DNA from: an uncultured Christensenellaceae bacterium
Lineage (GTDB): Bacteria > Bacillota > Clostridia > Christensenellales > MGBC116941
Direction of reading: 5' to 3'
Length of the DNA: 64,000 nucleotides
Assembly (NCBI GenBank): GCA_910585035.1
Contig: CAJUEF010000004.1
Span: 1,499 to 65,498 of the forward strand
Below are positions 1 through 64,000 of this stretch, one piece after another (positions within the stretch are counted from its first letter, which is position 1; the number at the start of each line of letters is the position of its first letter). A program made the position numbers and the translations under genes. The notes below the pieces were generated by a model. The model worked only from the letters and a program-made list of their open reading frames with translations, had not been told where the DNA came from and made no database searches.

Positions 1-497
1 CTGTTTTATCCTCCCAGCAAACTTCTACTGACGAACTTATACTTGATTCCATAAACAGCGCTATAAAAACGGGAATTGTGGAACCAGGGGATATGACGGT
101 TATAACTGCAGGATTGCCTATAGGAATGTCCGGCACTACCAATCTGCTTAAAGTGCAGGTTGTGGGTGATATTGAATGCCACGGTCTTGGAATAGGCTCA
201 GGAATTGTTGTTGGGAACCTTTGCGTGGCCTCTTCCATTGACGACGCAGTCAAAAATTTTAAAGAGGGAGACATATTAGTTACTAAATATACCATTCATG
301 AAATGCTTCCTATTATGAAGCAGTGTTCGGCTATCGTTGTTGAAGACGGGGATATTAACGGTCATGCACCGATTACTGCAATAGCTCTTGATATACCTAT
401 AATAATAGGTGTGGATAACGCAGCAAAAATATTGAAAGACGGTGCAAGAGCTACCCTTGATGTGGAACACGGAACTATACAATATACTTCATTTTAA
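1..497 (+). CDS. pyk: pyruvate kinase, 3' portion (5' end lies upstream of the window), with a PEP-utiliser-like mobile C-terminal domain
   Basis: The reading frame is open from the window edge and is the same frame as ORF 78..497. The translation ...GDMTVITAGLPIGMSGTTNLLKVQVV matches the conserved end of the PK C-domain. About 100 further aa (GDILVT...AIVVEDGDINGHAPITAIALDIPII) resemble the swivelling phosphohistidine domain appended to Bacillus-type PKs. A hairpin terminator follows. Confidence 0.8.
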   Translation, partial: VLSSQQTSTDELILDSINSAIKTGIVEPGDMTVITAGLPIGMSGTTNLLKVQVVGDIECHGLGIGSGIVVGNLCVASSIDDAVKNFKEGDILVTKYTIHEMLPIMKQCSAIVVEDGDINGHAPITAIALDIPIIIGVDNAAKILKDGARATLDVEHGTIQYTSF

Positions 498-564
498 AAC
501 GTACTTGGTTTTAATTTAAAAAGCTTTAACAAAAATAGATAATATAAATGTGTGGTGAATATTT

Positions 565-600
565 AAAAACGTTTCCTGATTATTGTGGAAACGTTTTTAT
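565..600 (+). terminator. intrinsic terminator downstream of pyk
   Basis: aaaaacgtttcc (565-576) pairs with ggaaacgttttt (587-598), and the stem runs into a T tract. Confidence 0.7.
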
Positions 601-718
601 TATAAAAATGTTTAAACATTTAAAAGCTTTTAACAGTATAAAATTTATCAAGAAAACAGCCTGATATTTTCAAAATTACAGTATATTGAAGAAAAAGGAG
701 CTTTTTAGCAACTTTTTG

Positions 719-748
719 TTGACGGATAACATATTAATAAAGTATACT
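719..748 (+). promoter_or_regulatory. candidate sigma-A promoter for the AGCS symporter gene
   Basis: TTGACG (719-724), an 18-nt spacer, then TATACT (743-748), about 65 nt upstream of the start codon. Confidence 0.4.
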
Positions 749-813
749 GTAGAAAATACTTTATCTTAGTAGAGTATAAAAAACACAAGTGTTGTTTAAG
801 GGGGATAAGTTTC

Positions 814-2178
814 ATGGAATTTATAGAAACGTTTGTAGCAACAACAAATTCCTGGCTTTGGGATTATTTGCTGCTGTTTTTATTATGCGGAACAGGAATA
901 TATTTCACAATAAGGTTGAAGTTTGTTCAAGTTACAAGGTTTAGAGAAGGAATGAAAAGGGTGTTTGGCGGTATTAAGCTTTTTGGAACAGATGCAGACG
1001 GGAATGGAATGTCATCGTTTCAGGCGCTTGCCACTGCTGTTGCAGCCCAGATAGGTACAGGAAATCTTGCCGGAGCAGCTACCGCTATTGTATCCGGCGG
1101 TCCAGGAGCTATATTCTGGATGTGGCTTTCTGCTTTTTTTGGAATGGCTACTATTTTTGCTGAGGCAAGTGTTGCCCAAAAATTTAAAAAGACTGTTGAC
1201 GGAGAGGTGACAGGCGGACCTGCTTATTATATAAGAGCTGCTTTTAATGATAATGGCTTTGGGAAATTCCTTGCTGCGATATTTTCTATTCTTATTATTT
1301 TTGCTCTTGGCTTTATGGGGAACATGGTTCAGTCTAACTCCATTGGAAGTGCGTTTCAAACAGCTTTTGGCGTTAAGGCATGGATTGTAGGTCTTATAGT
1401 TGCTGTGGTTGCAGGGTTCATATTCATTGGAGGAATTAAGAGAATTGCTTCTTTTACTGAGAAAATAGTTCCTCTTATGGCTGTTCTTTATATAGTTGGC
1501 GCTCTTGCTATAGTATTTATGAACTTTAATAAAATCGGTTATGCTTTTCAGCAGATTTTTATGGGTGCATTTTCTCCTAAGGCCCTCGGCGGTGCATTTA
1601 TCGGTATAACGGTTCAAAAGGCAATGCGTTTTGGCGTTGCAAGGGGCTTATTTTCCAATGAAGCCGGCATGGGTTCAACACCTCATGCACACGCTGTTGC
1701 CAAGGTTGACCATCCTTGTGAGCAAGGTACGGTTGCTATGATTGGTGTGTTTATTGACACCTTTGTTGTGCTTACTCTTACTGCGCTTGTAGTTATTATT
1801 TCAGGACTTAATGTTGGAACGGAGCTTGAAGGAATTAATCTTACCCAAGCTGCATTTTCCCAATATTTTGGAAGCTTTGGTAATGTGTTTATAGCTATTT
1901 GTCTTTTGTTCTTTGCTTTTTCCACAATTATAGGATGGTATTTCTTTGGTGAAGCAAATGTTAAATATCTCTTTGGTAAAAAGGCAGTTCCTGTATATGC
2001 TATTTTGGTGTTAGGTTTCGTTCTTCTTGGCTCTTTCTTAAAAGTATCCCTTGTTTGGGATTTATCAGATATGTTTAACGGACTTATGGTTATTCCTAAC
2101 CTTATAGGACTTAGCGCCCTTAGCGGTGTGGTTGCTATGTTATATAAAGAATATAATAATAAAAAGACACGCCTTTAG
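814..2178 (+). CDS. alanine/glycine:cation symporter (AGCS family)
   Basis: 454 aa polytopic membrane protein. The family-typical N-terminal region SSFQALATAVAAQIGTGNLAGAATAI..GGPGAIFWMW is present. RBS gggggat lies upstream of the ATG. Confidence 0.9.
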   Translation: MEFIETFVATTNSWLWDYLLLFLLCGTGIYFTIRLKFVQVTRFREGMKRVFGGIKLFGTDADGNGMSSFQALATAVAAQIGTGNLAGAATAIVSGGPGAIFWMWLSAFFGMATIFAEASVAQKFKKTVDGEVTGGPAYYIRAAFNDNGFGKFLAAIFSILIIFALGFMGNMVQSNSIGSAFQTAFGVKAWIVGLIVAVVAGFIFIGGIKRIASFTEKIVPLMAVLYIVGALAIVFMNFNKIGYAFQQIFMGAFSPKALGGAFIGITVQKAMRFGVARGLFSNEAGMGSTPHAHAVAKVDHPCEQGTVAMIGVFIDTFVVLTLTALVVIISGLNVGTELEGINLTQAAFSQYFGSFGNVFIAICLLFFAFSTIIGWYFFGEANVKYLFGKKAVPVYAILVLGFVLLGSFLKVSLVWDLSDMFNGLMVIPNLIGLSALSGVVAMLYKEYNNKKTRL

Positions 2179-2271
2179 GCTACAAAAGAAAAATAGACAA
2201 ATATTACTGTTGTAATTATAATAAAAAACTAGTATGATTGGTGTATAATTACAGATGGAGGTAAGCTGTAA

Positions 2272-3111
2272 ATGAGTAATTTCAGAGTGGTGGCAGACAG
2301 CTGTTGCGAAGTTACAAGGGATATGATAGGTGATATGGATTTAAAATTTGTTCCCTTTTCCATGACGGTGGATGACACTGTGTTTGTTGATAGTGAAGAT
2401 TTTGATAACAAGGCTTTTATTGAGGCTATGAAAAACAGTCCCAACTGCGCTAAATCCGGATGCCCTACTCCTTTTGATTTTGCAGAAAAAATAGACCCGG
2501 AAAAACAAACCTTTATAATAACCATTTCCGGAGCTCTTAGCGGATGCTATGAAAGCGCTACCATGGCAAGACAGGATGTGCTGGAAAAACACCCTGAGGC
2601 AAAAATTTATGTGTTTAATACCAAGTCTGCTGCTGCCGGAGAAGCTTTGGTTTTTTTAAAAATTAAAGATTGTATAGAAGAGGGAAAATCCTTTGAAGAG
2701 ATAATTGAGATAACTGAAGCATATATAAAAGATTTACAAACGCTTTTTGTTCTTGGAAGTCTTGACAATATGGTGAAAAACGGCAGAATGTCTAAAATCG
2801 CAGGCTCGGTTGCTTCATTGCTTTCTATACATCCTATTTTAATGGGAGACAGAAATGGAGAAATCGGCATTTTGGAAAAGTGCGTAGGCAGAAAGAAGGC
2901 CCTTAATAAGCTTGTTGAATCTGTTGGGAAAATGGGTGTTTCCATTTCCGGTAAACGTGCTTTTGTTACTCATTGCAACAACCTTGAAAGGGGAATGGAC
3001 ATTAAAGCAAAGCTGGAAAAGATGTATGACTTTTCTGAAGTGTTGCTTGTGGAAAACCGCGGACTTGGAACAATGTATGCCAATGACGGCGGAGTTATTG
3101 TTTGTTTTTAG
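2272..3111 (+). CDS. DegV family fatty-acid-binding protein
   Basis: 279 aa. The N-terminus ...VVADSCCEV...F.PFSMTVDD and the overall length and layout are typical of DegV/EDD-fold proteins. Confidence 0.85.
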   Translation: MSNFRVVADSCCEVTRDMIGDMDLKFVPFSMTVDDTVFVDSEDFDNKAFIEAMKNSPNCAKSGCPTPFDFAEKIDPEKQTFIITISGALSGCYESATMARQDVLEKHPEAKIYVFNTKSAAAGEALVFLKIKDCIEEGKSFEEIIEITEAYIKDLQTLFVLGSLDNMVKNGRMSKIAGSVASLLSIHPILMGDRNGEIGILEKCVGRKKALNKLVESVGKMGVSISGKRAFVTHCNNLERGMDIKAKLEKMYDFSEVLLVENRGLGTMYANDGGVIVCF

Positions 3112-3150
3112 GTTTTAAAATGCAATATTTAAAATTGTTTTGTGTAGTAC

Positions 3151-3187
3151 AAAATCCCATCTTAATAGATGGGATTTTGTTTTTTTA
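3151..3187. terminator. bidirectional intrinsic terminator between degV (+) and the M1 peptidase gene (-)
   Basis: aaaatcccatc / gatgggatttt hairpin followed by a T run. It sits between convergent genes. Confidence 0.75.
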
Positions 3188-3209
3188 GGATTATAGAAAT
3201 TAAAAATTA

Positions 3210-4664
3210 TTATACATTTGTGCTGTAAAGCCATTTATTAAAGAAAGCATCCCAATCGTATTCATAGGATTCTTTAATGTGGTTTTTTAACTGATCTGAC
3301 GATACTATGGAATAAGCGTATTTTTCATAATAGCTTTTTAAAATTTCGCATAGCTTTTCTTTGCCCATTATATTTTCCATATCTATATACATCATACTGC
3401 CTTTAATGTATACAAGCATAGACAGCTCTAAACTGGACTTGAATTTAGGAGTGTTTTTATGAACCTTGCCATCAGATACCAAATGCTTATATTTTGCATA
3501 AGGGGATAAGATGTATTGGTTTTTAAGCTGGTTGAAGGTGTTTTCATCATATTTAGAGCGGGTATATATAAGGGTGGAAAACTCTGTCAGGCTTTCATCA
3601 ACATAAGGGTCTTTTATTGGGTTGCTGCCTATAACCCCATACCACCACTGATGGGCAATTTCGTGGGCTACGGTCCATTCCAAGTCGGTTTTGCTTTCCT
3701 CGTCATATAGGTTTCCTGCTATTAATACAAGATTAGGATATTCCATGCCTCCTCCAAAATACTCACTGCCAACAACGCTGATTTGAGAATATGGGTATTT
3801 ACCAAAGGTATTATTATAAAAGGAAATGGAATCTTTGGCATAGGAAAGGGCTTCTCGTCCGTAGGTTTCATCTATAGCATAGCTTCGCACGCTGATACCA
3901 TCTACATTTTCCTCAAACATTTTTAAATGAGGGCTGGCAACAACAGCAACTTCTCTTACGTTATAAGCATCTATTTTAAGGGACTTCATTCCGTTTTCAG
4001 AGGTTGTAGTGTATTCGCCGGTGGCGGCAACTGTAAAATTTTCCGGAAGAGTCAGAGTGATGTGATAGTCTGCCATATCTGTGAAAAAGGGGTCGCCTAT
4101 ATAATTATAATCGTCTATTTGCCAGCCGTTATCATATACGGCAGCAACGGGATAAAAGCTTGTTAAATTGTAGCAGTCGTTATAATATCCCATGCGTCCT
4201 AGGCTGTTTGGAAGGCTGGTTTTATATTTAAAAGTAATTATAAGGGAATCCATTGGTGCAAGGGGATTATCGAGATTTATTTTAAGCAGTCTGTCTTTTA
4301 TTTCCGTATCCAGCTTAACGCCGAGAACAGACACTTCATATACCTCTATACCGCCTTTGTTAAAGCCACCGGGATACATGGTTTTCATATATGCAGGCTC
4401 TACCATGTTTTTATTTTGATACATATTTGGATAAAGGTGAAAATACAGTTCGCTTAGCGGCTGCTGTTCTTTGTTTACATAGTTTATACGCTGAGTGGCG
4501 GTAAAGGCGTTGTTTTCCAATACGCCGTCAATAAAATATGTATCTGAGCTTTGGGAGATTTCTATAGATTGACCGGTGGGCTGGTAATTTATTGCGGCTT
4601 CTTCTTTTGCACAGCCTGTAAACATTAAGATTGCTGCAAACAAAATTAAAGTATATTTTTTCAT
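3210..4664 (-). CDS. M1-family zinc metallopeptidase, lipoprotein
   Basis: HEIAHQWWY followed 18 residues later by E (the HExxH-x18-E gluzincin motif). The N-terminus MKKYTLILFAAILMFTGC is a lipoprotein signal with a lipobox Cys. Confidence 0.85.
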   Translation of the reverse strand: MKKYTLILFAAILMFTGCAKEEAAINYQPTGQSIEISQSSDTYFIDGVLENNAFTATQRINYVNKEQQPLSELYFHLYPNMYQNKNMVEPAYMKTMYPGGFNKGGIEVYEVSVLGVKLDTEIKDRLLKINLDNPLAPMDSLIITFKYKTSLPNSLGRMGYYNDCYNLTSFYPVAAVYDNGWQIDDYNYIGDPFFTDMADYHITLTLPENFTVAATGEYTTTSENGMKSLKIDAYNVREVAVVASPHLKMFEENVDGISVRSYAIDETYGREALSYAKDSISFYNNTFGKYPYSQISVVGSEYFGGGMEYPNLVLIAGNLYDEESKTDLEWTVAHEIAHQWWYGVIGSNPIKDPYVDESLTEFSTLIYTRSKYDENTFNQLKNQYILSPYAKYKHLVSDGKVHKNTPKFKSSLELSMLVYIKGSMMYIDMENIMGKEKLCEILKSYYEKYAYSIVSSDQLKNHIKESYEYDWDAFFNKWLYSTNV

Positions 4665-4782
4665 AAATTTGCTCCTTAAATATATTTGTTATAAGTATTG
4701 ACTCAGGTATAATAAATGTATGTTAATTTTAAGGGCGAATGATGTTATAATATTACTAATTAAGGCGAAGGCGGTGATAAAG

Positions 4783-5553
4783 GTGGACGATGCTCATAAG
4801 GAACACAGAAAAAGAATGATGACACGGTTAAAGAGAGATGGTGCATCAACATTTTTTGATCATGAGCTAGTTGAAATGCTGCTTTATTATGCAATTCCAA
4901 GGGGAGACACAAACCCAGCGGCCCACAGGCTTTTAAATGAATTTAACGGTATTAACGGCGTTTTCAAAGCCGACGCTTCTGCCCTTAAAGGAATTCACGG
5001 CGTTGGAGAGAAAAGCTCTATGCTAATTAATATTGTGGGAGAACTGCTGAGAAGAAGCGTTATTAAAACAGAAATATCCGAAAGCTACCGCATAACCAAT
5101 ACAAGTCAGGCGGTTACTTATTGCAAAACCCTTTTTCTGGATAAAAAATACGAATGCCTATATGCCATATGCCTTGATATTAAAGGTAAGGTTATTGCAG
5201 ACGGATACATTTGTGAAGGAGTTATAGACCAGGTGCCAGCCTATTCAAGAAAGGTTGTGGAAACAGCTCTTAGGCACACTGCATATACAGTTATAATTGC
5301 TCATAATCATCCGGGAGGGGAATGCAGCCCCAGCAGGGAGGATGACGAGGTTACGGAAAAGTTTCGCATTGCTCTTGAAGCTATTGGAATAACATTAAAC
5401 GATCATATTATTATTGGCGACGATGGTTATTTTTCCTATGCCAGCACAGGCAGGATGAACAGAGAAAGCCTAAGATACATGATTGAAGCGGCACAGAAAA
5501 ACAACCTTTTGCAAAAATCCCCTGAGGACTTTGACGATAAAACTATTGAGTAA
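4783..5553 (+). CDS. radC: RadC-family JAB/MPN-domain protein
   Basis: C-terminal motif HNHPGGECSPSREDDEVT (JAMM) plus an N-terminal helix-hairpin-helix region GIHGVGEKSS. The ORF track starts at 4720. I prefer the in-frame GTG at 4783, with ATG 4816 as an alternative, because family members begin close to the HR.R motif. Confidence 0.8.
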   Translation: MDDAHKEHRKRMMTRLKRDGASTFFDHELVEMLLYYAIPRGDTNPAAHRLLNEFNGINGVFKADASALKGIHGVGEKSSMLINIVGELLRRSVIKTEISESYRITNTSQAVTYCKTLFLDKKYECLYAICLDIKGKVIADGYICEGVIDQVPAYSRKVVETALRHTAYTVIIAHNHPGGECSPSREDDEVTEKFRIALEAIGITLNDHIIIGDDGYFSYASTGRMNRESLRYMIEAAQKNNLLQKSPEDFDDKTIE

Positions 5554-5667
5554 TATGCAAAAACCCTATATAATAATAAAATAATGTAAAGATAAAGGGC
5601 ATATAGAGTTGTTTTTTAAAATAAACAATAGGCGTTTTTTAAGGAAAACATAAAGGAGTAAAATTTT

Positions 5668-6453
5668 ATGGAGGTATGTTCACTGTTTAGCGGAAGCAGT
5701 GGAAATTGTATATATGTTGCAAAAGGCGAAACTAAACTACTGGTAGACGCAGGAGTTTCCGGTTCGAAGGTTATTAAGGCGCTTGAGGGAATAGGAGTAA
5801 AGCCTGAGGAGATAAATGGGATACTTGTAACTCACGAGCATACAGACCATGTTCAGGGAGCAGGAGTGCTTTCCAGAAAGCTGGATATTCCCATATATGC
5901 AACGGCTAAAACGCAGGAAGCAATGCTTGCTAAAATTGGTCAGGTTTCTTTTAAAAATCTTATAGAGATAGAAGCAAATAAAGACTTTTACATAGGGAAT
6001 ATAGATATTTCCCCGTATTCAATCCCCCATGACGCAGTGGATCCTGTTGCATATAATTTTATGAGCAGAGGGAAAAAAGTGGGAATATGCACAGACCTTG
6101 GTTTTATGCCAAAGCAGGTTTTTGAAAATGTTAAGGATTGTGATGTGCTTCTTCTCGAGGCTAACCACGACTTAAATATGCTTAACAGCGGGGCTTATCC
6201 ATATGAGCTAAAGAGAAGAATATCCGGAAAGCAGGGGCACCTTTCCAACGAAACCTGCGGAAAGGTATTGGCGCTTATAGCAGACAAGGTGCGCTCTGTC
6301 ATGCTGGGACATTTAAGCAAAGAGAATAACACAGAAGAACTTGCATTTTTAACTATAACGGAAATTCTTAAAAATGAAGGTATTACCTCTAAAGATATAA
6401 GCGTTGAGGTATTAAAGAGGGACAGATGTTCCAAAATATATAATGTAATATAG
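5668..6453 (+). CDS. MBL-fold metallo-hydrolase (YycJ/WalJ-like)
   Basis: 261 aa with motif [10 protein letters not shown] and the later D/H ligands. RBS aaaggag lies upstream. Confidence 0.85.
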
Positions 6454-6464
6454 GAGGAAATAAA

Positions 6465-8111
6465 TTGATAGCTGATAACTTTATTACGGACATAATAGAC
6501 GAGGATAATAAAACAGGAGTATACGACTCAAGAGTGCAAACGAGATTTCCTCCCGAACCTAACGGATATTTGCATATAGGTCATGCAAAATCCATAGTTC
6601 TCAATTTCTCACTTGCAAAGAGATACGGTGGGATATGCAACCTCCGTTTCGACGATACAAATCCAATAAAAGAGGATACAGAATATGTTGATGCAATAAA
6701 AGAAGATATAAGCTGGCTGGGATTTAGCTGGGAAAATCTTTACTATGCTTCAGATTACTTTGATAAATTGTATGAATACGCGGTCTTTCTTATTAAAGAC
6801 GGTCTTGCATACGTTTGTGACCTTAGTGCTGAGGAGCTTAAGGAATACAGAGGCACCTTGACTGAGCCCGGGAAAAACTCACCTTACAGGGACAGAAGCG
6901 TAAGCGAGAATTTACAGCTGTTTGAGGATATGAAAAACGGCAAATATAAGGACGGGGAAAAGGTTTTAAGAGCCAAAATTGATATGGCGCACCCAAATAT
7001 GAATATGCGGGACCCTGCCATGTACCGCATTATGCATAAAGAGCACCATAAAACAGGGAATAAATGGTGTATCTATCCTATGTATGACTATGCCCATCCT
7101 GTAAGCGACGCCATTGAAGGAGTTACTCACAGCGTTTGTACTTTGGAGTTTGAGGCCCATCGCCCGGTATACGAATGGTTTGTAAACCATCTTGATTTTT
7201 TAGCTCCGCCAAAACAGATCGAGTTTGCAAGACTTAACTTAACAGGCACAATTATGTCCAAGCGTTATTTAAAGCAGCTTGTGGACAGTAATTTGGTAGA
7301 TGGATGGGACGACCCGAGAATGCCGACTATTTGCGGTATTCGCAGAAGAGGGTTTACGCCGGAATCCATAAGGGATTTTTGCGGACGCATAGGCGTTGCA
7401 AAGGCGAACAGCGAAGTGGATTACGCCATGCTGGAATCCTGCCTGAGAGACGACCTTGGAGAAAAGGCGCCAAGGGCTATGGCGGTTATAAATCCTTTAA
7501 AGGTGGTTATTACCAATATGCCTGAGGATGAGCTTTTTGAAATTGAGCTGGAAAACAACCCTAACGACGAAAGCGCAGGCACGAGGACGTTAGAACTGAC
7601 AAGAGAGCTGTATATTGAAAAAACTGATTTTGAAATAGACCCGCCGAAAAAATTCCACCGGTTAAAACCAGGGGGAGAGGTGCGTTTAAAAGGTGCTTAT
7701 ATAATTAAGTGTGAAGATTATAAGACAGACGAAAACGGAGAGGTTGTTGAGGTTTACTGCACCTATGATCCCGCTACCCGCTCAGGGGAGTGTGAACGCA
7801 AGGTTAAAGGCACTATTCACTGGCTGCCTTGTGATTACTGCTATAATGCGGTGGTTAATGAGTATTCAAGTCTTCTTCTTGAAGGTGAAGGAGATTTGCT
7901 AAGCAGAATAAATAAGGATTCATTGACTGTGCATAATAATGTTAAAGTGGAGAAAGGTCTTGCTCTTAGCAAGGGAGGGGATAGGTTTCAGTTTATGCGC
8001 CACGGTTATTTTGTAAGAGATACTAAAAACGGCGGACTTGTTTTTAATAAAATTGTTGGCCTTAGGGATACCTGGGCCAAGATGAATAAAAATAATACGG
8101 AGGGGAAATAG
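6465..8111 (+). CDS. glnS: glutamine--tRNA ligase
   Basis: TTG start. [17 protein letters not shown] (HIGH), [10 protein letters not shown] and MSKR (KMSKS) closely parallel the E. coli GlnRS N-terminal core. Confidence 0.92.
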
Positions 8112-9545
8112 ATGAAAACGAGATTTGCACCAAGCCCTACCGGATATTTGCATATAGGCGGTCTTAGAACTGCCCTTTATTCTTGGCTTTACGCAAAGGG
8201 ACGAGAAGGAAAATTTGTGCTGCGTATTGAAGATACAGACAGGGAAAGATATGTTGAAGGGGCGACAGACCTGATTTACCGCACCTTAAAGGATACGGGC
8301 CTGACATATGACGAGGGTCCTGACGTTGGTGGTCCTAACGGACCTTATATTCAGTCTCAGCGCATGGATATATACAAAAAATATGCGGATGAGCTGGTGA
8401 AAAAGGGCAAGGCTTATTACTGTTTTTGTACTAAAGAACGTTTGGAGCAAATGAGAGAAAAAGATCCTACCTTTAAATATGACAAGCATTGCAAACGTCT
8501 TTCAGCAGAGGAGATAGAGGAAAATTTAAAAAATGGTGTGCCTTATGTTATAAGACAGGACATGCCTACAGAAGGGGAGATTTCCTATGAGGACATGGTG
8601 TTTGGAACGGTAACTGTGCCTGCAAGCGATTTAGACGATAACGTGCTGATTAAGTCTGACGGTATGCCGACTTATAATTTTGCCAATGTAATTGACGACC
8701 ATCTTATGGGAATAACCCATATTATCAGAGGAACCGAATATCTTTCCAGCACGCCAAAATACAATTTGCTGTATCAGGCCTTTGGCTGGGACGTGCCTTC
8801 GTATATCCATCTGCCCCCCGTTATGAAGGACGCTCACAATAAGCTGTCCAAAAGAAACGGGGATGCCAGCTATGAGGATTTGCTTGAAAAGGGATATTTA
8901 AAGGAAGCGATTATAAATTATATAGCTCTTCTTGGCTGGAGCCCCGGGGACAACCAGGAAATATTTACATTAGAGCAGTTAACAGACGCTTTTGACGTTA
9001 GAGGAATAAACAAAAGCCCGGCAATATTTGATGAGGCAAAGCTGCGCTGGATGAACGCTGAGTATATCAGGGCCATGTCAAAGGATGAATTTTTAGCAGC
9101 TTGCGAGCCTTATTTTAAACAGGTGTTTGGAGAAAAAGAATTTAACAGGGATATTCTTTGTGAAATACTTCAGCCAAGGCTCGAAGTGTTGACTGATATT
9201 TCAAGCAAGATAAGCTTTTTGGTTGACTTTGGAAATTATGATCCTGAGCTTTTCCTGCATAAAAAGATGAAGACTAACTTTGAAATTGCAAAGAACTCCA
9301 TTGCTTATGCCATTTCAGGATTAAATAATGTAGATTGGACTCATGACTCTATTTATGACTATCTTGTTGCTATTGCAGAGACTATTGGTTATAAAAAGGG
9401 ACAGTTTTTATACAGCATAAGAATTGCAATCACAGGGGTTGCAGTAACTCCGGGAGGAGCTATTGAAGCGGCGTTGCTGCTCGGCAAAGAGGAGACTCTC
9501 AGGAGACTTAATTATTCTCTTGAGATGTTGTCACTTCGTAAATAA
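8112..9545 (+). CDS. gltX: glutamate--tRNA ligase
   Basis: RFAPSPTGYLHIGGLRTALY (HIGH), LRIEDTD and KLSKRNG (KMSKS). The ATG directly abuts the glnS stop codon (TAG at 8109-8111). Confidence 0.92.
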   Translation: MKTRFAPSPTGYLHIGGLRTALYSWLYAKGREGKFVLRIEDTDRERYVEGATDLIYRTLKDTGLTYDEGPDVGGPNGPYIQSQRMDIYKKYADELVKKGKAYYCFCTKERLEQMREKDPTFKYDKHCKRLSAEEIEENLKNGVPYVIRQDMPTEGEISYEDMVFGTVTVPASDLDDNVLIKSDGMPTYNFANVIDDHLMGITHIIRGTEYLSSTPKYNLLYQAFGWDVPSYIHLPPVMKDAHNKLSKRNGDASYEDLLEKGYLKEAIINYIALLGWSPGDNQEIFTLEQLTDAFDVRGINKSPAIFDEAKLRWMNAEYIRAMSKDEFLAACEPYFKQVFGEKEFNRDILCEILQPRLEVLTDISSKISFLVDFGNYDPELFLHKKMKTNFEIAKNSIAYAISGLNNVDWTHDSIYDYLVAIAETIGYKKGQFLYSIRIAITGVAVTPGGAIEAALLLGKEETLRRLNYSLEMLSLRK

Positions 9546-9552
9546 TTATGAT

Positions 9553-9590
9553 ATTCACCGGGCTTTTATATGTCCGGTGAATTTATTTAA
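9553..9590 (+). terminator. intrinsic terminator after gltX
   Basis: ttcaccgg (9554-9561) pairs with ccggtgaa (9574-9581), followed by tttattt. Confidence 0.65.
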
Positions 9591-9602
9591 AAGGGAGGAT
9601 TT

Positions 9603-10175
9603 ATGAGGAAAAAGATAACCTTTATACTGCTTGAACTAGCCTTTATAATTGGAGGGGCATATATAATAAAACTTGGGCAGTTCCACAACTTATCTGTAAT
9701 AGCCTTTTGCCTTGCATTTACTTTTATAATGTATTTTCTTGCCAGCCATAATATAAAGCCGGTTGACGATGGAATTTATGTTACCCTGTGCGGTTTTGTT
9801 TTCTTTGCTTCTTTTCTTGGATCTTGTTTTGACTTTTATAACCTTATAAGGTGGTATGATGATTTTTTGCATCTTTGGTCAGGGATTATTTGCTGTCAGG
9901 TGGGATTTGCTGCCACAAAGCATTTGCTTGAACCAACAGAGCCTCTTAATTCAAAAAAGAAATGGTTTGTAATGCTGTTTGTGTTTTTCCTCACTATGGG
10001 CTGCGCTTCGGTTTGGGAAATTCTGGAGTTTGGCGCTGATAATTTGCTGGGACTTAATATGCAGGCTGGAGGGCTTTCCGACACCTGTTTTGATATGTTG
10101 GATGCGCTTATAGGATGTTTGCTGACCCTGCCATATATATATACAAGGGTGAATAAAATGCATATAAATGAATAA
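9603..10175 (+). CDS. polytopic membrane protein, probably YjdF/DUF2238-like
   Basis: 190 aa with multiple TM segments. The C-terminal region SVWEILEFGADNLLGLNMQAGGLSDTCFDMLDALIGCLL resembles the remembered YjdF pattern (YELIEW...LGTQGD.WDTQ.DM..AL.G). This is a memory-based assignment only. Confidence 0.5.
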   Translation: MRKKITFILLELAFIIGGAYIIKLGQFHNLSVIAFCLAFTFIMYFLASHNIKPVDDGIYVTLCGFVFFASFLGSCFDFYNLIRWYDDFLHLWSGIICCQVGFAATKHLLEPTEPLNSKKKWFVMLFVFFLTMGCASVWEILEFGADNLLGLNMQAGGLSDTCFDMLDALIGCLLTLPYIYTRVNKMHINE

Positions 10176-10280
10176 ATAATCATAAATAAATATAGTGAAC
10201 CATATAAAGTTACCTGTGACTAACACTTTAAGTAGTTGGTTTTGGGTAACTTTTGTTTTTGGATTTAAATCAAAAATAAG

Positions 10281-10309
10281 TTGACACAAATTAATAATTA
10301 TGATAATAT
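10281..10309 (+). promoter_or_regulatory. candidate sigma-A promoter upstream of the CDF transporter leader
   Basis: TTGACA (10281-10286), a 17-nt spacer, then TAATAT (10304-10309). Confidence 0.55.
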
Positions 10310-10366
10310 TATATAAAAACAAGGGAAATAAAATAAATTTATATATTATTGATTTTTGTAAAAATG

Positions 10367-10392
10367 CCTATTCTATAGAATAGGGGTTTTTT
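10367..10392 (+). terminator. intrinsic terminator-like hairpin in the CDF leader
   Basis: cctattctatagaatagg palindrome (10367-10384) followed by ggtttttt. It lies about 45 nt upstream of the CDF start codon and about 60 nt downstream of the candidate promoter. Confidence 0.55.
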
Positions 10393-10437
10393 AATTTACA
10401 GGCAGTTAGCCAAAGGAAACAAAAGGAGAAAATTAAA

Positions 10438-11319
10438 ATGGATAAAAGAAGCGACCAATATATTGCAAATAAAGTCTCGGTGGTTACTCTTATAGTTAAT
10501 ATTACCCTTTCATGCTTTAAGCTGGCGGCAGGTATAATTGCTCACTCAGGGGCTATGATATCTGACGCTGTGCATTCTACTACAGATGTGCTCACAACGA
10601 TAATGGTGCTGTTTGGCGTTAATCTTTCCGCAATGAAGGATGATGATAATCACCAATACGGTCATGAAAAAATTGAAAGTCTGGTAGGTGCGGTTATGGC
10701 GGTAATACTTATGATAACTGCGCTTGGCATAGGATATGCAGGAATAAAAAGCCTGTTTGCACTGGGCAGCGGAGTTAGTATAAAGGTTCCGGGAAGACTT
10801 GCGCTTATTGCAGCGGTTACATCTATTGCCAGCCAGGAAGCTATGTATTGGTATGCAAGGTCGGCAGCAAAAAAAATCAAGTCTCCTGCGCTTATGGCTG
10901 ACGCATGGCATCACCGCAGTGACGCTATGTCATCGGTGGGCAGTTTTATAGGTATAGGAGGAGCAATGCTTGGATGGACGTTTTTAGACCCTCTTGTGTC
11001 AATACTCATTTGTGCAATTATAGCTAAGGTAGCTGTTGATATTGGAAGGACTTCTATAGACCAGCTTTTAGATAAAGCCGCAGATAAAGAGACCGTTGAA
11101 ATAATTGAAAATGCCGTTATGGAAATAAACGGAGTTGTTAGGATAGATGATTTAAAGACAAGACTTCATTCTAAAAAACTTTTTGTAGATGTGGAAATAT
11201 CCGTTGACGGCAACATAACCACGTGGCAGGCTCACGGCATTGCAGAGAAAGTGCATGATAATGTTGAGGGAATTTGCAGTGACGTAAAGCATATTATGGT
11301 TCACGTAAATCCTGTATAG
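10438..11319 (+). CDS. cation diffusion facilitator (CDF) family transporter
   Basis: 293 aa with six TM segments, metal-ligand motifs ISDAVHSTTD and DAWHHRSD, and a C-terminal cytoplasmic domain. Confidence 0.9.
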   Translation: MDKRSDQYIANKVSVVTLIVNITLSCFKLAAGIIAHSGAMISDAVHSTTDVLTTIMVLFGVNLSAMKDDDNHQYGHEKIESLVGAVMAVILMITALGIGYAGIKSLFALGSGVSIKVPGRLALIAAVTSIASQEAMYWYARSAAKKIKSPALMADAWHHRSDAMSSVGSFIGIGGAMLGWTFLDPLVSILICAIIAKVAVDIGRTSIDQLLDKAADKETVEIIENAVMEINGVVRIDDLKTRLHSKKLFVDVEISVDGNITTWQAHGIAEKVHDNVEGICSDVKHIMVHVNPV

Positions 11320-11329
11320 CTAAAAATAT

Positions 11330-11542
11330 TTATATAAATAAATCGTCTATAAGATTATCTATATCTTTTTTGAGAAGGGCTGTCGCTTCTTTATCAAAGG
11401 TGTATATGCCGTTCTTTTTCCTAAGACAATCACCCTCCTTTGCGTCATCAGGCAGAAAACCGCGGGGCACATTTAACATTTCTTTGTTTTCTCCCTCAAG
11501 AACTGCAAGGTCTTCTTCAAATCTGTCAATTATATATTTCAT
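11330..11542 (-). CDS. DUF3006 domain protein
   Basis: 70 aa. MKYIIDRFEEDLAVLEGEN....VPRGFLPDDAKEGDCL is the characteristic DUF3006 pattern. It is translationally adjacent to the upstream MBL gene. Confidence 0.75.
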   Translation of the reverse strand: MKYIIDRFEEDLAVLEGENKEMLNVPRGFLPDDAKEGDCLRKKNGIYTFDKEATALLKKDIDNLIDDLFI

Positions 11543-11544
11543 AC

Positions 11545-12453
11545 TTACTCCTGTTTTTCCGTTTCAATATTAATATCAGTGCCGTTGCTTGTAACGGTTA
11601 TTGTACCGTTTTTGTCTGTTCTGTAAACGGTCATATGGTTTTCAAGACGTTTGAGTACCTCGCTGTGAGGATGACCATATGAATTATCTTTGCCGACGCA
11701 AATAACGCCATATTTGGGTTGAACAGCATTTATAAAGCCTTGAGTATTGGAAGTTCTGGAGCCGTGGTGAGGGCTTTTAAGCACGTCTGCCAAAAGTGTT
11801 TGCTTTGATGATAACAGCTCATTTTCGTTTACCTTTTCAATATCGCCGGTAAAAAGAAAAGCATTGTCTCCATAAGTAAGACGGATGACCACAGAATATT
11901 CATTTAGTCCGTCATATTTATCTTTAACAGGGGAAAGCACGTGGGCGGTTGCGCTGCCTATGCTATAGCTTTGCCCTGCCTTTGCAGCGGTTATCTTAAG
12001 CCCCTTTTTTTGGACTGCTGTTAAAACGTCTTTATATGTTTTTGAAGTATGGCTGACCTTTGGCATGATTATTTGCCCTATTTCAAACTCATTTATCACG
12101 TTATCAAGGCCGCCTATATGGTCTTCGTGGGGATGAGTGCCTACTACATAATCCAGTTTTGATATTCCAAGATTTTTAAGATATTCCACAACCATTTCAC
12201 CATCAGCATTATTTCCGGCATCAATAAGCATGGAAAATCCACCTTGGGTTATAAGCATACAGTCTGCCTGGTCTACGTCAATATATTTAACAGTAAGGAC
12301 GTCGCTTTTTGGTAAAGCATTTTGTGAGGAGCTTTCAGGCGGAAGATGATCTGCTGCTGTGATGCTTGTTTGTTTAACTTCCTGGCAGCCTGTAAGAGCA
12401 AGAATAAATATAAGTAAAAGAGATATGATGCGTAAGCTTTTTTTCATAAACAT
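11545..12453 (-). CDS. ComEC-C-terminal-like MBL-fold hydrolase, lipoprotein
   Basis: Lipobox LALTGC. Motifs THPHEDHIGG and SPHHGS are typical of the beta-lactamase-like domain of ComEC/Rec2-related proteins. Confidence 0.8.
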   Translation of the reverse strand: MFMKKSLRIISLLLIFILALTGCQEVKQTSITAADHLPPESSSQNALPKSDVLTVKYIDVDQADCMLITQGGFSMLIDAGNNADGEMVVEYLKNLGISKLDYVVGTHPHEDHIGGLDNVINEFEIGQIIMPKVSHTSKTYKDVLTAVQKKGLKITAAKAGQSYSIGSATAHVLSPVKDKYDGLNEYSVVIRLTYGDNAFLFTGDIEKVNENELLSSKQTLLADVLKSPHHGSRTSNTQGFINAVQPKYGVICVGKDNSYGHPHSEVLKRLENHMTVYRTDKNGTITVTSNGTDINIETEKQE

Positions 12454-12513
12454 GGCTCCTGTTTTTTTATTACAAATGGTAAAAACTGTGTTAACCCCAT
12501 TGCTTATTTACGT

Positions 12514-13254
12514 TTAAGGCATTTTGTTTACAGTTGCCTGAACTACAAAACGAGCGTCTTCAAAATTATATGCACAGGTTGAAAGAGACGCTATTTTATC
12601 ATTTGTACCCACTGTAAAGCTGGAATTAACGGCAGAACGCTCAACGAACTTATTTATCAAGTCGCTTCTTTGTTCCCCAAAATTAATGCTTGTATAAGGG
12701 TCGTTAGCGTGAACGGTGTAAGTGGAAAAGATGCGAAGTTCGTAAACGCCGTCAATAGTGTAATAATATATTACATTATGTTTATCATAAAACTCCTGGG
12801 AGCCGTATTCCGATAAAACGTGAAACATACTTTTGTTTTTCATGTTGTGACCGTAAATAATAGTATTTTGATCTGTAAAATTCATAGTGTTTCGGGCGTC
12901 AACAAATATAGCTCCGGCTTTGTTGTTCTCTCCGGAAAACAGGGTGTGTAAATATTTATCGTTGTTGTCGCACTGTACTACAGGATAGTCCACAACAGTA
13001 TCAGGAATATATATCCAGCCGATAACATCAGGATTGGTTTTTTTCAGCTCGTCGAAATTTATAACCCGCTTAAGGGGATTGTTTGTATCGCCGTCTTCAT
13101 AGGTCACCGCTAAATCAACCCATGAAGAATATTCATTACTGCCTTTTTTATAAACCATAATTTCTTTGTAAAGCATATAAGAGCTGACTATAAAAACGCA
13201 TGCGCAAATAACAAACAAAATATTTAAAACAATTGATTTACCTTTTTTGGACAT
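12514..13254 (-). CDS. srtB: class B sortase
   Basis: N-terminal TM anchor. Motifs VIGWIYIPDTVVDYPVVQCDNNDKYL, IYGHNMKNKSMF and the catalytic TLSTCAY match the SrtB pattern. Confidence 0.85.
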   Translation of the reverse strand: MSKKGKSIVLNILFVICACVFIVSSYMLYKEIMVYKKGSNEYSSWVDLAVTYEDGDTNNPLKRVINFDELKKTNPDVIGWIYIPDTVVDYPVVQCDNNDKYLHTLFSGENNKAGAIFVDARNTMNFTDQNTIIYGHNMKNKSMFHVLSEYGSQEFYDKHNVIYYYTIDGVYELRIFSTYTVHANDPYTSINFGEQRSDLINKFVERSAVNSSFTVGTNDKIASLSTCAYNFEDARFVVQATVNKMP

Positions 13255-13545
13255 TTATAATAAAATACCTTTCTGAAATAGTGTTATTTTTATTATAGCT
13301 TAAGCGGCAAAAAAAAGCTATAAAAGCTTTGCTGCTAAAAATTAACATAAATAAGGAAATTTTAAAAAAGTCTAACTTTAAATTGCGCATCCGTTTAAAA
13401 TTAGCCTATAAATATACATTGTCAATATTAAATAACTATTTTATAATCAAATCCATAAGCTGGAATTTTGAGAAAATAAAGAGGAAAATATGATGTGCTT
13501 GCGTCACATTTATAACGCTAAAGTGTAAATAAGGAGGAATTAAAT

Positions 13546-13893
13546 ATGCCGTTTACTGAAATATGTGTATATCAAGTTAAGCCGCAAAAAACAGAGGAAT
13601 TTGAAACATTAATGCTTAAAGCTAAAAGTTTTCTGGAAAAGCAAGAGGGACTTCTTTCGCTTAGGTTTATTAAACGAGGATATCGCATAGATATGGAGCA
13701 AATTAAAGAAGGGCTTCCACCGCTTAAAATTACTCGAATTGTAAAAAGTGTTAAGTATATGCTTTATTGGGAATTTGCCACAAAAGAAAGCTACGGAGCA
13801 GCTCAAAAAAATCTTTACGACAGCTATTGGAAGTCTATGGAAAAGTGTTTAATAGTTCCACATGATAAATATTTAGGAGAAGTATTGTTTTGA
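13546..13893 (+). CDS. hypothetical protein (possibly an ABM/dimeric alpha-beta-barrel-like fold)
   Basis: 115-aa ORF with a strong RBS (aaggagg) 9 nt upstream. I recognise no diagnostic motif. Confidence 0.5.
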   Translation: MPFTEICVYQVKPQKTEEFETLMLKAKSFLEKQEGLLSLRFIKRGYRIDMEQIKEGLPPLKITRIVKSVKYMLYWEFATKESYGAAQKNLYDSYWKSMEKCLIVPHDKYLGEVLF

Positions 13894-14106
13894 TGAAATT
13901 ATTATATTTTAGATTAAAAATAGATAAATGAGTAAATTTACGTTTATCACGGCATTAGGGCAGTGTAACTTTTATGATTACAAATAAATATATTTATTAA
14001 TATTTAAAACTTTGCGAAATGGTAAAACTTTTTTATGAAGCAAAAAATAATGTCTTGAAAAAAGAAAAAATTTGAAAAGATAATTTTAATATGTATTGTA
14101 TCTGCA

Positions 14107-14658
14107 ATGTGTATTGCTCTTGCGGGATGCTCTTCTATTTCTCTTTTTAAGGAAGGAGAAGGCGGAGAGGATGTTGTTAAGCAGTTTTTGTCGGCTGTTG
14201 CCAAGGACGACAGTGATAAAGCAAGGGCATGCCTTGTTAACCCAAGCGAATATGAATCCCTTACAACCGTTGCAAAAAGGCTTGGAATGGATGAGGAGAA
14301 AACCAAGAAATTTACAGACCAGTATACTTCAATAAAATATTCCATTGAAAAATCCGTAAAGGGAAATGATGCAAGCAGGTCCACAGTTATGGTTTTTATG
14401 ACTGTGCCTGATTATTCTGCTGCCTTTGCAAAAGGGATTAGCGAAACAAATAATGGTATGAACAGCGGTCAAGCCCTTAAAGTGATAATTGAAAAAATGG
14501 CTGATACAAAGCCTGAAACCGTGAATAAAGCGGTTGCCGTCTCCGTCGTCAAAAGCGGAGAAGATTGGCTCATTGATTATTCAAACAATAATATTGAGCT
14601 GGTCAATGCAATTAACGGCAACGTTTTAAATGCTTTACACGGCGGTTTGGCTATTTAA
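14107..14658 (+). CDS. hypothetical secreted lipoprotein with a problematic 5' end
   Basis: Lipobox LAGCSS lies directly at the annotated ATG. The hydrophobic and Lys-rich part of the signal peptide (KKKKFEKIILICIVSA) is encoded in frame upstream of the ATG but is cut off from any canonical start codon (see findings). Confidence 0.6.
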   Translation: MCIALAGCSSISLFKEGEGGEDVVKQFLSAVAKDDSDKARACLVNPSEYESLTTVAKRLGMDEEKTKKFTDQYTSIKYSIEKSVKGNDASRSTVMVFMTVPDYSAAFAKGISETNNGMNSGQALKVIIEKMADTKPETVNKAVAVSVVKSGEDWLIDYSNNNIELVNAINGNVLNALHGGLAI

Positions 14659-14668
14659 AAATTTCTTG

Positions 14669-14697
14669 TTGACAAAAGTTTTGTTTGTAAGTATAAT
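14669..14697 (+). promoter_or_regulatory. consensus sigma-A promoter driving the T-box leader and ilv operon
   Basis: TTGACA (14669-14674), a 17-nt spacer, then TATAAT (14692-14697). Confidence 0.75.
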
Positions 14698-14699
14698 AC

Positions 14700-14968
14700 T
14701 AAGAAATTGATAGGTAAATGTATTGATGGGGAAACCTGTTTTAGCTGATGTAAAGAGAGAAAATGGTTGGTGTAAATTTTCGTGAGGCTAAAATAAATCG
14801 GTCATCACCCCTGAACAGCAAGGCTGAAATTTAAAGTAGGCTGCGCCGGGACCTCCCGTTATTGAGGAGCAGTATTATTTGTACTGTGTTAAGCGCACAT
14901 TTTATTATGTGAATTTAGGTGGTAACGCGGATTTATTTCGTCCTTTAACGAGATAAATCCGTTTTTTG
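14700..14968 (+). promoter_or_regulatory. T-box riboswitch leader (tRNA-sensing antiterminator), probable Ile specifier
   Basis: Stem I elements are present: a tgatg/tgaa GA motif, an AGAGA box (about 14753), and distal loop ggttggtg closed by gaaaat/attttc. An AGTA box and an F-box (cccgtta) follow. The T-box sequence aatttaggtggtaacgcgg (14912-14930) overlaps the left arm of terminator gcggatttatttcg/cgagataaatccg (14927-14961), which is followed by a T run. Confidence 0.85.
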
Positions 14969-15014
14969 TTTTTATTGTGCCGGCTCTAAATATATATTAC
15001 CTAAAAAGCCTATA

Positions 15015-15061
15015 GGTTAGTTTTCTTTTACTGATTTTCTTTTTTATAAAAGAAAAATCAG
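15015..15061 (+). repeat. family A hairpin repeat, copy 1 (between the T-box terminator and ilvB)
   Basis: ggttagttttctttta flank, then ctgattttctttt / aagaaaaatcag stem with a 1-nt bulge. Confidence 0.7.
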
Positions 15062-15088
15062 ACAAAATTATGTTTGGAGGTTAAAGAA

Positions 15089-16714
15089 TTGAAAGGAGCA
15101 AAAATACTCATTGAAGCTCTTTTGGAGCAGGGGGTTGATACCTGCTTTGGATATCCGGGAGGTAAGATTTTGGACGTTTACGACCAGCTTTATATGTATA
15201 AAGATAAAATTCGTCATATTCTCACTGCTCATGAGCAGGGGGCAGCCCACGCGGCAGACGGATATGCAAGGCTTACAGGTAAGGTTGGGGTGTGCTTTGC
15301 CACATCGGGCCCGGGGGCAACTAACCTTGTTACGGGAATAGCAACAGCATATATGGATTCTGTGCCAATGGTGGCTATTACTGCAAATGTTCCCAGAAAT
15401 CTTATAGGAACAGACGCATTTCAAGAGGTGGATATAGTAGGGATTACCCTTCCCATTACCAAGCATAATGTGATAGTCAGGGATATAGACAGGCTTGCGG
15501 ACACGGTTAGAGAAGCTTTTCGCATTGCAAAGGAAGGAAGGCCTGGTCCTGTGCTTATAGATATTCCCAGCGACGTTTTAAAAATGGATGGGGAATTTAA
15601 AGCTAAAACACCTGAAAAACCAAGATGCAGAAATCTTTTTAGTGATGAAAATATTGAAAAGGCTGCAAAGATAATTGGTGCCAGCAAACGCCCTGTAATC
15701 CTGCTTGGAGGGGGCTGCGGCATTTCAGGCTGCGAAAAAGAGATTGAAGAATTAAGCAGTGCTCTTAACGCCCCTGTTGTTTCAACGCTAATGGGGCTTG
15801 GAAGCTATAATAAAGAGAATTTCTTCGGACTTATTGGTATGCACGGGAAAAGAGCTGCGAATTTTTCACTGGTTAAAAGCGATTTAATTATTGCTGTGGG
15901 AACCAGATTTAACGATAGGGTGGCCTCTAATTCAGGCAGCTATGGAAAGAATAAAAAAATACTTCATATTGACGTTGATAAGGCAGAAATAAATAAAAAC
16001 CTAATCTCTCACTACAATATTGTGGGAGATGCAAAGGCGGTGTTAAAAGAGCTTTTGCCAAAGCTTAAGCAAAGAGAAAACACAGAGTTTATGGAAGAAG
16101 TAAGGTTGAAGGTGCAGACACGTGAAAAAATATTTCCTCAGGAGATTATGGAAGCTATTGAAGAACTAAACCCGGATACTACAATGGTTACTGACGTTGG
16201 TCAGCATCAAATGTGGGCGGCTCAGTATTTCAACTTTAAAAGATACAGACAGCTCCTTACTTCCGGTGGACTTGGAACTATGGGGTACGGTCTTGGCGCT
16301 GCAATAGGCGCTAAGCTGGCAGATGAAAAAAGAAGCGTTACCCTTATTACAGGAGACGGGTGTTTTGGTATGAACTGCAATGAACTGGTAACTGTATCAA
16401 GGTACAAGGTGCCGATTGTTATATGCCTTATGAATAATGGCGTTCTTGGGATGGTGCGTCAGTGGCAGACACTTTTTTACGACCGTCATTATTCACATAC
16501 GGATTTAGGCGAAACAACGGATTATGAAGCGCTGGCAAAAGCATATGGACTGCAATATGCAAAGGCAGAAAATGAAAAACAGTTTAAAGATGCTTACGCA
16601 AACGCCATAAAGAGTAGTGGTCCTGTGCTTATTAACTGCATTATAGGCAAGGATGAAAATGTTGCTCCTATGGTAAGCGGCAGCGGAACTGCCGATAAAT
16701 ATATTCTGGATTAG
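15089..16714 (+). CDS. ilvB: acetolactate synthase, large (catalytic) subunit
   Basis: MKGAKILIEALLEQGVDTCFGYPGG and the ThDP motif GDGCFGMNCNEL. I prefer the TTG at 15089, 8 nt after GGAGG (15076-15080). The ORF track's TTG at 15074 is the alternative. Confidence 0.92.
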   Translation: MKGAKILIEALLEQGVDTCFGYPGGKILDVYDQLYMYKDKIRHILTAHEQGAAHAADGYARLTGKVGVCFATSGPGATNLVTGIATAYMDSVPMVAITANVPRNLIGTDAFQEVDIVGITLPITKHNVIVRDIDRLADTVREAFRIAKEGRPGPVLIDIPSDVLKMDGEFKAKTPEKPRCRNLFSDENIEKAAKIIGASKRPVILLGGGCGISGCEKEIEELSSALNAPVVSTLMGLGSYNKENFFGLIGMHGKRAANFSLVKSDLIIAVGTRFNDRVASNSGSYGKNKKILHIDVDKAEINKNLISHYNIVGDAKAVLKELLPKLKQRENTEFMEEVRLKVQTREKIFPQEIMEAIEELNPDTTMVTDVGQHQMWAAQYFNFKRYRQLLTSGGLGTMGYGLGAAIGAKLADEKRSVTLITGDGCFGMNCNELVTVSRYKVPIVICLMNNGVLGMVRQWQTLFYDRHYSHTDLGETTDYEALAKAYGLQYAKAENEKQFKDAYANAIKSSGPVLINCIIGKDENVAPMVSGSGTADKYILD

Positions 16715-16726
16715 GAGGTGCTAGAA

Positions 16727-17206
16727 ATGACAACATTATCTTTAATTGTTGATAACAGCGCCGGTGTGCTGACAAGGGTTTCCGGGCTTATTGCAAGGAG
16801 AGGCTTTAATATAGACAGCCTGGCTGTGGGAACAACGCAGGAACCGTCTCTTTCCAGAATAACCATTGTGGTATCCTGTGATGAGGCAACGGTAACCCAG
16901 ATGGTTGACCAGATTTCCAAGCTATACTGCGTAAAATCTATTACTGTTTTGGATAAAGGCACTGCCAAATCAAGAGAGCTTATGCTTTTAAGAGTGCAGG
17001 CGGATGCACAAAACAGAAACGATATAATTGGAATTTGCAATATATTTGAAGCAAGGATAATTGAAGCGACGGCAGATTCAGTGATGATAGAGTTCGCAGG
17101 TGATTTGGAAAAGGAAGCTGCATTTATGTCTATTATAAGCCAGCATAAAATATTGGAGCTGGCAAGGACGGGGGTTATTGCTCTGGCAAAGCAGCAGTAT
17201 ATTTAA
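16727..17206 (+). CDS. ilvN: acetolactate synthase, small (regulatory) subunit
   Basis: ACT-domain N-terminus MTTLSLIVDNSAGVLTRVSGLIARRGFNIDSLAVG. ATG 16727 lies 8 nt after AGGAGG. The in-frame GTG at 16718 overlaps the RBS. Confidence 0.9.
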   Translation: MTTLSLIVDNSAGVLTRVSGLIARRGFNIDSLAVGTTQEPSLSRITIVVSCDEATVTQMVDQISKLYCVKSITVLDKGTAKSRELMLLRVQADAQNRNDIIGICNIFEARIIEATADSVMIEFAGDLEKEAAFMSIISQHKILELARTGVIALAKQQYI

Positions 17207-17224
17207 TGATTATAAGACGAAAAT

Positions 17225-17300
17225 GTGTTATAATAACCTCACGAAATGCTTGCAAAAGCGAAGCTTTTGATCATTTCGGAGAACATTGAAACTTATAATT
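17225..17300 (-). repeat. family B dispersed element, partial copy (B1), inverted relative to the copy at 42127
   Basis: gttataataacctcac ... ggagaacattgaaacttataatt matches the reverse complement of 42192-42264. The internal nested hairpin is cgaaatg/catttcg with caaaagc/gcttttg. Confidence 0.7.
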
Positions 17301-17334
17301 ATATAAATAAAGAAAGTTGGATTAAACGTAATTA

Positions 17335-17375
17335 GTTTTCTTTGGTTTTACCTTTCTTTTTTAAAGGAGGGCAAG
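17335..17375 (+). repeat. family A hairpin repeat, copy 2 (degenerate right arm)
   Basis: gttttctttggttttacctttctttt is conserved, but the right arm has decayed to aaaggagggcaag. Confidence 0.6.
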
Positions 17376-17452
17376 CGGAGAAATAAAAGGGATGAGGGAA
17401 TTAAGTAATATTTTAAATAATGTGTTAAGGAAGCCCACATATTGATGCAACT

Positions 17453-20185
<2,733 letters not shown>

Positions 20186-20201
20186 CTTTTGTTAAGTGTA
20201 T

Positions 20202-20246
20202 CCAAAATCCCTAAAAAGCTGAAAACTTTTTGGGGATTTTTCTTTT
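20202..20246 (+). terminator. intrinsic terminator after ilvD
   Basis: ccaaaatccctaaaaag (20202-20218) pairs with ctttttggggattttt (20226-20241), followed by a T-rich tract. Confidence 0.7.
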
Positions 20247-20298
20247 ACTTTTCTTTTGTTACCTTTCTCTAAGAAAAGAAAGGTAACGCCAAAGAAAC
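20236..20298 (-). repeat. family A hairpin repeat, copy 4 (reverse orientation)
   Basis: Stem gttacctttc (20258-20267) / gaaaggtaac (20278-20287). The flank gccaaagaaac is the reverse complement of the GTTTCTTTGGC flank. Confidence 0.75.
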
Positions 20299-20440
20299 TT
20301 AATAGCAATGTGTATTGTGGTAAATATATAAGACTTTCGTTTGCTCCTTTATTTTTTTAAAAGAAGATGAAAGAGAAATGGAAAAAATAAAGACTGCCTG
20401 AATAAACAAATATATTTATTAAAGTGTTTATATGGAATAA

Positions 20441-20485
20441 GGTTTTCTTTTTGCTTCTTTTTCTTTTTTCTAAAAGAAAAAGAAG
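20441..20485 (+). repeat. family A hairpin repeat, copy 5 (immediately upstream of the cimA RBS)
   Basis: ggttttctttttg flank, then a perfect 14-bp stem cttctttttctttt (20454-20467) / aaaagaaaaagaag (20472-20485). Confidence 0.8.
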
Positions 20486-20504
20486 AAGAGAGAGGTGATA
20501 AATT

Positions 20505-22070
20505 ATGAATGTGTTGATGTATGACGCAACATTAAGGGAAGGCGCCCAGGGGGTTGGGGCATCCTTTAGCGTTAATGATAAGATAAAAATAGCGGTTATG
20601 CTGGATAAACTTGGCGTACCTTTTATTGAGGCGGGAAATCCATCCTCAAATCCCAAGGATAAAGAGTTTTTTGACAGGATAAAAAAACATGAAATGAAAA
20701 ACTCAAAGTTGGTTGCCTTTGGAGCAACTGCCAGAAAAGGCGTAAAGCCTGAGGAGGACGAGGGATTAAAGGCGCTTTTGAGCGCAGATACCGAGTATGT
20801 TGCTGTGTTTGGAAAGGCTTGGGATTTTCATGCAACAGAAATATTGAAAATAAGTCCAAAGGAAAATTTAGAACTTATTGGCAATACTATTAAGTACCTT
20901 TGCAGTAAAGGGAAAAAGGTGTTTTTTGATGCGGAGCATTTTTTTGATGGGTATAAGAATAATAGTGATTATGCTTTAAAGGTGCTGGAAACGGCTGAGA
21001 AATCCGGCGCCTACAGACTGGCGCTTTGCGACACCAACGGCGGTTGTTTTCCCCATGAGATAAGCGAAATTACGTGTGCAGTGGTGGAGCGTTTTGGGGA
21101 TATAATAGGAATTCACTGTCATAATGACACGAATATGGCGGATGCCAATTCCATTGCGGCAGTGAGAAGCGGCGCAAAAATGGTGCAGGCGACTATTAAC
21201 GGCATTGGCGAGCGTTGCGGCAACTGTAATCTTTGCACTATTATACCAAGCCTTCAGCTTAAGCTGGGTTATTCCTGCATTGACGGGGAAGCCCTTAAAG
21301 GAATTACAAAATTCAGCCGCCAGTTCAGCGAGATAGCAAATATAAGTTTAGACGCGAAGACACCTTACGTGGGCAAAAACACCTTTAAGCATAAGGGAGG
21401 AATGCATATTGACGCTGTAAATAAAAATCCTCTTTCCTTTGAGCATATATCTCCGGATATGGTTGGTCAGTCAAGACAGTTTATTTTAAGCGAGGTTGCG
21501 GGGCGCGTGGCTGTTATAGATAAGGCAAAGTCCATACTTCCAGGCATTGAAAAATCCAGCCCTATAGCTGTGAAAATACTGGATAGGCTGAAAGAGCTTG
21601 AAAACAAAGGCTACGTTTACGAGGAGGCAAACGCATCCTTTGAGCTGGAGATAAAAAGAATTGCAGGCTTAAAAAAGAACTGGTATGAGGTTAAGGAGTT
21701 TAAGGTCGTAACCGACAAGCCGAAGAAAAGAGGTATGGGGGTTGCATATGCTATAGTTGAGGCGGAAGTAGACGGAGAGGTTAAAATTACGGGAGGAAAG
21801 GGCAACGGTCCTGTTAATGCTCTTGATAAAGCTATGAGAAGCGCTCTTGAAGTATTCTTTCCGTGTCTTAAAGAAGTTGTGCTGACTGATTATAAGGTTA
21901 GAGTGCTGGATTCACGGCATGCTTCCGCTTCAAAGGTAAGGGTGCTTATTGAAAGCACGGACGGCACGGATACATGGAGCACTGTGGGCGTGTCTGACGA
22001 CGTTATTACCGCAAGCTATATTGCTCTTACTGACAGTATCGAATACAAACTGGACAAGGAGGAGAAATAA
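20505..22070 (+). CDS. cimA: (R)-citramalate synthase (LeuA/CimA family, CimA-type)
   Basis: N-terminus [51 protein letters not shown] follows the remembered CimA pattern rather than the LeuA DTTLRDGEQ pattern. The 521-aa length includes a C-terminal LeuA-dimer-like regulatory domain. The CimA versus LeuA distinction is inferred, not tested. Confidence 0.75.
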
Positions 22071-22071
22071 A

Positions 22072-23340
22072 ATGATGACTATGACGCAGAAAATACTGGC
22101 GCATTACAGCAAAAGAGACAAGGTTAATGTGGGTGAGATTTTAAGCTGTGACGTTTCCCTTACTCTGGCAAACGACGTGACTGCGCCCCTTGCAATAGAT
22201 GTGTTTCGTAAGACAGGGGTTAAGGATGTTTTTGATAAGGAAAGGGTTGCCCTTGTGCCCGACCACTTTGTACCCAATAAAGATATTGCTTCTGCAATGC
22301 AGGTAAAGAAAATGCGTGATTTTGCAAAGGAATACGAGCTGCCTAATTTTTTTGAGGTGGGCTGCATGGGGGTTGAACATGCCATAATTCCAGAAAAAGG
22401 CTTAGCCGTGCCCGGGGATTTAATTATAGGTGCAGATTCTCACACCTGTACCTATGGCGCTCTCGGCGCTTTTTCCACAGGCGTTGGCAGCACTGACCTT
22501 GGCTGCGCAATGGCAACGGGCAAGTGCTGGTTTAAAGTTCCGCCGACAATTCGGTTTAATCTTAGGGGCAGGCTTAACCCGGGGGTTACGGGCAAGGACG
22601 TAATACTATATATTATAGGTAAAATCGGAGTGGACGGCGCAGCGTATGCCGCTATGGAGTTTGGCGGCGACGGGGTTAAAACCCTTTCCATGGATGACAG
22701 ATTCACTATTGCAAATATGGCTGTGGAGGCAGGGGCCAAAAACGGTATTTTTGAGGTGGATGATGTTGCAATGTCCTATGCAAGGTATCACAGCAAAAGA
22801 GAACCAAAGGTGTTTACCCCCGATGAAAATGCAGAATATCTCGCTGTAATTGATATTGATTTGGAAAACGTGCCTATAACAGTGGCCTATCCTCATTTGC
22901 CATCCAACGCAAGGACTATAGAGCAGGCGAAAAAAGACCACATTGAAATTGACCAGGTGGTAATTGGCTCTTGTACTAACGGGCGACTGTCAGATATGGG
23001 CATTGCGGCAAAGGTACTTAGAGGACGGCATGTGGCAAAAGGAGTGCGCTGCATTGTAATTCCAGCTACCCAGCAGGTTTATAAGGACTGTATAAAGCTT
23101 GGGTATACAGATATATTTATTGATGCCGGATGTGCGGTGTCCACCCCGACATGCGGACCGTGTCTTGGCGGACATATGGGAATACTGGCAGAGGGCGAGA
23201 GAGCAGTTGCCACAACAAACAGAAACTTTGTGGGAAGAATGGGGCATCCAAAGAGCGAGGTGTATCTTGCTTCACCTGGTGTAGCTGCCATGTCCGCAGT
23301 GGCGGGATATATTACTGATGAAATAAAGGAGGATAAATAA
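22072..23340 (+). CDS. leuC: 3-isopropylmalate / citramalate dehydratase, large subunit
   Basis: [13 protein letters not shown]..., aconitase-family Cys ligands ([21 protein letters not shown]). ATG 22072 follows the cimA stop directly. The ORF-track start at 21949 would overlap cimA by 120 nt. Confidence 0.9.
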
Positions 23341-23829
23341 ATGACAGTGTTTAAATACGGAGACAATGTTGACACAGACGTTATTATTCCCGCCCGCTAT
23401 TTGCAAATTGCCGATATAAAAGAGCTTGCAAAACATTGCATGGAGGATATTGACGGCAGCTTTGTAAAAAATGTGAAAAGTGGCGACGTTATAGTCGGAG
23501 GACGTAATTTTGGAAGCGGGTCATCCAGAGAGCATGCGCCCCTTGTCATAAAGGAAAACGGAGTTGCCTGCGTTATTGCACAGAGCTTTGCACGAATATT
23601 TTACCGTAACTGCTTAAACGTGGGACTGCCTGTTTTAGAGTGTAAGCAGGCTGCAAAGGAGATAAACGGTGGGGACGAGGTGGAAATAGACTTTGAAAAG
23701 GGAATTATAAAGAACATTACCACAGGAAAAGAATATGAGGCGGAAAAATTCCCTGAATTTATAAAAAGGCTTATTGAAGCGGGGGGTCTTTTAGAATATA
23801 CCAAGGAGATGGTTAAATGTACAAAGTAG
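23341..23829 (+). CDS. leuD: 3-isopropylmalate dehydratase, small subunit
   Basis: 162 aa with the aconitase swivel-domain motif [14 protein letters not shown]. The ATG abuts the leuC stop. Confidence 0.9.
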
Positions 23830-24881
23830 CGCTGATAAAAGGAGACGGCATTGGCCCTGAAATTGTGGACTGCACTCTTATGGTTCTTAATAGGGTGTGC
23901 GAAAAGCATGGCATTGATATAGAATATGAAACTGCTCTTATGGGAGGAGAAGCCTTGGATGCTGTGGGCGTTCCTCTGCCTGATGAGACAGTGGCAAAAT
24001 GCAAAGAGAGCGACGCTGTGTTTCTTGGCGCAGTTGGCGGCGAAAAGTGGGATAAGCTTCCGGGGCACTTGCGCCCTGAAGCGGGACTGCTGGGTATTCG
24101 CAAAGCTCTTGGGCTGTATGCAAATCTGCGCCCTGCGGTTATGTATGAGGCTTTAAAAAGCGCATGCCCTTTGAGTCAAAAGTCCATAGAAGGCGGAGTG
24201 GACATAATGGTTGTGCGTGAGTTGACAGGGGGCATATATTTTGGCGAGCGTGGCAGCGGAGGAAAAGGCGAAGATGAGTATTCCTTTGATACGGAAAAAT
24301 ATACTGTAAAGGAAGTCAGGCGCATTGCCAAAAGGGCCTTTGAGCTGGCAATGGAAAGAAACAGGAAGCTTACAAGTGTGGACAAAGCCAATGTGCTGGA
24401 AAGCTCACGGCTGTTTAGAAGAGTGGTAAGCGAGGTTGCTGAGGAATATCCCATGGTGGAGCTTAATCACATGTATGCAGATAACTGCGCTATGCAGCTT
24501 GTGCGAAGTCCTGGGCAGTTTGACGTTATTGTGACTACAAACATGTTTGGAGACATTCTTTCAGACGAGGCTTCCATGATAACCGGTTCCCTTGGCATGC
24601 TGCCTTCCGCCAGTCTTGGTGACGGCAGGTTCGGACTTTATGAGCCAATTCACGGCTCTGCGCCTGATATTGCGGGAAAGGGAATTGCCAACCCTATGGC
24701 GTCCATTCTCTCCGCCGCTATGATGCTTAGGCATTCCTTTTGCGAAACTATTGCTGCAAGGGATATTGAGCAGGCTGTGGAAAATGTGCTTACTAGGGGC
24801 TGCCGCACTGCGGATCTAGCGACTGATAAAAACTATATGACTTCAATGCAGATTACAAAGGAGATTGTGAAAGAGATTTAA
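23817..24881 (+). CDS. leuB: 3-isopropylmalate dehydrogenase
   Basis: [42 protein letters not shown] and [14 protein letters not shown]. It overlaps leuD by 13 nt. Confidence 0.92.
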
Positions 24882-24884
24882 TTT

Positions 24885-24950
24885 CCATCTTTCTTTTACT
24901 TTTTACTTTTTCTTTTAAAAAAGAAAAAGTAACAAAAAGAAAATTATGAA
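24885..24950 (-). repeat. family A hairpin repeat, copy 6 (reverse orientation)
   Basis: Perfect palindrome ttactttttctttt (24903-24916) / aaaagaaaaagtaa (24919-24932). The flank caaaaagaaaat is the reverse complement of ATTTTCTTTTTG. Confidence 0.8.
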
Positions 24951-24971
24951 ATTAGAATAGTAAGCAGCAAT

Positions 24972-25006
24972 AAAAAAACCACGGAGACAGCAATTCCGTG
25001 GTTTTT
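24972..25006. terminator. bidirectional intrinsic terminator (leuB + / XRE gene -)
   Basis: An A run, then ccacgga (24979-24985) / tccgtgg (24995-25001), then a T run. Confidence 0.75.
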
Positions 25007-25044
25007 ATTTTGCATTATATACGAAAAATATTTATAAAATAATT

Positions 25045-25389
25045 TTAATTATTAGTTTGTTTTTGCGATTGCATTTCATTTTGCGCTATTAATAAATCGT
25101 TAGCTACTTTAATGAGGTAATCCTGCAAAGGAGGACAAAGCTTATTAAAGATTTCTAAAAGGTCCTGCTGCTTTTTCTGGTTGTCCAAAAACATTTCTCC
25201 TTCGCCTGTACGAAACCAATGTTCATTTACGGAAAATTGAGAGCAAATGATTTTAATATTTTGTTCCGTTATTTTAGAACCGGCTGTTTCCAGATAACTG
25301 ACAGTATTTTGTTTTAGACCAATTTTTTCAGCAAAGACTTTTTGGCTAAGTTTTAACGCTTTTCTAAGCTCTTTAATACGTTTGTTCAT
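25045..25389 (-). CDS. XRE-family helix-turn-helix transcriptional regulator (phage-repressor-like)
   Basis: IKELRKALKLSQKVFAEKIGLKQNTVSYLE is an HTH_XRE motif. The C-terminal part has no recognisable domain. Confidence 0.85.
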   Translation of the reverse strand: MNKRIKELRKALKLSQKVFAEKIGLKQNTVSYLETAGSKITEQNIKIICSQFSVNEHWFRTGEGEMFLDNQKKQQDLLEIFNKLCPPLQDYLIKVANDLLIAQNEMQSQKQTNN

Positions 25390-25455
25390 TACTATACCTC
25401 CTATAATACAATATCAATAAATGCTAATAAAAGCAAGAAAAAAATCATGGAACAG

Positions 25456-25484
25456 TTGACAACTATCAACATTTAAGATATTAT
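25456..25484 (+). promoter_or_regulatory. candidate sigma-A promoter with an overlapping inverted repeat (operator-like)
   Basis: TTGACA (25456-25461), a 17-nt spacer, then TATTAT (25479-25484). The inverted repeat gatattat (25477-25484) / ataatatc (25492-25499) overlaps the -10. The region lies between the divergent XRE gene and the small ORF. Confidence 0.5.
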
Positions 25485-25531
25485 CAAGTTAATAATATCT
25501 ATAATTGATGAATTAAAAAGAAGGTTTTAAT

Positions 25532-25714
25532 ATGGCAAGTAAAAATAATGATATACAATCTATTTTTAATAAACTCTCTGAACAAAACAAAGATATATTA
25601 ATTTTGGTAGCAACAAGCGTGAAAGTTGCACAGGATATAAACGAGCAAAATAAAAAAACAAGTAAAAACATTAGTCAGGTATCTTGTAAAATTAATAATC
25701 TAAGTGAAGAATAA
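25532..25714 (+). CDS. hypothetical small protein (60 aa)
   Basis: The ORF has a plausible RBS (gaagg) and lies downstream of the candidate promoter. There is no recognisable motif and the composition is low-complexity N/K-rich. Confidence 0.4.
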   Translation: MASKNNDIQSIFNKLSEQNKDILILVATSVKVAQDINEQNKKTSKNISQVSCKINNLSEE

Positions 25715-25757
25715 AAGGTAATATTTTGGAAAAGCAAAATAAAGGAAGTGAAAATAA

Positions 25758-26048
25758 ATGAAATCTCTTGGTCTTGTGCGTAAGGTGGACTGTTTGGGAA
25801 GAATTACAATTCCCAAAAGAATAAGAGAAGCCTGTAATATTCAAAAAGGCGATTATCTTGAAATATGTTTAAATAATCAATCAGAAATTATTTTTGTGCC
25901 ATGGCCAAACAAGTCGTATTCAAATATGGGAAATAAGGCAGAGGTTTTCAGGTCTAATCTGATTAATAAATTTGCTGAACAAAAAAATATAAATATTGAA
26001 AAAATTATTGAAATAATTGAAAATGAATATAAAAATTTAGATAATTAA
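25758..26048 (+). CDS. AbrB/MazE/SpoVT-family DNA-binding domain protein
   Basis: The N-terminus LVRKVDCLGRITIPKRIREACNIQKGDYLEI is a swapped-hairpin AbrB-type motif. RBS aaaggaag is present. Confidence 0.75.
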   Translation: MKSLGLVRKVDCLGRITIPKRIREACNIQKGDYLEICLNNQSEIIFVPWPNKSYSNMGNKAEVFRSNLINKFAEQKNINIEKIIEIIENEYKNLDN

Positions 26049-26127
26049 ATTACCTAATTTTTATTTTAAATTTTTTAATTTAAATATCATATTTTTTTGC
26101 CTGTATTAAATAATTCTTAAATTTTAT

Positions 26128-26150
26128 AACGCTTTAACAAGCGTTTTTTT
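26128..26150 (+). terminator. intrinsic terminator after the AbrB-like gene
   Basis: aacgctt (26128-26134) / aagcgtt (26139-26145) followed by a T7 run. Confidence 0.65.
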
Positions 26151-26253
26151 ACTTTCTGTCCCTGTTTTTTTTAAAAGAAATACATTATTAATAAAGTGTG
26201 TTTGTTATGGGAATGTCTATAATAAATGCACAAATACTTATTTGAGGATAATT

Positions 26254-26513
26254 AAGTTTTCTTTTGCTTACTTTTCTTTTTCTTAAAAGAAAAAATAATA
26301 AAATGTTTTTGTGGGTGAAATGACTATATAAAAGGAAAAAATTGTTTTAGAGGGTGAAATAAGTTTTCTTTTGCTTACTTTTCTTTTTCTTAAAAGAAAA
26401 AATAATAAAATGTTTTTGTGGGTGAAATGGCTATATAAAAGGAAAAAGTTGTTTTAAAGGGTGAAAATAAGTTTTCTTTTGCTTACTTTTCTTTTTCTTA
26501 AAAGAAAAGTAAG
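26254..26513 (+). repeat. tandem array (about 2.4 units of 107-108 bp), each unit starting with a family A hairpin repeat
   Basis: aagttttcttttgcttacttttctttttcttaaaagaaaa recurs at 26254, 26361 and 26469. Units 1 and 2 are near-identical. Only unit 3 keeps the perfect stem cttacttttctttt (26482-26495) / aaaagaaaagtaag (26500-26513). Confidence 0.9.
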
Positions 26514-26617
26514 AATTCATTGCTCTAATAATTATTATGTATTATAATAATTATCATACAAATATGCTTATATATAAAGCTTTGAAATAATCGTAATTAC
26601 TAAGAAGGAGATGTGTT

Positions 26618-27310
26618 ATGCAATATTCAAAGGAACTTGAAGAGATGGAATGTGTGCTTCAGGGTACTAACCACGGTCCTGCTCCTATTCCCGTAGAGGG
26701 CAAGTGGGTGCAGTCTACTCAGATAAGCGATGTAAGCGGTCTTACTCACGGGGTGGGCTGGTGCGCACCTCAGCAGGGCGGCTGTAAGCTTACGCTTAAT
26801 GTTAAAAACGGAATAATAGAGGAAGCTCTTATCGAAACAATAGGATGCAGCGGAATGACTCACAGCGCAGCAATGGCAAGTGAGATACTTCCCGGCAAAA
26901 CTCTCCTAGAGGCTCTTAATACCGACCTTGTATGCGACGCTATTAACTGCGCTATGAGAGAGCTGTTTTTGCAAATAGTATACGGCCGCACTCAAACAGC
27001 TTATTCACAGGGTGGTTTGCCTGTAGGCGCAGGCCTGGAAGATTTGGGCAAGGGCCACAGAAGCCAGGTTGGAACCATGTATGGCAGCAGGCTCAAAGGC
27101 GCAAGGTATATGGAAATGGCGGAAGGCTATGTGCTGGAAATCGGTCTTGATGAAAACAGTGAAATAATTGGTTATAAGTTTGTCAACATCGGTAAAATGA
27201 TGGACGCTATAAAAAAAGGAGTCGACCCTAAAAAGGCATTTGAAGATAATGTGGGAACTTACGGACGCATTGACGAAGCTGCAAAGCTAATCGACCCTAG
27301 AGAGAAATAG
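26618..27310 (+). CDS. IscU/NifU-like Fe-S scaffold-domain protein with a unique C-terminal extension of about 100 aa
   Basis: GVGWCAPQQGGCKLTLNVKNGIIEEALIETIGCSGMTHSAAMASEILPGKTLLEALN..LVCDAINCAMREL parallels the IscU layout (a Cys before the first strand, GC...A.S, a late Cys). RBS aaggag is present. Confidence 0.7.
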   Translation: MQYSKELEEMECVLQGTNHGPAPIPVEGKWVQSTQISDVSGLTHGVGWCAPQQGGCKLTLNVKNGIIEEALIETIGCSGMTHSAAMASEILPGKTLLEALNTDLVCDAINCAMRELFLQIVYGRTQTAYSQGGLPVGAGLEDLGKGHRSQVGTMYGSRLKGARYMEMAEGYVLEIGLDENSEIIGYKFVNIGKMMDAIKKGVDPKKAFEDNVGTYGRIDEAAKLIDPREK

Positions 27311-27324
27311 GAGGAATAAAGACA

Positions 27325-28323
27325 GTGATACAATTTGAAGGTTATGATAGAAGAATAGATAACATCAATGCTGTTTTAAAGGAAAACGGTTTTTCCTCTC
27401 TTGAAGAGGTGAAGCAGCTTTGCGAGAGCAAAGGCATTGACGTGCATAAAATTGTTTTCGGAGTGCAGCCAATTGCGTTTGAAAATGCCGCATGGGCATA
27501 CACTCTTGGTGCGGCTATTGCCATTAAAAGAGGGGTTAATAAGGCGAGTGACGCAGCAGCCGTAATTGGCGAAGGCTTGCAGGCGTTTTGTGTTCCGGGC
27601 AGCGTGGCTGACCAGAGAAAGGTTGGCAGAGGCCATGGAAATCTTGGAGCAATGCTTTTAAGAGAAGAAACAGACTGTTTTGCTTTCCTTGCGGGACATG
27701 AATCCTTTGCGGCGGCAGAGGGAGCAATAGGCATTGCAAGGGCTGCAAACAAGGTTAGGCAAAAGCCTCTTAGGGTAATTTTAAACGGCCTTGGAAAAGA
27801 CGCTGCTTACATTATAAGCCGTATAAACGGTTTTACTTTTGTGGATACCAAGTTTGATTATGACACTGATAGCCTAAGTGTGGTATCGGAAAAAGCATTT
27901 TCCAAAGGCGAAAGAAGCAAGGTTCGCTGCTATGGCGCCAACGATGTCAGAGAAGGCGTTGCTATCATGATTAAAGAGGGCGTGAACGTGTCAATTACAG
28001 GCAATTCCACAAATCCTGTGCGTTTTCAGCATCCTGTTGCCGGCACTTATAAAAAGTGGGCGGTGGAAAACGGCTTTAAATATTTTTCTGTGGCATCAGG
28101 AGGAGGAACAGGAAGAACGCTGCATCCTGATAATATGGGTGCAGGGCCTGCATCCTACGGGCTTACCGATACCATGGGAAGAATGCACTGTGACGCCCAG
28201 TTTGCAGGGTCATCCTCTGTTCCCGCTCATGTTGATATGATGGGGCTTATAGGTATGGGCAACAACCCAATGGTGGGAACCACCGTTGCCGTTGCCGTTG
28301 CCGTTGAAGAGGCAATGAAATAA
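27325..28323 (+). CDS. GGGtGRT-motif protein (uncharacterised conserved family)
   Basis: GTG start 9 nt after AGGAGG. The motif SGGGTGRT is encoded at 28096-28119 (GGGTGRT at 28099-28119). I recall a family named after this motif with no assigned function. There are no TM segments. Confidence 0.7.
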   Translation: MIQFEGYDRRIDNINAVLKENGFSSLEEVKQLCESKGIDVHKIVFGVQPIAFENAAWAYTLGAAIAIKRGVNKASDAAAVIGEGLQAFCVPGSVADQRKVGRGHGNLGAMLLREETDCFAFLAGHESFAAAEGAIGIARAANKVRQKPLRVILNGLGKDAAYIISRINGFTFVDTKFDYDTDSLSVVSEKAFSKGERSKVRCYGANDVREGVAIMIKEGVNVSITGNSTNPVRFQHPVAGTYKKWAVENGFKYFSVASGGGTGRTLHPDNMGAGPASYGLTDTMGRMHCDAQFAGSSSVPAHVDMMGLIGMGNNPMVGTTVAVAVAVEEAMK

Positions 28324-28365
28324 CAAAGGCAGTATAAAAGATGTGACTGCTAAGAGGTGGTTCTT

Positions 28366-28596
28366 ATGAAACAGAATAAAGGAGGAGCAATTCTCTGGGG
28401 CGGAATAGTGGTTGCTCTGGAACTGATATTTTTTCTCGGTCTTATTGTTGCCGCTTTTGCATTAAAGGATATGGTAATGGCAATTACTGCAATACTTCCC
28501 TTGCTTGTTGCTGTTTTTACGGCTTATTTTCTATGGCAGAGGCTTGGTGAAATTAAGGAAGAGCAAAAGCATGGCGATGAATATGATAAATATTAA
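28366..28596 (+). CDS. small two-TM membrane protein
   Basis: 76 aa from ATG 28366 (RBS aagagg 8 nt upstream; the track's alternative GTG is at 28357). It has two hydrophobic helices and a charged C-terminal tail. Confidence 0.55.
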   Translation: MKQNKGGAILWGGIVVALELIFFLGLIVAAFALKDMVMAITAILPLLVAVFTAYFLWQRLGEIKEEQKHGDEYDKY

Positions 28597-28612
28597 TTAA
28601 AAGGAGAATATT

Positions 28613-28924
28613 ATGATTATTGTTACAGTGGATACGGTTTCCGGCAGACAGCTTGAAACTATGGGTTATGTTAAAGGAGCGACAGTGCGTTCAAAAAACC
28701 TTGGCAAAGATATTGGCGCAGGGCTGAAAACCATTGTTGGCGGCGAGCTTAAGGGATACACTGAAATGCTTAATGAGGCGCGCCAGGAAGCCGTTGCAAG
28801 AATGGTGGATGAAGCTATGGCTTTAGGAGCAGACGCAATAGTGGGTCTTAGGTTTTCCTCTTCAGCGATAATGCAGGGAGCTGCCGAAGTGGTGGCATAT
28901 GGAACTGCTGTAAAGTTTGTGTAA
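28613..28924 (+). CDS. YbjQ/UPF0145 family protein
   Basis: 103 aa. ...GYVKGATVRSKNLGKDIGAGLKTIVGGELKGYTEMLNEARQEA...GADAIVGLRF is the typical YbjQ_1 pattern. Confidence 0.85.
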   Translation: MIIVTVDTVSGRQLETMGYVKGATVRSKNLGKDIGAGLKTIVGGELKGYTEMLNEARQEAVARMVDEAMALGADAIVGLRFSSSAIMQGAAEVVAYGTAVKFV

Positions 28925-28935
28925 AAATTAAAAAA

Positions 28936-28970
28936 GTACGGCGCAGGAATTTTTGCGCCGTGCTTTTTTT
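28936..28970. terminator. bidirectional intrinsic terminator
   Basis: gtacggcgca (28936-28945) / tgcgccgtgc (28954-28963), with an A run before and a T7 run after. It lies between convergent operons. Confidence 0.8.
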
Positions 28971-28998
28971 AATAAAATAAATAGATTTAATCTTTTAT

Positions 28999-29295
28999 TT
29001 ATTCTTTGTTGGCTTTTTTAATTTTTTTCTTGGGACAGGTATAGTTTAAAACCTCGTGACTGTCGCATAACCCTTCTGTGGTTGGATCTGTGACTGCATT
29101 CCAAATACTTATAACTATAAGACCAAGCACATATGGATTTAGCGCTGCGCTTTTAAAAAGGTTAAAAACAATAGTCCAGGTTGTCAGGTCTTCAAATGTC
29201 AGCTTTGCATAAGTAAGCATGGGCATAATTATAGCGAGCAAAAGCTGAACAATGAATACAGGATTTTTAAACCTGACCTTCCAGTTTATTTTCAT
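28999..29295 (-). CDS. phage-type holin (phi LC3 / Phage_holin_1-like)
   Basis: MKINWKVRFKNPVF...NAVTDPTTEGLCDSHEVLNYTCP matches the remembered NWKVR.KN...DPTT.G..DS...L.Y..P holin signature. ATG 29295 is preceded by AAGGAGG. The longer track ORF (to 29490) overlaps the upstream gene. Confidence 0.8.
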   Translation of the reverse strand: MKINWKVRFKNPVFIVQLLLAIIMPMLTYAKLTFEDLTTWTIVFNLFKSAALNPYVLGLIVISIWNAVTDPTTEGLCDSHEVLNYTCPKKKIKKANKE

Positions 29296-29311
29296 TTTGC
29301 TAACCTCCTTG

Positions 29312-29899
29312 TCACCACCTGCTGTAATGACCCCGAACATCCACATGGGTGAAATAGCTGTATTTGCCAACTCCGCCGCTGTCTCCCACAGTTTTATCAG
29401 CAATTTCATACATTTTTTCCGCAGAAATGTCTTTGGTCTGAATATCCGCAGCTGCAGCATAAAGGTGCTGTGATTCTTGAGCGCCTTCAACCTTTTTGTT
29501 ATATGAAGGTGTGCGGTATCCGCTCATAATGGTTACAGGAACATTTCCGTATGCAGAACGAACCTTTTCCAGCATATTCATTAAGGACTGTAAATTATTC
29601 CAATATTCCGGCGGAACATCGGTTCCGTCCTTACATTTGAATTCAGACATTTTAAAATGTTCACTGCGGGGTTCTTCTGAGCCTTGTGAAATTCCCAGTT
29701 TTTCATAGGTATCAGGTCCCACAATGCCGTCGGATGCAATGCCTTTTTCCTGCTGAAATTTTTTAACTGCAGACTGGGTTTGCTTGCCGAATATAGAATC
29801 CAGGTTTCCTTTATAAAAGCCTAAAGACTGCAACTTTTTTTGAGCGTCAAGAATTTGACTGCTTTTCATCATTGGATCTGTTAATTTTAGTAATTTCAT
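29312..29899 (-). CDS. peptidoglycan-binding domain + M15A (D-Ala-D-Ala carboxypeptidase-like) peptidase; endolysin-like
   Basis: N-terminal PG_binding_1 repeat (LQSLGFYKGNLDSIFGKQTQSAVKKFQQEKGIASDGIVGPDTY). C-terminal M15A zinc motifs SQHLYAAAADI and FTHVDVR. Confidence 0.8.
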   Translation of the reverse strand: MKLLKLTDPMMKSSQILDAQKKLQSLGFYKGNLDSIFGKQTQSAVKKFQQEKGIASDGIVGPDTYEKLGISQGSEEPRSEHFKMSEFKCKDGTDVPPEYWNNLQSLMNMLEKVRSAYGNVPVTIMSGYRTPSYNKKVEGAQESQHLYAAAADIQTKDISAEKMYEIADKTVGDSGGVGKYSYFTHVDVRGHYSRW

Positions 29900-30001
29900 T
29901 TTTATTCCCCCTTAATGCTTAATATTATTTTAATTTAAAAATTGTGCGTGTTTATCAGGAGATACTGCTTTTTATTAAAGGGGACTGGATTTTGATATAT
30001 T

Positions 30002-30030
30002 AAAAAAGCTGCCCTTTTGAGCAGCTTTTT
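30002..30030 (-). terminator. intrinsic terminator after murC
   Basis: aaaagctgc (30003-30011) / gcagctttt (30021-30029), 7 nt beyond the murC stop on the - strand. Confidence 0.7.
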
Positions 30031-30036
30031 AACAGT

Positions 30037-31398
30037 TTAATCCAGGAGTATTTTTACTTTTTCGCCTATATCGCCGGCGCCTATTGCAAGAATAATATCT
30101 TCATTTTCTTTTTTATCTGCAAAGTATTCTTTAACGCCTTCAAAGTCAGGAATATAAACGGCGTTTCCTCCTTTTGAGTTGACTGTTTGTACAATATCTT
30201 TTGCATGAATTTTTCCTTCGTCTTTTTCTCTTGCCGGATATATATCTGTAACTATAACCTCATCTAAATCCTTTAAAGCTTCCCCAAATTCATCGAGATG
30301 ATTTATGGCGCGGGTAAAGGTGTGGCATTGAAATATTCCTATTAGTCTGTCATGAGGAAGCGGCTCTGCGGTTTTAATACATGCTCTTATTTCTGTAGGA
30401 TGGTGAGCATAATCATGAATTAATGTCATGCTGCCAACCTTTCCGTAGTATTCAAAACGTCTTTTAGTAAGTTTGTATTCTTCTAAGTCTTTACAGCTGT
30501 TTTCTACAGGAATGCCTAAATTATAGCATACTATTATGGCGGCAAGGGCATTTTGAACATTGTGCTCTCCGGGCACGTTTAAGTTACATGAGGACAGCAC
30601 TTTTCCATTTCTCAGCACATTAAAGGTTGTTGAGCCGGAAGAATGATGAACGATATCCTTCGCTTGCCATTCCCCCTCTCCGTTTACGTTGTAGGTTTGA
30701 ACGCTGCAATTTACTTTTGCCGCAATATTACGAACTCGGTCGTCACCTGAGTTGGCTATAAGCAAGCCTGATTTTGGAAGCTGTTTTGCAAAAGTTAAAA
30801 ATGAAGCTGTGATATTTTCCATGCTGCCGAAAAAGTTTAAATGGTCATTATCAATATTATTTATTACAGCCATGGTGAGACTGAACTGATGATAGCTGTT
30901 TTCATATTCACAGGCCTCGGCTATAAAAATATTGCCGGAGCCAATGTGGGTTCCGCCGCCTTTAAAAAAGGGAACGCTTGCGCCAATATGAATAGTGGGG
31001 TCAACATTTTCTTTTAAAGTGATTAATCCTATCATAGAGGTAATGGTAGTTTTGCCGTGACAGCCGGCAATGCCTATCGCAGTTTCAAATTCTTTGGTGA
31101 TTTTGCCTAAAAAGGTTGCTCTGTCCACGGTCATTATACCTTTGCGGCGGGCTTCCCTTAATTCTTCATTATCTTCAGATATGGCAGCGGTATGAACCAC
31201 TATATCCTGATCCTTTATATTTTCTTTCTTCTGCCCTATTATAACCGGAATACCTTTTGATTCAAGATATTCCGTAAAAGGTGATTTTGCCATATCCGAG
31301 CCGGTGATTTCATGGCCTCTGCTTTTCATAATAAGCGCAAGGCCGTTCATGCTGGAACCGCCTATGCCGATAAAATGAATTTTTAATTTGTTTTCCAT
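30037..31398 (-). CDS. murC: UDP-N-acetylmuramate--L-alanine ligase
   Basis: IHFIGIGGSSMNGLA, GIAGCHGKTTITSM and the Mur-ligase middle and C-terminal domains. Confidence 0.92.
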   Translation of the reverse strand: MENKLKIHFIGIGGSSMNGLALIMKSRGHEITGSDMAKSPFTEYLESKGIPVIIGQKKENIKDQDIVVHTAAISEDNEELREARRKGIMTVDRATFLGKITKEFETAIGIAGCHGKTTITSMIGLITLKENVDPTIHIGASVPFFKGGGTHIGSGNIFIAEACEYENSYHQFSLTMAVINNIDNDHLNFFGSMENITASFLTFAKQLPKSGLLIANSGDDRVRNIAAKVNCSVQTYNVNGEGEWQAKDIVHHSSGSTTFNVLRNGKVLSSCNLNVPGEHNVQNALAAIIVCYNLGIPVENSCKDLEEYKLTKRRFEYYGKVGSMTLIHDYAHHPTEIRACIKTAEPLPHDRLIGIFQCHTFTRAINHLDEFGEALKDLDEVIVTDIYPAREKDEGKIHAKDIVQTVNSKGGNAVYIPDFEGVKEYFADKKENEDIILAIGAGDIGEKVKILLD

Positions 31399-31550
31399 AT
31401 GATGTGCCTCCGAAAGTAACAGCCGTTTCAGGCTGATGGTATATCTATTATACGCCTATAATTATAAATTTATCAATGCTAAAAAGTAATTTAGCTTTTT
31501 TTCTGTTTTTGAGGTATAATATTCATATATGCTACCAGGGAGGTTCAATA

Positions 31551-32372
31551 ATGGAAAGAATCAAGCGGAATGAACGCATAGCTGTTATGATGAAAATGTT
31601 TTTGGATGCGCCTAATACGCTTTTTACATTAAGCAGCTTTAGCAGTCTGTTTGGTATAGCCAAAACAACTATATCCGAAGATGTGCTGCTAATGCGTGAG
31701 ATTTTTGCAAAATATGATTTGGGGAAACTTGAAGCAAATATGGGGGCAAGCGGTGGAATAAAGTATATTCCTATGATTAGCAAGGAGGCGGCTCTTGACA
31801 GCATAATGGATATATGCAGTGTTCTCTCAAAAAATGACAGAAAGTTGGACGGTGGATATATATTTATAAGCGATCTAATGTCCAATCCTCGTTTTGTAAA
31901 CAGGATGGCGGATATATTTGTATCCAACTTTTACAAAACCCAGCCGGATTTTATTGTGACCATGGCGTCTAAAGGCATACCTCTTGCGGCTGCGGTTGCT
32001 ACAAAGTTGTCAAAACAGCTTGTTGTTATTTCAAGAGAAAAAAAGGTAACTGACGGCACTTGCGTCAGCATTCACTATTTTCCCCACGGAAAGACTGAAG
32101 GAAAGCAGATGACAGTGAGCAAAAAAATGATAAAGCCGGGACAAAGAGCGCTGGTAATTGATGACTTTATGCGCAACGGCGGAACCATTAAAGGTATATG
32201 CGAAATGATGAAGGAATTTTCCGCAACTGTTACGGGAATAGGCGTTGCCATAGCAACAAAGCAGCCTGCAAGAAAGGTTGTTGACGATTATAGATCCCTT
32301 ATGGTTGTGGATAACGTGCAGTTTACAAACGAAATATCCTTGGAGCCGTCAGAATGGATAAAATCATTGTAA
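31551..32372 (+). CDS. purR: pur operon repressor
   Basis: MERIKRNERIAVMMKMFLDAPN... is the PurR N-terminal winged helix. The C-terminal PRTase domain carries ALVIDDFMRNGGT. ATG 31551 follows GGAGG. Confidence 0.9.
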   Translation: MERIKRNERIAVMMKMFLDAPNTLFTLSSFSSLFGIAKTTISEDVLLMREIFAKYDLGKLEANMGASGGIKYIPMISKEAALDSIMDICSVLSKNDRKLDGGYIFISDLMSNPRFVNRMADIFVSNFYKTQPDFIVTMASKGIPLAAAVATKLSKQLVVISREKKVTDGTCVSIHYFPHGKTEGKQMTVSKKMIKPGQRALVIDDFMRNGGTIKGICEMMKEFSATVTGIGVAIATKQPARKVVDDYRSLMVVDNVQFTNEISLEPSEWIKSL

Positions 32373-32390
32373 AATGAGAACGTATATATC

Positions 32391-32419
32391 TTGTAAAATA
32401 ACAGAGTATATATTATAAT
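32391..32419 (+). promoter_or_regulatory. candidate sigma-A promoter for spoVG
   Basis: TTGTAA (32391-32396), a 17-nt spacer, then TATAAT (32414-32419). Confidence 0.55.
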
Positions 32420-32461
32420 ACAATCAAATACAAATAGTGACAAAAAGGAGAAGTACAAAAA

Positions 32462-32731
32462 GTGAACATTACAGATATCAGAATTCGTAAAATTAACTCT
32501 GAAGGAAAGATGAAGGCTATTGTATCAGTTACTATTGATGACATGTTCGTAGTTCATGACATGAAGGTAATCGAGGGACAAAGTGGTTTGTTTGTTGCGA
32601 TGCCTAGCAGAAAGACACCTGATGGCGAATATAAAGATATAGCTCATCCAATTAATACTGAGGCAAGAGAAATGATTCAGGGGAAAATTCTTGAAGCTTA
32701 TAACAATATGCCTGATGAGGATGCTGAGTAA
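32462..32731 (+). CDS. spoVG: septation/regulatory protein SpoVG
   Basis: GTG start. [63 protein letters not shown] is the canonical SpoVG sequence. Confidence 0.93.
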
Positions 32732-32831
32732 ACCGGGTTATTGATTTTAATAGAGCATATATGAAAACGGGAGTGAAAGAAAGTTTTCTCCCTTTCTTTA
32801 CTGCACGGTTTTACTATAGTTATTAAGATAT

Positions 32832-32878
32832 AACTCAAAGCAAAAAACTGTTTTTGTTTTGAGTTTTTTCTTTTTTTG
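32832..32878 (+). terminator. intrinsic terminator after spoVG
   Basis: 15-bp stem aactcaaagcaaaaa / tttttgttttgagtt (32832-32865, with one G-U pair) followed by a T-rich tract. Confidence 0.75.
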
Positions 32879-32954
32879 GTCTATATTAATTGCTTTTTAT
32901 ATAAACTAATTGTATTATTATAATAGCAGCATTTAAAAACGAAAGGGACATTTT

Positions 32955-34319
32955 ATGGAATTTGTAACGGTAATTATGGCGGCCGGAAAGGGCACCAGAA
33001 TGAAGTCGGAGCTTCCAAAGGTGCTTTTTAAGGCGTGCGGAAAGCCAATGATTGATTGGGTTTTGGAAGCATGCAGCGTGAAAAACAGGCCTATAGTTGT
33101 GGTAGGTCATAAAAAAGAGGATGTTATTGCCAAGATAAAAGGCAAGGCTGATTATGTGGTTCAGGATGAACAAAAGGGCACGGGTCATGCTGTTTCAATG
33201 GCAATGGATTATCTTAAAAATAATGCAGATGGTTACACTATTGTGCTTGCAGGGGATATGCCTCTTATAAAAAAAGATACAATTAATAAGCTTAAGGAAA
33301 TGGCAAAAAGCGGATATGACGGAATAGTGCTGACCGCAAAGGTGGATAATCCCTTTGGTTATGGGCGGATTGTCCGCGATGAAAGCGGAAAGTTTGTGGA
33401 GATTGTTGAAGAAAAGGACGCAAGCTGCGAGCAGCGCAAAATAAATGAAATTAATTCATCTGTTTATTGTATTCGGACAAAATTACTTATTGAATGTCTT
33501 GGCAAGCTTGGCTGTGATAATGCAGCGGGAGAATACTATCTTACGGACGTTATTAAAATTCTTTCATCTGATTATAAAATTTCTACATTATGCACCTCAT
33601 TTGAAGAATGCCTTGGGGTAAACTCCAAAGCACAGCTTGCGGCTGCATCTGAAGTGCTTCGCATACGCATTAATAACAGGCATATGGAAAACGGCGTTAT
33701 CATAATTGATCCAAATACAACCTACATAGAAGATACGGTACGCATAGGCGCTGACAGCACTATTTATCCAAATAATATTTTGGAAGGAAATACTGTTATT
33801 GAAGAAGAATGTGTAATTCTACAGGGAAACAGAATAGCAGATTCGCATATTGCAAAAGGAGCCACTATACAATCAAGCGTAATAACCGAGGCAAAAGTGG
33901 GAGAAAACACCACTGTTGGGCCTTTTGCATATTTAAGACCAAAGTCAGTAGTTGGCGCAGACTGCCGCATAGGTGATTTTGTTGAGGTGAAAAACAGCAG
34001 TATAGACGACGGCACAAAAGTATCTCATCTCACTTATGTGGGAGACAGTGATGTTGGCAAGGGCGTGAATATTGGCTGCGGAGTTGTGTTTGTTAATTAT
34101 GACGGTATAAACAAGCACAGAAGCGTAGTTGAGGATAACTGTTTTATCGGCTGTAATACAAACCTAATTTCACCGGTAAAGCTTGGACATGGCGCATATG
34201 TTGCCGCCGGCACTACAGTGACAGAGGATGTGGAAAGCGGAGCGCTTTGCATAGGCAGAAGCAGACAAACGGTTAAAACCGATTGGAATAATAAGTGGAA
34301 AAAGGAAAGGGATAAGTAA
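32955..34319 (+). CDS. glmU: bifunctional UDP-GlcNAc pyrophosphorylase / GlcN-1-P N-acetyltransferase
   Basis: AAGKGTRMKS and GTGHAV, plus C-terminal left-handed beta-helix hexapeptide repeats. Confidence 0.92.
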   Translation: MEFVTVIMAAGKGTRMKSELPKVLFKACGKPMIDWVLEACSVKNRPIVVVGHKKEDVIAKIKGKADYVVQDEQKGTGHAVSMAMDYLKNNADGYTIVLAGDMPLIKKDTINKLKEMAKSGYDGIVLTAKVDNPFGYGRIVRDESGKFVEIVEEKDASCEQRKINEINSSVYCIRTKLLIECLGKLGCDNAAGEYYLTDVIKILSSDYKISTLCTSFEECLGVNSKAQLAAASEVLRIRINNRHMENGVIIIDPNTTYIEDTVRIGADSTIYPNNILEGNTVIEEECVILQGNRIADSHIAKGATIQSSVITEAKVGENTTVGPFAYLRPKSVVGADCRIGDFVEVKNSSIDDGTKVSHLTYVGDSDVGKGVNIGCGVVFVNYDGINKHRSVVEDNCFIGCNTNLISPVKLGHGAYVAAGTTVTEDVESGALCIGRSRQTVKTDWNNKWKKERDK

Positions 34320-34321
34320 AC

Positions 34322-35272
34322 ATGACCAGTGAACGCGATATTAAAATTTTTACGGGCAATTCAAATCCTAAGCTTGCAAACGAGATTGCAGAGCTGCTTG
34401 GCGAAGAAATGGGCAATGCCACTGTTGGAACCTTCAGCGATGGAGAAATAAGCGTGAATATTATAGACTCGGTGCGAGGTAAGGATGTTTTTCTTATCCA
34501 GTCTACGTGTACGCCAGTAAACAACAATCTTATGGAGCTGCTTATAATGGTAGACGCATTAAAGAGGGCGTCTGCACAGACAATAACGGCGGTTATTCCA
34601 TACATGGGTTATGCGCGCCAAGACAGAAAGGTAAGACCCCATGACCCTATTACCGCAAAACTGGTTGCCGATCTTTTGACAGTTGCAGGGGTGGACAGAA
34701 TTCTTTCCATTGATTTACATGTGGAACAGATACAGGCATTTTTTAATATTCCTGTAGACCATCTAAAAGGCGTACCTGTTCTTGCCGCTCACTACCTTGA
34801 AAGAAATTTTGATACTAACGATATGGTTGTTGTGTCTCCTGATATTGGCAGCGTTACAAGGGCAAGATATTTTGCCAAAAAAGTGGACGCTCCTCTTGCT
34901 ATTATTGATAAGAGACGCCCTAAAGCCAATGTTTCACAGGTTATGAATATTATTGGCGAGGTTGAGGGCAAGCGCGCAGTTATTGTGGACGACCTTTTAG
35001 ATACGGGAGGAACCTTTATAAACGCTGCAAATGCTCTTATGGACAAGGGTGCTCTTGAGGTTTACGGCTGCATTACCCATGCGGTGCTTTCGGGAAATGC
35101 AATAAATAGAATTGAAGAATCATGTATTAAAGAAATAGTTGCTCTAAATACAATTCCAAGCGACAGGCTAAAGGATTCTACCAAATTCAGGACCCTTTCT
35201 GTTGCGCCTGTATTTGCAAAGGCGATTGAAAGAATTTATAAGAATAGGCCTATAAGTTCTCTTAACGAGTAA
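34322..35272 (+). CDS. prs: ribose-phosphate pyrophosphokinase
   Basis: IKIFTGNSNPKLANEIA, GYARQDRK and the PRPP-binding loop VIVDDLLDTGGT. Confidence 0.93.
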   Translation: MTSERDIKIFTGNSNPKLANEIAELLGEEMGNATVGTFSDGEISVNIIDSVRGKDVFLIQSTCTPVNNNLMELLIMVDALKRASAQTITAVIPYMGYARQDRKVRPHDPITAKLVADLLTVAGVDRILSIDLHVEQIQAFFNIPVDHLKGVPVLAAHYLERNFDTNDMVVVSPDIGSVTRARYFAKKVDAPLAIIDKRRPKANVSQVMNIIGEVEGKRAVIVDDLLDTGGTFINAANALMDKGALEVYGCITHAVLSGNAINRIEESCIKEIVALNTIPSDRLKDSTKFRTLSVAPVFAKAIERIYKNRPISSLNE

Positions 35273-35366
35273 CAGTATTTCGAGTTTTGGGGCTTTTGGA
35301 AAGGTTTTAGCAGTACCTGCCAAGGGGGCTTTTAAACTTATTTACATGTGATTATAATATTTGTAT

Positions 35367-35393
35367 CGGCGGGGATGTTGCCCCGCCGGTTTT
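35367..35393 (+). terminator. GC-rich intrinsic terminator between prs and pth
   Basis: cggcgggg (35367-35374) / ccccgccg (35381-35388) followed by gtttt. Confidence 0.65.
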
Positions 35394-35410
35394 AGGCTAC
35401 GGAGGAAAAA

Positions 35411-35956
35411 ATGTATTTAATTGCGGGTCTGGGAAATCCGGGAATAAAATATGAATTTACAAGGCATAATGCAGGATTTCTCACAGTGGATTATTTATGC
35501 GATGAATTGAATATAAAATGCAACAGAAACGGTTTTTTTGCTAAAAGCTGTTCTGTTAATCATAAAGGGCAAAAGCTTGTTATAGCAAAGCCCCAAACCT
35601 ACATGAATGACAGCGGGCGCAGTATCCGTGTGCTAATGGATTATTACGGCATTAAAGCGGATAAATTGATTGTAATTTATGATGATGTTGACATTCCATT
35701 GGGTAAGCTGCGAATAAGACCAAAGGGAAGCAGCGGACACCATAACGGTATGAAAAGCATAATTGAGCATGTAGGTACAAATGATTTTGCACGTATACGC
35801 ATGGGAATAGGGAAACCTGAGCATGATATGGTAAATCATGTTCTTGGAAGAATGAGCGATGAGGAGCTAAAGACAATTCCTTTTGACAAGGGAGCGGGGG
35901 CTGCCTTAACCATTGTTGAATATGGTGTGGAAAGAGCGCAGGCCGCTTGTAATTAA
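35411..35956 (+). CDS. pth: peptidyl-tRNA hydrolase
   Basis: MYLIAGLGNPGIKYEFTRHNAGF and GHHNGMKS. Confidence 0.93.
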   Translation: MYLIAGLGNPGIKYEFTRHNAGFLTVDYLCDELNIKCNRNGFFAKSCSVNHKGQKLVIAKPQTYMNDSGRSIRVLMDYYGIKADKLIVIYDDVDIPLGKLRIRPKGSSGHHNGMKSIIEHVGTNDFARIRMGIGKPEHDMVNHVLGRMSDEELKTIPFDKGAGAALTIVEYGVERAQAACN

Positions 35957-35972
35957 TCTTTACGGAGAAAAG

Positions 35973-38900
35973 ATGAAAGATACTGTTTACGGGCTTACAG
36001 GTGCGGCAAAGCTGCACTATGCCTATGAAATGGCAAAAAAAGAAAACAGACCTTTGCTTTATATTACTTTTAATGAAATTGAACGGGCAAAGGCTCATAT
36101 GGATTTATCAGCATTTATGGACGCCGTATCCTTTGAGGGCAGAAGCATTCAGTTTATGGAAAGCGGAATACGCACTGATTCTGCAAAGAGGATAGAGGCA
36201 ATAACAGGCGCTCTTGAGGGGAAGAGCGTTGTGGCATCCATAGATGCTCTTTTGCCATACCTTGCTCCAAGGAGTGAATTTGAAAAATCTGTTACAAACT
36301 TAAAGACAAATATGGAGATAGAGCTGGAGGATTTGAAAGTCAAGCTTCTGTCTTTGGGGTATGAACGGGTTGACATGGTTGAGGCTCAGGACCAGTTCGC
36401 AATAAGGGGAGATATTGTTGATATTGGCTGCGGCTACCGCTTAGAATTTTTTGACAATGTTATATATTCCATTAAAGAGTTTAATTTGGAAACCCAGCTG
36501 AGTGGAAATACAGTTGATAAAATAGATGTAATTCCCGTTATCAGCGTGCCGGTGTTATCCTATGACAGGATATATGGGTTTTTAAACGAAGAATACGAAA
36601 AGCGCAGCAGCTCTGTAGAAGCAGGGGATTCTAAAATGGCTGCCAGGCTGCTTTCGTATATAAATTCAATAGGCAAGGGGATGCCTTTTGCAGATTTGGA
36701 GAATTTTGCTTTTTATGCTTTTAAAACTCCGGCTTCACTTTTGGATTATATGAATAATCCCATTGTTGTGTTTGACGACTTAGATAAAGTAAAGGAAAGG
36801 ATTGAGACTTTAAAATCCAACTACACACAAAAGTTTACCGCCCATTTTAGTAAGGGGCAAGCTTTGGTTTTCCACGAAAACGCTTTAGACTTTGGGCTTG
36901 CAGACAGACTTACAGATACCTGCGTGGACTTTAAGGAATTTATAGATGCTGATGCCAGGTCGGTTATTAACACTAAAAGTATTTACTATAAGCCTGCAAT
37001 GGGGGAAGAATTTTTCAACTTTGTAAAAAGCGGAAAGGATTACAAGACATACGTTTTTTGCGGCAGTGAAAACAGGGCGAAACGCTTTTTGGAAATGCTC
37101 CGTGAAAGAGATATAGGAGCATTTTACGGTGAAGAATTCGGGGATATGGATTATGGCAGAATATGTGTACTGCCTCTTGCTTTAAGCGGCAGTGCGGAAT
37201 ACACCGACAGAAAAATTCGGCTGATTTCCGACCAGGTTCAGCCAAAGAAAAAACAAAAACAGCGGTCTGCCATAGATGTATTTACCGATATAAAAGCAGG
37301 AGACTATGTGGTGCACGACGTTCATGGCATAGGCAGATACCTTGGTATAAAATCTGTAACTTCCATGAAAAAGACAAGGGATTATCTCAGCATTGAATAC
37401 AGGGACGGGGGAATGCTCTATCTTCCCACAGAGCAGATGGACAGGCTGCAAAAGTATGTGGGAGGCGGGGAGCAGTCTCCCCGCCTTTCTAAGATAGGCG
37501 GCAATGAATGGAAAAAGGTTAAGGAAAAGGTAAGCAAAAACGTTGAGGATATGGCTGAGGATTTAGTGCGCCTTTATGCCAGCAGGGCGTCTAAAAAAGG
37601 GTATGCCTTTTCTCAGGATACGCCGTGGCAGCAGGAATTTGAGGATAGCTTTGAATATGAGGACACTCCTGACCAGGCAGCCAGTATTAAAGAAATTAAA
37701 GCAGATATGGAAAGCGGAATGATAATGGACAGGTTGCTTTGCGGGGATGTGGGTTACGGAAAAACAGAGGTAGCCATTCGGGCAATGTTTAAATGTGTTA
37801 TGGATGGTAAGCAGGCGGCTATGCTTGCGCCGACTGTAGTGCTTGCAAAACAGCATTATAACACGGTATCCGAGCGCCTTAAAGGCTACCCGGTAAAGGT
37901 TGCACTGCTGTCAAGATTTTCAGGAACAAAAGAGATTAAGGAAACGGAAAAAGCTCTTAAAAATGGAGAGATAGATATTATTATAGGTACGCATAAGCTG
38001 CTGAATAAAAGTGTTGAATATAAAGATTTAGGTCTTTTGGTGGTGGATGAGGAGCAGCGGTTTGGGGTTAAACATAAAGAGCAGATAAAAATACTCAAAA
38101 ATAACGTGGATGTGCTCACCTTATCTGCAACTCCTATTCCAAGAACACTTTATATGTCCCTTACGGGAATAAGGGATATTAGCGTTATAAACACTCCTCC
38201 GCTTTTAAGGCAGACAGTTGCAACTTATGTTATGGAATATAATCTGGATTTGGTTGTAGACGCCATTAACGATGAAATACAAAGGGGAGGGCAGGTTTAT
38301 TTTCTTTACAATGACGTGTCCTCCATTGAAAGCTTTGGTTACCGGCTCTCCCAAAGTCTGCCGGGGGTAAGCATAGATATAGGTCACGGACAAATGAATA
38401 AAGACAGACTGGACAAAGTTATGCTTGACTTTTATTCAGGAGATACTCAGGTGCTGCTGTGTTCTACAATTATAGAATCCGGCCTTGATGTGACCAATGC
38501 CAATACCATAATTGTTTATGATGCGGACAGGTTTGGTTTAAGCCAGCTTTATCAGTTAAGGGGAAGAGTTGGAAGAGGACAAGCTCAAGCATATGCTTAT
38601 TTTACTTACAGGGGAAATTTATCAGAAAAAGCTTATAAGCGCCTTTCCGCCATAAAGGATTTTACGGAATTTGGCTCAGGATTTAAAATAGCTATGAGGG
38701 ATTTGGAAATAAGGGGAGCGGGGAATATTTTAGGAAGCGCTCAGTCAGGCAATATGGCGGCTGTTGGTTATGATATGTATTGCCGGCTCATACAGGGCGC
38801 CGTGAATAAAATTCGCGGTATTGAAACAAAGCAGGATTTTGAAACAACAATCAAGCTGGATGTTGACGCGTTTATTCCGGATAATTACATTGAAAATGAA

Positions 38901-39272
38901 GAGATTAAAATAGATGTTTATAAACGCATAGCAGAGGTGGATTCAAAAGAGGCGGCGGAAAAAATTGCGGATGAACTTGCAGACCGTTTTGGCAAACTGC
39001 CTTTCGCTGTTATGAGACTGCTCTATGTTGCTGTTTTAAAAGCGCTTTGCCAGAGGATGAAAATACCTGCAGTGGAACAGGGCATTAACACTATTGTAAT
39101 AAAGATGGATGAGGGGAGCAAAATAGATAATGAAAAGCTTTTGGAGCGCATGGCAAAACTTAATCTGACGCTGGAAAATGGTTGTAAAATCCGTTTTCCT
39201 ATGAGTGGCAAAAATGAAGAAGCTATGATTTTAGAATTAGTAGATTTCCTTAAATCCATTTGCTGTGGTTGA
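35973..39272 (+). CDS. mfd: transcription-repair coupling factor
   Basis: CarD-like domain (GDYVVHDVHGIGRY), superfamily-2 helicase motifs (GDVGYGKTEVA, DEEQRFG, SATPIPRT, QLRGRVGR) and a TRCF C-terminal domain. ATG 35973 follows GGAG. The track start at 35913 overlaps pth. Confidence 0.92.
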   Translation: MKDTVYGLTGAAKLHYAYEMAKKENRPLLYITFNEIERAKAHMDLSAFMDAVSFEGRSIQFMESGIRTDSAKRIEAITGALEGKSVVASIDALLPYLAPRSEFEKSVTNLKTNMEIELEDLKVKLLSLGYERVDMVEAQDQFAIRGDIVDIGCGYRLEFFDNVIYSIKEFNLETQLSGNTVDKIDVIPVISVPVLSYDRIYGFLNEEYEKRSSSVEAGDSKMAARLLSYINSIGKGMPFADLENFAFYAFKTPASLLDYMNNPIVVFDDLDKVKERIETLKSNYTQKFTAHFSKGQALVFHENALDFGLADRLTDTCVDFKEFIDADARSVINTKSIYYKPAMGEEFFNFVKSGKDYKTYVFCGSENRAKRFLEMLRERDIGAFYGEEFGDMDYGRICVLPLALSGSAEYTDRKIRLISDQVQPKKKQKQRSAIDVFTDIKAGDYVVHDVHGIGRYLGIKSVTSMKKTRDYLSIEYRDGGMLYLPTEQMDRLQKYVGGGEQSPRLSKIGGNEWKKVKEKVSKNVEDMAEDLVRLYASRASKKGYAFSQDTPWQQEFEDSFEYEDTPDQAASIKEIKADMESGMIMDRLLCGDVGYGKTEVAIRAMFKCVMDGKQAAMLAPTVVLAKQHYNTVSERLKGYPVKVALLSRFSGTKEIKETEKALKNGEIDIIIGTHKLLNKSVEYKDLGLLVVDEEQRFGVKHKEQIKILKNNVDVLTLSATPIPRTLYMSLTGIRDISVINTPPLLRQTVATYVMEYNLDLVVDAINDEIQRGGQVYFLYNDVSSIESFGYRLSQSLPGVSIDIGHGQMNKDRLDKVMLDFYSGDTQVLLCSTIIESGLDVTNANTIIVYDADRFGLSQLYQLRGRVGRGQAQAYAYFTYRGNLSEKAYKRLSAIKDFTEFGSGFKIAMRDLEIRGAGNILGSAQSGNMAAVGYDMYCRLIQGAVNKIRGIETKQDFETTIKLDVDAFIPDNYIENEEIKIDVYKRIAEVDSKEAAEKIADELADRFGKLPFAVMRLLYVAVLKALCQRMKIPAVEQGINTIVIKMDEGSKIDNEKLLERMAKLNLTLENGCKIRFPMSGKNEEAMILELVDFLKSICCG

Positions 39273-39328
39273 TTTTTTAATATAATTTTTATACAATAAA
39301 AGTTATTATATGAAGAACAGGAGACGAT

Positions 39329-40747
39329 ATGTTGAATAAAGTGTTGAAAAGGGTCGGGGCGGCAGCTCTTGCGGCAGCATTTCTTTTTATGGCAGGCTGC
39401 TCGAACAATAAAAATAAAAACAATAGAGAATTTTTAAATGTAAACGGTGTTTCATTTACTGAGAGCGAGATGTATCACAATATTTATTATTCTGTAGGAA
39501 GTTCATTTTCAGGAATAATCGACTATAATGAAATAGCCGATATCAATGAAATTAAAGAAGCTGTTGATAATCTTGAGAAAGATGAAAAGTATTCTGATTT
39601 TGTGAAACAGCAAAAAATTGCTTTTGTGAAGCAAAAGGTAAGTGATGAAAAACTGCTTGCAATAGCAAAAGAAAATAACATTACCCTTACGGAAGATGAG
39701 CAGGCAGAGGTTGATCAGGAATACAATTCCATTGTAGATTTCTTTAATTCCGAAGAAACTTTAACGCAGATTAAGGAGCAATTTTATCAGTCTGCAAACA
39801 ATCCTGAGCAAAGCTCAAAAAGCTATTTGGAAAAATACAAAAAATTCTATTTAAACCTTTATGCCGTAAGCTCCATGGAACAATTAAAGGACAAGTTTAA
39901 TGCTTTGGCAATTGAAAATAAAGTTTTGGAGCAAAAGGCAAATCAGGTGCCTGATGATGAAGAACATATTAAAGCTTATTATGAACAAAAAAAGGAAACG
40001 CAAAAAGCTGATTATGAAAGGGATATAAGCAATTTTGATTACGATTATGATTATGGTGAGATAATCTGTCATTATCCTGCGGGACTTAGATATGTAAAAC
40101 ATATTCTTGTGAAGTTTACCGATGAGGACCAGGAAAATCTTTTACAGTATGAAACTAAAATAAGCGAGCTGGAAGCAAAAGAAAACAGGACAGATGAGGA
40201 AAATTCAGAACTTGAGGATACTAAAAACAAGGCGAACCAGCTATCCTCGGATATGGATAAAAAAGCAAAGACTAGGGCTGATGAAGCTTATGCCAAAATA
40301 ACCGGCGGCGCCGATTTTGACGCTGTGTTAAAAGAATACGGCGAGGATGCAAGCATGTCTGATGAATCCAGCCAGTATGCACAAAAAGGATACCTTATTA
40401 ACGAAAGCTCTAATATGGTTAAGGAATTTCTTACAGTTGCAATGGCGCTTAAAAATCCCGGCGATGTTAGCAAGCCTGTAAAAAGCACTTATGGCTATCA
40501 TATAATAAAATATGTGGAAAAAGGCAAAGAAGGCGATGTTCCTTATGAAGAAGTGAGAGACCAGCTGCTTACAATAGCAATGGATGAAAAGAGGCAGCAG
40601 GAAATAACAAATTATTATGATTCTCTTTATGATGAAATGCTTGCAAGCGGTCAGGTTAATATTAATTATGACGTTCTTGGTTTTGACAAAGAAACATATG
40701 ACAGGCTTTATCAGGAGCTTAAAAACGCTGCCACAACAGAGTCTTAA
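39329..40747 (+). CDS. PrsA/SurA-like peptidylprolyl isomerase lipoprotein (parvulin type)
   Basis: Lipobox FMAGCS. Parvulin core VKHILV... and STYGYHIIKY. Confidence 0.8.
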   Translation: MLNKVLKRVGAAALAAAFLFMAGCSNNKNKNNREFLNVNGVSFTESEMYHNIYYSVGSSFSGIIDYNEIADINEIKEAVDNLEKDEKYSDFVKQQKIAFVKQKVSDEKLLAIAKENNITLTEDEQAEVDQEYNSIVDFFNSEETLTQIKEQFYQSANNPEQSSKSYLEKYKKFYLNLYAVSSMEQLKDKFNALAIENKVLEQKANQVPDDEEHIKAYYEQKKETQKADYERDISNFDYDYDYGEIICHYPAGLRYVKHILVKFTDEDQENLLQYETKISELEAKENRTDEENSELEDTKNKANQLSSDMDKKAKTRADEAYAKITGGADFDAVLKEYGEDASMSDESSQYAQKGYLINESSNMVKEFLTVAMALKNPGDVSKPVKSTYGYHIIKYVEKGKEGDVPYEEVRDQLLTIAMDEKRQQEITNYYDSLYDEMLASGQVNINYDVLGFDKETYDRLYQELKNAATTES

Positions 40748-40770
40748 ATAGATAAAGGGGAGTTTACTGA

Positions 40771-42087
40771 ATGAATTTTAAAAAAATTGCAGCAGGTATA
40801 ATGATTTGTCTTATGAGCAGCGCTCTTTTTGGATGCGAGCTTGTAAGCGTTAATAAACAAAGGGATAATGAACAAGTGGTTATTACCGTTGGTGAGACCA
40901 ATTACACCAAGGAAGTTATAAGCGGCATGACAGAGAGCGTGCTGTCTATGTATGGCATTAAAGATGCAAAAGCCAGCACTTATGATGAATACCGAATGGA
41001 AATGGCAAAAAGCTTTGCAGAGCAAAAGGCCTTTAATTATTATGCAATACAAAACGGGTATAAGGACAGGCTTACTGAAGAGGATAACAAAGAAATCGAT
41101 GAAGCTTTTGAAGAGGCAAAAAAATATTATAACGAGGATATATATAACGAAGTAAAAAAGGAACAGGGCTATACAGATGAAGAGGGAGCTCCTGAATTTG
41201 ATGAGGGTGCAAAGTCTAAGGTTGAAAGGGAGACAGCAAATAAACAAAAGGATTATTTAATGACCCTTGGAGTCAGTAATTTAGACGATTATAAAAATGT
41301 TCTTATTGATAATAAAGCAGGGGAGCTTTATTCTGACAGCCTTAAGAATTCCGTAAATATTTCTGATGAAGAGGTCAAAAATCATTATGACAGTATGGTA
41401 AATAAGCAAAAGTCGTCTTACGAGAGCAATTCTGCTTCATATGTTGACGATACTGAAGAAGGCAGCTCTGCAACTGTTGTTTACGTTCCTTCAGGATTTA
41501 GAAGAGTTAAACATATTTTAATTAAAATAGACGAAGAAGCTTCATCTAAAATAAAGGCTCTTGAAAGCGAAATTAATGCTTTAGAGGATGGAGAAGAAAA
41601 GACAAATAAGCAAAGCGAACTGGATATTTTAAAAAAGGATGCTTACGGTAAAATTCAACAAAAGGCAAATGAAGCTTTAAACCAGGCAAAAAGCGGGGAG
41701 GATTTTGACCAGCTTATTTCAAAATACGGTGAAGATGAAGGTGCGAAAACAAATACGGAGGGGTACCTTATGCATGCAAGTGTGACGGATAAATATGTGG
41801 AAAATTTCCAAACAGCAGGTATGGCGCTTGAAAAGGTTGGAGATATAAGCGAACTGGTTGAGACGGAATACGGATACCATATAATGCTTTATGCAAGCGA
41901 TGTTCAAGGCGGTCAAATAGCTTTTGATAAAGTTAAAGATAAGGTAAAGGAAGAAGCGCTGGAAGAGAAAAGAACAAAGGCGGTAAGCGATAAAACAACG
42001 GAAATCCTTGATAACTATAAAGCAGACGGCACGGTTAAATTATATCTTGACAGATTAAAAACCGCTTCTGTGCCAGGCAAGAATTAA
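40771..42087 (+). CDS. PrsA/SurA-like peptidylprolyl isomerase lipoprotein (parvulin type), tandem paralog
   Basis: Lipobox LFGCE. Parvulin core VKHILIKID... and TEYGYHIMLY. Confidence 0.8.
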   Translation: MNFKKIAAGIMICLMSSALFGCELVSVNKQRDNEQVVITVGETNYTKEVISGMTESVLSMYGIKDAKASTYDEYRMEMAKSFAEQKAFNYYAIQNGYKDRLTEEDNKEIDEAFEEAKKYYNEDIYNEVKKEQGYTDEEGAPEFDEGAKSKVERETANKQKDYLMTLGVSNLDDYKNVLIDNKAGELYSDSLKNSVNISDEEVKNHYDSMVNKQKSSYESNSASYVDDTEEGSSATVVYVPSGFRRVKHILIKIDEEASSKIKALESEINALEDGEEKTNKQSELDILKKDAYGKIQQKANEALNQAKSGEDFDQLISKYGEDEGAKTNTEGYLMHASVTDKYVENFQTAGMALEKVGDISELVETEYGYHIMLYASDVQGGQIAFDKVKDKVKEEALEEKRTKAVSDKTTEILDNYKADGTVKLYLDRLKTASVPGKN

Positions 42088-42103
42088 AAAGAAAATATTT
42101 TTT

Positions 42104-42128
42104 GGAGACCTTTTAGGTCTCCTTTTTT
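42104..42128 (+). terminator. intrinsic terminator after the second PPIase gene
   Basis: ggagacc (42104-42110) / ggtctcc (42116-42122) followed by a T6 run. Confidence 0.8.
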
Positions 42129-42266
42129 ATAACATAATTAAACTTTGCGTCAGCAAAGAATAGCGATAGCTATTTAAACCGTCAGGTTTTAATTATAAGT
42201 TTCAATGTTCTCCATAACTTTCAAAATCTATGATTTTGTAAAAGTTATGTGAGGTTATTATAACAT
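42127..42266 (+). repeat. family B dispersed element, full-length copy (B2)
   Basis: About 140 bp bounded by a direct repeat ttataacata (42127 and 42255). It contains hairpins ctttgc-gtca-gcaaag and aatagc-gata-gctatt, the motif ccgtcagg, the nested hairpin cataacttt[caaaatc-tat-gattttg]aaagttatg, and the terminal gtgaggttattataac. Confidence 0.75.
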
Positions 42267-42398
42267 ACAATTCAGTTATTTTTTTAAACTGGTTTTATTT
42301 TACAGTGAGTTTTGATATAATGAAGGCGTGGCGGCAACAGGCTTGCCGGCAGAAAAGCGCCATTAAAGTATTGGCGCTCTCAAAGGAGGAAATGTTGT

Positions 42399-44474
42399 AT
42401 GAAAGCTTATGAGTCTGACAAAATCCGTAACGTGGCATTATTAGGGCATGGAGGTCAGGGAAAAACCACCCTTGCCGAAGCTATGCTTTTTAACGCCAAG
42501 GTTATAGACAGAATGGGAAAGGTTCAGGATGGAACCACTGTTAGTGACTATGACCCTGAAGAGATTAACAGGCATATTTCCATTGGGCTGTCATTATTGC
42601 CTTTTGAATATAACGAACACAAAATTAACATGCTTGATACTCCGGGATTTTTTGATTTCGCAGGACAGATGCGTGAAGGTATTTCGGCGGCAGACAGCGC
42701 GGTTATAGTTATAAGTGCAGTTTCCGGCGTGGACGTGGGAACAAAAAAGGCTTTTGAGCTTTGTAACCGTAACGGTGTTGCTAAAATGGTGTTTATAAAT
42801 TCCTGTGACAGGGAAAACGCAAACTATAAAGATGTTGTTTTAGCTCTTCAGCAGCAATACGGTAATTTTGTAACAGCAATTCAGCTGCCTATTATGCGGG
42901 ATAAAGACTTTGCAGGATTTGTTGATTTGGTTGCAAATAAAGCTTATGAATTTGATAAAGATATTGGACTTAAAGAAATTCCAATTCCTTCGGATATGGT
43001 AAATGAGTGTTCTGTATACCGGGAAAAGATAATTGACGTTGCCGCTGAGAGCGACGATAATCTTATGGAAAAATATTTTGACGGTCAGGAGCTAACTCTT
43101 GAAGAGATAATAGCAGGTCTTAGGATAGGCTATTGCAGCGGAAGAATATGCCCTGTTTCCTGCGGTTCAGCCGTAGAAAATAAAGCGGTTATTAAGCTGA
43201 TGGAAAATATTATTTTCTATTCGCCGTCACCTCTTGACAGGGGAGACAGAATGTTTGTTATGGGAGACGAACCTGTAAACGTAAAGTGTGATTCAAACGG
43301 ACCTCTTGCACTGCGGGTGTTTAAATCCATTGCAGATCCGTTTATTGGTAAGCTATCCTTTGTGAAAGTAAAGAGCGGCACACTTAAAAATGGTATGTCA
43401 ATTATAAATACCAGAACTGAAAAAAGTGAAAAGCTCAGTAATATTTCCACCATAAGAGGCAAAAAGACTATTCCTGTAGATGCTCTTTGCGCCGGAGATC
43501 TTGGGGTTATTGCAAAGCTTGCGGGAACAAAGACAGGTGATATGCTTTGCGATGCTTCCATGCCTTTAAAACAGGCAGGCATAGATATGCCTCATCCTTG
43601 TATTGATATGGCTGTTTATGCTGTAAAACAGGGAGATGAGGAAAAGATAGCTTCCGGTCTTGCCAAGCTGGCAGAAGAGGATTTAACCCTTTCTATTAAC
43701 AAGAATATCGAAACTAATGAAACAATACTTACGGGTATAGGCGAAGTGCAGCTTGAAGTGGCAATTAAAAAGCTTAAAGATAAATACAATGTTGAAGCGG
43801 AGCTGAGGGCGCCGCAAATTGCATATAGAGAGACGATACGAAAGAGTGCATCCGCTGAAGGAAAGTATAAAAAACAGTCAGGCGGCCATGGACAATACGG
43901 TCACTGTATTATTGAATTTGAGCCAAATGAAGGAAAGGGCTTTGAGTTTGTGGATGAAATTGTAGGCGGAGTTGTGCCTAAACAATTTATTCCGGCGGTT
44001 GAAAAAGGGCTTAAGGAATGTATGAACAGTGGAGTTTTGGCAGGCTACCCTGTTGTTGACGTTAAATGCACATTAAAGGACGGTTCTTACCACAGCGTTG
44101 ATTCATCTGAAATGGCGTTTAAATCTGCTGCAAGGCTGGCCTTTAAAAAGGCTTGTGAAACAGCAAATCCTGTGCTTTTAGAGCCGATTTATAAGTTTGA
44201 GATATTTGTTCCAAATGAATACATGGGAGACGTTATGGGTGAGCTTAATAAGCGCAGAGGACGTATTCTTGGCATGAATCCTTACGAGGATATACAAAAG
44301 CTCGAAGCAGAAGTTCCTCTTTACGAGATGTTTAAATATGCTACAGATCTGCGCTCTATGACTCAGGGACAAGGATATTTTAAAATGTGGTTTGAAAGAT
44401 ATGAGCAATGCCCGGCAAACGTTGCTGAAAATATTATTGCGAAAAGCAGTAAAAAGGGAGATTCAGAAGAATAA
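42399..44474 (+). CDS. elongation factor G family GTPase (EF-G paralog, not in the str operon context)
   Basis: G1 GHGGQGKTT, G3 DTPGFFDF, and domains II-V, 691 aa. It stands alone rather than following rpsL-rpsG. Confidence 0.85.
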   Translation: MKAYESDKIRNVALLGHGGQGKTTLAEAMLFNAKVIDRMGKVQDGTTVSDYDPEEINRHISIGLSLLPFEYNEHKINMLDTPGFFDFAGQMREGISAADSAVIVISAVSGVDVGTKKAFELCNRNGVAKMVFINSCDRENANYKDVVLALQQQYGNFVTAIQLPIMRDKDFAGFVDLVANKAYEFDKDIGLKEIPIPSDMVNECSVYREKIIDVAAESDDNLMEKYFDGQELTLEEIIAGLRIGYCSGRICPVSCGSAVENKAVIKLMENIIFYSPSPLDRGDRMFVMGDEPVNVKCDSNGPLALRVFKSIADPFIGKLSFVKVKSGTLKNGMSIINTRTEKSEKLSNISTIRGKKTIPVDALCAGDLGVIAKLAGTKTGDMLCDASMPLKQAGIDMPHPCIDMAVYAVKQGDEEKIASGLAKLAEEDLTLSINKNIETNETILTGIGEVQLEVAIKKLKDKYNVEAELRAPQIAYRETIRKSASAEGKYKKQSGGHGQYGHCIIEFEPNEGKGFEFVDEIVGGVVPKQFIPAVEKGLKECMNSGVLAGYPVVDVKCTLKDGSYHSVDSSEMAFKSAARLAFKKACETANPVLLEPIYKFEIFVPNEYMGDVMGELNKRRGRILGMNPYEDIQKLEAEVPLYEMFKYATDLRSMTQGQGYFKMWFERYEQCPANVAENIIAKSSKKGDSEE

Positions 44475-44537
44475 TTATAAGTAAAAGCAGTGGGCGTAAA
44501 TGCGTCTCTTGCTTTGCAAAGGAAGGGTAAACAAATT

Positions 44538-45173
44538 ATGAAATACATAATCGAAGAATATAAAAAAGAATGGCTGTTTTTTAAAAAGGAAATGAAAGTT
44601 ATCTTTTTGATAATGCTTGTTGGGCTTATCTTACTTATGGTAGGGTCACACTTTCTTTTGTCTGCGCTTATTAAATCGCAACCGGGCTTAATTAACAGTA
44701 TTGCAGCTACTATACAAGAGGCATTAAGCGGTGTGGATCTGGCAAATGATTCCCCGTTTACATCTGTTATAAAGCTGTTTTTTAATAATGCAAGGGTGTG
44801 TCTTATATCCATAAGCCTTGGAATAGTTCCTTTTTTATTTCTTCCAATTTTTACATATTTCATAAATGGCGCAATTGTTGGAGCGGTAACTGCTTTTAGT
44901 TCGGCGGTTGCAAATTTTGGCCTTTCTTTCTTTATGGCTTCCTTGCTTCCCCATGGAATATTTGAGTTTCCGGCAATAGTTTATGCATGCGCTCTTGGCA
45001 TATATTTGTGCAAAGAGAATACTAAAATTGTACTGAAAAAAAGTGATAAACGCTTTATTAATGTTGCCATTGATACTCTTAGAAGTTATGTGATTGTAAT
45101 ATTACCTTTGCTGGTTTTTGCTGCAATAATAGAAGGAACTATTACTATTAATATAGCAATGAAATTTATTTAA
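44538..45173 (+). CDS. spoIIM: stage II sporulation protein M
   Basis: FFNNARVCLISISLGIVPF...INGAIVGAV...LPHGIFEFPAIVYACALG is the SpoIIM/DUF95 pattern. ATG 44538 is preferred over the upstream GTG at 44490. Confidence 0.8.
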   Translation: MKYIIEEYKKEWLFFKKEMKVIFLIMLVGLILLMVGSHFLLSALIKSQPGLINSIAATIQEALSGVDLANDSPFTSVIKLFFNNARVCLISISLGIVPFLFLPIFTYFINGAIVGAVTAFSSAVANFGLSFFMASLLPHGIFEFPAIVYACALGIYLCKENTKIVLKKSDKRFINVAIDTLRSYVIVILPLLVFAAIIEGTITINIAMKFI

Positions 45174-45190
45174 CCGGATATAACAAATAA

Positions 45191-45219
45191 AAAAACCTCA
45201 CATATGTGGGGTTTTTTTT
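45191..45219. terminator. bidirectional intrinsic terminator (spoIIM + / fur-family gene -)
   Basis: An A run, then the cctcacatatgtgggg palindrome (45196-45211), then a T8 run. Confidence 0.8.
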
Positions 45220-45257
45220 ATTTAAAATTATTAATATTTTTAATTTCAACACAGATA

Positions 45258-45656
45258 TTAATTTAAAATTTCATCATTTTTATAGCACTCAGAACAAATG
45301 CCTTCAAATAATGCCCGGTGTCTTTTAATGTGAAAGCCGGTATCCTTTGTTATTTGGTCGTCGTATTCGGGATTGTAGCTTAAAGGAGCGTCAAAAACCT
45401 TTTTACAGTTAGAACAAACCATATGATAATGAAAGTCCAAGCGGGAATCATAGCGTTCCGCGGGAGAAAGCTTTACATTTGCAATTTGACCACTACTATA
45501 AAGGGCTCCAAGATTGCGGTATACTGTTCCTCTGCTAATTTTGTTATCTACTTTACGCACATCTAAATAAATCTGGTCAGCAGTTGGATGGTCGCATCTT
45601 GCCATTACAGCATCAAAAATTAACTGGCGTTGTTTTGAATTACGTTGATTTTTCAT
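45258..45656 (-). CDS. Fur-family metalloregulator (Fur/PerR/Zur type not resolved)
   Basis: N-terminal winged helix (SKQRQLIFDAV...HPTADQIY...ISRGTVYRNL) and two CxxC pairs (CSNCKK, CSECY). Confidence 0.85.
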   Translation of the reverse strand: MKNQRNSKQRQLIFDAVMARCDHPTADQIYLDVRKVDNKISRGTVYRNLGALYSSGQIANVKLSPAERYDSRLDFHYHMVCSNCKKVFDAPLSYNPEYDDQITKDTGFHIKRHRALFEGICSECYKNDEILN

Positions 45657-45910
45657 TATGCCCCCTTTTAATATTAGGACTTTGTATTATTGTAAATATA
45701 TTTTTTATTACTGTCAAGAATAAATCATGCAGAAAATATTTAACTGTAAAGTTTATGAGTAAATATTATCCTATATCTTTAGCTTAAATTTATTGCAGAA
45801 TTATCTAGGATTTTGGAAAATATTTCCACTGATGCAAGATATAAAATCTTAAAAGAAATTAAGTATTTTTAAGGTTTTAATATCTTTTCCATAAATGTTC
45901 CAAATAAATT

Positions 45911-45955
45911 TTAGTACATATATTTACTAAAGTCAATAGTAAATATATGTACTAA
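45911..45955. promoter_or_regulatory. perfect 19-bp inverted repeat (operator-like) upstream of a small XRE regulator
   Basis: ttagtacatatatttacta (45911-45929), a 7-nt spacer aagtcaa, then tagtaaatatatgtactaa (45937-45955). The repeat ends 50 nt upstream of ATG 46006. Confidence 0.55.
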
Positions 45956-46005
45956 TAACGGCGCAGAATATGCGTATCGTGTTATTTTATTTGAGGAGCT
46001 TTTTT

Positions 46006-46209
46006 ATGGAAATATACGTGCGTAGAATTCGTGAGTTGCGCGAAGATAATGATTTTACACAAACCCAAATAGCAAAATATCTTGGAACTTCACAAACTAT
46101 GTATGCCAGATATGAAAGGGGAGCTAACGAGCTTCCTGTTCGCCATTTAATAGCCCTTTGTAAACTTTATCATGTGTCTGCTGATTATATTTTAGGATTA
46201 AAAAGTTAA
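46006..46209 (+). CDS. XRE-family HTH transcriptional regulator (67 aa)
   Basis: IRELREDNDFTQTQIAKYLGTSQTMYARYERG is an HTH_XRE motif. ATG 46006 lies 7 nt after GAGGAG. Confidence 0.85.
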   Translation: MEIYVRRIRELREDNDFTQTQIAKYLGTSQTMYARYERGANELPVRHLIALCKLYHVSADYILGLKS

Positions 46210-46231
46210 TCTGTTCCGGTAAAATTTGCTT

Positions 46232-46999
46232 TTATGAATAAAGAGCCGCTTTAAGCAGAGGCAATTTGTTTTCATCGGAAGAATATATGTCTATTTGTTG
46301 AATATTATCATCGCTATTTAGCATGCCTTTTTCACAAAGTATATTTTTTAAGTGCCGGGACGTTCCTATGCTGCCGTCAACTATGATCACGTTTTTACCA
46401 AAGTTATTTAAAACCTTATTAATGGAATTTTGGGCAAAAGCGTAATGAGTGCAGCCAAGCACACATGAATCTATGGGAATATCTTTAATTGCAGACAGTT
46501 TATTTGTTAGGTATTCTTCCATAACAGGCCCCTCCCAAACGCCTTTTTCAATTAGCGCAGCAAGCCCCTCACAGGGCATTTCTATAACGTCTTTTTCTGC
46601 GTTAAGATTGCAAACCAAATTTATGTATTTATCCTGACGGAGAGTTGCGGGAGTTGCCATTACAAGAATCTTTCCGCCGTGAGCATTTTTCATGCCGACT
46701 TTTACCGCAGGCTCCATTGATACAAATGGAATTGTATACATACTTCTAAGCCGTTTAACGGATACGCCTGTGGCTGTGTTGCAAGCTATAACTATTGCCT
46801 TTACATTTCGCTGCACAAGAAAATCCACACAGGCTTTTGACAAATCAAATATTTCACTTTTGCTTTTAATTCCATATGGAGCGTGTTTATTATCCCCGTA
46901 ATATATAAAATTTTCATGGCAGAGAATGTTTTTGGCAACCTTTAAAACCGCTATACCTCCCATGCCCGAATCAAATATTCCTATTGGTCTTTTATCCAT
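46232..46999 (-). CDS. murI: glutamate racemase
   Basis: IGIFDSGMGG, catalytic ACNTA and GCTHY. Confidence 0.92.
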   Translation of the reverse strand: MDKRPIGIFDSGMGGIAVLKVAKNILCHENFIYYGDNKHAPYGIKSKSEIFDLSKACVDFLVQRNVKAIVIACNTATGVSVKRLRSMYTIPFVSMEPAVKVGMKNAHGGKILVMATPATLRQDKYINLVCNLNAEKDVIEMPCEGLAALIEKGVWEGPVMEEYLTNKLSAIKDIPIDSCVLGCTHYAFAQNSINKVLNNFGKNVIIVDGSIGTSRHLKNILCEKGMLNSDDNIQQIDIYSSDENKLPLLKAALYS

Positions 47000-47049
47000 T
47001 TAAAGCTTCCTTTACAAGATAGTCGATTTTTATATTTTAGCAAAAAAAA

Positions 47050-47970
47050 CTATTTTTGTATAGTGGATGCAACAGCGCTTGCAAGGTATGGAACGCTTCT
47101 TAAAACCTCGTCCATATTATTGCCGGTATATCCCATTTCAATGAGTATTGCGCGTTTGGATATATGCTGGTTATATCTGCTTTTATTTACACGCACGTTT
47201 TTTGCAAGTCCTTTTACTTGGGAATTTATGTTATCTGTTATTTTTTTTGCATATGCGTAGTTAGATTTATAATCGGGTCTTGGGAGGATTGGTGTGCCGT
47301 TATTGCCTTCTCCGGTGCCTACAACCACCATAATTTTTGCAACGGGATTTCCGTCTACAGTGACTGTTTGCCCCTCCATATAATCAAAGGCATCCCTGTG
47401 AATGTCAATATATATATCATACTCTCCGTCGTTTTTTATACGTTTCTCCAACATGGAAAGGGAGCGGGTGTAGGCAGTGCCGAGCTTTGGGGGTTCAAAA
47501 TTTGTTGTGTCGTGAACAACAGAGACACCGTGATTATTTTGAAGGCTATCAGCCAGCTCTTTGCCTACCTTTGCCACGCTTTTATCCTGTTGGTTTGTTC
47601 TATAGCTGCCGCTTTCTTCGTATTTGTAAGTGTCGGTTTGTGCATATGCTTCTGTTATATGGGTGTGGTATATAAGTATTTTTGCATTGCCCTTTGGTAT
47701 TGCAGGAGTTATGTAGCTGTTGTCTATTTCCAGTTTTATCTCTGTGTCCGTGTCCTCATCTTCCTCATATATTTTTGAAAACACGTTTTTGCTTTCACCG
47801 CTTAAATCTAAAATGGGAATTTGATTTTTCATTAGCAAGTTTGGGTCTGTTAGCTTGCTTACAGCTATGGAAGTCACACTTTCCTTAAATTTTCCGCCGC
47901 CTCTTACGGCAAGGCTCATAAGAACTACCATGCCTACAAGTAATACGGATACCCATGCTTCTTTTTTCAT
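47050..47970 (-). CDS. spoIIP: stage II sporulation protein P
   Basis: N-terminal TM anchor, ILIYHTHITEAY and IDIHRDA, as in the SpoIIP amidase-like family. Confidence 0.85.
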   Translation of the reverse strand: MKKEAWVSVLLVGMVVLMSLAVRGGGKFKESVTSIAVSKLTDPNLLMKNQIPILDLSGESKNVFSKIYEEDEDTDTEIKLEIDNSYITPAIPKGNAKILIYHTHITEAYAQTDTYKYEESGSYRTNQQDKSVAKVGKELADSLQNNHGVSVVHDTTNFEPPKLGTAYTRSLSMLEKRIKNDGEYDIYIDIHRDAFDYMEGQTVTVDGNPVAKIMVVVGTGEGNNGTPILPRPDYKSNYAYAKKITDNINSQVKGLAKNVRVNKSRYNQHISKRAILIEMGYTGNNMDEVLRSVPYLASAVASTIQK

Positions 47971-48080
47971 AGTGAATACACCTCTTAATAAATTGTACTA
48001 AGGACAAGTTGTTATTATGAACACTAAACAAAAAACCACATAAAATGATAGTGTAGAAAAACATATAAAGGAGAGTTATC

Positions 48081-48761
48081 ATGGCAAAAGTACTTATATA
48101 CAACAACGATGAAAATAAAATGGAAACCTTTGAGAGAAAAGAAACAGACGCTATGCCTTACATCACAGGCAGAAGCATGACAGTAGGCGAATTTAGGGGC
48201 AGCAGCAAATCCAATGTGCTTTGGTCTGACAAGACCACAATGGAGACATGGAATGCTTTTAGAAGGTATTACGGGGATCCTATATTTATTGGCTATGCCT
48301 TTAAACGTATTTGGGAAGGCGGACACGGTAAACAAAGCCAGCACTATGCGGGAGTTTCTTTTGATACAGGTCAAAATTTAAGTACATCCGGGAGGAACAG
48401 GCTTCACAGCGCTGCCGTATCCTTTGGCAGATGGACTTATGTTGAACCTAAAAGCCTTACTCCAACCTGGGTGCATTTTGACAAGCGTTACGGCACACCG
48501 GCTTGCTCTTCCGGCGGTTACCCTGTGAGGAGAAAAGGAGATAAGGGAATTTATGTGCTGGTTCTTCAGGACGCTCTTAACGCTCTTGGCTTTTCAACCA
48601 GGACTTTGGATGGAATATTTGGTGACTGGACTTTGAATGCAGTAAGACAGTTTCAAACGGATAGCGGACTTACTTCAGATGGAATAGTGGGCTGCGGTAC
48701 ATGGAGAAGTCTTACGGACAAAGCTGTTAAGATTGGCAGAACAAGTACAGTAATTGACTAA
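48081..48761 (+). CDS. M15A peptidase-like domain + C-terminal peptidoglycan-binding domain protein
   Basis: SQHYAGVSFD ... TWVHFDKR (H-x6-D ... H zinc pattern), then PG_binding_1 (LQDALNALGFSTRTLDGIFGDWTLNAVRQFQTDSGLTSDGIVGCGTW). There is no signal peptide. Confidence 0.7.
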   Translation: MAKVLIYNNDENKMETFERKETDAMPYITGRSMTVGEFRGSSKSNVLWSDKTTMETWNAFRRYYGDPIFIGYAFKRIWEGGHGKQSQHYAGVSFDTGQNLSTSGRNRLHSAAVSFGRWTYVEPKSLTPTWVHFDKRYGTPACSSGGYPVRRKGDKGIYVLVLQDALNALGFSTRTLDGIFGDWTLNAVRQFQTDSGLTSDGIVGCGTWRSLTDKAVKIGRTSTVID

Positions 48762-48867
48762 TCGGCTTATTATCTGTTATAATAGCTTCATCCATCTTTA
48801 TTTAAGAAAGGTAAGGTGGAGCAGGAGAAACTTAATTATAAGTTAAGAAATTAAAGTGGAAAATATA

Positions 48868-48912
48868 AGGTTTTCTTTTTATTGCTTTTTCATTTTTCTA
48901 AAAGAAAAAGTA
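48868..48912 (+). repeat. family A hairpin repeat, copy 8 (left arm degenerate)
   Basis: ggttttcttttta flank and an intact right arm aaaagaaaaagtaa (48899-48912). An isolated right-arm fragment, aagaaaggtaag, lies at about 48806. Confidence 0.6.
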
Positions 48913-48941
48913 AAATAGAAGTATAGAAAAAGCAACAAAGT

Positions 48942-49006
48942 ATATTGTAATAACTTTACGACATGCAAAGGCGAAACTTTTGCGTGCTTTGAAGTATATA
49001 TTATAA
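48942..49006 (-). repeat. family B dispersed element, partial and diverged copy (B4)
   Basis: attgtaataactttacgacatgcaaaggcgaaacttttgcgtgc aligns with 17227-17270 (gttataataacctcacgaaatgcttgcaaaagcgaagcttttgatc). Confidence 0.5.
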
Positions 49007-49138
49007 TAAAAAGAGTATATGGCTTTGTGCAGGGAGTAATTCTTATATAAGTGGTGATATGACGGATTTAAGAGATAATTGATGAATTAAGTACTGCCCG
49101 GGAAATATACAAAAGAAAAGGAATTTAGTGGAGGAAAT

Positions 49139-50479
49139 ATGAAAGATAACAAAAGAGTTCATTTTGCCAGCAAGATTGGATTTCTTCTGGCAACAGCAGG
49201 CTCCGCCGTGGGGCTTGGAAATTTATGGAAGTTCCCGTATATGACAGGTCTTAACGGCGGCTTTCTGTTTATTATAGTATCATTAGTTATGGTATTTTTA
49301 ATAGGCATGCCGGTTATGATGTCGGAAATGGCTATTGGACGAAATACGCAGAAAAGTCCTGTGGGCGCTTATTCTGCAATAAACAAAAAATACCGTATAT
49401 TTGGTATAATGCCAACGATTGTGGCGTTTATAATTTTGTCTTACTACAGCGTTATAGGCGGATGGGTTTTAAAATACCTGTTTACATATGTAACAGGGGG
49501 ATTAAACGGCGTTTCAGCGGCAACAGCCTTTGAAAGCTTTGTTACCAATCCGTGGGAGCCGTTAATATGGCATGGAATATTTATGGCTATTACCATTGGC
49601 ATATGTTATATGGGTGTTAATAAAGGAATTGAAAAAGCAAGTGAATTTATGATGCCTGCGCTTTTTATAATAGTTATAATCACTTGTATTCGTTCAATAA
49701 CTTTGCCGGGCGCAATGGATGGTGTTAAATTTTTATTTCAGCCGAATTTGGATAAGATATTTTCTCCTGAGCTTTATATAGGCGCTCTGTCACAGTCTTT
49801 CTACTCTCTTAGTCTTGGTATGGCGATTATAATTACTTATGGAAGCTATATGAATAAAAGTGAGAATATAGGCAAGAGCTCTGCAATAGTTTGTTCAATG
49901 GATTTATCTGTGGCCGTACTTGCCAGTATAGCAATTATGCCTGCGGTATTTTCCGCAGGATTGGAGCCAACTTCAGGACCAAAGCTGATATTTGTTACTT
50001 TGCCTTATGTATTTGAAGCAATGCCAATGGGCGTTTTATTTGCGGTTCTGTTCTTTGTGCTGGTATTATTTGCAGCTGTTACAAGTTCTATATCCCTGCT
50101 TGAGACAACGGCTGCTTATGCTATAGACGAGAGAGGCTGGTCAAGAGCAAAGGCGGTTTTGGTGCTTGGAACTATTATGGCTATAATAGGTATACCTTCA
50201 TCTCTTTCTCAGGGAGTATGGGCTGAGTATACCGTTATGGGTATGGGTTGCCTTGATTTTCTTTCGTTCCTTACAGATAATATTATGCTTCCAATATGTG
50301 CCTTTTGCAGTTGTATTTATATCAGCCGCTGCTGGAAAACCAGTAACGCTTGTGATGAAATGGGTCTTAAAGGTGCCTTTAGAAAGGCTTACAGCTTTAT
50401 TATAAGCTATGTGGCTCCGATAGCCATTGCGGTAGTATTTATATATGGCTTGCTGCCTTTCTTTGGGGTTAAGGTTTAA
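49139..50479 (+). CDS. sodium-dependent transporter, SNF (neurotransmitter:sodium symporter) family
   Basis: SKIGFLLATAGSAVGLGNLWKFPY is the NSS signature. 446 aa, about 11-12 TM segments. Confidence 0.9.
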   Translation: MKDNKRVHFASKIGFLLATAGSAVGLGNLWKFPYMTGLNGGFLFIIVSLVMVFLIGMPVMMSEMAIGRNTQKSPVGAYSAINKKYRIFGIMPTIVAFIILSYYSVIGGWVLKYLFTYVTGGLNGVSAATAFESFVTNPWEPLIWHGIFMAITIGICYMGVNKGIEKASEFMMPALFIIVIITCIRSITLPGAMDGVKFLFQPNLDKIFSPELYIGALSQSFYSLSLGMAIIITYGSYMNKSENIGKSSAIVCSMDLSVAVLASIAIMPAVFSAGLEPTSGPKLIFVTLPYVFEAMPMGVLFAVLFFVLVLFAAVTSSISLLETTAAYAIDERGWSRAKAVLVLGTIMAIIGIPSSLSQGVWAEYTVMGMGCLDFLSFLTDNIMLPICAFCSCIYISRCWKTSNACDEMGLKGAFRKAYSFIISYVAPIAIAVVFIYGLLPFFGVKV

Positions 50480-50505
50480 TTTTTGCTTTTATAAAAAGAA
50501 GAATA

Positions 50506-50540
50506 AAAAGTCTATCTAATTATACAGATAGACTTTTTTA
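50506..50540 (+). terminator. intrinsic terminator after the SNF transporter gene
   Basis: aagtctatc (50508-50516) / gatagactt (50527-50535) running into a T tract. Confidence 0.75.
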
Positions 50541-50641
50541 TTTTGTAATTTTTAGATTATAAATCAGTAAGCTTTTTTTAAATTTCTAAAATTACGTACA
50601 ATTAATAAAACCACTAATATTTACTATGTATATTATTAAAA

Positions 50642-51097
50642 TCAAGTGGTTTTGGCTAATTCGTCGTAATAAAAAATATGTTTTTTCATTATTTTGGCAT
50701 ATTTCGTAGCTCTTAGCACATTTTTCTCAGGAGTGTTATAACATGTGATAATATAATCAGATTTATGTACCATCCATATATGCCTGATAAAATCTGAAAG
50801 ACGGTTGCGTTTATGGTCAAGTATTTTTGGACAAATCATTTTGTCACATAGGTCTATCTCCCGCCGCATCAAAACTATTACTCCTCGGTCTAAAATCATA
50901 AAAACGCCCATTTGCGGGTATTTTTCTTTTAAAGTATTAATTGTCTTTACACTGCAATAATGAAGATCTTTATCAGGCTTAAAATAAAATTTAGTTACGT
51001 TTTCTTCATTTATTAATTTTTCTGCAATGTTTTTAATTTTATCCTTAGTTTCGTCATCTAGATTTCCATAATCAAATAAACTGCATATTTTCTCCAT
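50642..51097 (-). CDS. hypothetical protein (151 aa; the alternative start at 51121 gives 159 aa)
   Basis: Clean ORF in a very AT-rich islet. ATG 51097 is preceded by aggagagg. I see only a vague resemblance to YpsA/DUF1273-like SLOG proteins (LKEKYPQMGVFMIL; SDYIITCY) and do not rely on it. Confidence 0.45.
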   Translation of the reverse strand: MEKICSLFDYGNLDDETKDKIKNIAEKLINEENVTKFYFKPDKDLHYCSVKTINTLKEKYPQMGVFMILDRGVIVLMRREIDLCDKMICPKILDHKRNRLSDFIRHIWMVHKSDYIITCYNTPEKNVLRATKYAKIMKKHIFYYDELAKTT

Positions 51098-51244
51098 TGT
51101 TTTATTTACCTCTCCTACCATATTTTGTTATTTGTACCCTTTTTACATACATTATATACCCTAATAATCTCTAACACAATAGGTTAAATTAATGTAGACT
51201 AGAAGAAAACGAATTGTATACTGTTAGTTTACACTGGGTGGAAA

Positions 51245-51574
51245 ATGAAAAAGAGCAATTTAGGATCTAGAATTAAAATAGCAAGAAGTAGTTTAGGAAT
51301 TACATCTGAAAATTTGGCTGAGGCATGTAATATAAGCAACACATATATGCGTAAAATTGAAAGTGGTTCACAAATTCCAAGTGTAGCTGTGTTTATTACT
51401 ATATGCAATGAGCTTAAAGTTTCTGCAGATTATCTTTTGCAGGACTTTTTGGATTGCAATGAATTAGATGATTTACCTGAGCTGAAAGAGCTTTGGAAGA
51501 AAGCTTCGCCAAAACAAAGCGGTATGGCAATATCTATGATAAAGGAAGCAATGAAGCATACCAACACTAAATAA
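51245..51574 (+). CDS. XRE-family HTH transcriptional regulator
   Basis: IKIARSSLGITSENLAEACNISNTYMRKIESG is an HTH_XRE motif. It is divergent from the hypothetical gene at 50642. Confidence 0.85.
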   Translation: MKKSNLGSRIKIARSSLGITSENLAEACNISNTYMRKIESGSQIPSVAVFITICNELKVSADYLLQDFLDCNELDDLPELKELWKKASPKQSGMAISMIKEAMKHTNTK

Positions 51575-51610
51575 TATAAAATATTCTGTAAATTACAAAA
51601 ATATATCAGC

Positions 51611-51645
51611 AAAAAAGAACCCCATTCTTTTGAATGGGGTTTTGG
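51611..51645. terminator. bidirectional intrinsic terminator
   Basis: An A run, then aaccccattc (51618-51627) / gaatggggtt (51632-51641), then ttgggtt. Confidence 0.75.
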
Positions 51646-51661
51646 GTTATGTTTATTTATT

Positions 51662-51706
51662 GGTTTTCTTTTTGTTACTTTTTCTTTTTTCTAAAAGAAA
51701 AAGTAA
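51662..51706 (+). repeat. family A hairpin repeat, copy 9 (near-consensus)
   Basis: ggttttctttttg flank, then a perfect 14-bp stem ttactttttctttt (51675-51688) / aaaagaaaaagtaa (51693-51706) with loop ttct. Confidence 0.85.
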
Positions 51707-51711
51707 GCAGT

Positions 51712-51945
51712 TTATTTTCTTACAATAAAAGGTTTTAATATCTCATAGTCGGAAGGTTCGCTAAGGCTGAGCTCCCACTCAATGTTGTTGTCATCATCAA
51801 ACATTTGTGTAATTGCGATATACTGGCAAAGAGTGGACCTAAGGTTAAGCTTATCGCCGTCCCCAGTTATAAGCTCGACTTCACCTTTGCATTGCAGCAC
51901 AGCTTTAAAGAACTCCTTTAAGTTAATAATACCTTTAATATCCAT
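51712..51945 (-). CDS. small hypothetical protein (77 aa) translationally coupled to nfnB
   Basis: Its start lies 4 nt after the nfnB stop codon. It is acidic and has no recognisable motif. Confidence 0.55.
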   Translation of the reverse strand: MDIKGIINLKEFFKAVLQCKGEVELITGDGDKLNLRSTLCQYIAITQMFDDDNNIEWELSLSEPSDYEILKPFIVRK

Positions 51946-51949
51946 TTAG

Positions 51950-53341
51950 TTATCCTCGTGTTAAATATTCATCTATGGCTTTGGCAGCCGTTTTTCCTGC
52001 GCCCATGGCAAGAATAACCGTTGCTGCGCCGCTGACAGCGTCTCCTCCGGCATAAACTCCCTCAACGCTTGTTTTTCCGTTTTCATCTGCAATAATGCCA
52101 CCCCAGCTTTGGGTTTTAAGGCCGTCAAGAGATTCGCGGACAAGAGGGTTTGGAGTTTGACCTATAGCTATTATAACGGAATTTACATTAATTGTATAGT
52201 TGCTTCCGTCAATTTTAACAGGACGCCTTCTTCCACTTGCATCAGGCTCACCAAGTTCCATGCGAATACATTCCATACCGGTGACGTTTCCTTTTTCATC
52301 GCCAAGTATTTGAATAGGGGAGGTTAGCTCTATAAGCTCAATTCCTTCTTCAATAGCATGATGTATTTCTTCTGCACGCGCAGGCATCTCTGCCCTGGTT
52401 CTTCTGTAGACAATATATACTTTTTTTGCGCCAAGCCTTTTTGCTGTGCGGGCAGCGTCCATAGCCACGTTGCCGCCGCCGATAATAGCACAGGCATTGC
52501 CTACATAATAAGGGGTGTCTACCTTAGGATATTCATATGCTTTCATAAGGTTTACCCTTGTTAAAAACTCGTTGGCAGAAAATACAGTATTAAGGTTTTC
52601 ACCAGGTATTCCCATAAAGGACGGAAGCCCTGCTCCTGTAGCTATAAACACAGCTTTAAAGCCGTATTCGTCCTTTAATTCGTCAATTGTGAGGAGTCGT
52701 CCTATAACGCTGTTTACCTCAATTTTAACGCCTAGTTTTTCAAGAGCGGCTATCTCTTTGCTTACGAGACTTTTTGGCAAACGGAACTCAGGTATACCGT
52801 AAGTAAGCACGCCGCCGGGAGTGTGGAGGGATTCAAATACTGTAACGTCATAGCCTAGTTTTGCCAGGTCTCCTGCACAGGAAAGTCCTGCGGGACCGCT
52901 GCCGATAACGGCAACTTTAATTCCATTTTTTTCAATTTTGTCTTCTTTCTTATAACCGTTTGCCATTGCATAATCGGCGCAGAAGCGTTCAAGGCGACCG
53001 ATGGCAACAGGCTCGCCTTTCCTGCCACGGACACACTGCCCTTCACATTGGGTTTCCTGAGGACATACGCGTCCGCATATTGCAGGCAGGGCATTGGTAG
53101 TTTTAATAACGTCATAGGCTTCGGTAAACTTACCCTGTGCCACAAGCTCTATAAATTCGGGAATACGCACGTTTACGGGACATGCGCCAACACAAGGCTT
53201 GTGTTTACAGTTTAAACACCTGGTGGCTTCTTCGATTGCCTGCTCAGGCGTGTATACCCCTGCAACCTCTTCAAAGTTAGAATTTCTTATATTAGGATCA
53301 AGCTCTTTATTTTGAACCTTTGTTTCTCTCTTATTAATCAT
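51950..53341 (-). CDS. nfnB: NADH-dependent reduced ferredoxin:NADP+ oxidoreductase subunit B (GltD/SudA-like, annotated in many genomes as NADPH-dependent glutamate synthase)
   Basis: N-terminal 2x[4Fe-4S] Cys clusters (CLNCKHKPC..GCP; CGRVCPQETQCEGQC) and two dinucleotide folds (VIGSGPAGLSCA, IIGGGNVAMDAA). It is paired with a PyrK-like subunit. Confidence 0.85.
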   Translation of the reverse strand: MINKRETKVQNKELDPNIRNSNFEEVAGVYTPEQAIEEATRCLNCKHKPCVGACPVNVRIPEFIELVAQGKFTEAYDVIKTTNALPAICGRVCPQETQCEGQCVRGRKGEPVAIGRLERFCADYAMANGYKKEDKIEKNGIKVAVIGSGPAGLSCAGDLAKLGYDVTVFESLHTPGGVLTYGIPEFRLPKSLVSKEIAALEKLGVKIEVNSVIGRLLTIDELKDEYGFKAVFIATGAGLPSFMGIPGENLNTVFSANEFLTRVNLMKAYEYPKVDTPYYVGNACAIIGGGNVAMDAARTAKRLGAKKVYIVYRRTRAEMPARAEEIHHAIEEGIELIELTSPIQILGDEKGNVTGMECIRMELGEPDASGRRRPVKIDGSNYTINVNSVIIAIGQTPNPLVRESLDGLKTQSWGGIIADENGKTSVEGVYAGGDAVSGAATVILAMGAGKTAAKAIDEYLTRG

Positions 53342-54170
53342 TAACCTTTACCCCCATAAGCTTACAATCCTGTTCTCTTTCTTGGCTTTTAAATACACTG
53401 TTACGGCGCATTGCTTCGTCAAAATCCACTTTGTGACCGTCAAAGTCGGGACCATCAACACAGGCAAACTTTACCTTGCCGTCATAGGTAAGGCGACAGC
53501 AGCCGCACATACCTGTGCCGTCTATCATAATTGTGTTCATGCTTACAATGGTTTTTATACCATACTCTTTGGTTAAAAGAGATACAAATTTCATCATAAT
53601 CAGAGGACCTATGGCAATTACTAAATCATAGTTTTTTCCCTTTTCGATTTCTGCTTTTAAAGCATCGGTTACAAGGCCTTTATTGCCGTTGCTGCCATCA
53701 TCGGTCATAACTATTAAGTCACGGCAGACAGCGCGCATTTCATCTTCCAATATAATATAATCGGTGTTTCTAAAACCGGCGATAATATCCACGTTTACTC
53801 CCATGCTGCTAAGCTTCTTTGCTTGTGGATAACTTATGGCGCAGCCAAGGCCACCGCCGATAACAGCTACATTTTTACATCCTTCAAATTCGGAAGGCTT
53901 GCCAAGAGGACCTGTAACATCCATTATGCTGTCGCCAGTGTTTAACATATCAAGACGCTTTGTAGAGACGCCTATTTTTTGAAACACTATTGTAATGGTG
54001 CCGCCGTCTTCGTCATAATCGTTTATGGTAAGGGGAACACGTTCGCCTTTATCATCTATACGGAAAATTATGAACTGTCCCGGCTGTGCTTTTTTGGCAA
54101 TTAACGGAGCCTTGATTTTCATAAGCACGATATTTTCACAAAGGTCTCTTTTTTCAATTATTTCATACAT
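53334..54170 (-). CDS. nfnA: NfnA / PyrK-like FAD and [2Fe-2S] ferredoxin-NADP reductase subunit
   Basis: FNR-like fold (PGQFIIFRI, GGGLGCA) and the C-terminal cluster CGCCRL....ACVDGP. It overlaps nfnB by 8 nt. Confidence 0.85.
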   Translation of the reverse strand: MYEIIEKRDLCENIVLMKIKAPLIAKKAQPGQFIIFRIDDKGERVPLTINDYDEDGGTITIVFQKIGVSTKRLDMLNTGDSIMDVTGPLGKPSEFEGCKNVAVIGGGLGCAISYPQAKKLSSMGVNVDIIAGFRNTDYIILEDEMRAVCRDLIVMTDDGSNGNKGLVTDALKAEIEKGKNYDLVIAIGPLIMMKFVSLLTKEYGIKTIVSMNTIMIDGTGMCGCCRLTYDGKVKFACVDGPDFDGHKVDFDEAMRRNSVFKSQEREQDCKLMGVKVND

Positions 54171-54213
54171 TTATTTCACTTCCTTGAATGAGGTTGTACT
54201 TTATATTTTAGCT

Positions 54214-54987
54214 TTATTTATATTTATCCTGCAGCATTTTTAATTCGCCGCTGTTTTCCATGTTTTCTATTGCCGAATTAATTTTTTCCAAAAGCTCTGT
54301 GTCATTATAGCGCACCACTACGCAATATTTGCATTCCCCAACAGTAAATCTTTTTAATCCTGATGATGGTAAAAAAATTCGGTTCGTACAAAATACGTCT
54401 ATTTTTCCAAGCTGCACGGCTTCAACGCCGTCACTGTAGCCCTCGTAGCTTACGAAGGATGCTTCAAGCTTAGCTTCCTTTATAAGTGACTGTAATCTCT
54501 TATGTGCATAAGAATTGTTTATAACGCCAATTTTTTTACCTGCCAAATCACTCAAAGACATAATGCTGCCGTTTGCATAAACACATTCGACGTAATCTGT
54601 ATAATAAGGACGGGAATACCTGTATTTATCGCTTTTTTCATCTGTAATGGGCTGAGTGGCTATAATACAGTCTATTTTTTTGTTATTGAGAAAATACTGA
54701 GCAGTTTTCATGCTTACACTGTTAAGCTCTAAAAGTGATTCATCCCCATATATGTACTTTGCAAGATGTTTTGATAAATCCACTTCCATTCCTGAGAGTT
54801 CGTCGTCATAATATTGCTGATAGCCCATATTCTTAACATCATAGTGTACGCCGACACGGAGGGCGTCTATAAGCTGTTCTTCATTATAAGCGTCGGCAGT
54901 GTTTGTTGGGCCGCTGTTATTTATGACGAAAACAAGCAGCGTTAAAAATGCTACGCCACCCATTAATATAAGCAGTTTTTTTAACAT
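54214..54987 (-). CDS. amino-acid-type periplasmic substrate-binding domain protein (SBP_bac_3), membrane anchored
   Basis: N-terminal TM helix with no lipobox. Its length and patterns (VGVHYD, KIDCIIATQPIT, KKIGVINNSYA) resemble type 2 PBPs. No permease or ATPase gene is adjacent. Confidence 0.7.
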   Translation of the reverse strand: MLKKLLILMGGVAFLTLLVFVINNSGPTNTADAYNEEQLIDALRVGVHYDVKNMGYQQYYDDELSGMEVDLSKHLAKYIYGDESLLELNSVSMKTAQYFLNNKKIDCIIATQPITDEKSDKYRYSRPYYTDYVECVYANGSIMSLSDLAGKKIGVINNSYAHKRLQSLIKEAKLEASFVSYEGYSDGVEAVQLGKIDVFCTNRIFLPSSGLKRFTVGECKYCVVVRYNDTELLEKINSAIENMENSGELKMLQDKYK

Positions 54988-55184
54988 ATACCGTCCTTTA
55001 TATAAAGTTGATTTACGTTTAATTATACTAAAGCTATATGTGAATGTAAAGGACGAAAGGAATAAATATTGACAAAATGTGCCTTAAAAAAATGACACAG
55101 TAGGTGATTTTTTAAAAATTTATATTTACAATTCCAGTAGGTTTGTTTTATGATATAAAGGACATTTGCTTGGGAGAGGGAAAA

Positions 55185-56618
55185 ATGATTTATATATTTG
55201 TAATTTTGTATATTGTTGGGCTGGCTGCAATATCCGTTATAACCAGTAAAAAATTTAATTCGGTAGACGATTTTTTACTCGGAGGAAGGGAAATGGGCCC
55301 ATGGATAAGCGCTTTTGCCTATGGAACAACATATTTTAGCGCCGTTATATTCGTGGGATATGCGGGAAGCGTGGGATACGGCAACGGCATATCGGGAATT
55401 TTGGTTGGTTTTGGAAATGCTTTTATAGGAAGTATGCTGGCATGGTTTGTGCTGGCGAAGCGCACCAGGTCTTTCACCGGTAAATATAATATTTCCACTA
55501 TGCCGGAGTTTTTTGAAAAACGATATGATTCCAAAGGGCTTAAAATAGCAAGCGCAGTTATTATATTTGTGTTTTTGGTGCCATATTGTGCATCTGTTTA
55601 TCAAGGATTGTCCTATCTTTTTGAAATCAGCCTTGGAATTAAGTTTGAGTATTGCATAATTGCAATGGCTGCCATTACTGCTGTGTATCTCTTTTTCGGC
55701 GGATATTTTACAACGGCTTTTGTAAATATGTTCCAGGGTATAATTATGATTGTAGGCGTAATCTTAATGGTTGCATTTATTATGTATAATCCTAAAGTCG
55801 GCGGATTTGTAAATGGTATATCCCAGCTTAAAAGTATTGATCCAAAGCTTGTGTCATTTAATCCCTTAGATATTAGCAACGTAATAGTTATGACCCTTCT
55901 TACCAGCGTTGGAAGCTGGGGATTACCCCAAATGGTGCACAAGTTTTATACGATTAAAGATGAAAAAGCAATTAAAAGCGGAATGATAATATCTACGTTA
56001 TTTGCTTTGCTCATTGCCACAAGCGCATATTTTGTTGGAGCGTTCGGAAGGTTTTTTATTGAATCGGGTGCAGTGGCAGACACTTCGACGGTTGTTCCCG
56101 TGATGATAACTGCCGCACTGCCTGAATTGCTTGTTGGACTTGTAATAGCGCTTGTACTGTCTGCATCAATGTCAACTTTATCATCTTTAGTACTTGTTTC
56201 CGCTTCGTCTATTGCCGTTGATTTGTTAAAGGGACACTTTAAAAAGGATATGGACAATAAAAGCGTAGTGCTGGTTCTTAGAGTTCTTTGTGTAATCTTT
56301 GTTATTGTATCTCTTATAGTTGCTTTAGATAAAAATAACGCTATAGTTACTCTTATGTCTTATTCCTGGGGCACAATATCAGGCTGTTTTATTGCACCGT
56401 TTTTATATGGGCTTTATTGGAAAGGCATGACAAAGGCAGGTGCGGTCTCAGGCATTATTTGCGGACTGGGCATTAATCTTATTGGCTTTTTATTTGTACA
56501 TAATGCGCCTCTTACAGGTGTTATTGCAATGTTTGCATCACTGGCGGTTGTTCCTGTTGTCAGCCTTTGCACGGCTAAATACAGCAATAAGTTTAATGAA
56601 GAAATAATGAAGTTTTAG
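55185..56618 (+). CDS. sodium:solute symporter (SSS) family transporter (PutP/PanF-like)
   Basis: DDFLLGGREMGPWISAFAYGTTYFSAVIFVGYAG is typical of the SSS N-terminus. ATG 55185 follows gggagaggg. The track's TTG is at 55143. Confidence 0.88.
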   Translation: MIYIFVILYIVGLAAISVITSKKFNSVDDFLLGGREMGPWISAFAYGTTYFSAVIFVGYAGSVGYGNGISGILVGFGNAFIGSMLAWFVLAKRTRSFTGKYNISTMPEFFEKRYDSKGLKIASAVIIFVFLVPYCASVYQGLSYLFEISLGIKFEYCIIAMAAITAVYLFFGGYFTTAFVNMFQGIIMIVGVILMVAFIMYNPKVGGFVNGISQLKSIDPKLVSFNPLDISNVIVMTLLTSVGSWGLPQMVHKFYTIKDEKAIKSGMIISTLFALLIATSAYFVGAFGRFFIESGAVADTSTVVPVMITAALPELLVGLVIALVLSASMSTLSSLVLVSASSIAVDLLKGHFKKDMDNKSVVLVLRVLCVIFVIVSLIVALDKNNAIVTLMSYSWGTISGCFIAPFLYGLYWKGMTKAGAVSGIICGLGINLIGFLFVHNAPLTGVIAMFASLAVVPVVSLCTAKYSNKFNEEIMKF

Positions 56619-56638
56619 TAGTTATCGGGAAGCTTATT

Positions 56639-56746
56639 AGGTTATTATAACGCAATTAAGCTTTGCGATAGCAAAGTAATGGCGGCAGCTAATTAGGCCG
56701 TCAGGTCGTAATTGTGTTCCAGTGTTTTGTGAGGTTATTATAATGT
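56639..56746 (+). repeat. family B dispersed element, short copy (B3)
   Basis: Bounded by a direct repeat aggttattataa (56639 and 56732). It shares ttataac..aattaa.ctttgcg..agcaaag...agcta.tta..ccgtcagg..taatt and gtgaggttattataa with copy B2, but lacks the nested hairpin. Confidence 0.75.
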
Positions 56747-56797
56747 GGGATTTGCAGGTAATACAGAGATAAATTTAGAGAATAAGGAGAAAGAGTT

Positions 56798-58171
56798 TTG
56801 AAACAGAGAGAAAAATTTTCATCCCGAATGGGATTTGTGCTTATTTCGGCGGGGTGCGCCATAGGTCTTGGAAATGTATGGAGGTTTCCTTTTATTACAG
56901 GTAAATATGGCGGAGCTGCATTTGTCCTGTTATATTTGATATTCCTTGTAATTATGGGGCTGCCAATAATGATTATGGAGTTTACTGTAGGTAGAGCTAG
57001 CCAGAAAAGTGTTGCCATGTCCTTTGATGCTTTGGAACCGGCGGGTTCTAAATGGCATTTGCACAAATATACGTCTATTGCAGGCAATTACCTGCTTATG
57101 ATGTTTTATACAACGGTGGCAGGGTGGATTCTTATTTATTGCTGGAAAATGGCTGTCGGCGGATTTCAGGGCATGAGTCCCACTCAGATTTCAGATGTGT
57201 TTTCACAAATAAACGCCCAGCCTCTTGTAACAGTTGGAGCCATGTTTATCGTAGTTATCGGCTGTTTTAGCATATGCTCCTTTGGCTTAAATAATGGTGT
57301 GGAAAAAGTTACAAAGATTATGATGCTGTGTCTTCTTGCGATTATGCTGGCCCTTGCAATTCATTCTGTTACTATGCCCGGGGCTGCTGAAGGCTTGTCA
57401 TTTTATCTTTTGCCGGATTTTTCAAAGCTGACGGAATACGGTCTTTTTAATGTGATTTTTGATGCAATGGGTCAGGCGTTTTTCACCCTTAGCCTTGGTA
57501 TGGGTTCCATTGCAATTTTCGGAAGCTATATTGGGAAAGAAAGATCTTTAACAGGAGAAGCTGTTATAGTTACCCTTCTTGATACATTTGTTGCGCTAAT
57601 GGCAGGATTTATTATATTTCCTGCATGCTTTACCTTTGGATTGCAGCCGGATAGCGGACCAAAATTAATTTTTGAAACCTTGCCAAACGTGTTTGCAGGT
57701 CTTCCGGGAGGGAGAATGTGGGGATTTTTATTCTTCGTTTTTCTGCTTTTTGCAGCACTGTCAACGGTTATTGCGGTGTTTGAAAACATTTTGGCATGGT
57801 GGATGGATTATAAGGACTGGAGCCGTAAAAAAACTGTTTTAATCAATGTTGTATTAATGTTAATACTATGTCTTCCATGTGTTTTGGGATTTAATTTGCT
57901 TAGCGGTGTTCAGCCTTTTGGCGCAGGAAGCACAATTATGGATCTTGAGGATTTTATTGTTAGCAATAATGTTCTGCCTTTAGGCTCCCTTATCTATTTG
58001 CTGTTTTGTACCAGCAAATACGGCTGGGGATGGAATAATTTTCTGGAGGAAGCAAACACAGGACTTGGGGCAAAATTTCCTAAATGGGTGAAGGTGTATG
58101 TGTCATATGTGCTGCCTCTTGTTATTTTGGTGATATTTATACAAGGCTACGTTGCTAAATTTTGGATTTAA
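56798..58171 (+). CDS. sodium-dependent transporter, SNF family (second paralog)
   Basis: TTG start after aaggagaaagag. SRMGFVLISAGCAIGLGNVWRFPF is the NSS signature. Confidence 0.9.
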   Translation: MKQREKFSSRMGFVLISAGCAIGLGNVWRFPFITGKYGGAAFVLLYLIFLVIMGLPIMIMEFTVGRASQKSVAMSFDALEPAGSKWHLHKYTSIAGNYLLMMFYTTVAGWILIYCWKMAVGGFQGMSPTQISDVFSQINAQPLVTVGAMFIVVIGCFSICSFGLNNGVEKVTKIMMLCLLAIMLALAIHSVTMPGAAEGLSFYLLPDFSKLTEYGLFNVIFDAMGQAFFTLSLGMGSIAIFGSYIGKERSLTGEAVIVTLLDTFVALMAGFIIFPACFTFGLQPDSGPKLIFETLPNVFAGLPGGRMWGFLFFVFLLFAALSTVIAVFENILAWWMDYKDWSRKKTVLINVVLMLILCLPCVLGFNLLSGVQPFGAGSTIMDLEDFIVSNNVLPLGSLIYLLFCTSKYGWGWNNFLEEANTGLGAKFPKWVKVYVSYVLPLVILVIFIQGYVAKFWI

Positions 58172-58185
58172 CTGAGATAGGAAAT

Positions 58186-58235
58186 CCTCTTACTTTTCTT
58201 TTTAGGAAAAAAGAAAAGTAAGCAAAAGAAAAACC
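58186..58235 (-). repeat. family A hairpin repeat, copy 10 (reverse orientation)
   Basis: Perfect 14-bp stem cttacttttctttt (58189-58202) / aaaagaaaagtaag (58209-58222). The flank caaaagaaaaacc is the reverse complement of GGTTTTTCTTTTG. Confidence 0.85.
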
Positions 58236-58302
58236 AGTTGATTTTAATATTTTATTATTTATAAATATTTTTGCAAACTTATTGTAGAAACAGAAGATAA
58301 TT

Positions 58303-58322
58303 GAAGTAAGCAAAAGAAAAAC
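58303..58322 (-). repeat. family A repeat, half copy (flank + one arm)
   Basis: gaagtaagcaaaagaaaaac repeats 58217-58234 almost exactly, but no partner arm is present. Confidence 0.6.
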
Positions 58323-58520
58323 TTTATTTAATTAAACAATGTTAGTGATAAAAAAGACAATTATCAAAAGAAAAATCAATTAACGTGTAATACATCAAAT
58401 CGGAAATTTCATTTGAAAATAGGTGATAAATTGAAAATAAAAGCCATTATAATGTAAAAAATTTAAAATAAAATGTCCGAAAATAGGTTGTTATATCTGA
58501 TTTTAAATTAATTTAAGATA

Positions 58521-58556
58521 AATAAAAAATCCCATTTAAATAATGGGATTTTTTTA
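58521..58556. terminator. bidirectional intrinsic terminator (serves cysK on the - strand)
   Basis: aaaaatcccatt (58525-58536) / aatgggattttt (58542-58553), flanked by A and T runs. Confidence 0.75.
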
Positions 58557-58586
58557 GTGTATGTAAATAATACTTTTATTAACTCT

Positions 58587-59507
58587 TTAGTTGAAAGTAT
58601 CTGTTGAAAGATATCTAAGACCTGTATCTGGAAGGATAACAGCGATATTCTTTAATTTGTTTTCAGATCTTTTGCCAACTTTTATAGCTGCTGCTAGAGC
58701 GGCACCGGAAGATATACCTACCATTAAACCCTCTGTTTTTGCAAATTCTTTTGCCTGTGCCTTTGATTCTTCCGTGGTAACGGTTATGACTTCATCTATA
58801 ACGTCCATATTAAGTACTTTTGGAATCATTCCAGCTCCTATTCCCTGAATTCCGTGAGGGCCAGGCTCTCCGCCGCTGAGGACAGGGCTGGTGCTGGGTT
58901 CAACTGCAATAACCTTTAAATTAGTGTTGTGCTTTTTAAGCTCTTCACCTACGCCTGTTATAGTTCCGCCTGTACCTACACCTGCAATGAATATGTCTAT
59001 ATTTGGGACATCGGAAAGAAGCTCGAAAGCCGTAGTAATACGGTGCGCCTGTGGGTTGGAAGGGTTTTCAAACTGAAGAGGCGAAAAGGCGTTTTCTGTT
59101 GTCATAACCAGCTCGGAGGCTTTTTTTAACGCTCCCTTCATGCCGTCTTTACCTGGGGTGAGAACTAACTCGGCTCCGTATGCTTTCATTGTTTTTTGTC
59201 TTTCAACACTCATAGTGTCAGGCATAACAATAATACATTTATAACCTAATATAGAAGACAGGTATGCAAGGGCAATTCCGGTATTTCCGCTGGTTGCTTC
59301 AATTATTGTTCCGCCGTTTCCGATAATGCCTGCCTGCTCCGCTGTTTTTATCATGGAAAGACCAATTCTATCTTTAACTGAACCTCCTGGATTAAAGTAT
59401 TCCAGCTTTAAATATACATTTGCTTCTATCCCATTAGCTTTTTCAAAGCGATTTGCTTTTAGAGTAGGGGTATTTCCTATTAATTGAGATACATCTTGGA
59501 CTAGCAT
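58587..59507 (-). CDS. cysK: cysteine synthase A (O-acetylserine sulfhydrylase)
   Basis: LIGNTPTL, the PLP-Lys motif NPGGSVKDRI, and GTGGTITG. ATG 59507 is preceded by aggaag. The track's longer start (59585) has no RBS. Confidence 0.9.
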   Translation of the reverse strand: MLVQDVSQLIGNTPTLKANRFEKANGIEANVYLKLEYFNPGGSVKDRIGLSMIKTAEQAGIIGNGGTIIEATSGNTGIALAYLSSILGYKCIIVMPDTMSVERQKTMKAYGAELVLTPGKDGMKGALKKASELVMTTENAFSPLQFENPSNPQAHRITTAFELLSDVPNIDIFIAGVGTGGTITGVGEELKKHNTNLKVIAVEPSTSPVLSGGEPGPHGIQGIGAGMIPKVLNMDVIDEVITVTTEESKAQAKEFAKTEGLMVGISSGAALAAAIKVGKRSENKLKNIAVILPDTGLRYLSTDTFN

Positions 59508-59700
59508 ATAAAAAACGCTTCCTTTCTTTTCCATATAATAATTGCCCGATGTGGTTATTTGACACGGTTTACAAGCAATTGTCATTCTATGACTATTCTA
59601 TTTTAACATAAAATGATTGAATATGTATGAAATAATTTATGAACTATTTGTGAACATTTAAACATATAGTGTCGAAATATTGCCATAGCTGTTTTGCAGG

Positions 59701-59729
59701 TTGACAAAAAATGCATGATATTTATAATT
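59701..59729 (+). promoter_or_regulatory. consensus sigma-A promoter for the fabG-fabF-accD-accA operon
   Basis: TTGACA (59701-59706), a 17-nt spacer, then TATAAT (59724-59729). Confidence 0.7.
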
Positions 59730-59822
59730 AAACCTATGTAAAATATCGGCACTAAAGGAAAGTCTTTTTATTTTATGGCCGGTTAATAGACAAAGAGTGC
59801 TTTAAAAATAAAGGAGAAAATA

Positions 59823-60554
59823 ATGGGCTGTGCAATTATTACCGGTGGCAGCAGAGGGATAGGCAGACAAATTGCTATAAATCTTTCAAGGCAAGGATAT
59901 GACATCCTAATAGGATATTTTGGAAACAGCAGTGCAGCGGAAAAGGTTTTAAGTGAGCTTAAAGCAAACGGAGTAAAGGCGGAAAGCTTTAAAGGCGATA
60001 TAAGTATGGAGCAGACTGCTAAGGATATGGTTTCAATGGCTGTAAACAGCTTTGGAACAATAGATGTGCTTGTAAATAATGCAGGTATTACAAGGGATAA
60101 TCTATTACTTAGAATGAAAACGGAAGATTTTAAAGCAGTGACAGACACGAATCTGACAGGAGCTTTTAATATGATAAGAGAAACTGCTAAACACATGGCA
60201 AAAGCAAGATATGGCCGTATAGTAAACATTACGTCGGTGGTTGGAATAGTTGGAAACAGCGGGCAATGCAATTATTCTGCAAGTAAAGCGGGACTTATAG
60301 GCCTTACAAAATCAGCGGCAAAAGAGCTGGCGGCAAGGGGAATAACTGTTAACGCCGTTGCTCCGGGATTTATAGAAACAGATATGACTGATGTTTTAAG
60401 TGACGGCTTAAAGGAAAATATTCTTTTAAATATTCCACAAAAGCGCTTTGGAAAGCCGGTGGATGTTGCTGCTGCTGTGGAATTTTTAACAAGCGAAAGG
60501 GCGGGCTATATTACGGGTCAGGTTATAAACGTATGCGGCGGAATGGTAATGTAA
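59823..60554 (+). CDS. fabG: 3-oxoacyl-[ACP] reductase
   Basis: SDR motifs TGGSRGIG, NNAG and YSASKAG. 243 aa. Confidence 0.9.
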   Translation: MGCAIITGGSRGIGRQIAINLSRQGYDILIGYFGNSSAAEKVLSELKANGVKAESFKGDISMEQTAKDMVSMAVNSFGTIDVLVNNAGITRDNLLLRMKTEDFKAVTDTNLTGAFNMIRETAKHMAKARYGRIVNITSVVGIVGNSGQCNYSASKAGLIGLTKSAAKELAARGITVNAVAPGFIETDMTDVLSDGLKENILLNIPQKRFGKPVDVAAAVEFLTSERAGYITGQVINVCGGMVM

Positions 60555-61769
60555 ATGAGAAGAGTAGTAGTTACAGGTATGGGGGCGGTTACGCCTGTTG
60601 GAAACAACGTAAATGAATTTTGGACAGGATTAAAGGCAGGAAAGCTGGGAATCAGCCCTATAGATTTTTTTGATACCGAAGGTTTTAAGGTGAAGGTGGC
60701 TGCAAAGTGTGATATTAATGTGGCAGACTACCTTGATAAAAAGGAACTTAGAAGGATGAGCCGTTTTATGCAGTTGGGTATGATTGCTGCAAGCGAGGCA
60801 ATAGAGCAGTCTGAAATTGAGAAGGGCGGCTATGAAAAGGAACGTATTGGCGTGCTTGTAGGCAGCGGTATTGGTGGTCTTTTGGCTTTTGAAACAGAAG
60901 TGCTTAAAATGGATGCTAAAAAGGTGTCTCCTTATTGTATACCCATGCTGATACTGAATATGCTTTCCGGAAGCATTGCAATTAAATATGGTTATAAAGG
61001 GCATTGCTCCGCAGTTGTAACCGCTTGTTCAACGGGCAACAATGCAATTGGAGATGGTGCAGATTTAATACGCTATGGCAAGTTGGATGCTGTCATTGTA
61101 GGCGGCAGTGAGGGGGTGCTCGGCAAGACGGAAATTGCAGGCTTTGCCAATATGATGGCTCTTACAAAGAGCGATGACCCTAAAAGGGCGTCTATTCCTT
61201 TTGATAAGGAAAGAGGCGGCTTTGTTATGGGCGAAGGCGCAGGAATATTGGTGCTTGAAGAATATGAGGCAGCTGTTAAAAGGGGAGCCAATATTCTCTG
61301 TGAAATAACCGGATATGGCTCTACATGCGACGCATATCATCTTACTGCGCCTTGTCCTGACGGAGACGGTGCAAAGAGGGCTATTGAAATTGCAATTAAG
61401 GAAGCAGGCATAGAAAAGTCAGAAGTTGGTTACATAAACGCTCACGGAACGGGAACCGCTTTAAACGACCGTATTGAAACTTTGGCTATTAAGTCGGTTT
61501 TTGGAGCCTATTCGCCTCCTGTATCTTCAACTAAATCAATGACAGGACACTTACTTGGGGCAGCGGGAGCTGTTGAGGCGATTTGCTGTATTATGGCTAT
61601 AAAAGATGGATTTTTGCCGCCGACTATTGGCTATAAAGAATTTGACCCTGAATGTGATTTGGATATAATTCCAAACAAGGGAAGAGAGCAGAAGATATCA
61701 TGTGCTCTGTCAGACTCTTTTGGTTTTGGAGGACATAATACTGCGCTTATATTTCAAGAATGCAAATAA
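60555..61769 (+). CDS. fabF: beta-ketoacyl-[ACP] synthase II
   Basis: RRVVVTGMGAVTPVGN, active-site TACSTG, and the HGTGT and GHLLGAAG motifs. Confidence 0.92.
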   Translation: MRRVVVTGMGAVTPVGNNVNEFWTGLKAGKLGISPIDFFDTEGFKVKVAAKCDINVADYLDKKELRRMSRFMQLGMIAASEAIEQSEIEKGGYEKERIGVLVGSGIGGLLAFETEVLKMDAKKVSPYCIPMLILNMLSGSIAIKYGYKGHCSAVVTACSTGNNAIGDGADLIRYGKLDAVIVGGSEGVLGKTEIAGFANMMALTKSDDPKRASIPFDKERGGFVMGEGAGILVLEEYEAAVKRGANILCEITGYGSTCDAYHLTAPCPDGDGAKRAIEIAIKEAGIEKSEVGYINAHGTGTALNDRIETLAIKSVFGAYSPPVSSTKSMTGHLLGAAGAVEAICCIMAIKDGFLPPTIGYKEFDPECDLDIIPNKGREQKISCALSDSFGFGGHNTALIFQECK

Positions 61770-61775
61770 AAAGCT

Positions 61776-62573
61776 TTGGAGATGAAGGCAATAGATAATA
61801 TATTAGAATGTATAAAATGTACCCGCTCTTTTTCTGAGCAGGAACTGGAAGAGAATATGATGGTCTGTAAAGGCTGCGGATACCATTTTCGTTTACCTGC
61901 TAAAAGGAGATTGGAATATACTGTTGATGAGGGAACTTTGACAGAATTTGAGGGAGCTGCCATTGGCAGTGATCCCCTTTCTTTTCCTGAATACAAGGAT
62001 AAACTGTTTAAGACGAGGAACGAGCTTAATATTACGGAAGCTGTTATAACTGCAACCGGAGAGATTGATGGACATAAATGCGTTGTTTGCGCTATGGATG
62101 GACGGTTTTTAATGGGAAGCATGGGTATGGCTGTTGGTGAAAAAATAACCCGCGCTTTTGAGCTTGCAACGCAAAAAAGGCTGCCGGTAATTATATTTTC
62201 GGTATCAGGCGGCGCAAGAATGCAGGAAGGTATTGTTTCTCTTATGCAAATGGCGAAAACGGCAGGAGCAGTAAAAAAACACAGCGATGCGGGGTTGCTT
62301 TATATTAGCGTACTTACAGATCCTACTACGGGAGGAGTGCTTGCCAGCTTTGCCGGGCTTGGAGATATTATTCTTGCAGAGCCAAAGGCTTATATTGGTT
62401 TTGCAGGTAAACGGGTAATTGAAAACACCCTTGGACAGACGCTGCCTAAAGGATTTCAAACCAGCGAATTTATGGTACAAAAGGGTTTTGTTGATAAAAT
62501 AGTCCACAGGAAGGATATGAAAGACACAATTTCTGCTTTGCTGGACATACATAAAGGGGGTACAGAGCTTTGA
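61776..62573 (+). CDS. accD: acetyl-CoA carboxylase carboxyltransferase subunit beta
   Basis: N-terminal zinc ribbon (CIKC...CKGCGYHFRL) and the crotonase-like CT domain (GGARMQEG). The start codon is uncertain (TTG 61776 or ATG 61782). Confidence 0.88.
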   Translation: MEMKAIDNILECIKCTRSFSEQELEENMMVCKGCGYHFRLPAKRRLEYTVDEGTLTEFEGAAIGSDPLSFPEYKDKLFKTRNELNITEAVITATGEIDGHKCVVCAMDGRFLMGSMGMAVGEKITRAFELATQKRLPVIIFSVSGGARMQEGIVSLMQMAKTAGAVKKHSDAGLLYISVLTDPTTGGVLASFAGLGDIILAEPKAYIGFAGKRVIENTLGQTLPKGFQTSEFMVQKGFVDKIVHRKDMKDTISALLDIHKGGTEL

Positions 62574-63373
62574 TGACTCCTTATGAAAAGCTAAAGACAG
62601 CTAGAATGCAGGGCAGACCAACCAGCATTGCTTACATAGAGCATATAGTTGATGGATTTATTGAACTGCATGGCGACCGCTGTTTTATGGATGATGCATC
62701 TATTATTGGCGGTGTGGGAAAGATAAACGGAATTCCTGTAACAGTTATTGCACAGGAAAAGGGCACTGATATTGAATCAAGAATGGAACGCAATTTTGGA
62801 TGTCCAAATCCCGAAGGTTACCGAAAAGCTATGCGTCTTATGAAACAGGCGGAAAAATTTCACCGTCCTGTGCTTTGTCTGGTGGATACCCTAGGAGCTT
62901 ATTGCGGGGTTGGTGCGGAAGAAAGAGGACAGGGATTTGTTATTGCAAATAATCTTGCGGAAATGATAGATTTAAAAACTCCTTGTATATCTGTTGTTAT
63001 TGGAGAAGGAGGAAGCGGCGGAGCCCTTGCCCTTGCATGCAGCGACAGAGTTTATATGCTGGAAAACTCTGTTTATTCAATTTTATCTCCGGAAGGCTTT
63101 GCAAGCATACTTTGGAAGGATAAAAACCGTGCTCCCGAGGCATGTGAAATTATGAAAATAACTGCACAGGATCTTTTATCTTTACAAATAATAGATGGCG
63201 TGATTGATGAGCCGGAGGGCGGTGCAGTTTTAAAGAGTCTAGACTTGTTTACAAAAGTTAAAAGTCTTGTATATGATGAATTTACTGCGCTTATGAAATT
63301 AGATACTGATGATTTAACCGCTCTTAGATATGATAGGTTTAGGAAAATAGGCTGTCAGATGCAGAAGATTTAA
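62570..63373 (+). CDS. accA: acetyl-CoA carboxylase carboxyltransferase subunit alpha (short form)
   Basis: RPTSIAYIEHIVDGFIELHGDR, PEGYRKA and IGEGGSGGALA. It overlaps accD by 4 nt. Confidence 0.88.
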   Translation: MMTPYEKLKTARMQGRPTSIAYIEHIVDGFIELHGDRCFMDDASIIGGVGKINGIPVTVIAQEKGTDIESRMERNFGCPNPEGYRKAMRLMKQAEKFHRPVLCLVDTLGAYCGVGAEERGQGFVIANNLAEMIDLKTPCISVVIGEGGSGGALALACSDRVYMLENSVYSILSPEGFASILWKDKNRAPEACEIMKITAQDLLSLQIIDGVIDEPEGGAVLKSLDLFTKVKSLVYDEFTALMKLDTDDLTALRYDRFRKIGCQMQKI

Positions 63374-63470
63374 AAATTGTTTTATTTTATCTTTAAAAAG
63401 CATTGTCTTTACTGTTTTATGTAATTACAATTATAAACTGATTTTGTTGATTATAATTAATTTTAAAGTA

Positions 63471-63510
63471 TTCCACCTTTGTTCTTATATAAAGGTGGAA
63501 TATTTACTTT
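63471..63510 (+). terminator. intrinsic terminator after accA
   Basis: ttccaccttt (63471-63480) / aaaggtggaa (63491-63500) followed by tatttacttttt. Confidence 0.6.
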
Positions 63511-63840
63511 TTAAGAGTATTTATATCTATAAATATATCGTTTTTATAATATAATCTATAAATATATTTGCTTTTTTTAAAGGAAAATGACGAATAAAAT
63601 TTTCATTGTATTAAGAGAAATGTTTATAATTTAGCATATTTATATCTTTTTATTAATTATAAGTCAAATTATAAGTCAAAAAAGTTGATACAATAATGAC
63701 TGTTTTTTACAAATTTTTTACTAATAATAATAAAATTATTTGCAAAATTACTGATATTATATTATTATATTATATTATATTGTAAGGTAAAATTATCTTA
63801 CTGTCAGTTGACTTAAAAACTTTACTTTCAAGGGGGAACT

Positions 63841-64000
63841 ATGAAATACATTCTTTTTGTTGGAGACGGAATGGCGGATTTACCTATTAAGGAACTTCAA
63901 AATAAAACTGTTTTGGAATATACTCTTTGTCCTGTTATGAGCAAGCTGGCATCTGCCGGAGAAATAGGCACGGTGCAGACTGTTCCGGTTACAGTGTCTC
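63841..64000 (+). CDS. cofactor-independent (archaeal ApgM-type) phosphoglycerate mutase family protein, 5' fragment
   Basis: MKYILFVGDGMADLPIKELQNKTVLEY matches the remembered ApgM N-terminus (M.Y....GDGMAD.P...L.GKTPL). RBS aggggga is present. The ORF continues past the window end. Confidence 0.7.
   Translation, partial: MKYILFVGDGMADLPIKELQNKTVLEYTLCPVMSKLASAGEIGTVQTVPVTVS

Follow-up and report, generated by a model that had tools for sequence, protein, structure and literature searches.

The element at positions 51662-51706 of the window (the whole 64,000-nt stretch of DNA analysed here) reads GGTTTTCTTTTTG TTACTTTTTCTTTT TTCT AAAAGAAAAAGTAA and is a short (~45 nt), non-coding repeat dispersed between genes. 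It combines a hairpin with an adjoining segment that mirrors the pyrimidine arm of the stem. Judged from its sequence, this combination very probably represents a potential intrastrand triplex architecture of the PIT type. The best explanation we can offer for the family as a whole is that of a potential-triplex repeat that forms structures in single-stranded DNA or RNA, in our view chiefly at the DNA level, a proposition that we regard as evenly balanced.

A three-part intergenic repeat

We refer to the mirroring segment as F, to the pyrimidine arm of the hairpin as L and to the purine arm as R (Table 1). Read along one strand, the order is F = T_m C T_n G, a linker (N)TTA of 3-5 nt, L = C T_n C T_m, the loop, R = A_m G A_n G and finally TAA(N'). 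The focal hairpin (L + R) is predicted at -13.6 kcal/mol, with a z-score of -3.9.

A covariance model, designated R1, was built on 52 diverse copies and used to search the window without filters. It recovers 11 full and two partial copies, one decayed and one half, all confined to 15.0-26.5 kb and 48.8-58.3 kb, with the rest of the window having none. Shuffled sequence contains no copies of the element. A strict hairpin pattern likewise gives eight strand matches at five window loci, as compared with none in 100 dinucleotide shuffles. Both searches confirm the multi-copy family around 51662 that had been proposed from a sequence-only reading of this DNA. Two stretches listed there as possible decayed copies, 32773-32805 and 26150-26180, reach just 10-12 bits under R1 (E >= 5) and are no longer counted.

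None of the curated covariance models of Rfam 15 matches at the copies, even at E-values up to 10, and the sole Rfam match in the window is a T-box leader at 14714-14948. As far as Rfam is concerned, which has no matching family, the earlier statement that no described element could be recognised is thus borne out. Literature searches by sequence string and by topic returned no description of the A/T-rich family. The accompanying suggestion of a REP/MITE-like or structured-RNA family survives in part: the element is a dispersed intergenic hairpin of REP-like character, but it falls in the described class of potential intrastrand triplexes (PMC4666352).

Table 1. Segments of the focal element and copies of the repeat in the window
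Feature	Position	Strand	R1 score (bits)	Description
Focal segment F	51664..51674	+		TTTTCTTTTTG (T4 C T5 G); candidate Hoogsteen third strand, mirrors pyrimidine arm
Focal pyrimidine arm L	51675..51688	+		TTAC TTTTT C TTTT
Focal loop	51689..51692	+		TTCT
Focal purine arm R	51693..51706	+		AAAA G AAAAA GTAA
Copy	15018..15064	+	49.3	T-box terminator to ilvB start; stem base CTGA/TCAG; F ends in A
Decayed copy	17334..17378	+	23.7	F and L intact, R degenerate; missing from related strains L002, L004 and L005
Copy, GG class	17453..17498	+	58.9	ilvN-ilvC spacer; kept in six strain contigs; F TTTTCTTTGG, L CTTACCTTTC, R GAAAGGTAAG
Reversed copy	20255..20300	-	45.4	Beyond ilvD terminator (20204-20240)
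Copy	20441..20488	+	56.4	Immediately 5' of leuA SD and start codon; stem base CTTC/GAAG
Reversed copy	24899..24946	-	56.3	~20 nt past leuB stop, followed by terminator 24974-25006
Tandem copy 1 of 3	26254..26302	+	47.7	Purine-arm tail decayed; repeat families D5, D6
Tandem copy 2 of 3	26361..26409	+	47.7	Purine-arm tail decayed as in the 26254 copy
Tandem copy 3 of 3	26469..26516	+	66.1	Intact
Copy	48868..48917	+	51.4	5' of SNF-family transporter gene; stem with a G·T pair and one mismatch
Focal copy	51661-51710	+		R1 match span
Reversed copy	58186..58235	-	67.9	Top score; 17 nt past stop of second SNF transporter gene
Half copy	58275..58323	-	18.4	E 0.31; F and start of L only

Covariation in the stem

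It had been noted that both arms of the stem change together between copies, and the variants listed are all present. Among 137 distinct copies, drawn from other genomes as well as the window and aligned by fitting to the model, 97.8% of the cells are paired and 11 of the 14 stem pairs have changed on both sides, values reached in none of 500 shuffles. The base of the stem, where C..G or G..C adjoins TTAC/GTAA, also co-varies as Watson-Crick pairs, as in the variants CTAC/GTAG, CACAC/GTGTG, CTCAC/GTGAG, CTGA/TCAG and TGAC/GTCA. With Watson-Crick pairs only being modelled, the hairpins have predicted energies from -10 to -16 kcal/mol and z-scores between -2.2 and -4.3.

The third segment mirrors the stem

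The segment preceding the hairpin had been described as a conserved flank. This description has to be replaced, as F co-varies with the stem in the form of a mirror repeat, which is the signature of the third strand of a triple helix. Being a mirror image of the pyrimidine arm, F can be aligned in parallel with the purine arm A_m G A_n G as its Hoogsteen-compatible partner. When the F segments of 84 distinct copies are right-aligned on their terminal G and read in parallel register, T faces A or C faces G at 734 of 741 positions. In 81 of 83 copies, the C of F stands opposite the interior G of R, as compared with a permutation mean of 34.3 and a maximum of 51. Copies with asymmetric cores distinguish the two possible directions, with the parallel register fitting 54 of 55 and the antiparallel register two of 55. 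In all 75 distinct copies compared, F and R have proximal runs (T in F, A in R) of the same length n, and in 56 of these both runs are equal, against 11.6 ± 2.9 upon random re-pairing of F with R (0/10,000 permutations). The antiparallel reading, in which F would be a direct repeat of L and thus a Watson-Crick partner of R, fits none of the 49 copies in which m differs from n. Copies sharing descent are not independent events, and all of these counts are to be read with that in mind.

The run-length classes found are (2,3), (2,4), (3,3), (3,4), (3,5), (4,3), (4,4), (4,5), (5,3) and (5,4), and the mirror rule is kept in more than 10 distinct core classes. To illustrate, two loci have cores with two C residues and still obey it: L072 (F TTTCTTCTTTTTT, R AAGAAGAAAAAA) and L063 (F TTTTCTCTTT, R AAAGAGAAA). 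The interior C residues of F are isolated. Where the duplex has G or GG beside the turn, F almost always carries G or GG rather than C or CC (seven of the seven GG cases in the run-length set), with exceptions to this G/GG pattern including L087, L105 and L118. Isolated interior C residues and G or GG near the turn both fit triplex chemistry, and the G or GG can pair with L and so close the turn between F and L. When a pyrimidine tract mirrors the pyrimidine arm of a hairpin, the sole established structural meaning is that of a parallel Hoogsteen third strand, which argues that F is such a strand. Maintained almost perfectly over more than 10 classes and more than 10 phyla, the rule is strong comparative evidence of a third-strand constraint.

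The same rule bears on the idea of an ordinary selfish hairpin of the REP/MITE type, in which F would serve as the recognition or guide sequence for a RAYT or IS200/IS605-like Y1 transposase acting on single-stranded hairpin DNA. Y1 transposases read short guide sequences beside hairpins, which counts for the idea; but a guide or protein site gives no reason for F to mirror the stem over more than 10 classes, and we consider an origin of this kind quite improbable.

Distribution in other genomes

A collection with one genome per species was scanned with a pattern consisting of TTAC, a pyrimidine run, a loop, a purine run and GTAA, with F left unspecified. At least 113 stretches match. Despite its absence from the pattern, F is present on one side in ~125 of the 129 matches listed. 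Because the pattern fixed TTAC...GTAA and the run structure, conservation outside F is partly imposed by the search, the unbiased parts being F and the secondary copies only. Several MAGs supply several contigs, and R1 adds extra copies within the 8-kb blocks.

Among the matches listed from this hairpin-only scan, the three-part design occurs in more than 10 phyla, with taxon names taken from the record titles. There are many Clostridia, including Oscillospiraceae, Christensenellales and Lachnospiraceae, as well as Selenomonadaceae. The Bacteroidota are represented by Bacteroides, Saprospiraceae, Chitinophagales, Mucilaginibacter and Flavobacteriia, and further groups listed are Melainabacteria, Lentisphaerae, Hydrogenedentota, Omnitrophota, Nitrospirota, Desulfobacterales, Campylobacterales, Gammaproteobacteria, Moraniibacteriota and Dadabacteria. 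Butyricicoccus porcorum BB10 and Mucilaginibacter sp. E4BP6 are cultured carriers among the matches. The G+C content of the matched loci ranges from 27% to 63%. The nearest loci among the matches listed, at 65-69% nucleotide identity to the window, are in Oscillospiraceae MAGs. REP families are normally species-specific, so that a design found in more than 10 phyla is a further point against the selfish hairpin.

A phage origin was considered and rejected, as a viral collection of 2.9 million contigs yielded just two matches. Among the ten window proteins scanned and the viral contigs, no carrier, whether a transposase or otherwise, was found that could account for near-identical copies across phyla.

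Predicted triplex and alternative fold

In the proposed structure, L and R would pair as a Watson-Crick hairpin and F, because it mirrors L, could lie parallel to R in the major groove, forming T·A-T (in RNA, U·A-U) triples and one C+·G-C triple. The F-L-R strand would then be a pyrimidine motif, class IV of Hoyne and Holder, while the order on the complementary strand is that of class II (pyrimidine, purine, reverse-Hoogsteen purine), as in the E. coli BoxC/PIT/TMECO element. The F-L-R block order is present in ~125 of the 129 hairpin matches listed and in every full copy of the window. The number of triplets ranges from six to 11; the F-L linker comprises 3-5 nt plus a closing G:C pair, and the hairpin loop usually spans 2-8 nt, being longer in a few copies. 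We count the element as falling within the ITxF criteria (stem of 6-15 triplets, at most one mismatch, loops of 1-6 nt).

F is joined through its terminal G to the stem base, and the linker can pair with the 3' tail, from which it follows that the 14-bp hairpin and the in-register triplex should be mutually exclusive. An in-register triplex would use the (N)TTA linker as its loop and leave the 3' tail free, while the full hairpin would shift F out of register. On geometric grounds, a full hairpin and a full triplex at the same time were rejected, and the geometry leads us to infer two alternative states, either the long hairpin or a triplex whose tail is free. That the element works as a two-state nucleic-acid switch between a long hairpin and a U·A-U/C+·G-C triple helix at the borders of coding regions, conserved across phyla, is a bolder claim and one we think unlikely. 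If true, its role might be to cap and protect the 5' UTR or to sense pH, Mg or temperature.

Triplexes of the pyrimidine motif are the ones that form in RNA (PMC4666352), so hairpin-type triple helices in bacterial transcripts become testable. A 2026 review of RNA triple helices gives riboswitches and group II introns as the only bacterial cases (PMC13541005). Should the triplex form in RNA, bacteria would have their first widespread RNA triple helix beyond these.

Placement at the edges of coding regions

The sequence-only reading had found + copies 5' of genes and reversed copies 3' of them in the window. This orientation rule holds and extends to 131 copies from many genomes, in which the purine-arm end faces the adjacent coding region with strong polarity. 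Gene calls in the other loci are longest ORFs, so that stops are exact and starts approximate. The distance from the R end to a stop codon has a median of 20 nt, is 20 nt or less in 34 of the 67 reversed copies measured and is exactly 0 nt in 13, the flush copies reading TAA|CTTAC or TGA|CTTAC. The corresponding distance from the F end has a median of 266 nt and is 20 nt or less in one of 69. Ahead of genes, 18 of 51 sense copies have their R end 10-60 nt 5' of a start codon, several of them directly abutting the SD, while the F end is similarly near a start codon in one of 35. Copies between convergent genes are enriched (27) and those between divergent genes depleted (five). Among co-directional gene pairs there is no orientation bias, with 28 sense and 21 antisense copies. 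Canonical terminators occur within 150 nt beyond 15 of the 40 copies that lie within 25 nt of a stop codon, which places those copies inside 3' UTRs, at a rate not above background.

Such placement is hard to explain without transcription or translation, and it counts for an explanation at the RNA level, in which a 5' U-rich segment would clamp the hairpin as a U·A-U/C+·G-C triple helix that protects the RNA or tunes translation, with reversed copies acting as plain REP-like 3'-UTR hairpins between stop codon and terminator. The RNA-forming type of the pyrimidine motif (PMC4666352), the sense copies a short distance 5' of start codons and the reversed copies between stop and terminator all agree with it. 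The main problem for the RNA reading is the lack of strand bias between co-directional genes together with the fact that most gene-adjacent copies, approximately two-thirds, would be transcribed as the purine-tail strand; on that strand the mirror third strand has no known RNA role, as purine-motif triplexes do not form in RNA. Further points against it are that no promoter is positioned 5' of F, that copies are not kept at orthologous positions and that G·U is not in excess over A·C in the stem (17 vs 19, counts that are partly register artefacts and do not separate RNA from DNA). An action in RNA is the main rival of our preferred explanation, and we rate it as somewhat doubtful.

Sequestration or mimicry of the SD, which had been raised for the purine arm, does not fit: the arm is SD-like only in the GG stem variant, the SD, where present, is outside the stem, and most gene-adjacent copies lie just past stop codons in the opposite orientation. 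The position of reversed copies 0-20 nt past stop codons, the usual place of a terminator, might also suggest a non-canonical transcription terminator. We find this scarcely credible, given an A/U-rich stem with no U-tract following in either orientation, genuine terminators adjoining several copies and the lack of terminator activity in PIT elements (PMC4666352). A scan for intrinsic terminators flagged no copy and placed separate terminators nearby, and a search for a positioned -10 box or promoter beside the element, including upstream of F, found none; promoter and terminator roles were both rejected on these grounds.

Gene content near the copies differs between the window and other genomes. 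Within the window (~38% G+C, with a steadily positive GC skew), copies cluster at the T-box-led ilvB-ilvN-ilvC-ilvD and leuA-leuCD-leuB cluster and near two amino-acid transporter genes of the SNF family, a glutamate-synthase-like gene and a PLP enzyme gene. This would suit a regulatory site at the DNA level, either an operator for a regulator of amino-acid genes or, beside promoters, an A/T module that resembles an UP element and serves the alpha subunit of RNA polymerase. The succession of T-tract, loop and A-tract looks like UP-element subsites, and both L072 and L077 have an extended -10 (TGGTATAAT) after the end of R. Elsewhere, the neighbours are unrelated housekeeping genes, including polA, dnaA, dnaN, gyrB, thrS, glyS, atpB, aroA, dapA, holA and others, and an all-against-all BLAST of the flanking ORFs revealed no recurrent neighbouring protein. 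Since most gene-adjacent copies lie past stop codons, many sense copies are 10-30 nt from a start codon and hence too near to precede a promoter, and no -10 box holds a fixed position, regulation of this kind is very improbable. Several narrower candidates were also rejected: an operator of a branched-chain amino-acid regulon (neighbours elsewhere are unrelated), a CodY-like operator (a poor match to the CodY box), part of the T-box leader (which ends at 14948, with one copy alone nearby) and a Leu- or Phe-rich leader peptide or other small ORF (the distribution is independent of gene function).

Instability and turnover

Strains 97-98% identical to the window differ from it at the edges of copies, where spacers are replaced and an 11-nt indel, ACTTTTCTTTT, occurs. 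For instance, ~100 nt of the ilvN-ilvC spacer are replaced between strains up to the first base of F, and the ilvD-leuA spacer between two copies is replaced, being 136 nt in one case and 36 nt in the other. The three tandem copies belong to an array at 26189-26516 with a period of 107-108 nt, and tandem arrays in L076 and L034 have periods of 89-131 nt. Many short metagenome contigs stop inside copies. A search for empty sites in related strains encountered contigs terminating within copies and no clean empty site. In orthologous NifU-like/GGGtGRT operons of the window, L103 and L109, the copies sit at differing positions, which suggests turnover rather than conserved placement. The element breaks metagenome assemblies and marks spots that vary between strains.

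Because of these edge differences, tandem arrays, contig ends and differing positions in orthologous operons, instability is counted in favor of a specific, and more tentative, form of our preferred explanation: a strand-symmetric repeat that acts at the DNA level, causing local instability and surviving at the edges of coding regions. We would give this somewhat less than an even chance. Opening of the duplex by replication, transcription or supercoiling would allow both strands to fold; the folded forms would hinder polymerases and attract repair, and local duplications, indels and recombination between copies would be the outcome. Copies would persist only where they are harmless, namely at the borders of coding regions. 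Strand symmetry is favored by the lack of orientation bias relative to GC skew (39 vs 44) and between co-directional genes, and by the similar numbers of G·U and A·C.

Strain-level gain and loss is also what a selfish hairpin would produce, and the multiple intergenic copies, their excess between convergent genes and scarcity between divergent ones, and the decaying copies at 17334, 26254, 26361 and 58275 agree with it as well. The flanks outside the span from F to N', however, contain neither conserved sequence nor a target-site duplication, and ten scanned window proteins adjoining copies have no transposase domain, with no RAYT gene seen among them. The balance between leading and lagging strands (39 vs 44) also speaks against a selfish hairpin, and mobilisation of the IS200/IS605 type on the lagging strand was rejected for want of this strand bias. 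If the element were purely selfish or neutral, its strict polarity would have no explanation. This polarity towards coding regions is also the main fact that our favored explanation, that of a structure-forming DNA repeat, leaves unexplained.

Comparison with known systems

Like the REP and BIME sequences of Enterobacteria and Pseudomonads, the present repeats are short, extragenic, imperfect palindromes in many copies and both orientations, enriched at the 3' ends of genes and between convergent genes, often from stop codon to terminator. Unlike them, they have no GTAG-type 5' tetranucleotide adjoining the stem, contain a third mirror-repeat segment as an integral part and are not species-specific. 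They differ from MITEs in that there are no target-site duplications and F is outside the inverted repeat. An intrinsic (Rho-independent) terminator, with its G+C-rich stem and trailing U-tract, would differ from the element's A/U-rich stem, which has no U-tract after it in either orientation.

Among RNA triple helices, the eukaryotic and viral ENE, MALAT1 and PAN structures resemble the element in having ~9-10 U·A-U triples broken by one C+·G-C. In these, a U-rich internal loop flanked by stems clamps a 3' A-rich tail, whereas the element would place the 5' Hoogsteen strand, the pyrimidine strand and the purine strand in one hairpin; moreover, it is seen as DNA sequence only, and half of its copies are on the other strand. 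In common with the mirror repeats of H-DNA, F and L together make up a pyrimidine mirror repeat whose two halves are 5-6 nt apart, which is what the H-motif requires. What H-DNA lacks is the added inverted repeat R, which supplies the purine strand in cis, so that the triplex can form from one strand alone.

The closest relatives are the potential intrastrand triplexes. Holder et al. (2015), after Hoyne et al. (2000), distinguish four motif classes, catalogue approximately one million candidate motifs in prokaryotes and characterise one family, the G/C-rich TMECO, which is the same as BoxC and PIT (PMC4666352). In vitro, TMECO folds into a stable DNA triplex; it shows neither promoter nor terminator activity, gives no detectable triplex by in vivo DMS footprinting and marks loci that vary between E. 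coli strains (PMC4666352). Bacterial intrastrand triplex repeats have been known since 2000, have been studied only in their G/C-rich proteobacterial form and have no accepted function. The TMECO consensus, CCCTCNCCC N3-6 GGGNGAGGG N3 GGGNGAGGG, is absent from the present element. Nevertheless, both are intergenic, multi-copy repeats of ~50 nt with pyrimidine, purine and third-strand blocks on one strand; both have a class II purine strand, no tie to the function of neighbours and no promoter or terminator signature, and both accompany sequence that is locally variable between strains. There are also differences. The present element is rich in A/T, its triples being T·A-T apart from a single C+·G-C, while TMECO is G/C-rich; its pyrimidine strand is a clean class IV, which could form in RNA; its mirror symmetry is near-perfect and its polarity to coding regions strict; it adds a Watson-Crick extension of 4-5 bp, NTTAC/GTAAN', that would compete with the triplex turn; and it occurs in more than 10 phyla among the matches listed, TMECO being a repeat of Proteobacteria. 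Relative to BoxC/TMECO as described in PMC4666352, two features are new: the fixed polarity to coding regions, with copies often abutting the stop codon directly, and the built-in competition predicted between hairpin extension and triplex turn.

Coding context and strain variation in the ilv region

One copy of the repeat occurs between the terminator of the T-box leader and the ilvB start codon (see table). Farther downstream, in the ilvN-ilvC spacer, the segment carrying the extended -10-like sequence and small hairpin is conserved in those related-strain contigs that reach that far, and this conservation suggests that ilvC has an internal promoter or a leader of its own here. The window and one related-strain contig (L002) both carry the 11-nt segment beside the ilvD terminator; another strain contig (L003) lacks it. 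The + strand over the same interval also has an F-like tract that is mismatched to the stem, F being the candidate third strand (TmCTnG) of the element.

Tandem copies and neighboring genes

The tandem array looks like a local duplication, and its units 1 and 2 show identical decay of the purine-arm tail. The genes for a NifU-like protein and a member of the GGGtGRT family (PF14057) form a pair that is conserved in Lachnospiraceae and Oscillospiraceae MAGs, and the positions of the repeats around this pair vary from genome to genome. Near this repeat-rich region, the window also has ORFs for a MazE-like antitoxin and a phage-holin-family protein, at 25758-26048 and 28999-29490, respectively.

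Location of features in the window and in outside loci (L numbers)
Feature	Location	Remarks
T-box leader	window 14714-14948	upstream of ilvB; Rfam RF00230, 110 bits
Terminator of T-box leader	window 14927-14962	upstream of ilvB
Extended -10-like TGTGTTATAAT, then small hairpin (GCAAAAGCGAAGCTTTTG)	window 17224-17290	just 3' of ilvN
Minimal ORF, ATG-TAA	window 17499-17504	directly 3' of purine arm and SD-like GGAG of the 17453 copy
11-nt segment ACTTTTCTTTT	window 20247-20257	adjoins ilvD terminator and reversed copy
Three tandem units, 107-108 nt each	window 26189-26516	one element copy per unit
NifU-like/GGGtGRT (PF14057) gene pair	window 26618-28323; L103 212-1207; L109 4498-6166	
Double-F copies	L046 367-422; L066 556-613; L095 620-680; L092 6090-6148; L021 5530-5591	
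(4-5,4) copy, immediately followed by (2,3) copy	L118 2278-2795	two size classes back to back
(G/C)CGCGTCC subfamily	L029, L058, L062, L071, L023, L093, L090, L119	3' of R arm
Lineage-specific extensions	L052, L056, L067, L072, L077, L078, L082, L086, L104	5' of F
Lineage-specific extensions	L011, L012, L020, L026, L064, L065, L085	

Compound copies and lineage-specific extensions

Outside the window, the element also occurs in compound form. Double-F copies have one F segment on either side, making the complete unit a ~24-bp palindrome which reads F, pyrimidine arm (L), purine arm (R) on both strands. The back-to-back copies of L118, which belong to different run-length classes (m,n), each have their own matching F, and the pair recurs 428 nt apart.

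Copies from Oscillospiraceae and Eubacteriales MAGs include a subfamily with a conserved (G/C)CGCGTCC extension 3' of the purine arm; this extended end often abuts the stop codon of the neighboring gene. Melainabacteria copies have CGACARTGTNTT 5' of F in common. Those from Saprospiraceae and Chitinophagales have common sequences on both sides, GGAAAGACTGCC on the 5' side of F and AATGCCAGGC on the 3' side of R, and also a common loop, GGGCAAGC.
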